A DNA stretch of 63,581 bases, filler included, from Sluysia triapertura (taxonomy: Eukaryota), in NCBI GenBank assembly GCA_046118255.1. It is 5 parts of 5 records of this genome, joined end to end, with 100 filler letters (N's around TTAATTAATTAA, not from the genome) between each part and the next. Parts side by side here need not be neighbours in the genome. Positions count along the whole stretch, not along the records: positions 27,932 to 40,323 come from JBJNIA010113421.1; 4 more parts are not named here. One strand, written 5' to 3'. The position numbers and the translations under genes are program-made. Position 1 is the first letter of the stretch. Every line of letters starts with the position of its first letter. Below, in pieces: positions 1-63,581 of the stretch. Under the pieces are notes generated by a model, which saw only the letters and a program-made list of their open reading frames with translations, had not been told where the DNA came from and did not search any database.

Positions 1-939
1 CTTAACAAGCATTTCAAAACTTCAACCAGTCAACAAACATTCGTAATTATTAAATCCAATACATAAAGGTCGTTTTTAAATCACCAAACCTTTTCATATC
101 CAAATCAAACAACTTCGAAGAATTTATTAGACGTACATCACTCTTACATATTCCTTTTCAATTTTATTTTCATCTCGCCTTGATTTATATGTATGTAGAA
201 ATATAAATAACAGAGACAGAAAGATCTTGTTTTTGAGCATTTATCAAGATTCATGTATTTTTTCTTTTTTTCCTAATTGTTTTATTACTATTATTATTAC
301 TCTTATTATCATTGTTAATATTATTGTTTATTAGCACTATTATTATTGTTATTATTCTTACTATTACTATTTTAATACTATTATTATATATTTAATTTTA
401 TCATTATTATTCTTATTACCACATCTCATTTTATTATTACTCATACTACCATTAGCCACCATCAATTTTATCATCACATTCTTACGTAATAATTTATTCG
501 TATTAGCAGCCATCTTTCGTACATCGCCCAATTAGATCATTACCACAATATCACAACAACAACCAATCTGATTGGGCAGACATTAAAAAATTAAAAATCG
601 TGAAAGCCTAAAAATAAATGTGACATGTATGCCTAGCTAATGGTACAATCACAATACTAATCGAAAAGCATCTAATAGCAAGCAAGGCACACACAAATAA
701 ACCATCACCTCAATAACACACATTACGATTTATTATTTAACAGCCATTGGTAAATGAACAAAGAAAACAAACATTAATTATTGGCACATAATTTCTTTGT
801 AATAAAAAATAATTAACCAGCCATTATTCAATTTCATTTTCCTTGTAATATTTAACGGATGATCTACACGAAAGTTAATTTAATTATTCTCTTTTTATTT
901 TGAGTTTAATTTCCGAATGTAAAGCAATGGTATGAAAGA

Positions 940-1201
940 ATGAGTGGTGACAAAAGTATTAATCCAGACTTCAAGTTATATTTAAATGCTCCAGAATATA
1001 AACCTAAAGTAGTTAGTGAGCGTCAAACAGAAACTCCTCAGTACACATATCAGAACAGTGCCTCGAATAATATGTTGAACCAATCTATGCCAGCATGTTA
1101 CTTCACTTATTACGCACCCCAAATGACTTATCTTAATCAACACCAATCTACTCAAAATCAACTTTATAATTGCATACCTCTTCCAAATTATAGAAATCAA
1201 G
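940..1201 (+). CDS. YTHDF: YTHDF-like m6A reader, exon 1 (Q/N/Y/P-rich N-terminus with PAM2-like motif)
   Basis: ATG at 940. Donor AAG|GTTATT at 1202 is phase 1 and joins the acceptor ctcAG|AT at 4240/4241 to give GAT in frame with exon 2. Composition resembles YTHDF low-complexity N-termini. Confidence 0.65.
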
Positions 1202-2144
1202 GTTATTTTAATTTTATAAAGGACTTGTGAAATAAATGAATTTCAAGACTAAAAGATAATTAAAATATTTACCATTTAAGCCGAATAAATTATTTTACAA
1301 ATATACTCAAGACAAGTGCTTATAATTATTTGATATATTATTAGATAGAGATTGATTAGGATAAATAAAGTATTTTTAATATTTATGTAAGTAGCACGTT
1401 ATAATTTTTACATCGTTATTAATAAGTAATTTCATACTTAAAATAAAATGTTTATTTTCAATGCTCCATGAAATGGATGCAATAAATTGTTTTTTACTAA
1501 GTGATTTTATTAACATCCAGCCAGCTTTAATTAAAATCTATAACCATCCTTTGATAATATTCAAAAGATTCCATTGAAATTAAATTGAATGTAAAATACT
1601 GTTTTATAAATATTTAAATAAGTCTTCATTTTTTACTTTAAGACTGAAAGAAAGTTAAAATTCAATTAGTATTTCAGAGAGCGAGTAGAACTACGATTCT
1701 TCAGATAAGAGACTTTATAATTATAGTTTTAGTTTTGAGTAAATTAATTTAGAATTAGATAATTAAAAGTAAACGTTTATTTGAATGATATAATGAGTCA
1801 TTGACTGTTAATAAAAAATAAATTGTTAATTTTAATGATGAGTAATATTTTGATAAAAGTTCACAAATAGTTTTAAAGTGCGTAAAATTTATTAATAATT
1901 AAAGAAAGAAAATTTTTGAATAAAATCACTCTAATTCAAATAAAGTAAACTGAACGTAATGTAAATTTATCTTAAATGCAATTATAATAGTATTTTAAAT
2001 ATTTATAGTAATTAGAAAGTATACATTTGATTATAGATTTACTGACATCGTTAATAAAGAGGCAGTGTGCACACATGTCACGCTGAATCACTAAAATAAA
2101 CAAAAAGAAATGATCATATAATGTAAACAGTAAAACCTGTTTAA

Positions 2145-4013
2145 CCCTTTAACTAAGGGTATATATTTTAATAGGCATCCGCTCATACGCAAAAGAAAAT
2201 TTAAAAATACATTCTTGCATTTAGAACGAAATACATTATCCTTGCGATTTGAAGCTGCCTCTGTTTATTTGTGGAGTAAAATGAAAATTTCACTTGTAAT
2301 AATATTTTAAAGACATGACACCAATTTTGTAATAATATATTAAAGGTTTGGCACCAATTTTGTATTAAAACTTTGTGTTATTAAATTACTGATATACCCA
2401 TAAATTAAATTTCTCCGTTTGATTAACAACACTTTAGGTATTAATTTAATGTGATATAAATTTGATAATTTTTGTAGATCAATCTTATAATTCAAATTAG
2501 GACATCTATCTTTGTGGAATTCAATATATATGCTAATTTTATTAAAAGGATTATCTCCTTTATAAATAACAATTTTAAAAAATTTATATATTATAATTAC
2601 GATAGAATTTTGAAAATTAATTGGAAGTCTTCATGAACACTAAAAATTTTATTTAATTTAATAACAAAATTTGAAATTTTCTTTTTTGTGCTCCTACTTG
2701 CATTATCAGGCGTATCACGTAAACAAACATCTAAATAAAAATAATGTGTTGAAATATAAAATAAGTAAACGAAAAATTTATGTCATGATTAAGATTCGCC
2801 ATTGACAAATTGTATGCCAAGATGCTATCATATGATTTATTGTAATGATTTACAGTTAGATAATGATATAGCTTCAACGAAATTTTCGTATTATCAATTT
2901 TCGGATATTCAAAAATTGGTCTTGTTGCTTGTTGGATATTGCAGCACTTTGCGAGAGAATTTGTGCGTGAATGTTTTTGTTATATATTGATCATATAAGG
3001 TTCTGGTTAATGGATTTCTTTCCATGTAATAAAAATAACAAGTTTTTAAGAGTTCTTTATAAAAACTTGAAAGTTCATGACTTTGTTTTTGTGTCTTAAA
3101 TATTTCTACACGACTTGAATTAATTCTATCATGATTAGGTGAATCATAAGTATAAGGTAGTTTAAAAACAGCGTGTTTCTGCACAGTTATGTAAACAAAA
3201 ACAAAATCTTTTCCATCATACTTGATATTAAATTCTCTAAAATAATATAATTGCAAACATGTAGGGCGTGTGAGGTATTGATAAAGCGAAATAGGTTTAA
3301 TTATATTTGTAACATGATGACATTCTGTATTTTGAGTCAATGTAAATTGAAATTGACTACTAATAATTACGTTAAAATTTATTCTACATTACATATTGAT
3401 TAAAAACAGAAAGCACGATCAAGATAGACTCATATTTATTAAGTGAACTGGCCAATTCATTATTATAATACGTAAATGAGTATACATCCGGAATGATGAT
3501 TGTATTATGATTAATATTCTTATAAGCTTTATAACATTCTTTACTTTTGTTATTGACAATGACTGAAAATAGATTGTTACACATCATGGCAGGACAAGTA
3601 TTTTAATAGTATTTAAAGTTATATCAACCGAATTTTCGCATTTATTATGATTATCAAAATCCAATTTAGTAATGTTCTAGTTGAAAATGTACAGTAAAAC
3701 TTAGATAAAACGAATTCCTAAAATGTAAAATTTTCACTAACTGGAGTATTTTTGGTGCGGAATAGAAATTCGACTTACATATTTTCGCATCTAAAATAAA
3801 ATAGTCAACTTGCCATAATTTGAACTTGAAATTTGAAAATTTCTCAATACTTATAATAATAATTTTTTATAATTAGACCAAAAGTAATAAATTATGTGAG
3901 TTTCTATGTTCTGCGCGTCCAAATGAAATCGGATATTCATAACATAGATAAGCGACACTCGTTCCCGGGGCAATTCATCAGATCGTTTATTGATGACAAC
4001 CGCAGTTAAAGGG
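2145..4013. mobile_element. Non-autonomous piggyBac-type element in YTHDF intron 1
   Basis: TTAA|CCCTTTAACT at 2141-2154 and AGTTAAAGGG|TTAA at 4004-4017: a perfect 10-bp TIR starting CCC with TTAA on both sides. Subterminal direct repeats CACCAATTTTGTA near 2320 and 2352. Confidence 0.75.
2731..3680 (-). pseudogene. Decayed gene of unknown family inside the piggyBac-type element
   Basis: Collinear minus-strand open stretches 3587-3384 and 3340-2909, then after a 1-nt shift EYPKIDNTKISLK...HIIFI* ending at 2731. No transposase motifs recognised. Confidence 0.55.
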
Positions 4014-4240
4014 TTAAAGTAATCATTGAAAGTTGTCAACCGCGAATGGCCATCTTAAAATGTGGTCACTTTAGATAATAAAATTTCCACTGAAAATTTT
4101 TTTTGGGTCAAGAAAAGTGAGAATTTTACAGGGATGGTTACATTAGGAAGTTTTGCTGTATATTTTTATTTGTGTTTAATTTTTTTGAAGAAATTTTTAT
4201 AAATAGATATGGGACTAAAATTTTTATTTTTAAAACTCAG

Positions 4241-4730
4241 ATTATTCAAATATTCAAAGTAATTCTGGATGGGACATAAATGGAATTTCTTCAACGCCAT
4301 TTCAAAATTTAGATTCTCATATTCAGGAAACATGTTCGGATTATATTCCACCTAATTTTTATATGACTAATATGATCTGTACAACACCTTATTGTAATAA
4401 CATTTTAAATTTTTGTAAACAACCTTTTCCAAACGCACCAACACTTTCATCTTTATCACCTGTTATTGCACCGATTACTATTGGTCTTAATTATCCAGTT
4501 AATTATCATGGAGTACCAATACATTTAAATTCTCAACCTGTTGATATAATAAATCAACAAATTCAAATTTTAAATTCCACAATTACTCCAAAATCATATC
4601 CAACTTCTAATGTTTCTTCTAATGCCAATGTGATAATTCCACCATCAGTTGCAAAATCAGATATAAGAAAGAAATGGTTCAATACAAGTGATATTAAAGT
4701 TGATAAAACACTAAACGACCTAGTCAAAAA
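4241..4730 (+). CDS. YTHDF: YTHDF-like m6A reader, exon 2 (P/N/S-rich region ending DKTLNDLVK)
   Basis: Open frame from 4241 through the 4363-4797 ORF. Donor AA|GTTAGT at 4731 is phase 2 and joins tttAG|T at 9695/9696, giving LNDLVKNINPMNKF, which parallels LEKLRSINNYNPKDF just before the YTH domain of animal YTHDF. Confidence 0.8.
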
Positions 4731-6832
4731 GTTAGTATTTTATTTATATAGAAATCATTTTTCAAAAAATGTAACAATGTGTTATTTAGTATTTTAAATG
4801 ACCATATACAGATAAATGTTCAACTTCAGCATATCTAATTTAATTAATAATCATAAAAATAATGCTAAATCGTTTATTATGCAATTTATTATTTGCAAAA
4901 CTAATAAAATGTAAATCTTTTTACTCTGGCTATAATTGAATGTATCTCATATCTTTTATTTTTGTTGAGATTAAATTAAAATATTTTTAGCTTCATGCGC
5001 AACTTGTTTCCAATTTTTAATTTTATATCGAAGTTATAAATGGTTAGTTTAAAACTTAAAATTTCTACCAAAACGATGCTCAGAAATTTGGTAAAACATT
5101 TAGTGATAATATGATTTTAAGTCATCTGTTAAAGTGACTTCAATATTTCCTTAATATTGATTTATATATATTTGATTTATATATAAATCAATAAATTTAC
5201 ATTAAAAAATTATATTATAATAAATCTGATGACCGTTGATGGTATGAATAGGCATACATCAAACCTTGGTAGATTTAGTGTTCAGATCATCTGACAACGA
5301 TTTTTCGACATGTTAGGCATTAAATCATTTGACTTTAAAGGTTTTTGACATTCCATCCTAACACTTTTTAAGATATATGAAAGAATGTAAAATATCTGCT
5401 AATATGCTTTCAGTGTTACAACAAAAGTCACAGACATTCAATTCAAATAATAACTTATGTGGACCAAATAAAAATTGTTGAATGATAATAAATAATAAAT
5501 ATAGCCTGAAAATCTAGCATAACGTAAATTTTCTATATTTTATTCATCATTTATCAGCGAATATTCGAATTTTTGAACAAGAAAATAGTCAGTGATTATA
5601 GTAGCTATAATGTAAATTTTGTAATTTGTCTAGTATTATGTTAGTATCATTCGCAATGTTTCGAAAATGGTAAAGTAAAATTTGCAAAATTACTATCTGA
5701 CTGTGTATTTTTACACAAATTGCACAGTGAAAAATATTTAAATAGCATGCTATTTATTTATTTATATAGCCAGCGAAGTTTTAACATATGTTCAATTTCT
5801 TTATGAGGGTAAATTTGAACATTGTTATGGTTTAAGCTAAGTGTATTTCACTGGAAGCTGCATCAACATGTTTGCTGATTTTTTAAAAATCTATTGATAA
5901 AGTTTATAGATAAATCATAATTTATTTAAATTTTAATTGGTTACAATTTAGTTTGATAATAAATTTTAATATAAAACTATTAGGAACAAACATACAATTC
6001 GATATTACAGTCATTTTACTTGCCTCACTTAATTGGCATGTTACAAATGATACTAATCAAACATGTGTCTGGAGAACCAATGTGAATAAAATGGAAATGA
6101 AGACATGAATACTTAACACAAACTAACAATATAATAATAAATAACAAGAAAGTAATGAATATGAATATATACATAAACTATAAAAGCTATAAAAGTCAGC
6201 AGAAAATTAAATAATATTTAGATGGAATTTGCCATCATGTGACTATAATATATAGGATAAAATTAACGAACTGCATAAAAATTGTCCTTGTAATAAAATA
6301 AACTATAGAATAATTAAAGAACAGAACTAAAAAATTAGTTGGCCGCAGTATAATCATAGAAAATAGTATAGACTTTAAAAATAAGTACCCAACGGCGGGA
6401 CGCCTATATAAAATACTTTTTACATTATTTTTTTAGATTTTATAAAATAAAATTGATCATTTTTCATGAGACATGGTTTTTTAAACTTTTTTCTTTAATA
6501 ATACCAAATAAAGGTCACGACGCTAATTATTTTCATATTGTAAACTGTTTACAAACTAATTAACTATGTTGAATTTTTGACAAATAGCTTTACAATAAAA
6601 TCTTGTATGTGGCACTTATGCAACATGAATGACAACTTACTTTTCAAAGTTCTCGCTCCTTCATCGTTCAAATTTCAAATGCGTTCGTTATTCCATATCT
6701 TGTATCGCTTGTAAGTAAATAACTATTGTATTATTTTTTAAATAAATAAATTTTTTATACAGTTCTTTATTTTGTTTTTGCTTTTTTTACTATTTTTTAA
6801 TTTGCAGTAAATTTGTATATTCTTGTATGAAA

Positions 6833-6862
6833 GGGTGCCAAATTTTATTTTATGCGGCACTG
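6833..6862. mobile_element. Solo Tc1/mariner-like terminal repeat
   Basis: The reverse complement reads TA|CAGTGCCGCATAAAATAAAATTTGGCACCC, like Tc1 ends (TA|CAGTG...CACCC). No partner end found. Confidence 0.35.
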
Positions 6863-9695
6863 TAAGTACCACATAATATACTACACTGTATCGTTGGAAA
6901 TATAACTATTTGGAACGGTACTAAGCGATTTTTAGGAATAAGTTAACTAAAATAATTATGGGATGAAACTAAAAAATTAACTGGTGATAAATACATAGTA
7001 TGTAAAAATATTTTACTTGTTAGGTTTAATTTTTTTATTAATAGACATTATTTTAGACATTCTTTATATCATTTGTAAAACCTATTTTTGTATCTCTTTA
7101 TTGACTTAACATTAATATATGCTGGGAGCTTGAGTTAGTACTCGTCTCGGATGATATAGATGGAAGAGCAACTTGTAATTGTTAACCTTAAATATTATTT
7201 CTTAATCCCAAATAATAAATTCAAATAAAAGAACTTTTTTCAAACGACAAAACATTAAAAAAATTAGAATTATAAATGAAAGGAAATTATTTATCTTGTA
7301 CCACATGTAAAAAGATTTCTCGGAACCGTTTCTTTTTCTTTACAATTTAATAGTTTAATTTATTTTATATATGTAAAAAGGAATATATTTTACTTGCTTT
7401 TAATGATTTCAATAAAATGAAAGAATGTTTGCAAGATATAATGCATTAAAAATTAATTACACAGTTCAGTTTGTATATAGATAATGTTTAACACTTAATA
7501 TTAATTTTAACTTAATGATTTTAATTTAAACATTTAATTAACAAATTTAATTATTTACACTTTTGAACAAATATAATTTAAACGAATTTAATTTAGTTCA
7601 AGTATAAAGGGCTTATCCAGAAATAAGAATAAAATGACATCTAGCAAATAAATGTGAGACACACTTGATTATAATTTTCCGATTCATCCTGGAACATGTA
7701 AAATAATTTGAATAAATTTCAACTTATAAATAATATATGTACAATTCACGCAAAATAATGGGAAGTACTGCAAATTAAAACCTAAGTAATAACAATATTA
7801 AAAAACAAGATTAATAAAATAGTAAAATAGTAAAAATTTATTATTCATTATTACTTGATTATATTAAAATATTGATGTGGTTCCATTGCAAGTTACTAAA
7901 ATCAGTGCTTTCGCATGTCGTCCGAGACTTGTAAACTGAATGGTTCGTCTACAGGATTTTAATAAAAGAAATCTTGTAGAAAAACTTGTGGAGGTCAACT
8001 TATGTCTGTTAATATAAGAAGTCTCTTGTAAGTAAAACTACTATCACTTAAGTTGATTACAATTCAGTTTGTGTTCAGTTAATTTACAATTGGATTTTAT
8101 ATCCTTTATTAAAACAGGACTGAAAAATATGATTTTAGGAACCTTTTTAAACTGGTTCTATAAAATAGATTGATATTAAATATTAAAACAGATTGATATT
8201 AAATATTAAATATTACGTCCAATATTAAAACAGGACAGAAAGAAATAGGTGCCGGCAAATTTGAATGATGATTAAAAAATTTAAATACTAAATAAAGTTT
8301 ATTATAATAAGTAGTTGTGATAAAGTATATATATATGTAATTTAAAAGAATTACAAATTGTTGATCTTTAAAAAGTTCAAATATTTTAAGTTTTGATTTT
8401 ATAAGCTTTCTTAAATATCCATTGAAAAAACGTTAATAAAAGTTAACCTTGATTTTTTGAACGTATTAAAATGTACTTACATAACTCTTGATTTTATTAC
8501 TACGCTGTTAAATAATGTACTACGTTACTGTTATTATTATTATTATTATTTTCTCAATAACATACATTGATTTTCAAGATTTTCAAAAGCGTAATTCATA
8601 GTAAGAAGTCAATGTACTTTAATTGTATCACCTCTACATTTATAATTACATACTTGTGAATTCCTTATTCTTTTTTGCAAGTTTATAATGACTTTATTGA
8701 GCTTTAATTGTTAATCTTGACTTGTATAATATGTTTTCAATAATCAACTAGTTCGTCTAAATACTTTATCACCAATTCATTTCAAGCACATTTTTTATGC
8801 TTAAGCAGATCTTTTAACTTAAATCAAGAAATGATGTACAACACATTATTATTCCAGTTCTTTATAAAATGAACTTTCATTTTTTAATTGAGATTGTCAT
8901 TTTTATCATTTCATTTTTACATGAAATTTTACATATTTTAGCATATTTCAGCTTAATATTTTAACTTTCGTCTCAACACATTATATTTTAACTTAATATT
9001 TTAGTTTATCTAGGATATTTTACACAATATCTTCGATATATTAGCCTTAGTATTTTACGTTCTAGACAATATAAAATAATTTAATTTCGGCCAACTTCAA
9101 GCTCCACGTTGAAGATGACACTTGCGAGATTGGTTGTAAGTAATCAAACTATCTATTTAAGATAAAGTAAAAAATAAACAAAAATTTAATACAAATAAAC
9201 ATAGCCATCAAAATTTTAAAGTAAAAATGTGTAATATGCTGTATAAAGTAATAGTAATAAAATTTTCATTATAATTTAAGTAAATACTTATTTAATTCTT
9301 TTATTTGTTTGGCTATATTTTAATTTACGTTTCATAATCATGTTTATTGTATCTCTTTATCACAGTTGTTTGAATTGAGAAACAAGAAATAACAACACTA
9401 ATTTATAAAACTATCATTTTAAAACTAGATTATTTTGAAAAAAGGTAATATGATTTAAGGCTTTTCCAGGTTAATATATCCAAATTTGTCTTAATAAATC
9501 TGAAACCAATTAAAGTTATATATGCTATGTATAACCGTAATTGTACATTACTTATGAACATAAATGTAAACAAAAACTTCACATCCACTTAGCGTGTATC
9601 GAATGTAACTTTCGACTATAATCAAAAGGCTAAACAAATACTTTATTAATCACAAAATAAAATTGCAGTATTTATATTTTTAAAATAATTTTTAG

Positions 9696-10383
9696 TATAA
9701 ACCCAATGAATAAATTCGTCTTTCATTCAAAGAATTGTCGATTCTTTGTGGCAAAGTCTTTCACAGAGAATAATATCTATATTGCCTTAAAGCATGGTGT
9801 TTGGTGTAGTACGCAGAATGGTATTGAAATATTCAATAAAGCTTATCAGGATGTTCAAGCTTACTATAACGATTGTATTAAAACTGGCATGACACCTGAT
9901 TTAGCTGAAATTCAACCTCATGTATATTTATTTTTCTCAGTTAATAACAGTGGTTATTTTTGTGGTGTTGCTGAAATGATTTCTGGATACCACTGTGCAT
10001 CGAATCCACCATCCCCGGCAACATCTCATCAACCAACAAATACTAAAATTAGAGTAGTCACACAACTAGAACCAGAACCTGACTCTTTTTGGCAACAAAA
10101 AAAGTGGAAGGGATATTTTAAAATTCGTTGGTTGTATGTTAAAGATGTTCCAAATAACAATCTGCGTCATGTTATTTTGGAATGTAATGATAATCGCCCA
10201 GTAACAAATAGTCGAGATGCTACTGAAATCAAGCCATACAATAAAGGTGTTGAAGTAATGAAAATAATCCATGAGTTTAATTATGAAACGTGCTTACTTG
10301 ATGATTTCGAAGGCACTTATATGGAAATAAATTTTAGTAATAATGATTCCCAGGAGAATAAGAAGGAAAAAAAGAAACCTTAA
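9696..10383 (+). CDS. YTHDF: YTHDF-like m6A reader, exon 3 (YTH domain)
   Basis: Motifs RFFVAKSF, WCST, VYLFFSVNNSGYFCGVAEM, WQQKKWKG, RWLYVKDVPN, PVTNSRD and LLDDF. Three cage Trp codons at 9802, 10090 and 10105. The three exons total 1440 nt (479 aa plus stop). Confidence 0.95.
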
Positions 10384-10815
10384 AAGTAAGATTTAATTGT
10401 AGACATTAGATGTACCTTAAATTTATGCTTGTGCATTTCACAAAATTTCTTTATAATTTGTATTCTATGTGAAAAATTATTAATTTTAAATAAACAATTA
10501 TAACTGTAAATCCTTTTTGTTATTAAAGCAAAAACCATTCTTAACATGTTTTACTAAATCAACATACTTTTTTTAATTCGGTTTAGTATAATAATTCTTA
10601 GTAAAAATAAATTTAAATTGTGATTTACTAATATAATATTGCATTGTTGTGGGATTATTAATAGCTTTATTTAAAATTTGAAATTGACTTTAATTCTTGA
10701 GATTGGTATATCTGGATATTTTAAATACGCTTTATATATAAGATCTCTGTAATTAATTTTCTTTTACTTATATTTTACTAGCTAACCAATTTAACTTCAA
10801 TTTACAATCAATTTC

Positions 10816-10907
10816 TCACTGTACTAGTTAATTACAGAATATATCGTTTTGGTGATATGTTTCACTGTACTAGTTAATTACAGTATATATCGTTTTGGTG
10901 ATATGTT
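10816..10907. repeat. Tandem duplication, 2 x 46 bp
   Basis: TCACTGTACTAGTTAATTACAG(A/T)ATATATCGTTTTGGTGATATGTT at 10816 and 10862, one mismatch. Confidence 0.95.
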
Positions 10908-12009
10908 TTTACCAAATACTATTTTTCACACTATGTAGTTTATTTATATTGCGAGATTGTATTTCTGTGCCTTACTATTCAATTTTTTGCAGATTTTTCA
11001 TGTCTTGTTGACTTTTACGTGTGATGGATTCCTACATTCCTCACATTTGTCTATTAGTTTCCGGTTTCTGCTTTGTATTTCTGATTATTTTTCAGTCTTT
11101 ATAAAGATGTTATTTGAGTATTTTAATTTGTTTTAAATTGTAACGTGATTATTTGTGGCTTTTAAATATGGTAAAGTAAGTGAATCACTATTTATTTAAA
11201 GTATATATTTAGTTACATTATTGTTATTATTATTATATCACAATCATCATTTAGATAGTTTTGCTGAAGAACATCTCAGAAGTTATTCCAGTGCCTTACG
11301 ATAAAAATATTTTTTTTGTATTTCATTTTTTCGTTTAAAAATGTGTATATAATTATAAACAGTATAAGCCATTAAAATACAAATTACCATTTTAACATAC
11401 AAAATCTATTGTAATCTTAAAACTTAGCATTCGTATTTGATGACTTACTTTTGGATTATCTTTAATTTTTAAAAACCACGTAATGCTTTTGTATAATTCC
11501 GTTAATACGTTGTAAGTCAGCTCTTTAAGAAATTTTATTAAATGCAATGAAAGAACGCGCAAACTGAAACTATAATCACATCCACAAGTGATTAGAATTT
11601 TCTAAACATGCAAAATGTTAATTTAAACATATAAATAGTGCTTTGAGAATTAAAAGTAATATGAATTTATTTTCAAATAAGAATGATTGTTTTTCGATGA
11701 AAATTGATTTAAATTAAAGTTTTGTAAATTATTTGTTTGTTTGTTTATGCTGACTTTAAAAATATAATTACATCTGATAATTTCAAAAACTGGACCTAAG
11801 CAATATGTTAAAATGCATTATAAGTTTTATTACATAATTTATATTTACAAGTATTGCTTTCAAGAACTGCAATAGTTATTTTATAATTACACGATTTTGA
11901 GAAATTTTATTTTTATAAAATGTGATGCTCAAATAATTAATATTTAATGTTTTCCTAAGGATATATACATGTTAATATAAAAATATCAGTGCATATTAAG
12001 TAATTAATT

Positions 12010-12279
12010 TTAAACAATTTCTGTATTTTCAATTTTATATAAGTATTTAGAGTTATTTCTTATTTGGATCGTACTTTTAATCAGATTATTTTTGATTATG
12101 ATGGAATTAAAGAAATCAACATAAAGGATGTTTAAATGTAATTTTACTTTTGATACGATTTTGTTATTGCGCACGTTATTAACTTCGACATCCAAATCCA
12201 AAATTAATAAATGAATTTCTCGATATATTTTGTTTGTGCTATTATCCTTAGATGAGATTATGCTAAATTTTGGGACCAA
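12010..12279 (-). other. Unassigned coding-like fragment
   Basis: 89-codon open stretch with protein-like composition, non-ATG start, no motif recognised. Confidence 0.25.
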
Positions 12280-13523
12280 AAAAGTAATATATTTAATAAA
12301 TTAAAAACTTATTCTCACAATATTGGACTTTTTATATTTAAAAATTCAGTTAAATTAAAATTATTGTAATTTATGTTATTCGGGTTTCTATGTTAACTAA
12401 GTTTTTTTTTAATTTTAATGACTTATACTGTGTGTATTAAAGATTTGTAAAGTAATTTCGATGTCTGGTCTAATAATTTATTTTTAAAAGATATTATTTA
12501 ACATTTACAGGTTAAAATTGTGATGTTTTAAACCTTAATTTTTATTCATCTGTATTCTTAATCAGATTTGTTTATATTGTTTTGATATTATTATGAGACA
12601 TTGGTCTTCTTCAAACTTATTTTTTCAACGACATAAATTATTGACATTATTTTAATATTACAATATTTATTTTGTGATTTATTTTAAGTTGTTAACTAAT
12701 GGTTTTGTTAAACAAAACATTAAATGTTTATTATTTAAATTAACACAATTAAAGCTTAGAAATATGACTAGTTTCCAAAAATAAAATATGGTGTATGGAG
12801 GTATGTTAGACAAGCTTTAATATTTATCTAAACAAAAATATTTTTTTTAGAAGGAAATCATCTTATCTATCAAATAAATAATACAATTTATATTAATGAA
12901 TTACTGTAAATATTTCATAGATTAAATAGCTTGATTTATATGCTATTATGCTTTTATATTTTTATAATTATTTAAACCTTATTAAGTGATGAGACAAATA
13001 TTGAATTATTTTTTAAATAAAAATTACTTAACTACTTTACTTGGAATTGTATCTTAAATTTGATGCAATAATTTATTAATTCTTGAAAACATTAATAAAC
13101 ATTTACAGTTTTTGCGATCATAGATTGAATTCCAAGTCAAATATTTTTAAAATTAATTTTACTTTGGTTTTCATTTCAGATATAATTACATTTAAACTTT
13201 GTTTTTTCGTCTATATTCATATGTAATTTAACATTTACATATTTTTATTTATTATTGCATTGTAAAAAATTATCAATGTCTTTGACGAATATTTTACATA
13301 GAAAAATTCCTGAATAATTTTTGAAATTTAATTACTTGGAACTTAGAAAAGATAAATAAACAAAGTCATGTAAATGAGCAAACTAATATATTCAATCATA
13401 ACCTTAATAGCTGTGTGATACTGCATCATCCGGTACGACAAATTTTAAGTCAGACTGAAGATTGATATTGAATTGAGATTAACGTTTTTCAAAGTCGGTT
13501 TAAGGTTTTTGGATTTTACGTTT

Positions 13524-26756: not shown

Positions 26757-27399
26757 GAAATATTTGGTTTATTGCTTCGTAAACACAATAAAAATTTCAA
26801 AACATTTAAAAACTATACATTAAAAATTGTGATAAAACAAATTCTATAAAATTTCTTCAAATAATTAAAGATTATTCTGATAAAACATTATGTAGTTCAT
26901 AAAAGAAACTTTTTCCGATAAATTCAGTAAATAGGTAAATAGAATTCGGAATGTGCGACATAATGAAAAGTTTTGTTTAAACAAACAAGCGTAAAACACA
27001 TAATCGTAAAAAATAATAGCGATAATAATTAATAATTATTATTTATAGTAATGATAAAAATAATTTCTACATAAATTTATTATTTTATTATTCTAATACT
27101 ATTAAAAAGATTTAAATTTAACTTATATCAAAGTAACATAAATTCAATATTACAACATAATAGTAATAATCTGTTATTAATAGTTATAAAATAGGTAATG
27201 AAGATATGAAATGTATAGGTGTAAGGATAGTATTGAAATTAGTGTAAGTAGAAGTTGTTTAAAACGAAATAAATCGATTTGATTATATTTTATAGTGTAA
27301 AGTGTGGACTGTAGGATATTGTATTGTATAAAGTAATGTGATGTTACTGCATATAAAAGTTAATTGGATTAAAGTGCTAAGTTTTCTCTCTGTAAAAAC

Positions 27400-27610
27400 T
27401 AACAATTATGATTTTTGCAATGAACGGGTTCGTCCGTAATTTGCGCTTTATATCTGAGCGAAGACGCAATTACAGAAGTCAATTAAAATTAAAGAAAAGC
27501 GAGGGTCTATCTCTTAAAAGCAAACGATTCCTCTGAGTAATCTTCTATTTCCTTCAAAAATCTTAAAATTTATCAAAGATTAATTGTTAATCAACAATTT
27601 CTAAATGTGG
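27400..27610 (-). mobile_element. LTR relic with family hairpin
   Basis: Minus strand reads TCTGTAATTGCG...CGCAAATTACGGA-CGAACCCG (27476 to 27425), with AGACCCTC upstream as at 22261. Confidence 0.6.
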
Positions 27611-27831
27611 TGATTTTTTGTATCTAAAGGTTAAACTTTTAATATTAAACTCTTGATATATTTACTTGTTTACAAATGGACAAAATTACGAAAACTCGTA
27701 TATTTATTTATTTATGAACAAAATTATGAAAACTCGTGCAATTTATGAACAAAATTATGAAAACCCAAGTTTTATTCTATAAAAACCAAATAAAAATGAT
27801 ACAAGACAAGATTATATACAACGTAAAAAAT

Positions 27832-27931
27832 NNNNNNNNNNNNNNNNNNNNNNNNNNNNNNNNNNNNNNNNNNNNTTAATTAATTAANNNNNNNNNNNNN
27901 NNNNNNNNNNNNNNNNNNNNNNNNNNNNNNN
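27832..27931. other. Artificial contig spacer
   Basis: Same 100-nt linker. Confidence 0.97.
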
Positions 27932-27954
27932 CACAAATTTTAAATTACTTTAAA

Positions 27955-28717
27955 CCTGGATTATTCAATCCAACGACCGATATTACATGTGAAGGTGAAG
28001 TCGAAGGTAAGCTAAATCGATGTCGCATACACAATTTCTTACGAGACACCCAACTGATTATCGATGCCGATATGAAGGAGGATAAGGACATCGACAACAT
28101 CAAGCCCTATTTTTTCGGATATTTCCATAACAAAATTCGAGTATCCTTAAATCCTTTTTCTGTTATCAGATCCCTACAGCTACCTTTTGATTGGTTGAGA
28201 GAAAATTCATTTGACTAATCATAACCTCATCTACTTCTAAACAGAAGATAGCTTCCTTCGGGCCAGACAAACTTTAAAGCTGTTATACCATTTTTGCCTT
28301 AAATTTGCATGTAGGCAGCTGACCTCTGAGTTAGTAGCACCCATAGACTTTATAAGGGAGAAGGGCGTAACTTTTATTCCCATTTGCAGTAACCCTCCTC
28401 CAGCACTCTTTTCTAAACCCTATACTTCTTCTTCTCCTATCACATCGACATCTATGTCTAAAATCTCTGTATCTTCAAATCTTGTGCCTGTACCAGAATC
28501 GTCAAATCCATAGTCCTTTACCAAACCACAGCATAAGAAACGACAATTAACTCCTCCGCCGGAATTGGATTTGTCCTTCAGCGATTCTCTACGGATGTTA
28601 AGTAAATCACTTCCCGGGACAGTCATTTCTCCTTGTTACTTATTCAAGGATGATGTTGACCCGTGGACTCCGACTGATATCTCATTAACTTATTTACATT
28701 ATTTACATGGAATCTGA
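27955..28717 (+). pseudogene. Decayed extra ORF in the 3' internal region of an LTR element
   Basis: GC-richer stretch readable as about 250 codons with one shift and a few stops (PGLFNPTTDITCEG...KKRQLTPPPELDLS...). Ends about 120 nt before a PPT. No pol motifs recognised. Confidence 0.5.
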
Positions 28718-28824
28718 TCGATATTTTCTTGACTTAGTTATATAACATCATTTGCGATCTACGTTGATTATGTTGATTTTACATATCATTTGCATTATTT
28801 ATGTCGATACTACATTTGATTGGT

Positions 28825-28854
28825 AGGACAAATCTTCCCTGAGGGGAAAATATT
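28825..28854 (+). promoter_or_regulatory. Polypurine tract / gypsy-type 3' internal end
   Basis: AGGACAAATCTTCCCT-GAGGGGAAAA-TATT followed by TGTTGG, resembling the GAGGAC...AGGGGGGAGTATTGT ends of Ty3/gypsy elements. Confidence 0.55.
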
Positions 28855-30712
28855 TGTTGGAGTTACGTAGTTACATATTTGTTTGATTCTTAATTTGTTT
28901 TATAAATATTTTTATTTTATTTATATGCTTATATTTATTATATAAAATAATTAATTTGGAAAAAATAATTTAGTAAAAAATATTTGTATGAAATATATTT
29001 AAAATTTAGTAAAATAATTCTGATTTAAAATATTAAATTTTAAATAATTTTAATTTTGTTTATCTAAATCATTTCATTATTTATGAGAGAAAAATTAAAT
29101 GTGGCTGCTTACTGTGGATTTTATATAAATACAGGTAAAATCTTACATTAAGCAACCAGAGAAAATAAAGTGATAATCTTACAAGAAAATCTATTCCATA
29201 AAGTAGTAAGTTTGTTTGCTTATAAGTTTTGGTTTTCTATTTTGACTTAAATTTTCTTTTATTGTTACGCTAGACCTTAATGAGGCTAGTTTAAGTTGTA
29301 AGTTTAAAATAATTCCAGTATTATAAATTCTTCCAAATACTAACATCAAATATAATTTTTATTATACTTTTTGTTCTGTACCATCTATTAAGTTTTTTTG
29401 TTATATATAGTAAATTTTGCTAGACCTTAAGAAGGGTAGACTAACGTTTAAATTTACTAAATTATTCTAAATTCTAAACTATTTCCAAAACTAGACCATA
29501 ATCAGCTAGTTCAACCAATTAAAAGTTTAAATTAGAATAAGCTGTTGAATATAGAGAATGCATTTCATAATTTAACGAAGAAACTTGTTAAGAGAGATTA
29601 ACTTATTTATTCAATTCAATATTTATTCTAATATCAAAATCCTAATGTGACGTCATCTTCATGGATTTAAGCCGTACTTATTAAGCGAACTGACCTTTAG
29701 ATATTTTGCAAGATAGTTTCTCAGTAATGTGAGAAGGTACCATTCTAAATAAAAGACCACCACATGTCAAAGATCAATAATTATATTTTAATCAATTTCT
29801 AAAAATAATTTATTGATTATTACATATATTTCTAAAAATAATTTTTATGGTAATATTGTTATTATTGTTTTTATTATTATTATAGATTATTTTTGGTATT
29901 ATTATTATTGTAATAAGTTAATATTGTAATAAATTAAAATTTTATTCTTTATAAATTTAAATTCTTTATAAATTAATAAAAGTGAATTAAAATTCTTTAT
30001 TCTTTTCTCATTATTTATTCATAAGGTCACTAGACCTTTAATATAAATACAAGTTTAAAATGCAAAAATCTCAATAATTCAAACTGTTTAAACATTTTTT
30101 CATGAATTGATCATTATTCTCGTGGAACTACTTCATCACTATTGGATCTTTGCTTAAGGATTTTCTTTATCGCACTGTTACTCGTTAGTTTAATTTTTTT
30201 AAGTATCGTCTTTTTTAATTTAAGATCGTACTATTTTACTTAAAATCAATAATTAAAGTTGAAAATTAAAATTAAACTTCATATTAACGATTATACAATA
30301 ATCTTTAAACTGTATAATTTTACAAGTTCATTTATTATTGTTTTTAATATATTCATAATTTATTACATTTCTACTCGTTATAAAGTAAGGCCATCGGTTT
30401 TACTCGGTTGTAAAATCCACGACAAATCTTAGTTAAATTATAAAAGATTGTTAAGGTTACCGTTTTTCCAACACGGTAGTAAAATATTACTTAACATATA
30501 ATCTTTAATTTAGAGGAAAAAAAATATCAATTTCATACTTGTTAAATGATTTTTTTGAAGGACTAGCAAGAAAATACACTTTTATTGTTCCTCCGCATAA
30601 GTTCTTCTAAATTACTGCTTACAACTTATCCCTTAAGTGATTAATACTAAGATTGTAATGAATTCATAGCATAAACAAAACAAACAATTTCAGCAAAAAA
30701 CACTAGCATAAT
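28855..30712 (+). mobile_element. Putative long LTR between PPT and PBS
   Basis: Starts TG after the PPT and ends just before the PBS. Non-coding. Contains three CTAGACC..GGCTAG palindromes and the family hairpin at 30619-30666. Could be two abutting LTR pieces. Confidence 0.45.
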
Positions 30713-30716
30713 AAAC

Positions 30717-30734
30717 TGGTGCCCAGAGTGAGGA
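30717..30734 (+). promoter_or_regulatory. Primer-binding site, elongator tRNA-Met-like
   Basis: TGGTGCCCAGAGTGAGGA, 16/18 to TGGTGCCCCGTGTGAGGA (complement of the recalled animal elongator Met 3' end). About 175 nt upstream of the gag ATG. Confidence 0.7.
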
Positions 30735-30908
30735 AAACCAGTATTTAGAAGAAAATAAGATAAATTTCATAAGTATAAGTATAAATTGCTATAAATCCTA
30801 AATTCATTACTATACCCAAAATTATTAAGACTATAAGTAATACTTAAGTAAAAAATAGATAAACAAAGTGTACTATACGACGATTACCGAGCAAAACTAA
30901 GAAACTAT

Positions 30909-31430
30909 ATGGCATTACCTAATGATTTTATTGAATGTATGGTTCAGTTAGCCAGAGATATGCATCCAATAATGGCATTACCTGCAACTTTTTATTTAAA
31001 TATAAAAGCATAGCCGAAGTAAATGGCTGGAATGAAACCGAATAAGTAAAAAGAATCAAAAATTATTTAACTGAAGTAGCGATCGAGACATACAAGGAAA
31101 TAAACAATACTGATATACAGTCTTGGAATGCATTTGTTAACGCCTTTCCTGAAGAGGCAGCACTTGACGACATGGGGAAATACTATACTAAAATGTTAAA
31201 CTCAAGAATACAAAATATTAATAAAGAATCTGTATATGAATACGCTTGTGCTCTTAAAAGCCTTGTAGCAAAAGCAAAAGTCTCTGAAGATAACAAAGAA
31301 GCAACATTAATAGATAAATTACAAACTGGCTTACGACCAGAATTAATGACATATGCTATCTTAATAGAAGGAAAACCATTTAAAGAAATAATTAAGAAAT
31401 TAAGAATTATAAAGCGATCTTATATTTATG
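30909..31430 (+). pseudogene. gag: Ty3/gypsy-type Gag capsid region (one shift, one stop)
   Basis: YKSIAEVNGWNETE*VKRIKNYL..A...Y, SWNAFVNAF, MHR-like RIQNINKESVYEYACALKSL, and LIDKLQTGLRPEL. Confidence 0.85.
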
Positions 31431-33490
31431 ATAATGATAATATTAACTATGTAAGTGATGATGAATACATAAATAAAGGAGATAAAAGTCATAAATTAAG
31501 AAGAAACACAAATAATTATGATCACAATAATTACGACAGATATAACAGATCGAGATAGTAATTACGATAGCCTAGGTAGAGACGATTCAAATAGTAGAAG
31601 TAATACAAAAAAATTATAGAGGCAATTCAAATAATTATGGGGTAATACGAATTATAATACGAATAATGATAGAAGTAAAGGGTTCAAAAAACAATAAAAT
31701 AAGCAACAAAGACCAGCACCAATTCTAATATTAACAGTTATAAAAATAAAAGTAAACGCCCAATGAGATATGAAAATAATAACAATACACAAACTAACAT
31801 AGATGGAGAAATAAATTGTGATAAGAATGGAAATTACGCAAGAAATAATTTTACTAAGATAAGGGGCTCACAAAGATACCAAAGTCCTAATAGGAAAGTA
31901 AGATTTAACGATAATGATAAGGGACAAATTAATTATAATTATAAAAATAAGAAAAATTACAATTTTAGAGATGGAATGAATGAATACGAAGAAGAATACC
32001 AATATGAAGAAAGACCTAAAAGAAACATCCAGAACAAGCAACCATGAAGAAGAAAAATTAGTAGTGATGAAGAGGATGAAAAGTATTTAAAATTAATATC
32101 TGATGACGAAAAGAATGCAATGCTACGAGAATTCTATATTACTGGATTGGATTGCGATAAAAATAGATTTAGAAATAAACAAGAGGAAATTTTCATGAGT
32201 TATATGTATGATAGATATTTAGAATTTCCAAAAGATAAACAACGAAGGGAACAACGAGAAAAAGAAGAAAATAAACTAACAATTCAACCAATTCAAGTTA
32301 TAATTCGAGAAATATTAGATCGACCTATGGAAGAAGGAATAGAGCAAATAAAAGAAATAAAGGAAAATTACCAAGAAGGATAAAAGAAAAAGAATTCAAG
32401 AAATAATTGATAATTGGGAAGGTAAAACAAAAGAAATTAAATTAGTTAAAAAAGTTAGTAAAGGAAATTGAATCAAATACGGAATCCAGTAATTAGGTGA
32501 ATTAGGTGAAGAAAACAAAAGCAACGATGAAAATTGTAATGAATAATCTAACTTTAGTAATGACCAAGAAGTGGAGACAGATATTGAAAATATTAATTAC
32601 AAGGAAGTAGATGATGAAGAAATGCAAGCGGAAGAAATAGATACAGATATGAAAGAGGAATCATATTTTAGCGCTAATGAAAATGAAAAAAAGGAACCTA
32701 TAATAGTATTGGCTATTAGTATCGGCTACACCTGAAATGAAAATTAAATAAATTGATCAAAAAAGTTGAAGATTTTTTATTGGATATGGCAAATGGTATA
32801 ACAAATGCTAAAAAATTAAATGAAAATTTAAATGAATTATTGAATTCGGAATTAAGTATACAAAATGGGTACGATATTAAATTGATATTAGTATTTTAAG
32901 TAAGGAAGATTGTTTATACAAGAATAAGGCAAGAAGATTATTAAGAAAATAGGCCAAAAAGTAAGAGAAAATAACCCCAAAGACTTGATGAAAATAAGTA
33001 TAAATATTAAGAACGCTTTAAATATTACAATGGAACTCCCTATAACTTCAACTATAGAAGATATTATAGAATTGCTCAAGTCAAATGATTCAACAATACA
33101 TGATATTATTTTATATTTTTATGATAGAAAATTACTACCTAATGATTACATAAATGATTACGGTTATCCATCAATGAATGGAAACATCAATGACTTCCGC
33201 AGTTATAATGACCTTTATATGACTTAGCAAAATTAGATAAACTTATAAATGATAATGATGATGACGTCGATTTAGACAGAACCACAAGATTACTATTAAA
33301 GGAATTATTTGGAAATAATTATAATGAAAACAAATCTAATAATAAAGATTATACGGATAATAGTAAAATAATAGATATTACTAATGATAATGATAATAAT
33401 GATGATTTTGAAGAAAAACCTGACTATCTAGTAAATTTAAATAAAAACCCGCATATGGAAACTGAAGATAAAGAAACCAATATACTTTTC
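31431..33490 (+). pseudogene. Gag extension: N/R-rich, then acidic, then helical, then ubiquitin-like domain (32988-33170), then SIM-like tail (copy 2)
   Basis: Continuous same-strand coding-like fragments (31763-32047, 32120-32383, 32985-33227 and others). No CCHC knuckle or DTG/DSG protease seen. Truncated at about 33490. Confidence 0.75.
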
Positions 33491-33494
33491 TGTT

Positions 33495-33926
33495 AATCGA
33501 AAATCATGTACGATCATATTACTTAATATCCGTTTACTATGAAAGAGTAAACTTAATCTTACAAAATATCTGAAGGTTATGTCTACTTAATAAATCCACT
33601 TAATTTAAATCAATGTGGAAGACGTCTTATTAGTATTTTAAATACGACAGTTTTTGGTTGCCACTTAATCGTGCAGTCAAGATGTATTTTGTGTGTAGTA
33701 ACGCAACTTAGGCAGAGTCAATCAACAAATTGAACTAGCCTTTATGGTCTAGTTTATGATCAAAGATTAAGCTAGCCTTTAAGGTCTAAAGTGCAAATTA
33801 GGTTTAATTTTAATGGATTTTAAAGAATTCCAAATTGAATTAGCCTTTTAAGGACTAGCAAATAGTAACATATTCTAATCGTAAATAATAATGCGTTTAA
33901 GTCGTAAGAATGTATTATCCACAACA
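33495..33926 (-). mobile_element. Inverted diverged copy of the 29265-29780 LTR-like sequence
   Basis: The reverse complement aligns to 29640-29780 (GACGTC, TTATTAAG, ACCTT.AGATATTTTG.AAGAT) and carries the same three CTAG palindromes. Confidence 0.75.
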
Positions 33927-33965
33927 CAAAAATTATAACTCAACTAAGATAATTACATATAGTGA

Positions 33966-34700
33966 GCACAATCTCTGAAGAACAAACCAGCCATATACAT
34001 TACACATTTGGAAACTTCTGATACTGTCCGCTGTACCACCTGCTACATCATACAGAAATTCAACCCTTATGATGGATGCAGCCTCCGAAAACACCAAGGT
34101 AAGTTGCGCAATCGTCAATCTGGTCAACCAGTCATAATAAAAAGTACGTGCTCCCTTATATTCAATAACCACTCTGAGCTAGCTCGACACCTACTCACCC
34201 ATACAACCCCAAACAATCTCCAATATCAAGTGACTGCAGTTGATCTTGACTCACCAGTTGTGTCATAATGTCCTATTTCAGCGCCTACATTGCTGACTCT
34301 GACTCAGTTGTTCTTGATTGCCTGACAGCAATATATACGGTGATGTTCAGGCCTTCCTGAACAACTTCCCTATACCAAAACTTTCAAGATGGACTTACCT
34401 ATAAGAGAATTTTCAACTTAGAAAGGCACTGGATAATGATAATTTTCAGCAAGAATGCCAGTTCCTACGTCATTGTGGACCCTCTAAATTCCCAACCTGG
34501 CCACTTGCACATTACATCAGCAATGTCGTATCTACCCATAAATCACTACCAATATACCCAGTACCACAAGATTACAGGTATCGACCAATACAATATCCTA
34601 CACAAATTGGACCAACTGATTGCGGACCCTATATATGTGATGCTGCATTACAATACAAACGAAATCCTGATGTGGTGTCACGCTTCAATATACAACATAC
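33966..34700 (+). pseudogene. C2H2 zinc finger(s) plus Ulp1/SENP-like C48 cysteine protease, frameshifted; probable 5' part of a NeSL-like non-LTR element
   Basis: CTTC..LRKH and TCSLIFNNHSELARHLLTH, then LDSPVIMSYF, IFNLERHWIMIIFSKNASSYVIVDPL (His 34427, Asp 34478) and, in another frame, YPTQIGPTDCGPYIC (Gln 34603, Cys 34621). Confidence 0.8.
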
Positions 34701-35121
34701 ATCTCATCCACTATCACCATCAACCACATAAACCTCATCACATAAACAAAAATCACATCGAAGTAAAATACATTTACAACATCTGCAGTATTTACAACAT
34801 TTACAACACTTTTATCTCCCGCAAATCACAAACGCGTAATAAAATCTTTTTTAGTAATACCTCCTTATATGTAACGCCTGTTGTCATCTCATCATCACTA
34901 CGGCACTACCTTTTCATTGTATTTCTTGTCTTCAAAGTTATGAAGTAATCATATTTTTATGGTGTCTTAACATGTTATTATTATTGCTTACTACTGTTAA
35001 ATGGTTTTTCGATTTATTAAATAACATCACAAATATTTATTAGAAACACCTTTTTGCATCTTTAACCAAAACTATGTAGTTCCCAGTAGTTGCCTGACTC
35101 AGCATTTGAAGAATTAAATAG

Positions 35122-35460
35122 GCATCACCAACCACCACAACTACTCAAACAGTATTTATAAATAGCGATTACTACGATCAAGAACAAATGAATGAACAGA
35201 ATCAAGAATTGGAAGTAAATGATAAAGACGAAATGCATAACGCGACATCTGATGGTGACACATCAGGTTGTAAACTTACTGCTGAAGAGTTACTGAATGG
35301 AAAAAGAGAAGACGAAGAACATGAAGAAATTGAGAATGTTGGAATTGATTGTTCGAGTTCTCAAATAAATTCAGACGAAAACGCTGTCATATGTGAAAAC
35401 AACCAAGAAACAAATATCGATTCTGAAGAAGAACGGGAATTTGTTAAAGAGTTGATTTAA
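35122..35460 (+). other. Acidic coding-like segment, possibly an orphan terminal exon
   Basis: Open from an AG at 35120-35121 through the 35188-35460 ORF. E/D/N-rich. No upstream exons identified. Confidence 0.35.
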
Positions 35461-37288
35461 ATATTCGAATAATATTAATGTACAACTTATTTTCGTGGAA
35501 AATTTTGCTTAACATATATAATTTCAAGTGTTTATTTTATAAAAATTAAATATACAAAGTTTAAATCATTATATATATGTACATGTTTAGATTAATGTAT
35601 TTGAAAACTGTACATAATTTATATTAAATTTGTGTTTACATAATTTTTGTAATCACTGTTTACAAAAATGATGATGTATCATTCTAATTCTTTATTTTAA
35701 GAACTATACTGTGGTGATCCCATATCCCTCTAAGATTAAAACAAAATTATACAATTTTATAAATGAAATATGCCTTGGTTATATTAAATTTAAACTTTGG
35801 TAGCTGCTTAGACAAACATATCTTAAGCCGTTTCATATTCCTTTATTTCGACTTTTTGAAGTCATTTTTAAATCAGGATTCTTCAGCAAATTTTCAATGT
35901 CTGGTTATGCTAAAATATTGATGACAAATATTAGAATAAAATAAAAAAATAATTAATAAATAAAATTAAAATAATTAATTTAAAGCAAAAAATGTGTTAT
36001 TTTATTTAAATTTTTATATTTAGACTTTGAGTCGCATAGTTTATTTCGGTTTCGTCGTAATTAAACGATATGAATTATTGAACATATTAAAAATAAGATT
36101 TTAATTGAATAACATCTTAAATAAATCAAATGATATTGATATCTTTTTACACTATATCAAAATTAAATGTTGAGCATTCAAAACAATCATTCATTGATGC
36201 ACTTAATTTGATTTAAATAGATAATTTTATTTTAATTTTAGATAAGTTTAAATAAATAAATTTATTATTGTTAAACTAAGATTTAAGCTATTCATAATTT
36301 TATAATTAAAGCAAAATCTAATAATAAAATATTTTTTGGAGTATCTAGTGTTATGTAATTTGATTATCTTAAAGAGGAATTCAAATATTATATTTTTTTA
36401 TTTGATTTTATTTTTCATATACATTTAGGTTGTGCACCAATATTATTGATAGATCCGTCGAAATTGTAGAACAAAATCCAGATGAGCATAGTGCTTAATG
36501 GTTTTAAGTGTTAGAATTTTAAAGTTGTATAACTAATTGTAAAAATAGCAATAATTAAAAATTGTATATTTAATTAAAGATTGTATATTTAATAATTAAA
36601 AATTGTTATAAAAGTCCCTAATATTAAGGACTGTTTAGAATTTTTGTGGTTAGTTATTAGAGATTAGTAACTATTCATAATCGGTAATATATCATTGATT
36701 TCGGCTCACCGTTCCTTTATCGTACTTATATTATCTATTATACCAATCAAGCAACTGTAGTACATATTTTCCGATCTTTCTGATTGATCTCATCTCTTAG
36801 TTTGTTGATGCATCTTATGTTAGTTTGTATTTATTTGTGTGTTAGTATTCGTTTTTTCGATGATGCCCTTCGATCAGTTGTCATTTTTGCTTGCTAATTA
36901 AGTGTGACAATTCCCCATTCATATTTTTTACATCCTGCTTTTTATTTTTTGTGTTAACTCGTTTCAAGGCATTTTTGGCGTTTATTAAGATTTTTTAACG
37001 ATGTTTTTGTTCTGGTTTATTTTCTAAACTTTCAATAGTATTGAGTAAGTTTCAATTGATTTTTATATTTATTTAACTTAACTTATATTTTTATATACAT
37101 TAACATATGTATATTTTCTTAACATTACAACGTTGTTAATTTGGTTAATGTTGTTAAATATTCTGATTATTAAATATTTTTATTAAATGCAAATTCGTTT
37201 TTTAAAATAATGATTTAAGAATCTTTAACATATATTGTTTTTAATTTAGATACATCCTGCAATAAACATCTTTAGTAATGAATGACAG

Positions 37289-37343
<55 letters not shown>

Positions 37344-39739
37344 TATTATTATTATTATACATTTTATTAATATTGTTTTATTTACATCTAATTGATTTTT
37401 GATTGATGTCTGTTAATGACTGGATATTATTATTATTAGTTTTCTTTTGAATTTATGTTAGGGTCAGTTGATTTATTATTTGTAACATTAATAAGCACAT
37501 CGATTCGATGTATTTTATTGGTTCTTTTAATTAATGCTTTTTATCATGTTTTATTAATTTCAATCCAATCAAATTCATTTTCAGTATTAATTGTTAAATT
37601 TTTAAGCTTTAACTTTATGTTAAAAGTATAATTGTTTTATATTTTTTAAATTTATTAAACTTGGCACATTATCTATCGTAAAATATGTATCATTTTCATG
37701 TTTTGTTTTTTGAAATCCAAAATTCAAAGCAGGAAAAATAACAAAATTTTTTTCTTATTTTATTCTTTATAATTTCCTATTATTATATTTATCTGTTTAA
37801 TTCTTTCTTTCTAAATCATAATAAATTTGATTTCAATTTCGTTTATTAATGTTTTGAATTTGGCTTATGTTAAAGAAAAATTTTGATTGCCAACTGATCA
37901 TTTTGGGTTAATGTGTTCATTAAATAACTATATGATAGAAATTTTATTAATAAATTGTATATTTCATTTTATATTCGTGAATAATATATTGCATATTTTT
38001 AATGTTTTTATAGAGTTAATTAGTATTTTCATAGATTTTTGAATGTAATTTTAATTTTAAAATTTAAAGTCTACAAATGATAAATAAACCGGATGAAATT
38101 TCCAAATTTAAATATGTAATTAGTATTTGATTTTATAAATTTGATTATTTCTCTTTTGTGGGGATCAGCTCTAATATTATAGAGCTTTTAATTATCATTA
38201 AAATATTTTTAATCATGAAATATAATATGAATTTTTACGCTAATGGTATTCATATTCATTTAATTTCACAATTAAAGAATTACTTCTAAACGTTATGCTC
38301 TTGTATTTAATCTAAACATTTAAATATAAGGTTTATTTTAACAAAATAAGCGTAGGAATTATAGAAAATAGTAAACTAATACTCTACAAAACAATGAATT
38401 AAAATCATTGATTTCATTGGGGTTTTTAAGAGTAATGTTATATTCTAAAAATTTAGTTGGGTAATATTAAATTATCAGCTTTTATATTTTTATAACGCAA
38501 TTAAATGTCTGAAGCTCGATATATTCTAAACCTTGGGAAAAAGTATATAACAATGTAAACATCAGTTATAATACTCAATTCCGAGCGTGACAACACATAT
38601 AAATGTTAGTACCTGAACAACCATAAATAATTAAGTCCATACTAACTACGAATTAATTTATCTTTTTGCCTTAGTCAGATTACTAACGAAACATAAGACT
38701 CAATCAATATTTATCACTATTCTTACAGCAGAAGAAATGATCAAGTATTGCAATAATTTTTTGTATTATATGATAGCAAAAATGTGGTTATTTAATAATA
38801 ATTGCTAGAAAATCTGGAATTCATCATAATTATTGCACGTGTCGGCAACGCATACCTACTTCAAAGAATCGGTTTTATGTTGACAGAATTTAACAGTCAA
38901 ATTTGATCATTAATTTCCCACTTATTGTCATCTAGCAGGTATCTATAGATAATGATTTTTTTGAATAACTGTTGGGGATTATATTTAACGTTAGTTATTC
39001 TAAGTATCTTAAATGCTTGAATTTCTTATCCTAATTATTTAACAAAATGACAAAGTATAGCGCTAAATTTCTTTTTATTTAAAATTTAAACTTAGAAATC
39101 GTATATAAATAAAGAACTAAATAATAATAACAATGATAAAATGAAAATGATAAAACTAAGTAATGAGAAATTAAATGTGTAATTCAATAATGATGAAATA
39201 ACAAAAAGAATATGGGGATCTCCATTTCCCTTTAACCTAAAATATAAACATAAAGCTAGTGAGGGAATTTGCCTATTAGTTACCTACTAGATAAAAATTA
39301 AGTAATATGTTTTCAATTCAATGTGAAAGAAAGTAATTAGATTGAATGCCTCCCAGAATTAGTCTAAACGTACTAAAATAATTTAAGTGCGATTTTTTTC
39401 AAAAGTTAAATTTAAATCTTCAATAAAACTAAGTGGGGCAGAATGGCCCCCAACAATTAAATCATCATTTAACAATAAAATAGATTGGGTAGAGAGGCCG
39501 AAAAAATAGTTTTTATTTATTTTTAAATAAGAATAAAAATAATCGAATAAATTATTACTACATCATGGATCTTCTATGTCATTTAGCGTGGACTATGGTA
39601 TTAATAAAATCTGCAAAATAATACTTGGAGATTTGTGTCAATTTGTTATTGCCTATTAATAATTGTGTTGTAAAAATTTTAATACTTTTGTTGGGATATA
39701 GTCCTAAGGTGTCATTTGGTATAGTTGACTCTAATAATC

Positions 39740-39810
39740 TAAAAATTGTTAGAGGGTAGAGCATCTAACTGCCCAGCGAGAGGTCCCAGATTCGATCCCT
39801 GGTCATTCCA
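39740..39810 (+). pseudogene. tRNA-Gly(GCC)-derived pseudogene or SINE head
   Basis: GGTAGA D-loop, CTGCCCA anticodon loop, GCGAGAGGTC, T-arm CCAGATTCGATCCCTGG and 3' TCATTCCA. Acceptor and anticodon stems are broken. Confidence 0.65.
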
Positions 39811-40323
39811 TTTCTAACACTTTCTCATTATTCATTCACTCTTGAATTCTACAATCAAACATTCTCTTACACAAATCATTTGAACCTCTTAGAAGGATTA
39901 TACCGACAATAGCAGCTAGGAAAATTACATAGTACAGCCTGTCAGACATCTAAGTACAGAACATAAAATTTGTTCAAGGATTTGTTGATATTGCCCAGTT
40001 AGTGTATGGATAATAGATTAAAAGGTAATAGAATTTAAAATATATAAGAAAAATTGATATAAAATAGCTGGAATATGATAATATAAACTTAATTAAATGT
40101 TCGGTTTTATGTCTATACGAACAATTATAAAAAGAAATTTATAAAGTTGGGTCCGCCTACGTTAAACGCTTTATCTTAACTGGAAGGACATTTACGTAGG
40201 ATTTAAAAATACTCAAAGCTAAAGGTCAAGAAACTCTTTTATCTATGTAATATTAGTAGTTATTTTACTCAACAAATATGTTCCTAATTCTTTATTTTCT
40301 TAACGCTTTTACTTTAATTAATT

Positions 40324-40423
40324 NNNNNNNNNNNNNNNNNNNNNNNNNNNNNNNNNNNNNNNNNNNNTTAATTAATTAANNNNNNNNNNNNNNNNNNNNN
40401 NNNNNNNNNNNNNNNNNNNNNNN
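40324..40423. other. Artificial contig spacer
   Basis: Same 100-nt linker. Confidence 0.97.
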
Positions 40424-41148
40424 ATAATATTATAATATTTTATAGTATTATAATATTTTTTTTAAGTATTATATGTGCCGGCTGGTAGCGAACGAGTTAA
40501 TAAGATGTTAAATTTAAATATTTTTAGTATTATTACTCTAATCCAAATATTATTCCAACAAATTAAACTTATATTTAAGTATCAAAATTATTATCAACAA
40601 AAAAAATTTCAATTTCAAATTTCAATTTCAAAAATTTCACCTATTCTCGGCAAATACTTAACAGCGAATAATTAATACCAAATATCAAATGTACCTTCAG
40701 AGCGAATCGTCTCTTTATATATGTTTTTGAAGTAATAATCGTTATCTTTTTTTCAACAAAATGATAAGCTTTCTATTATTTATTATTTTTCCTATTATAA
40801 TTTAGTTAACATAATAACTTTCCTATTATCAACGAACGTAATAGTCTTGCATTATAGAATAACAATCATTGTTTGTTTTTGAATAATAAAGTATTATGTT
40901 ATCATTAACACAATATATGATAACAATACAATTGTAGAATAATTTTAATAATTTACGTTGATTTGCATTTAGTTACAAATTATTTTGTATTTCACATTAT
41001 TCTACTTTTAATATTTATTTTTTTAAATTTTAATAGTTTAATTATTTTATCTTTACATTAACATTCTATTAATTTTATATTAACATTAGCAATTCAATTA
41101 TTTTTACATTTTATGAACTTAATTTTTATATTTTAATTCTTATATTTA

Positions 41149-41197
<49 letters not shown>

Positions 41198-44100
41198 TGT
41201 AAATAATATAAATAATAATATTGCAACGTAATAGTATTATAAATAAATCTCCCTCTGTATGTATGGAATGTAATATAATAGTTTCTAAGTCTGTCTGTAT
41301 GTTTTGAAGAAATTTTTTTATACCATTCAAATGTATATATTAAGTTCGTATAGAAAATAACCTATAATAAAGAAAATAAGTGGTCAACTGGTAAGTACTA
41401 AGAAATTAGTATATAAGGAGGAGTCTTATTATTTACTTCTTAATTATAATTTGTCTACGACTGATAATTTACGACTAATTTTGCAATTTTGATAAATTGA
41501 AATGCATTTTGATTTGTAATCGTTATATCCCAACGTAATAAAATCTTCATTGTGTTTTAATTAGAAGTTAAATTAAAATATCCAAGATTTTTCATCTAAA
41601 GAAAATTCTCGTTTGATCTATTGTATTATTTTGTCATTATACATATAATTTTATTATTAAAAATAAATCTTAATTAATTATAGTTTATTTTCATTAAAGA
41701 CTAAAAAGGGAGGATGAGTATTATTAAATTAAAAGCTAAGTTTGAAAGTGAGATAGTAACGAAGATAATAATTAATAGAAATCAAAGAAGAATTAGTATA
41801 AAATATTTCAGATTCAATAAACAATGATTATAATATAAATAAAAGACTAGCATAAATAATAGATTTTAATGACTTTACCAATAACCAACTTTATAAGAAT
41901 TATTTATTTGTTGCATTCATCGATTGTATCGAAGCGGATATATATATTTAGTGAATTCCGTTACAGTAATCTAATAACTGACTTTCTGATTAAGGTTATA
42001 ATTTTATAATTAATTATAAAATTGTAAAATTATAATTAATGAAATTTAAATTTTGGTTTAAACGATATTAAAATTTTTTTGTTCTTTATTATTGAAATTT
42101 TCGTTTTGTTCATGTATACATTTTATCATTAATAAAATTTAGTGAGTTACTTCATTTTATTCACGTGAGACTGAAAAGAGTTTAAATTGAAATAGAGACT
42201 AAATTTTGACGCACTTTTATGCCTTACATCAGATACGAGTAAAACTCAGATTTCCAGATACCTTAAGGATAAAATTTTGAATTATAGTTGATATTTCGAA
42301 GTAAGGAGCTAATAATCTAAAGCGATATTATCAAACGAATAATTTTTCTTAATGAATCTCGAATAATATTAATGTGAGTAGTAATCAACAAAAGCCTAAC
42401 AGTTTAATATCTTATAATTTCTCAGGCACATTTAAGTAGAGTGAAATTATTGCATTATTATTATCGTCATTGGAGGTGAATTTTGGAGGTAGAAATTCAA
42501 GTTCGCTATTTCTTCCCTGGAAATGATTAAAGAAATTTCACGTAACTTGTATTAAAAAATCATTGTTAAAATAGTTTGTTTAAATTAATTAAAAACATGA
42601 ACAAAATTAATTAAATAAATTTTAACTTTAAATGGACATTGTATCTATTAAAATAATATGTAGAATTAGTCATTGGTTTTGGAAAATAGTGACAAAACGT
42701 TGAAATACCATTTTTTTCTTTTAAATACAAGGTTATAGCTACGTTAGTTATCAAGTAACAGACTTCAATTTTTCTTTATTTCTCTAATGACGATATCTGA
42801 TTGTGATATTTTATAGTTACATCATTGCATAAACAATTGATTTTTTAATTGATAATAATAACAATAACAAAAATAATAATTATGATAGTAATAAAAAATA
42901 ATAATAATGTTAATTAAATAGTAATAATATAAATATAATTTTTATGAAATATTACAAAAGAAATATTGATTTTAAAGAGCTACTAAATAAATAAATTGAT
43001 TTATAAGTAAGAAATCAGCATCATAAGTGATTATAAAACATGTAAATAGAAATTGTTTTTATTTTATTTTCCGGATTATAAACATACGCGGAATTTTATT
43101 AGATCAAAGATACTGAAATAATCTAAAAATTAAATAATACAATAGTTTTAATTCAAATTTGGAAATATTTGATAAATTATTACTTACATATACTGACATT
43201 GTGAGGCACTTATTTTTCCAAAGTAACTGATAGTATTTTCTCTAAATTATTATTATTTGATAATTTGGAAATATTTTCTAATAAATATCTTGAATAAATT
43301 TATCAATATTTTCAATTTATTTATTCTACTCAACAAGAAAGAAAAATAATGACTAAAAATGACGACGGTTACCTTTTAGTTTAACTTTAGTAAATACTTT
43401 CAAAATATTGTGTGACACTTCAGAATATTTAAGATATTTTTTGATACTCATTTGGCAATTTAATAAAGTATTTTATAAAATAAAGTGTTATTAAAATATT
43501 TTTTAATTACATTGTCTAAAAAATTTTTACATGCATTAAAATAACTCATACTTGTATAAATTTATCATAAAACTTTTGTTAAAAACAAAAAATAATGCGT
43601 AATATAATAGAAAAATAATTTTCAAGTAGAAAATTTTCTGGACTGAGAAGATTCGACATATACTATTTGACAATTGTTAGACTTGGAATCAGTAAATAAA
43701 ACATGATTTTTAATGTCATTGGTGAATTTATTACTTGGATTTGTCAAATCGTTCAAGGTTACTTAAGAAATCAGTTTAAACATAAAGTTAAAAGTCAAAT
43801 AAACAGTTATAATGTCAGTATTTGTTATTATTAAGCACCTCTATGATTTCACTAAAATATTTCGAAATAAAATTTAATTATCTTCCAGTTAGCTCTTATT
43901 GTAGTTAGTTCGCATCATTTCTGATTTCATATAACATCAATTTTAAATAGTCACCTCTCTATTTAAATAATATTTCGAGTATGCTCTACCATCAGGTAAG
44001 TTTTGTAAAAATCAACAAAGATTTGGATAGAATGTTACAAAATTTAGTAAATATAATGATATGTAACAACGATGTAACAAAAATAATGTCAACGATAATC

Positions 44101-46681
44101 CTCAACATATTTTAGTTAAAAACTATGAGATTTGTGTTTTATGCGCATTGTTTGATATTTATTGCAAGATTGTGTTGAAGTTTGTTTAAAATTTTATTTA
44201 TAAGGAATTTGTGTTTGCTTGCGATTTGTTTACAATATGAGTGTTTTAGTCCTGAGTTCACTCTTTTGTCTTTTTGAACTTTATATACACTTCATTAATT
44301 TCATTATTATCATTTCATTATTATTATCCTTGTCAATTTCAGTAATTTCTTCATTATATAAATAAGCTTTTTTATCATTGCTTGTAGTTTTACTTGTACT
44401 TCTTCAATTTCTTGAACTTAAAGTTGATCATGCAGTTTCGATATTCTTGTTTGCTAACGTATTTTATCTTCTAAAGAAGATTTAAAATTAACGGTTACTT
44501 AATTTTTTCTGAAATATCTTTTTATTGTCGTTTTTTGAGTCGCTATCTTTTAATTCGCTTTCTAAACTCTGATGGTTCCGTCGACGATTCAGTGTAATAT
44601 AAAATTCCTAAAAAATAAGATATTTACAATTTTAATAATTTACAGAACCATTTAACTTTTAAAAAATTTCGTTATTACGTTAATTTGTTCTTTTATAATT
44701 AGTTTAAGTTTAAACGATTTTATGTGTTGAACTGTTTAAATGTTTGTTTAGTTATAATATATTGTATTATGTTAAGGTTGTTGATAACATTTTGTGTACA
44801 GTTGTACCACCATAGTAATCACAAAATTCATCATCAAAAACATCATCAAATAAAAACACTCACCGTATTATTTACATTTTCGACTTTATTTGTCGTTTGT
44901 AAATAATATAAAAAATAATTAATAAATAAAAATATTTGAAATGTTTCCAATTATTAAATTATGTCCTGTATGTGTCGTCCTTGAATTTTTTGTGCTGCTT
45001 CGTACAAACAAGTAATATTGTGAAATTTAAAAAATGTGGTTGCAGGTTATAAGTTGGGTTTAATAAGTGTTATGGTTTAATCAATCTCACATGTCAATTC
45101 AATTTTAATCTATAACTCTTATAAAAATATGTACTCATGTACTTTCAATTTCTTAATAAATTTTCGATCTGTACTCTGCGAAAATTTAAAAACTCTATCT
45201 ATATATCTTCATTCCTTGTATCATTGTTATGAATAGTGGTTCTGTGTATTCGTACTTTGTAAAATTAGAAACTGGCAATTATTAATCTGATGAATATTTT
45301 ACTTTTTTTTACTTTGAATATTTCTATAATATATTAATTTTAATTTATCAAATATCTTATTTAAACCTATTTCTCAATCACTTAGTGCTCACTTTATAAT
45401 AAATTAAACAAACAAACAATAATTTTATTTAAAGGTTAACAAATAAATGTATAAATAAATATTATATTCATTCGATTTTGAATACAGGTTAATTAATTAA
45501 GTTAATTTGAGCTCAGATTAAATAAATTACCTCACGTTTATGGAACAATGAGATTTGATTGTTTGGTTCTAGAAAATCAATAGTGGCGTTCAACGATTTC
45601 TCTAAAGACTAATCCTTGAATGATAAAATAGTATCTTATGAATATCGTACCCCGAGAAATTATTGCGACCAAGCGGTTGTATTTTTTTGTTTATGTTGTA
45701 GTATTTTCTTGCGAATAATCGATATTTATATCGGTTTATTTTAATTCCACTAAGTGTTATTCACTAATTTAATTTTTTCAAATAAAATTATTAAAATATA
45801 CACTTGATCTCAGCCAAAATCCATATTAATATTTGATAATTTTATCACGACTTATTTACGTTAACACATTATAATATATTTAATTATTTATAGAATATTC
45901 ATTATGTTTTATTATTTAGTTTCAGTTACATAAAATAGAACTTATTTAATCTCAACCAAATTCCATATTAACATACAAAATATTATGAATTAAAAAATTT
46001 TACTGTTAATCGTTTTATTATTTTCATTTAGGCAAGATTACTTTAATACAAAATTTTTATTATTAATTATTTTTACGTTTTAAGTTTGGCTCACTATTTT
46101 AATTTATTACATTCTTAATATCATCTAATCACATAAAATTTTAATACACCACAATACACTAAAAATCATACTTTTACAACATCTAAACCATTCATAACGT
46201 CAAAAATCATTAAATCTCAAAGTAATTGTAATTTAAATGGAATTTCTTTTAACACCTTTAACATCATTAATTTCCTATTACAACTCTCTTTCATACTTTT
46301 TTATATCTTTCCTTTTCCCACACACTTCCGCTCAATTCAACTAACAAACTGTATTGGAATAAGAAAGACAAACTCTTCACTTAGTCGTACATCTAAGGAT
46401 GTTTTAAATATTGAACAGTTTTCGACTATCAAAGATGTGAATTTAGAATAAGATACAATTTTTTTTGTTCGAAAACATCTGTATTTAAGCTGTGAGCATT
46501 TTTTAAAGATCATAGTAAAGAAGAAACATATATTTCTAGATAAAGATATATATTAAATGTGCATCTTTATTTTTATTTATCTTTATTATTATTAATATTA
46601 ATTATTAATTTTAATTATTATTATTAATTATTATTATTAGTATTTCAATTAAACAATTTTATCTTTTTATTATTATTACAA

Positions 46682-46712
<31 letters not shown>

Positions 46713-47050
46713 ATTATTATTATCATTAATAAGCCGTCATTTTAATTGTTATGCTGAATTGGTTGACTGTCACGAAACGACTATTTAATTGTGTGCTTAT
46801 TGTTGCTGGCCGATTTTTGATCGATACGTACTGGTCCAGATTTTGTGATGTTGTGTTTGCAAAATTAATTGACCAATGAAGTTTTGTAAATTGTTCATTA
46901 AAAACAATACTCAATTAAATCATTCACAATATTATACAATTTTCAACATGATATTTTAATCAGAATATCATTCACCTCCATTCATTTTTTATTCACAATT
47001 TGTAGTTCATATCGCTAGAATTTTTATCTGGAACTGAACCAAAACGTTTT

Positions 47051-48401
47051 ATGATAAATAATCAACATATAAGTTCAACTCAAATCGACATAGTTACTGA
47101 AGTCAATGAAATTATCAGTCCTAAAGTCGCGTCAGCTGGTAAAATTCTCATTGTCAATTCTAATAAAAACGTCACTTCGACGAATATTAATATTGATAGA
47201 ACAAACTTTCTAAAACCTGTTACACCTTGTATTCATCATAGTATTAATTCAAGACCAATGATAATATCGAAAATGTGGCATCAAATTTATGATCTAAGAA
47301 ATCAAATTGGAAATTTAAAATTCATCAAGTGCATGTATGTAGACATCTCGGTTATTATTAATATCGATAACAATTCCTTTAATTTACAGAAGCTATTTTA
47401 CAAATTGATCATTCACAAAACGGTCGAATCAAAAGCAAGATCATGTGAAGTACAAAAGTTATTAGATAATAAAATTTACATTATTTACAAATTATGCTTT
47501 TATTTAAACAAACAAACTGATGATTTTAGCGAACTACTAAAAGTACAACTCAAGATAGGTAACAAAGTTCGAAATGTTCGATTATTACAAGATGAACTCA
47601 ACAATGAACAGAAGACATTATGTCAATTGGCACTTATCGAGAACGATAATAAAATTTTAATAATTAAAGTTATTCATTCATGTTATTATCAAGCAGCGAT
47701 GAAGTTTTCAAACGAGTCGATCCTTACGCAACAATAAAGTTTTATAATATCATGGATACTGCGAGACTTATGAAGAAAGACGAAGTTATAAAATTGTTTT
47801 TTTTAATATTAATAAAACAGTATTGTATTCGTAATATAAAATTGATAGTAGATAAAAGTCCTTCTGTCCTATTAATGAAAAGATGTCATCTTAAAGAATT
47901 TATCATAAGCACAAAGAATTTGATTGAGAAAATTATTGTTATCGATAATATTTTACATTTTACATTTTAATATTAAGGCAGAATTATGTTAATAAGTGTT
48001 TTAAGAAGAATGTTATTTTAATCAATATTACAATTTATTTGAAATTTTTCTATTTAACATTAAGTGGTGTTTAAAACAAAAAAATTTATTTTTCCATAAA
48101 TCTCATATATCTCAGGAAGAGTTTTAGTAAGAATAATATTCTCAATTTATATTACTATTATATCTCTAAATTCATATGAATTCCTGAAACACCATTCATT
48201 TATAACAACATTATCAATTGCAAAACACAAAAACCAATTCATATATACAGCAATTCGTTATCTCAAATCGTCAGAACCAATTCGATTGAGTATTTATTCC
48301 CTACCAGATTCGAACGAACTCTTTTACGGACATCACGATACTTCGAAAGTTGTTATCTGTAAACAAACATTCATTGAACTTAATTCAAGTACGAAATTTT
48401 G
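47051..48401 (+). pseudogene. Decayed gene of unknown family
   Basis: A 228-codon ORF overlaps a shifted 96-codon ORF, and a further open stretch at about 48130-48401 reads EFLKHHSFITTLSIAK...ELNSSTKF*. Confidence 0.5.
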
Positions 48402-50037
48402 ATTTTATTTACTATTTATTCTTATTTGATTTTATCAGTGTTTTTTATTTATTCTCTGTCTTAAATTTCATATTAATAAATATCTTATATGTTATCCTGA
48501 CTGTTTGATTTTAAATAAGTCATTTTTATTTCAAAAGTTACGATTTAAATCTTAAGGATCATATATTAGTAATTAATAATGATGAGTTACATCCTTTTCA
48601 TAATAATCTAAAATATTTTGATAAACTTTATTTAAATAAATAAATTTTGTGAATTTAATAACATTATAAACCAACACCATACATACGATCTTATTCTAAT
48701 TTAACCTTTTAGTTCATCATATACTACTTCATTCGCGTACAGTCAAAATTCCTCATACAATCATTCATTATTCACATTTATTTCATAAAATTTTATAACC
48801 ATTTATTCATTTCTGTGCACCCCCATTTAATTTAACTTTTCTATTAGCAATATTAACATATTTTGGTAGAGATTAAATCAAAATTATGTTAAAGAAATTT
48901 ATTATTGTATAACCTGCTTTAAAAGTTCATAACTTATTTTCTAAAATTCGATTATAGAATTAGATATTTGAATTGTTAACATTATGTTAATAACATTCAA
49001 TTATAGCATAACATATTTTCAAACATTCGATAAGATATTAGCATTTTTTTGTTTACATTTGGCATGATAATATGCGTTGGGTTTGGGTTTAATTTAGATG
49101 ATTATGTGTTACGTTTTAATTTTAATTTAATCTTTAACGCTCATTCTTATAAAATTATCAAACTTAGGGACTTTTAATTTCACTTTCTCAATAGTTTTTT
49201 TATAAGTGCACTGTACATATTATTCTATAACTCTATAATATATCAATTCTAATTAGTTCATTATTCGTCTCTGCTGTTCGAAATGAAGATGCTCAACCCT
49301 TTCGGTACGATCGGTTCACATTTGTACCATCTAAAACCATAAGTCACTAAATCGTACTTAAGTTAATCAGCGATTGTTAGAACTGTACTACGCCGATATG
49401 ATACTAGTGTTTTCAGTAGATTTATACTTACATTTGGCAACACCAACAGTATTTATCTCGTATGAAGCATATTGTAGTTATTATTACAATGTTATACATT
49501 TATTTACAATTCCAAGTGCTTATCTAATCAGTACTTCTAATCAATTTGTTATATTATACAATTTATTACATATGTGGTACATACACTTACCATTTGTTAT
49601 ATTGAGTGGTACACATGAATACAAATAGTACTAAGGAAAATAAAGCATAATTAATCTTTACATTTGCTATATTTTTTAACATCAATTCTATGAAAAATGT
49701 GCTGACTCTTTTAGAATAAAAAAACATTACACATCTAAATTTAAACTGATATTTAAATACCGTCCTCAAAGGGTTAATCAATATAGATTATAATCTTAAC
49801 GTTTAAAACCCGAAATCTCAATCCCCTATAACTTACCTATGAATATAATTACAAAAGAATCAAAGTTTTATTCACTTCAACGATGGGGTCACTAATAAAA
49901 TTAAACATTAACTGAAAAAATTTCATTCAATTCCAAATTTTATGCAATTGAGGAATAAATCAAGATTGGCTTCCTACATTTTTTCAACAGAAAAGTCACA
50001 TTTCTCATTCTTCTTATTCTTATTCTTACTCTTATTA

Positions 50038-50079
<42 letters not shown>

Positions 50080-51286
50080 TTTAATTATTTAATTATTATT
50101 TAATTATTTTATTTCAATAATCATAATAATAATTATAATATTATTGCCATAGGTAAATGTTATTATAACTTTAATAAATTTAGTTCTGTTGTTGTTTTTG
50201 TTAAGTTATAATATTTGAAGTTTCGCATGTCATGTGCGTATTTATAATTTAAATTTATATTTAGATTTTTTAATTAAAATAATTTAAAATATTTCTGTGG
50301 ATATGAAAAAATTCATATATTGAAGTTCGTTGAATATCATGGTAATAAATTTGGAAATATTAGAGGAAGACATGCCAAAAAAAGAAATAAAGTTGTATTA
50401 GAAATAAAATTGATGAGGTTGGTGATAAAGCTTTGAAATTCGAATTTCGTTTACCATTTTTTGAATAATTTTGCTTGTAAATAAAATAGTCACATGAATT
50501 TTAAATATGATTTAAATAATTTTATGGTTCTCAAAATTACTTTTTTGTTTCTTAACTGAAAAGTAAAATTTTTTATTGTGCTAATACTGAGTATAAAATA
50601 GAGTTCTGATCTCAGTAATGTGTAATACAAACAATTCCAAGGGCATTCTATAAAATTCAATATAGTGATTCATATTCTCTTGGATGGTTTATACATTACT
50701 TGAAACGCCAATGAATTCATACTTTATATCTTATCATTGATATATTCATTATGATCATAAATCACAGGAAATCTTTCACATTTTAATTTTATATATCAAA
50801 TCACAGAAAACCTCTAATCAATAAAACCATTCACTATAAATATGTACTTATGACTCCCTAAATTGTAGCATTAAGCTATATCATGAGCATTCAAAAACGC
50901 TTGAATTCAACACATCATTGCCATATAATCACTTAATAACTGATTAAATGACTAACAGAATCTTTAATCGTAATCGATATAAATTACAAATTAATTCAAT
51001 AATTTACAGCGTTACTCATTTACGCATTTTGGTTTCAAGCCATTCAAATATAATATTCTTATAAACCACATTATACTTCAAACTACCATGCCTTTAGAAC
51101 TTCTAAGTATATTTTGCTCCTTACAAATAAAAAATTATTAAAACAATTATAATAAATTAAAATAATAAATTTATAATAGTAATTCTTTTATAATAAATGT
51201 TAATTATGATAAATAGTACTATAATAAAATTAATGGCATTAAATTGTATTATCTCACACTATTGTCATTTCATCTATTATTATTAT

Positions 51287-51360
51287 TGTTAGGTTGCCAT
51301 CACAACCCCACAAAATAACTCTAGGACAACATAATGATACTTTAAAATTAATTAAAATCA
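51287..51360 (-). repeat. Same repeat family, copy 3 (terminus only)
   Basis: TGTTAGGTTGCCATCACAACCC is the reverse complement of the copy 1 end. Confidence 0.7.
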
Positions 51361-51468
51361 CGAAACAATCATTTAAAATTATAAAAATTGTTGTGAGCAG
51401 GTTTATACCAATTTATACGTGTTGAGTTCATTAAGATTAATCCTATTTTGAATTTAATATATGAATTT

Positions 51469-51924
51469 TTATGTATGTTTTACAAATGTAGGCATAAGAG
51501 CTTCGTTTATGCTCAAGATGTAGATAGAATTTGAGGGCGTACAAGTAAGTTTACTGTAATAGATGGCCTTATAAATATATTCAATAAGAAAAATTATATA
51601 AATAAACTTAAGTTCAAGCTCATATAATGTAAGACCTAATGTCTTAACATATAATGTACTATATTTCATTCGTATTTCAAATCTCATTATTTTAGCGTAT
51701 GATGTTTCTTCCTTTTCGCTTATTACATTTACAAAGATTATTTTCACTTTTATGTAAGATATACGACAACTATGATGGTCATAAGTGCTGTATTTGGTTA
51801 ATTTTTTTGTCTTGAATTCATTTAATAACAACTGTTCCATTATCAATATGTTGTTACAAGATTCAGAAATAAATTTATTAATTACCTTTGAAAATTTAAA
51901 AATCATATTACAAAAATAAAACAA
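51469..51924 (-). other. Unassigned coding-like fragment
   Basis: 151-codon ORF, long for this AT content, next to a contig end. No motif recognised. Confidence 0.35.
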
Positions 51925-51987
51925 ATAAACATGTATTCGAGTTATAACTAAGACATTTGTGTCGTTTGACTTTTCGCATGCATCTCC

Positions 51988-52087
51988 NNNNNNNNNNNNN
52001 NNNNNNNNNNNNNNNNNNNNNNNNNNNNNNNTTAATTAATTAANNNNNNNNNNNNNNNNNNNNNNNNNNNNNNNNNNNNNNNNNNNN
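51988..52087. other. Artificial contig spacer
   Basis: Same 100-nt linker. Confidence 0.97.
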
Positions 52088-52347
52088 TGATAGTAAAGTT
52101 TTTAAAATCAAAATAAGAATTTGGAAAAGATTTAAGAATTACTTTACTTATGCATGTTATTATAAAACATACCATTTCTGTTTAAAGAGCTTAGTTAATC
52201 TTTGTGACTATGAATAATTTATATTTCCATCTCTAACATCGGAAACGAGTTCAATACAGGAACTAATTAGATTAATTAAATATATATAGACACATAATAA
52301 TAATAATAAAGTTAGTACTAATTCAGGTCAGTAATTCTCAAACAATG

Positions 52348-53620
52348 TGTCAGGGTTCAATACGCCCTATGTAAATTTTCGAATAAATAAAAATTTTCTG
52401 TAAAATATTTTAAGAAATAAAATTATTTTAAATTATAATATTATAAGAAATAAAAAGATAAAAAGAAAATTTTAATAAAATAAATTTAGATTAATTTCAA
52501 TTACTTAACTTTACAATTTTAATTAAAAAAACAAATATTATTTAGTATAAACGTAATTAAAAAATTGTCATTTAAGGGATATTATCATAATATTAAAAAA
52601 TATTAAATTTACAATTTTGGTTGTAACACCCACAACGAATAACATTGCAATTATTATTTTGGTGTGATACCCGCATATAAAAGGCAAAAATAGTTGTACA
52701 AAGATTTATAACAGTAATAATAATTACCACAACTATAATATCTAAGCGAGAAAGTTAATTTGGACTTATTCTAACCAAATATTTTCGAGGTAATATTACT
52801 AGCCGAGTCATGCATTTGCGATCACGGTAAAACTCGTGGAATACGGTTATTTACAACTAAAATATTACTTGTAGAATTAATTATTCATAATTATTGATTA
52901 CGCGTGCTACAGTAATTTGAAAATCTACAATGGTTTGGCTCGCATCATATATCCAGCTAAATTATTTTAAATCCCTAATAATAATAATAAGTCGTAAGTT
53001 TATAAGTTTATAACCTTTTATATAATGGTTAATATCGACTTAAACTAGTAATTATTTGATAGTAAATCTAGTTAAGGTTTGAAGCCCTAATTTTAATTTA
53101 TTATTATTATTATTATTATTAGTATTAGTATTATTATTATATATTTACGTGTAATAACGTCTGCAAAATACATTTTAGTGAATTTGTATATTATATTTTA
53201 ATATTTATTTTGTTATTTGAATTAAATTGAGACCATAAAATCATTAACAGTTTATTAAAGATCGCTGGTAAAAATATTAAAAGATTTTGTGGTAAGATGA
53301 TTGTTTATTTTGACGTTGAATCATTTTAATAAAGTAACTTAAAGTAAAGAATTATTGACTGAACATAGAGATTTTAAATCAGAATAATAAGTACAATATT
53401 AAAGAAATTCATTTCGTGTATAAGGAAATAAAGATCTTATTAAGAATATTAAAGTTTGACATTCACAGTCATTTAATAGATCGCGTTCGCTTCATATTCC
53501 GTTAGGATTCATATCGCTGATCACAGGTGAACCCAAATTTAAATCATATTTGCTGTAAGGTTTATATAGATAAAAAACCGAGCAAAATTCTTGAAGTGTA
53601 CTATCATAACTACCCTGACA
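52348..53620 (+). mobile_element. Putative solo LTR (about 1.27 kb)
   Basis: Perfect 9-bp terminal inverted repeat TGTCAGGGT...ACCCTGACA, TATAAGGAA at about 53418, and family hairpin plus GGTGAACCCA at 53479-53535. No clean TSD. Confidence 0.6.
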
Positions 53621-54819
53621 TAAGCACACCATAAAGTGTGTAATGAGTATGACTATAACAACTTTAGAAATTATCTTATAATACTATAATACACAGAGAT
53701 TGATGTGTATAGATACATCACTCAATTAAACAAATGAAATGTTTTTAATTTTACCTTATTGTTAAGTTAGTGTGCCGCAAAATTTATTTAATTAATTTGT
53801 TCGGCAAAAAGAATCACTGATGTAAGCAAAAATAATAATGTAACAGTTAAATATTACAAACTTAGCACAGTTATACTAAAAGAAATAAATGAAGAAAGAA
53901 ATTAATAAAGTAGTTAATTTAATTATATTTTCTTTTTATATAAATATCAAATAAAATTTTAAATATGATTGACAACACTCACATTACTTATGAATTAAAT
54001 GGATTTCAAGGTATTTAAAATAAGCAAAGTTTAAATTTTATTTTATTATTTTATTTTATTTTTATTTAAATCTTATTTTTCGAATTTATTTTTAATAATC
54101 CAAATTCAATTTTGTGAAATTAAAATAAATTAATCAATAATAATTAACAGATTCATTTTTACTATGTTTATCAAATATATTGGTCGAATTATACTATAGA
54201 TAGAATTGAAAATTGATTAGATTTAACATAGTTCGTAAGAAATAAATTTGTTAATTAAAACCAGTTATAAAAATCAATCTAATATACATAAATTGGTGTT
54301 ATAAAATTCTTTTGATAATTTCTTTGTAAAGTATGAACATATAAAATTGTTTTATTATTATAATAGTTTCGTCTATATAAAAGAGAAATTATTACAAGAA
54401 ATCTTTATTTAATTGGTCATTAATTGTAAAAAGAGAATATTTATGACATTTTACTTTTTTATTATTATACACAGAAATATGTTAAAATAACTAATTTAGT
54501 ATTTGTTTTTATTGTATAAGAAAATGAAAATGAAAAAAAGCATTAAAAAAAGACATTTTAAAATGTGCTTTGATAAAAGTTCATCAAAACAGTTCTNNNN
54601 NNNNNNNNNNNNNNNNNNNNNNNNNNNNNNNNNNNNNNNNNNNNNNNNNNNNNNNNNNNNNNNNNNNNNNNNNNNNNNNNNNNNNNNNNNNNNNNNNNNN
54701 NNNNNNNNNNNNNNNNNNNNNNNNNNNNNNNNNNNNNNNNNNNNNNNNNNNNNNNNNNNNNNNNNNTAATAGTAATAATAATATTATAATACTAATATTG
54801 AAAATAATAGTAATAATAA

Positions 54820-54942
54820 TGTTATGTTGTCATCACAACCTTCTAAAATCATTTAAAAATCTTTAAAATCACTTTAAATATATTCATTTTCCAAAAGAGA
54901 TTATTTTTCGAAAAAATAAAATTCGCTTCTAAAAATAGAACA
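54820..54942 (-). repeat. Same repeat family, copy 4
   Basis: TGTTATGTTGTCATCACAACC...TTATTTTTCGAAAAAA...TCTAAAAATAGA matches copy 1 inverted. Confidence 0.8.
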
Positions 54943-57387
54943 TTTTAAAATAAACTTACCTGAGTTTTTAGTTTCATCATTTCATTAGAATTAGAATTTT
55001 TAGTTAAAATAAGATTTTTTAAAACAGTTAATTACGTAGTTAATTGAGCATTTAATATGATAAAGTACGAGCTTATACAGTGACAGAAACACCCTCTGTA
55101 CGACATAAGATGTTTACTGTAACAGGACCCTTCTCAAAAGTATTTTGCTTTAGGTTAAGTGTAGTAATAATAAAAATAATAATATTAATAAAAATAATAG
55201 TAATAATAGTAATAATAACAGTAATAATAAAAATAATTCAAGAAATAATAATGATAATAATAATAGTAGTAATAATAATACTAAACATAATAATAGTAAT
55301 ANNNNNNNNNNNNNNNNNNNNNNNNNNNNNNNNNNNNNNNNNNNNNNNNNNNNNNNNNNNNNNNNNNNNNNNNNNNNNNNNNNNNNNNNNNNNNNNNNNN
55401 NNNNNNNNNNNNNNNNNNNNNNNNNNNNNAATAGTGAAAATATTAATAATAGTATAAAAAAGAAAACATAATAATAATAATTTGTTAGGCTTTCACTTCA
55501 AAGTATAATTATCTCACGAATTTCTTTAAACTCAACTGCATTTCTGAAACTATTCATTGTAATAGTACCACGGTTGTTTCTAAAGTTTATCTTCATTAAA
55601 AAACGTATTTTGTACTTTTGTTGAACGCAATTATGAATAAAATGTGGATATTTTTATTGGTGGATAATTATAAATTGTAAATAAATTTTCTTTACAATCT
55701 CTTTTTTTCTTTTTTTATCTCTTATTCTAAATGTTATCTTAAAAGGTAAAAAATAATACCAAAATGAAAAAGATTTTAATAAATATTTCTAATCTAAAAT
55801 TTCAATTTAATTCAATAGAAAAAATATTATGTAAACAAAATAACGTAAACAAGCCAAGCAATTTAAATAAATATGTTTTGATTTCTCTTATACTTTTAAA
55901 TAAGAAAAAATAAATAATAAAACTTAGACTTAAAAAGGTACTTTAGAACGACCTAAAGTAATAATGTTTAAAATTAAATTAAGTTTTGATATTTTCTTAA
56001 AGTCTAATTTTAAGATTTTTATCTGAAATCTTCAACGTATCTCACTAGAAGCTTTTCTGTGTTAAAGGTAATTATTCCATGTTTTATATTAATCCCAATT
56101 TTTAACCGCTTTCACATATCTTTTCAAAGTTTATTTATTAATAAAATCATCGTACAACATAATATAAAAGTAAATTTTTTTAACTACCTTATTTTACTAC
56201 TACAGCAGAAATAATTAGAAATAACATCCCACGTGGATCAAGAAAGACAGGTCAAATTAAAGTCTGGTAGATGACAATGAAAAAAGAAAACAGATAATCC
56301 TTATGAACAGAAATATGTTGTTTTCTGTTGCTAGGTCTAGTGATCATAGTAGAATATAGAATCTATATTACGTATGAACAAATAAAATGTTGAATATTTA
56401 CTAATATAAGACACCTGACACTGAATTTTGGAGTATTCTTATATTAAACATTATGAATAATCTTGGATGTGAATAAAACTTATTTAAAGAACTTGTTATT
56501 AATGTTACAAGTCATTTTATCAGATGTTTCGTGGAAATGATCTACCAACAGATGACGAATAAAAGCATGAAATATAAAAACGGCACTAAAACGTTGCGAG
56601 AATGAGATCCATCATAAGGGAAGTTAAGAGTCAATAACTGATTTTTTACAGATGAAATTATTGAAATGAGATCACACGTTAACGACCCATCTAAGATAGC
56701 TTCTTCATAATTATCTTAGTTATCGATATTAATAATGTGAACTAGAACGTAATCTGTTTCTCAAAATTGAAATAAAATGCGAAATAACTAATTTTGTTCA
56801 AAAAATGATATATTTTCATAATAAAACATCGAAGAATAACCGTTTTTTTCATAAGTAATATACGATTAATCACAAAGATATTAAAAACAAAAGAACCACA
56901 AATTATATAATAAAGTATGAAATTAACCAGTTATCTATTACGATCTAAAATAAAGTAATCAGGATACAACAACATTAGTGGAAATAGATATTAGTGATTT
57001 ACTTTCAATAAATTGCAACAAAACAATGTAAAGTTATGCTTAAATAGATTGTGAATTAACAATTATAAATTTGAAATAAATAAATTAATAAATAAAAACC
57101 ATTTTTGCACATTTTTCAAAGTTTAAAAGTCGCTTTTTATTATGAAATAAAAATCTCTTTTATTATTACAAATAATATAATAAATGAATTACTTTTTTAA
57201 TTGTTTAAATATTTGTTGTATTGTAAAAATTTATTTCTAAATTTTATACTGTTTATAAATTAACAGCATTTACAACTTTAAATATTTGTTTAAAATAATC
57301 TATTTAATGAACTTCTGAAATAATATAGAAACAAAGTAAATAATTCTTAATTTGTATATGCTTGACTGAATAATCTTATAACATTCG

Positions 57388-57424
<37 letters not shown>

Positions 57425-60139
57425 TTATAAACAATACATTAAATAATACGAAATAATTACAATTTTAATAGTTTTATTTAAAGCATGAAATTAATTAAAA
57501 ATTATTAAATAAATTTCGTTAGTACAATTAAAGTGAAATAATTAAAACAATTTTTTACATAATGTAAACGTAATAAAAGTGAGAGGATAATTCAAAATCA
57601 CAAAGGTTAATTTTATAAATACTTACGTTATGTAAGTCCTAGATATCTCAAGGGAAATAATAAAAAATGGAAATAAATGAATATGTCTTTAAGATATAAC
57701 AATTTATATAATCCATACATTGTGATAATAAGATAAGTTTCGAAAAACCACAACTATCTACTAAAGTTTGACAAATCCGTAAAAGAATATGAAACATTTA
57801 CAAAGAATAATATTCATGTTTCAGAAATATGATGATCAATATATTCTAAGCACATTTTCTTACTTATTTCATAGAAGAAATTGGCGCTATATAAATTAAA
57901 ATATTATTATTATTATTATTTAAATTAAGAATAATTTAGTGTTGATGAATGAACTGCAAATTTTTGTTCACAAAATTTTTTAGATTTGTTAATTTTAATT
58001 TTAAATTTGAAAAAACAAAATTAAGGTTAAAACGACTAAAAATAATTTTAATATTAATGTAAAATATAAAATTGAATGAAAACAATAATAAAAATTCTGA
58101 GGCGTGAAATGATATATAAAAAAATGTTCTAAAATAGTTAAATTTTTAATATAATTGAATTGTATTATTATTTAAAAATTATTTTTATTGTTAATTATTA
58201 TAACAATAAAATTAATAATATATTTTACTTAATTTATATGGCATTAATAGATAAATAGATAAACATTGAGTTTCATAAAAACGTTATAATATTTCTAAGA
58301 TCTAACGCTATGAAACAAATATCATCTAACCTATCTTTTTATTACTGTGAATTATTTATTTTAATATCTGTATTTTTATTCATCTTTTATAATGTAAGAA
58401 TTTCTATATTACTTTCACAATTAAGGTTATATATATTATATTGTAAGATCGTCAGATTGATTCACCATTAATAACAATTTTTTGAACTTTTTTGTTTGGA
58501 ACTGAGAATAATAATTAATTATAATAATTTATATTATTACTTGTGAAATTATAAGTAAGTTGATAATTATAAGTAAGATAATTTTTGAAATAATTATAAT
58601 TTTAATTTTAATTATAATTATTAATCAGACATTTAATGCTTATCCTTTAATTCCACATATTAAATGAAAATAAATTCGACATTTTTTTACATTTTCTTTC
58701 AATAAAGATAAAAGATTTATAGATAATTTATCAACTGACGCCAAATATTTTACGATTAATCTTTTTATTACTATTATTATTATTATTATTACCATTATTA
58801 TTATATTTTAATAAGAAATGATTAAGAATACTTTGATTTAAAATGATTTTCTTTAAAATTTGAAAATATATCAAATTTATTTAATATGTCGTAGATAAAT
58901 TTGAGCACTATTAATATTTCAAAACATAATGGAAATGGTTTTAACTGGACATATTTAAATATAAAATTTTTTCAATATTAAAATGTGATATTATTTAAAC
59001 ATCAAATATTTGACATTAAATTTTACTAATTCATTATGCACTTTTGATACTAGCATTTCTCGTACATTTTCCATGGTATGGTGCCTTACTTCAAGTGATA
59101 CTAATAATATTATTTATATTAATATTATTTATAGCTTTTGACTTATGAATTAGAGCACCATCAAGCTGTAAAACTGTATTATTGTTACAGCACATCTCGA
59201 TAGCTTAGAAATTTTATGTTAATAGGTTTTATCATCAACTGTATTTTTCTTATTAGCTTTTTATAGGAGGTCCACTTATTTTACTTGATTCTCTTTCAAC
59301 TAATCATAATTGTTCACTAAGTATGATATTTCTTTAAGAAAAATGTGGCGAAATATTCCAAACATTTTCATCCTTCTTACTAATGGTGCTATTTTTGACC
59401 TGAATAACTTTTTATTCTTAAATTATGGATAACTTTTCTTTCTGGACCTATTTCTAATTTTATTTTCCATTAAATTTCCATTAAACTTTAAATAAATAAT
59501 AAATTATTTGTTATGAACATTATTAATTTAATAAATTAATATTTATATTTATTTTTTGTTAAAACTGGTGCTAAAATTATTTAATACTTATTATTGAAAT
59601 TTAACATATTATAATTGTATTATAAAAAAATTATAATATACTTAATTAAAGGTATATTCATTTTCTATATATTCATTTTAATACTAAACCTATTCATACC
59701 ATTTATCATAATATAATATTATATTATTTTATAATTTTTTAATAATGTAAATTTATTTGTTTATATATAAAAATAAAAGTCATATTATAAAATCGTAAAA
59801 TCCTACAATTTTTGACCGGTCGTGATATATTTACTGTTAATATTCCTTAAAATTTTGAAAAAATTATATAGTAAATATGTTTTCTTTAAATAATAATAAT
59901 AATAATATATTAATTATATTGTATTTTAATTCTGTGACATTTGAATTTCAAAAAGCATTTTGAAGTTATCCCAGATTTGGCAGTCAGATTTCCACTTTAT
60001 TTAATATAAAAATATTTTGTTTATGCAAAGTTTTTTACAATTATGTTATATAATTTGTAATATGTTTTTAATGTTATAACTTCAAAAAAGTATAATCTTT
60101 TCTGTTAATTGTATTAATTATGTTTCTTTCTTTATGGGA

Positions 60140-60627
60140 AATTTTTAATGGAATGACATCAGAGATGGGGCAGAAGTTCTTGTGCAATATTTAATGAATA
60201 ACAACTTCAAGAAGAGTTTCTTGAAATTATCATTATGAAAAGTGTCAAAATTTTCAATGGTTTTCTAAATTTTGTACATGAAATAAAGTTACCTTATTAT
60301 CCTTGCTAATAAGCGATTAATAGATATGTCTTTAAAAATTGATAATTTGGTTAAGGCGAATTGGAATTTTTATTGTATATGGATGATGTAACATTTTACA
60401 TATTTAGAGATTTAGTTGATATTAAAATTTTTTTATTGCAAACGATAATTGAAATAATTTGTTTTACAGAATTTATTGTTACACTGAGAACATTAAATTT
60501 TGTAATTAGAACAGAAGAACAAAAACAAACAAGAATTAAGCTTTGGATAATCAAGTTCCAATATTACTATTCTATTGGATTGCTTCTCAAAATGATCAAT
60601 CAGACATTAATTGTAAAAAATATCTGA
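60140..60627 (+). pseudogene. Possible highly decayed non-LTR reverse transcriptase fragment
   Basis: LEFLLYMDDVTFY (YMDD at 60376-60387), preceded in another frame by SYLIILANKRLIDM. No QG motif found. Confidence 0.25.
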
Positions 60628-63581
60628 CTGAAATTATTAATATTATTTGATTTAATAATTTTGTAAATGTGTAAAATTTTATTTTATTTTTATGTTTGCT
60701 ATTTTATTTGTGTTTAATATTTTCAAAAAAAGTGTAATTTATTATAATAAATTATTATTATTGTTCTTTAAAAAAATTATAAATAAAATTTAATTATACA
60801 GAATTTAAATTATGAAAGGAATATTCGAGAACAAGAAATTGTTTTAATAAATTAATTTTAATATACGTGTCTTTATACGTAGAAAAACTATATAAAGACA
60901 AACAATTTTTATAATTCGAATTACAAATACAATCGCCATTTTACTATTTCAAGTAGTAATTTCAACAATTCCATTCATCATTTCTGGTTCTCTTTGGTGC
61001 TCAACGAAATTATCAATTTAATGAACTATAAAGCAGATTTAGATCTCGCGTATTCGATTAGAGAGGTCTCAAGGCTAATTCTCTTCGATCCAATTAAATA
61101 TTCACGAAAAACATTAATTTGATCCCGAATATTCAATTACAATTTTTAATTTATCTTTTGAATAGTAAGTTTATCCTAAATAAAGTGCAACATTTGGAAA
61201 ATATTTTCACATAAATGATTGTAAAAGATCTAATTTATGTTCACATCATTATCAAAGCAATTTATCATTCATTTCTTGAATTAAGTGACAAGAGTTGATG
61301 CAAGAGTTATTTATTTTCAAGTTTGCTTTTTTTATGAATAATATAATTAATTTTACTGATAAAAATTCAATGTTTATTTTTCTACAAATATTTAAAATTA
61401 AAATATGATTTTTGTGTTAAATATTTTATATAAGTTATAAATGAAAATTTTTTTACGAATTTTAAAAACATTTAAACACTAAAAATACATAAACAATTAA
61501 AACACCTAATTTGTTTTAATAATTTTTGTATTAAAATAAAGTATTTAATTATTAATTAAAAAATTAATTGATAATTTTTAATAAACATATAAAAATAGTA
61601 ACAAGTAGGTTGAAGAAAATGGTAAAAATTTAATTAATATTTATCGTGATTAATTTGTTTCAGTATTTCAATGTGTAATTATTTATTTTTGTGTTACTCA
61701 ATCTCATTTATCGTGAAGTGAAGCAAGCAATTTAAAAAGTACACATCATATCTCACTGAAAAGAATTACTGGAAGTTTTACAAAAACATATTACTTATAA
61801 AAATATATATATCACTTTTTTCTTATGCGTAAGACTTAAATAAATTTATTAAAATTAAATTTTATTGCAGCGATCATAAAAATATTTTGTTATATTAAAT
61901 TATCAGAAACTATTAATTTTATTGTTATATATAATTTAATTTAAGATTATAAATTTATACTACAATATATTTAAATGGAATTTGAAATTTGATTTTGCTG
62001 ATAAAACGACTTTCTAAATGAAATTGGATATGAAATAATTTCAAATATCAAATTATTAAATTTAACCTTGTGAAATACTTAAACATGCTTCGTTAAATTT
62101 TGAATAATTTTGGCTGCTACGATTTAAACAGTTGTGGCCACTGTAACCGTCGAAACATCTAAAATAAGTAACATTTTTTACATTATTTTATTTGTTGTAT
62201 TTAATAAAATAAAATAATAATTATTATTTATATAAATTATTATTATATGAATCTAACAAATTAATAAATTATTAAAATTTTGTTTTATCATTACATTAAC
62301 TTTTATCAACTACATTATTTTTTATTTTATTAATCATTAAATATTAATAAAATAAAAAATAATAAATTGTATCATTTTTAAATTTAAATTAAAAATGTGA
62401 CATGCAACAATATGGCAACCATTTAAGAATTCAGAAATATTCTACTTATAGAGCTTTCTTCTGTTGATGTATTATTACTATTAATATTATTAACTATTAT
62501 TATCATTATCATTATTACTATTATTATTATTATCATTATTATTAGGTAGATAATCTTTTAATTTCAATAATACACAAAAAAGAACATAAAAAAGAAATTA
62601 GAGAAATTAGAAAATTAAATTGATAACAATATCAAAATGACCAATTACTATTATAAAGTAATGACTCTTAAATATAACTTTCTATTCTTCATAAGCAATA
62701 TATTTATTTATTTATTTATTGAGGCATAGATTGTAATCTAGATTAATCATATAATAATTACACTAAGTTTCAAAGTCTTCATAAATAAATTGTCACACTA
62801 TTTTCAGAAAATATCATTTCGTAATTGTTTATATTTTGTAATTATGCTTACTTCTTTTGTAATTTTCATTTTCAAATTATTGTATTATGTGCAATAATTA
62901 ATATTTTTGTAATTATGTTTATATATTTAAAGAAAAATAAAAGTTTTAATTATGCATTATTAATTTTCGTAATAAATTTTGTAATAAGTTTTGTAATAAA
63001 GCTAAACCATGAATTTTCATTGAACCGAAAATCAATAATTTAATTTTATGTAAATATGGATTATTTATAATTTTGTCAATATTTGAAATAACAGTTAACA
63101 AACATTAAAGGCAAACAAACTTTACCTTTAGAAACGTAAAAATGTTTCTTAATATTTCAATAATTATTTAAATGTTTCTTGATTTTGAATTATCAATAAT
63201 ATATACTACCTACAAAAGATATTTAGGACATTTGTATTATAAGTAATCAAAAATTCTATTATTATTTTTATTGGTAAAATTAATTTTACTTGTAAAAGTA
63301 TGGTATTTTATTAATTTATTAGTTATCAATAAATGCATAAAAGGTTTTATAGTATCTATATTAAAGAATATCTATATTTATATTTCTTTTAGTTTGTATT
63401 TATATTTTGTTATTTACAATTATTACCATTCATATTCGTACCATTTAAAAGTAATTCTATAATGACTGATAATTATAATATTTAATTATTTAATTACGAG
63501 ATTTAATACATAAAATCTCGTAATATACTATTCCAAGCTATTAAAAAGAAAAAAGTGGATTTTTATAATAAGTCGTTTGAA

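What the first reader, a model, noticed from the sequence alone, without database searches (positions are those of the whole stretch)
30717..33490. Gypsy-type Gag extended into a ubiquitin-like domain
Seen: a PBS, a Gag capsid, about 1.5 kb of low-complexity same-strand coding, then MKISINIKNALNITMELPITSTIEDIIELLKSNDSTIHDIILYFYDRKLLPNDYINDYGY. By hand this aligns to ubiquitin 1-61 with one gap and about 14 identities, and is hydrophobic at every core position (I3, V5, I13, L15, V17, I23, V26, I30, L43, F45, L50, L56, Y59). There is no di-Gly and no obvious last beta strand. No zinc knuckle or protease lies between capsid and UBL. Knowledge: canonical Ty3/gypsy Gag is capsid plus nucleocapsid, and I do not know of a Gag-linked UBL in this group. 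Inference: the ancestral element made a Gag-UBL polyprotein that could engage the proteasome, p97 or DUBs. The fusion is reconstructed across several stops and frameshifts.
Basis: partly seen in the sequence, partly recalled or inferred. Interest (0 to 1): 0.9.

Follow-up and report, generated by a model that had tools for sequence, protein, structure and literature searches.

The report
Decayed Gag element with possible ubiquitin-like domain
A broken, polymerase-less retrotransposon-like copy has a real Gag capsid domain and, 1.4 kb further along the same decayed reading frame chain, a 59-residue stretch that may be a ubiquitin/SUMO-like domain, but that domain is only borderline and its fusion to Gag cannot be shown from this one copy.

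Summary
The sequence features are there. A 17-nt tRNA-primer-binding-like site lies at 30717-30733. A Gag capsid domain at 31046-31555 passes Pfam's own threshold (PF03732). A decayed same-strand coding chain runs 30852-33493, with at least 15 disabling lesions against about 46 in composition-matched simulations. The quoted peptide starts at Met 32988. No zinc knuckle, protease, RT or integrase motif was found in any frame of the 12.4 kb piece, so 'gypsy-type' rests on Gag alone.

The ubiquitin-like call is borderline.
- For: Pfam Rad60-SLD (SUMO-like) scores 17.6-19.2 bits (E 1e-3 to 3e-3), below the 23.8-bit threshold. All 14 ubiquitin core positions are hydrophobic (2 of 3000 shuffles match this).
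- Against: PDB shows no ubiquitin-like match at E<=10. There were no relatives among 1.84 billion proteins. Two AlphaFold models (pLDDT 56-57) give only the beta-beta-alpha start, not a beta-grasp. No last strand or di-Gly was found.

Gag and the ubiquitin-like stretch are separated by at least 12 lesions, so a single polyprotein is inferred, not shown. No other copy could be retrieved.

Most likely this is a dead, non-autonomous Gag-bearing retroelement (TR-GAG-like) whose non-pol coding part may contain a non-conjugatable SUMO-like domain. Modest interest.

The parts
30717..30733 (+). Primer-binding-site-like 17-mer TGGTGCCCAGAGTGAGG. Its complement ends in CCA, like a tRNA 3' end.
   Evidence: Read directly from the sequence. 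It lies about 135 nt upstream of the first Gag open segment. From memory only, 15 of 17 bases match the 3' end of elongator tRNA-Met. No tRNA set of the host was available to test it.
30852..31010 (+). N-terminal part of gag: an open segment of 53 codons in a different frame from the capsid piece.
   Evidence: It joins the capsid piece through one frameshift near 30933 and one stop at 31043 in the minimum-lesion path. It has no Pfam hit of its own.
31046..31555 (+). Gag capsid domain followed by a basic, Asn/Tyr-rich tail. It ends in a double stop, TAG TAA, at 31556-31561.
   Evidence: Pfam PF03732 Retrotrans_gag at E=1.8e-5, 25.3 bits against a gathering score of 24.1. Residues 7-98 match profile positions 6-97 of 97.
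31556..32927 (+). Decayed same-strand coding sequence rich in Asn, Lys, Glu and Asp, with no recognisable domain.
   Evidence: Open segments 31703-32044, 32048-32380, 32547-32732 and 32741-32896. Block-wise lesion counts are 3, 4 and 3 against simulated means of 7.9, 7.8 and 6.7, with P<=0.02. There are no Pfam hits and no homologues of 32048-32380.
32988..33164 (+). Ubiquitin/SUMO-like stretch of 59 residues starting at a Met. No di-Gly and no clear last strand.
   Evidence: Pfam PF11976 Rad60-SLD at 17.6-19.2 bits, E 1.1e-3 to 3.3e-3, below the gathering score of 23.8, covering profile positions 1-61 of 72. The best of 37 decoy segments gives E=0.017. Core pattern 14/14. AF2 pLDDT 56-57 with beta-beta-alpha only. 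Foldseek gives no significant hit. No PDB or library homologue.
33212..33493 (+). Acidic Asp/Asn-rich tail, an open segment of 94 codons. It holds a SUMO-interaction-motif-like IIDIT plus acidic run at 33368-33400. The chain ends at TAA 33494-33496.
   Evidence: It has 0 lesions against a simulated mean of 5.6. A motif of this type appears in 2% of shuffled chains, but it was chosen after the fact.
33464..33476 (+). Purine run GAAGATAAAGAAA, a weak polypurine-tract candidate just before the end of the coding chain.
   Evidence: Read from the sequence. Not tested further.
33497..34015 (+). Non-coding repeat after the coding chain, a candidate 3' terminal repeat. It carries three palindromic CTAGnCCTTwAAGGnCTAG-like motifs.
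   Evidence: Non-coding by the lesion test. It resembles 29240-29800 in inverted orientation (z=8.9). It resembles 30210-30718 in direct orientation only weakly (z=2.4). G+C rises to about 40% after roughly 34000.
29240..29800 (-). Inverted copy of the same repeat, about 0.9 kb upstream of the PBS-like site.
   Evidence: Local alignment score 122 against a null of 49.7 +/- 8.1. A 91-nt block is 72.5% identical, with motif blocks in the same order.

Best explanation
This is one dead copy of a retrotransposon-type unit that carries gag but no pol. A tRNA-primer-binding-like site is followed by a Gag capsid domain, and then by about 1.9 kb of further former coding sequence on the same strand. That sequence is basic and Asn-rich, then Lys/Glu-rich, then a 59-residue ubiquitin/SUMO-like stretch, then an acidic tail. 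A non-coding repeat follows.

Shown:
- the Gag domain;
- the continuity of coding character from 30852 to 33493;
- the absence of zinc knuckle, protease, RT and integrase motifs.

Inferred:
- The unit was a non-autonomous, Gag-bearing LTR-retroelement derivative of the TR-GAG kind, moved in trans by an autonomous partner's enzymes.
- The part after gag is not degenerate pol. It is a different protein-coding segment, possibly taken from a host gene.
- That segment probably (about even odds) contains an integral, non-conjugatable SUMO-like beta-grasp domain. Without a di-Gly it could not be attached to targets. It would act as a built-in docking surface, for Ubc9 or SIM-bearing partners if SUMO-like, or for ubiquitin receptors if ubiquitin-like.
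- Whether it was translated as one Gag-UBL polypeptide or as a separate downstream product is open.
For: - Gag: PF03732 scores above its gathering threshold.
- Coding chain: 805 codons in long open runs against a simulated mean of 120. The minimum is 15 lesions against a simulated mean of 46.5 and minimum of 37. The standard genetic code fits best.
- Every block from 30852 to 33493 looks coding-like on the + strand only. The flanks look non-coding.
- No CCHC, D[ST]G or YxDD motif occurs in any frame. No Pfam pol domain was found in the 39 open segments scanned.
- UBL: the Rad60-SLD hit is stable at 17.6-19.2 bits and starts exactly at the Met. It is about 5-fold better than the best of 37 decoy segments from the same piece.
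- The ubiquitin core positions are 14/14 hydrophobic, with P about 7e-4 against shuffles of the whole chain.
- AF2 places beta1-beta2-alpha1 where ubiquitin has them, and the only short structural matches with low rmsd (1.7-3.6 A) are to ubiquitin and ISG15. A few longer local matches to talin FERM heads had rmsd 6-8 A.
- A SIM-like motif lies 50 residues downstream.
- Gag-only non-autonomous LTR elements (TR-GAG) are a described class (PMC13570524).
Against: - The UBL hit is below Pfam's threshold. The profile score, the core pattern and the AF2 start all read the same hydrophobic pattern, so they are not independent.
- No solved ubiquitin-like protein matches at E<=10.
- There are no relatives among 1.84 billion representative proteins.
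- Both AF2 models are of low confidence and helical in the second half, not a beta-grasp.
- The last strand is missing.
- No convincing direct LTR pair exists. The direct pair gives z=2.4, and its identity of roughly 58-60% by eye is too low for a copy with only about 15 lesions. The clear partner of the downstream repeat is inverted.
- The PBS could not be tested against host tRNAs.
- Only one copy was seen, so neither repetitiveness nor the ancestral ORF structure is established.
Confidence: 0.45

Rival explanations
1. The Gag-bearing dead element is real, but the ubiquitin-like stretch is a chance pattern. An Ile/Leu/Asn/Lys-rich peptide from an AT-rich decayed ORF happens to place hydrophobic residues at ubiquitin core positions.
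For: - The Pfam score is below threshold.
- The PDB search gives no ubiquitin-like match at E<=10.
- No homologues were found at all.
- No beta-grasp model or significant Foldseek hit was obtained.
- There is no beta5 and no di-Gly.
- 44% of the 61 residues are hydrophobic, and another natural open segment of the piece reaches 13/14 on the core test.
Against: - The profile hit is 5-fold better than the best of 37 decoys and is stable to trimming.
- A 14/14 core match occurs in 2 of 3000 shuffles of the chain and 0 of 3000 shuffles of the piece.
- The match starts exactly at Met, aligned to profile position 1.
- The LxFxxxxL...DYxY stretch, the most typical ubiquitin-like signature, is present.
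Confidence: 0.35
2. The ubiquitin-like domain is real but was never part of Gag. Either it heads a separate downstream ORF (Met 32988 to 33493, UBL plus acidic tail), or the whole post-gag segment is a transduced host-gene fragment, for example from a SUMO or Rad60/Esc2/NIP45-type gene, that replaced pol.
For: - The capsid frame ends in a double stop at 31556-31561.
- At least 12 lesions separate capsid and UBL.
- The UBL match begins at a Met aligned to profile position 1, as in proteins with an N-terminal UBL.
- The post-gag segment has no pol motif and no retroelement domain.
Against: - No non-coding gap exists between gag and the UBL-like stretch.
- The 20 codons before the Met are open in the same frame.
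- No host parent gene could be found.
Confidence: 0.15
3. This is not a transposon copy. It is a pseudogenised host gene with a domesticated Gag-like domain and a C-terminal ubiquitin-like domain.
For: - Only one copy was seen.
- No convincing direct LTR pair was found.
- No pol motif was found.
Against: - A PBS-like 17-mer sits at the expected distance upstream of gag.
- A repeat present twice in the piece abuts the end of the coding chain.
- The locus is heavily decayed and sits in AT-rich non-coding DNA.
Confidence: 0.05

Closest known systems
TR-GAG / gag-only non-autonomous LTR retrotransposons
   Same: PBS-like site, a Gag ORF, no protease, RT or integrase, and a small size of about 3-4 kb. 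Such elements are presumed to depend on an autonomous partner (PMC13570524).
   Different: TR-GAGs are described in plants and carry gag alone. Here gag is followed by about 1.9 kb of further non-pol coding sequence. The terminal repeats are not a clear direct pair.
Ty3/gypsy (Metaviridae) Gag
   Same: The capsid domain belongs to Pfam Retrotrans_gag, PF03732.
   Different: There is no CCHC nucleocapsid knuckle and no protease-RT-RNaseH-integrase. Lineage placement by RT is therefore impossible.
SUMO / Rad60-Esc2-NIP45 SUMO-like domains (Pfam PF11976) and integral UBL domains such as those of Ddi1 and Rad23
   Same: A sub-threshold profile match over positions 1-61 of 72 and a hydrophobic core pattern. 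There is no C-terminal di-Gly, as in integral non-conjugatable domains. From knowledge, Ddi1 already joins a UBL to a retroelement-type protease domain.
   Different: The score is below threshold, the last strand was not found, and no beta-grasp model was obtained. The partner domain here would be a capsid, not a protease.
Engineered retroviral Gag-ubiquitin fusions
   Same: Ubiquitin fused to Gag can replace late-domain function in budding (PMC2958808, title and abstract listing only). A Gag-linked ubiquitin-like module therefore has a known functional precedent.
   Different: Those are laboratory constructs of enveloped retroviruses. A natural Gag-UBL in an LTR retrotransposon is not described in the papers searched.

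Membership tests
LTR retrotransposon, Ty3/gypsy | Gag capsid domain of the Retrotrans_gag type | tested here: met
   PF03732 at E=1.8e-5, 25.3 bits against a gathering score of 24.1.
LTR retrotransposon, Ty3/gypsy | pol with protease, RT, RNase H and integrase in that order | tested here: not met
   No D[ST]G, YxDD or HHCC motif in any frame. No pol family among the 39 open segments scanned in Pfam.
LTR retrotransposon, Ty3/gypsy | Two direct long terminal repeats flanking the PBS and PPT | tested here: inconclusive
   The direct pair 30210-30718 against 33485-34017 gives only z=2.4. The inverted pair 29240-29800(-) against 33480-34020(+) gives z=8.9.
LTR retrotransposon, Ty3/gypsy | PBS complementary to a host tRNA 3' end | not testable with these tools
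   A 17-mer beginning with TGG lies at 30717. No host tRNA set was available, and no tRNA gene was called in the piece. The resemblance to tRNA-Met is from memory.
LTR retrotransposon, Ty3/gypsy | CCHC zinc knuckle in the nucleocapsid | tested here: not met
   No CX2CX4HX4C on the + strand.
Ubiquitin-like beta-grasp domain (Pfam Rad60-SLD PF11976 / ubiquitin clan) | Profile score at or above the family's gathering threshold | tested here: not met
   17.6-19.2 bits against 23.8, E 1.1e-3 to 3.3e-3. PF00240 (ubiquitin) was not reported.
Ubiquitin-like beta-grasp domain (Pfam Rad60-SLD PF11976 / ubiquitin clan) | Beta-grasp fold (beta2-beta1-beta5-beta3-beta4 sheet packed on a helix) | tested here: inconclusive
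   Single-sequence AF2 gives pLDDT 56-57, with beta1-beta2-alpha1 and then helices. Foldseek's best E is 3.1-3.5. Only local matches of 33-39 residues to ubiquitin and ISG15 appear.
Ubiquitin-like beta-grasp domain (Pfam Rad60-SLD PF11976 / ubiquitin clan) | Hydrophobic residues at the conserved core positions | tested here: met
   14/14 with one 1-residue gap, reached by 2 of 3000 chain shuffles and 0 of 3000 piece shuffles. The beta5 positions are not matched.
Ubiquitin-like beta-grasp domain (Pfam Rad60-SLD PF11976 / ubiquitin clan) | C-terminal di-Gly (needed only for conjugatable modifiers) | tested here: not met
   The frame ends ...NDLYMT before the stop at 33225.
TR-GAG non-autonomous LTR element | Terminal repeats, PBS and PPT with a gag ORF and no enzymatic domains | tested here: inconclusive
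   Gag is present, no enzymes are present, and there is a PBS-like site. The terminal repeats are unclear. Extra non-gag coding sequence is present.
Ulp1/SENP C48 peptidase (neighbouring block 34361-34728, not part of the element) | His-Asp-Gln-Cys catalytic residues with family spacing, plus a profile match | tested here: inconclusive
   By eye the spacing is H-17-D-about 42-Q-6-C across one frameshift. There is no Pfam hit. SENP2 matches only at E=1.1 over the Cys region.

The most novel reading that the evidence does not exclude
A retroelement lineage replaced the nucleocapsid and pol part of its Gag polyprotein with a charged linker carrying an integral SUMO-like domain followed by a SUMO-interaction motif. 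Its capsid protein would then be hard-wired into the host SUMO/ubiquitin system, for example through self-association via SLD-SIM contacts, or by recruiting Ubc9 or ubiquitin receptors to particles of a helper element.
Probability: 0.15. Interest if true: 0.7.

Novelty: new variant of a known kind. Interest (0 to 1): 0.33.

Why it matters
If real, this would be a natural case of a retrotransposon capsid protein joined to a ubiquitin-family domain. That has so far been known only from engineered retroviral Gag-ubiquitin fusions and, in mirror image, from host Ddi1 (a UBL joined to a retroelement-type protease). It would make testable how a non-autonomous element uses host modifier pathways to compete for a helper's machinery. 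As it stands, the evidence is one decayed copy in an unidentified AT-rich eukaryote with a sub-threshold domain call. The finding is a lead, not a result.

Tried and rejected
Searches for other copies or homologues, all empty:
- Word-indexed protein searches with the capsid piece, the middle piece 32048-32380 and the C48-like piece.
- Exhaustive phmmer of the UBL piece against 1.84 billion representatives.
- Back-translated scans of metagenome, viral and prokaryotic genome contigs with the capsid and UBL pieces.
- Exact look-ups of nine window ORFs.
- tBLASTn of all pieces against the piece itself.
- As a result, the organism could not be identified.

Other tests:
- Rfam and ARAGORN found no RNA gene.
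- An alternative genetic code was rejected. The standard code gives the lowest lesion ratio, and the in-frame stops are a mix of TAA, TAG and TGA.
- A PDB hit of the capsid piece to designer PPR proteins (E 1e-9) was rejected as a repeat-summing artefact. Per-repeat E is 2-7 and Pfam reports no PPR family.
- A direct LTR pair was looked for and found only weakly.
- A possible second, upstream SUMO-like remnant ('SIQNGYDIKLILVF', 32741-32896) was considered by eye and dropped, because Pfam shows nothing there.
Full report
**Setting.** The piece (27932-40323) is AT-rich eukaryotic DNA, with G+C from 16% to 41% in 500-base windows. A lesion test counts the minimum number of stops and frameshifts needed to read through a block, and compares it with Markov simulations of the same block. 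It finds coding-like sequence only on the + strand. The coding-like blocks are 27932-28714, 30852-33493, 34361-34750 and, weakly, 35122-35460. All other blocks behave as non-coding, including 28715-30851 and 33497-33965.

**What is at the coordinates.**
- TGGTGCCCAGAGTGAGG sits at 30717-30733. Its complement ends in CCA like a tRNA 3' end. From memory it matches the 3' end of elongator tRNA-Met at 15 of 17 bases. No host tRNA was available to test this, and no tRNA gene was called in the piece.
- From 30852 a chain of open segments runs to the TAA at 33494-33496. Its frames change in the order 0, 2, 2, 2, 0, 2, 0, 2.
- The chain holds 805 codons in open runs of 45 or more. Simulations average 120 and never exceed 498 in 2000 runs.
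- Reading the chain through needs at least 15 lesions: 8 frameshifts and 7 stops (3 TAA, 1 TAG, 3 TGA). Simulations need 46.5 on average and never fewer than 37. The reverse strand needs 24.
- No alternative genetic code fits better.

This is therefore a real but dead coding region of about 880 codons.

**Gag.** The piece 31046-31555 hits Pfam Retrotrans_gag (PF03732) at E=1.8e-5. Its 25.3 bits lie above the gathering score of 24.1, and the match covers almost the whole profile. A PDB hit to designer PPR proteins is a repeat-summing artefact. The capsid domain is followed by a basic, Asn/Tyr-rich tail and a double stop at 31556-31561.

**No pol.** No CCHC knuckle, D[ST]G, YxDD or HHCC pattern occurs in any of the six frames of the whole piece. 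None of the 39 open segments scanned hits a protease, RT, RNase H or integrase family. However, 'gypsy-type' now rests on the Gag family alone, and no RT is available for a phylogeny.

**The stretch between Gag and the UBL-like piece.** Blocks 31556-32047, 32048-32546 and 32547-32927 need 3, 4 and 3 lesions. Their simulated means are 7.9, 7.8 and 6.7, with P<=0.02 for each. There is no non-coding gap. The translated chain is rich in Asn, Lys, Ile, Glu and Asp. It has no Pfam family and no homologue. Joining capsid to UBL still takes at least 12 lesions.

**The ubiquitin-like stretch.** The quoted peptide starts at Met 32988, inside the 99-codon open segment 32928-33224.

Evidence for:
- Pfam Rad60-SLD (PF11976, the SUMO and SUMO-like family) is the top hit. 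It scores 17.6 bits (E=0.0033) on the 99-residue piece and 18.2-19.2 bits (E 1.1e-3 to 2.3e-3) on trimmed versions.
- The aligned region is always residues Met1-59 against profile positions 1-61 of 72.
- Thirty-seven other open segments of the same piece, from both strands, give a best E of 0.017. The E-values therefore look calibrated, and this hit is about 5-fold better than any decoy.
- Taking ubiquitin's core positions (3, 5, 13, 15, 17, 23, 26, 30, 43, 45, 50, 56, 59, 61) as a fixed template with one small gap allowed, the piece scores 14/14 with Met = position 1.
- That score is reached by 2 of 3000 shuffles of the whole 755-residue chain and by none of 3000 shuffles of the piece. The next best natural open segment scores 13.

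Evidence against:
- The Pfam score is below the 23.8-bit threshold.
- phmmer against all PDB sequences finds no ubiquitin-like protein even at E<=10. The 13-14 identities to ubiquitin are therefore not above chance as a pairwise match.
- phmmer against 1.84 billion representative proteins finds nothing at E<=0.001.
- Two single-sequence AlphaFold models (99 and 79 residues) have pLDDT 56-57. They show beta1-beta2-alpha1 followed by helices, not a beta-grasp.
- Foldseek against PDB gives no hit better than E=3.1. Only local matches of 33-39 residues to ubiquitin, ISG15 and similar domains appear, at 1.7-3.6 A.
- The last strand is not recognisable, and there is no di-Gly.
- The positive lines all read the same hydrophobic pattern, so they are not independent.

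I put the chance of a true beta-grasp domain at about one half.

**Tail.** The 94-codon open segment 33212-33493 is acidic. It contains IIDIT followed by NDNDNNDDFEE (33368-33400), which looks like a SUMO-interaction motif. A motif of this form appears in 2% of shuffled chains, but it was picked after the fact.

**Boundaries.**
- The coding chain ends where a non-coding repeat begins.
- That repeat (about 33497-34015) has a clear partner in inverted orientation at 29240-29800. The local score is 122 against 49.7 +/- 8.1, including a 91-nt block at 72.5% identity.
- It resembles the stretch just upstream of the PBS-like site (30210-30718) only weakly, at z=2.4.
- For a copy with about 15 lesions in 2.6 kb, I would expect cognate LTRs to be far more alike. 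A standard LTR pair is therefore not established.
- Two elements lying head to head, a rearranged copy, or an element with inverted terminal repeats all remain possible.
- Both repeats carry three palindromic CTAGnCCTTwAAGGnCTAG-like motifs.

**Other copies.** None could be reached in protein collections, metagenome, viral or prokaryotic contigs, by exact look-up, or within the piece itself.

**Interpretation.**
- The best-supported reading is a dead, non-autonomous, Gag-bearing retroelement derivative. It is comparable to the TR-GAG class of gag-only LTR elements (PMC13570524).
- Its post-gag coding part is not pol. It may contain an integral, non-conjugatable SUMO-like domain.
- Such a unit would need a helper element for protease, RT and integrase.
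- A built-in SUMO- or ubiquitin-like surface on, or next to, the capsid protein could dock host factors. Engineered Gag-ubiquitin fusions show that a ubiquitin module on Gag can be functional (PMC2958808).
- No natural Gag-UBL retrotransposon turned up in the literature searches.

The rivals are:
- a chance pattern;
- a real UBL in a separate downstream ORF or in a transduced host fragment, favoured by the double stop after capsid and by the Met at profile position 1;
- a pseudogenised host gene.

**Verdict.** The finding would be a new variant of a known kind if the domain and the fusion hold. On present evidence it is a modest lead.

Noticed in passing
window 34361-34728 (+): A decayed Ulp1/SENP-type (C48, SUMO protease) domain, identified by eye. 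His is in RHWIMII (34427) and Asp in VIVDPLNS (34478). After a frameshift come Gln (34603) and Cys (34621) in PTQIGPTDCGPYIC. The spacing H-17-D-about 42-Q-6-C matches Ulp1 as recalled from memory. There is no Pfam hit, and SENP2 matches only at E=1.1. The block looks coding-like and is richer in G+C, at 37-41%. It lies about 1.1 kb downstream of a SUMO-like candidate, on the same strand, but is separated from it by non-coding repeat DNA. The adjacency may be chance.
   Followed up: partly
window 33966-34265 (+): Remnants of a C2H2 zinc finger (...HSELARHLLTH...) just upstream of the C48-like block. Pfam zf-C2H2 gives only E=0.057.
   Followed up: partly
window 33368-33400 (+): A SUMO-interaction-motif-like IIDIT followed by an acidic run, about 50 residues after the SUMO-like stretch. 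It is the only match to this pattern in the chain, and 2% of shuffles contain one. It was noticed after the fact.
   Followed up: partly
window 29269, 29419, 29491, 30029, 30556, 33731, 33771, 33838: An imperfect 18-20 nt palindrome, CTAGnCCTTwAAGGnCTAG, recurs eight times. Three copies lie in each of the two inverted repeat copies. Its function is unknown.
   Followed up: partly
window 27932-28714 (+): A coding-like chain runs off the left edge of the piece. It needs 3 lesions against a simulated mean of 7.4 and has G+C of 34-38%. A possible short intron lies at about 28141-28170. No Pfam family was found. It may be the 3' end of a host gene or of another element.
   Followed up: partly
window 39740-39813 (+): A sequence resembling the 3' half of a tRNA (...GGTCCCAGATTCGATCCCTGG...CCA). 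Neither ARAGORN nor Rfam calls it.
   Followed up: partly
window 37290-37360: An (ATT)n microsatellite of about 70 bases.
   Followed up: no
window 35188-35457 (+): A 90-codon acidic ORF with an ATG start. It is weakly coding-like (P=0.04) and has no Pfam family.
   Followed up: partly
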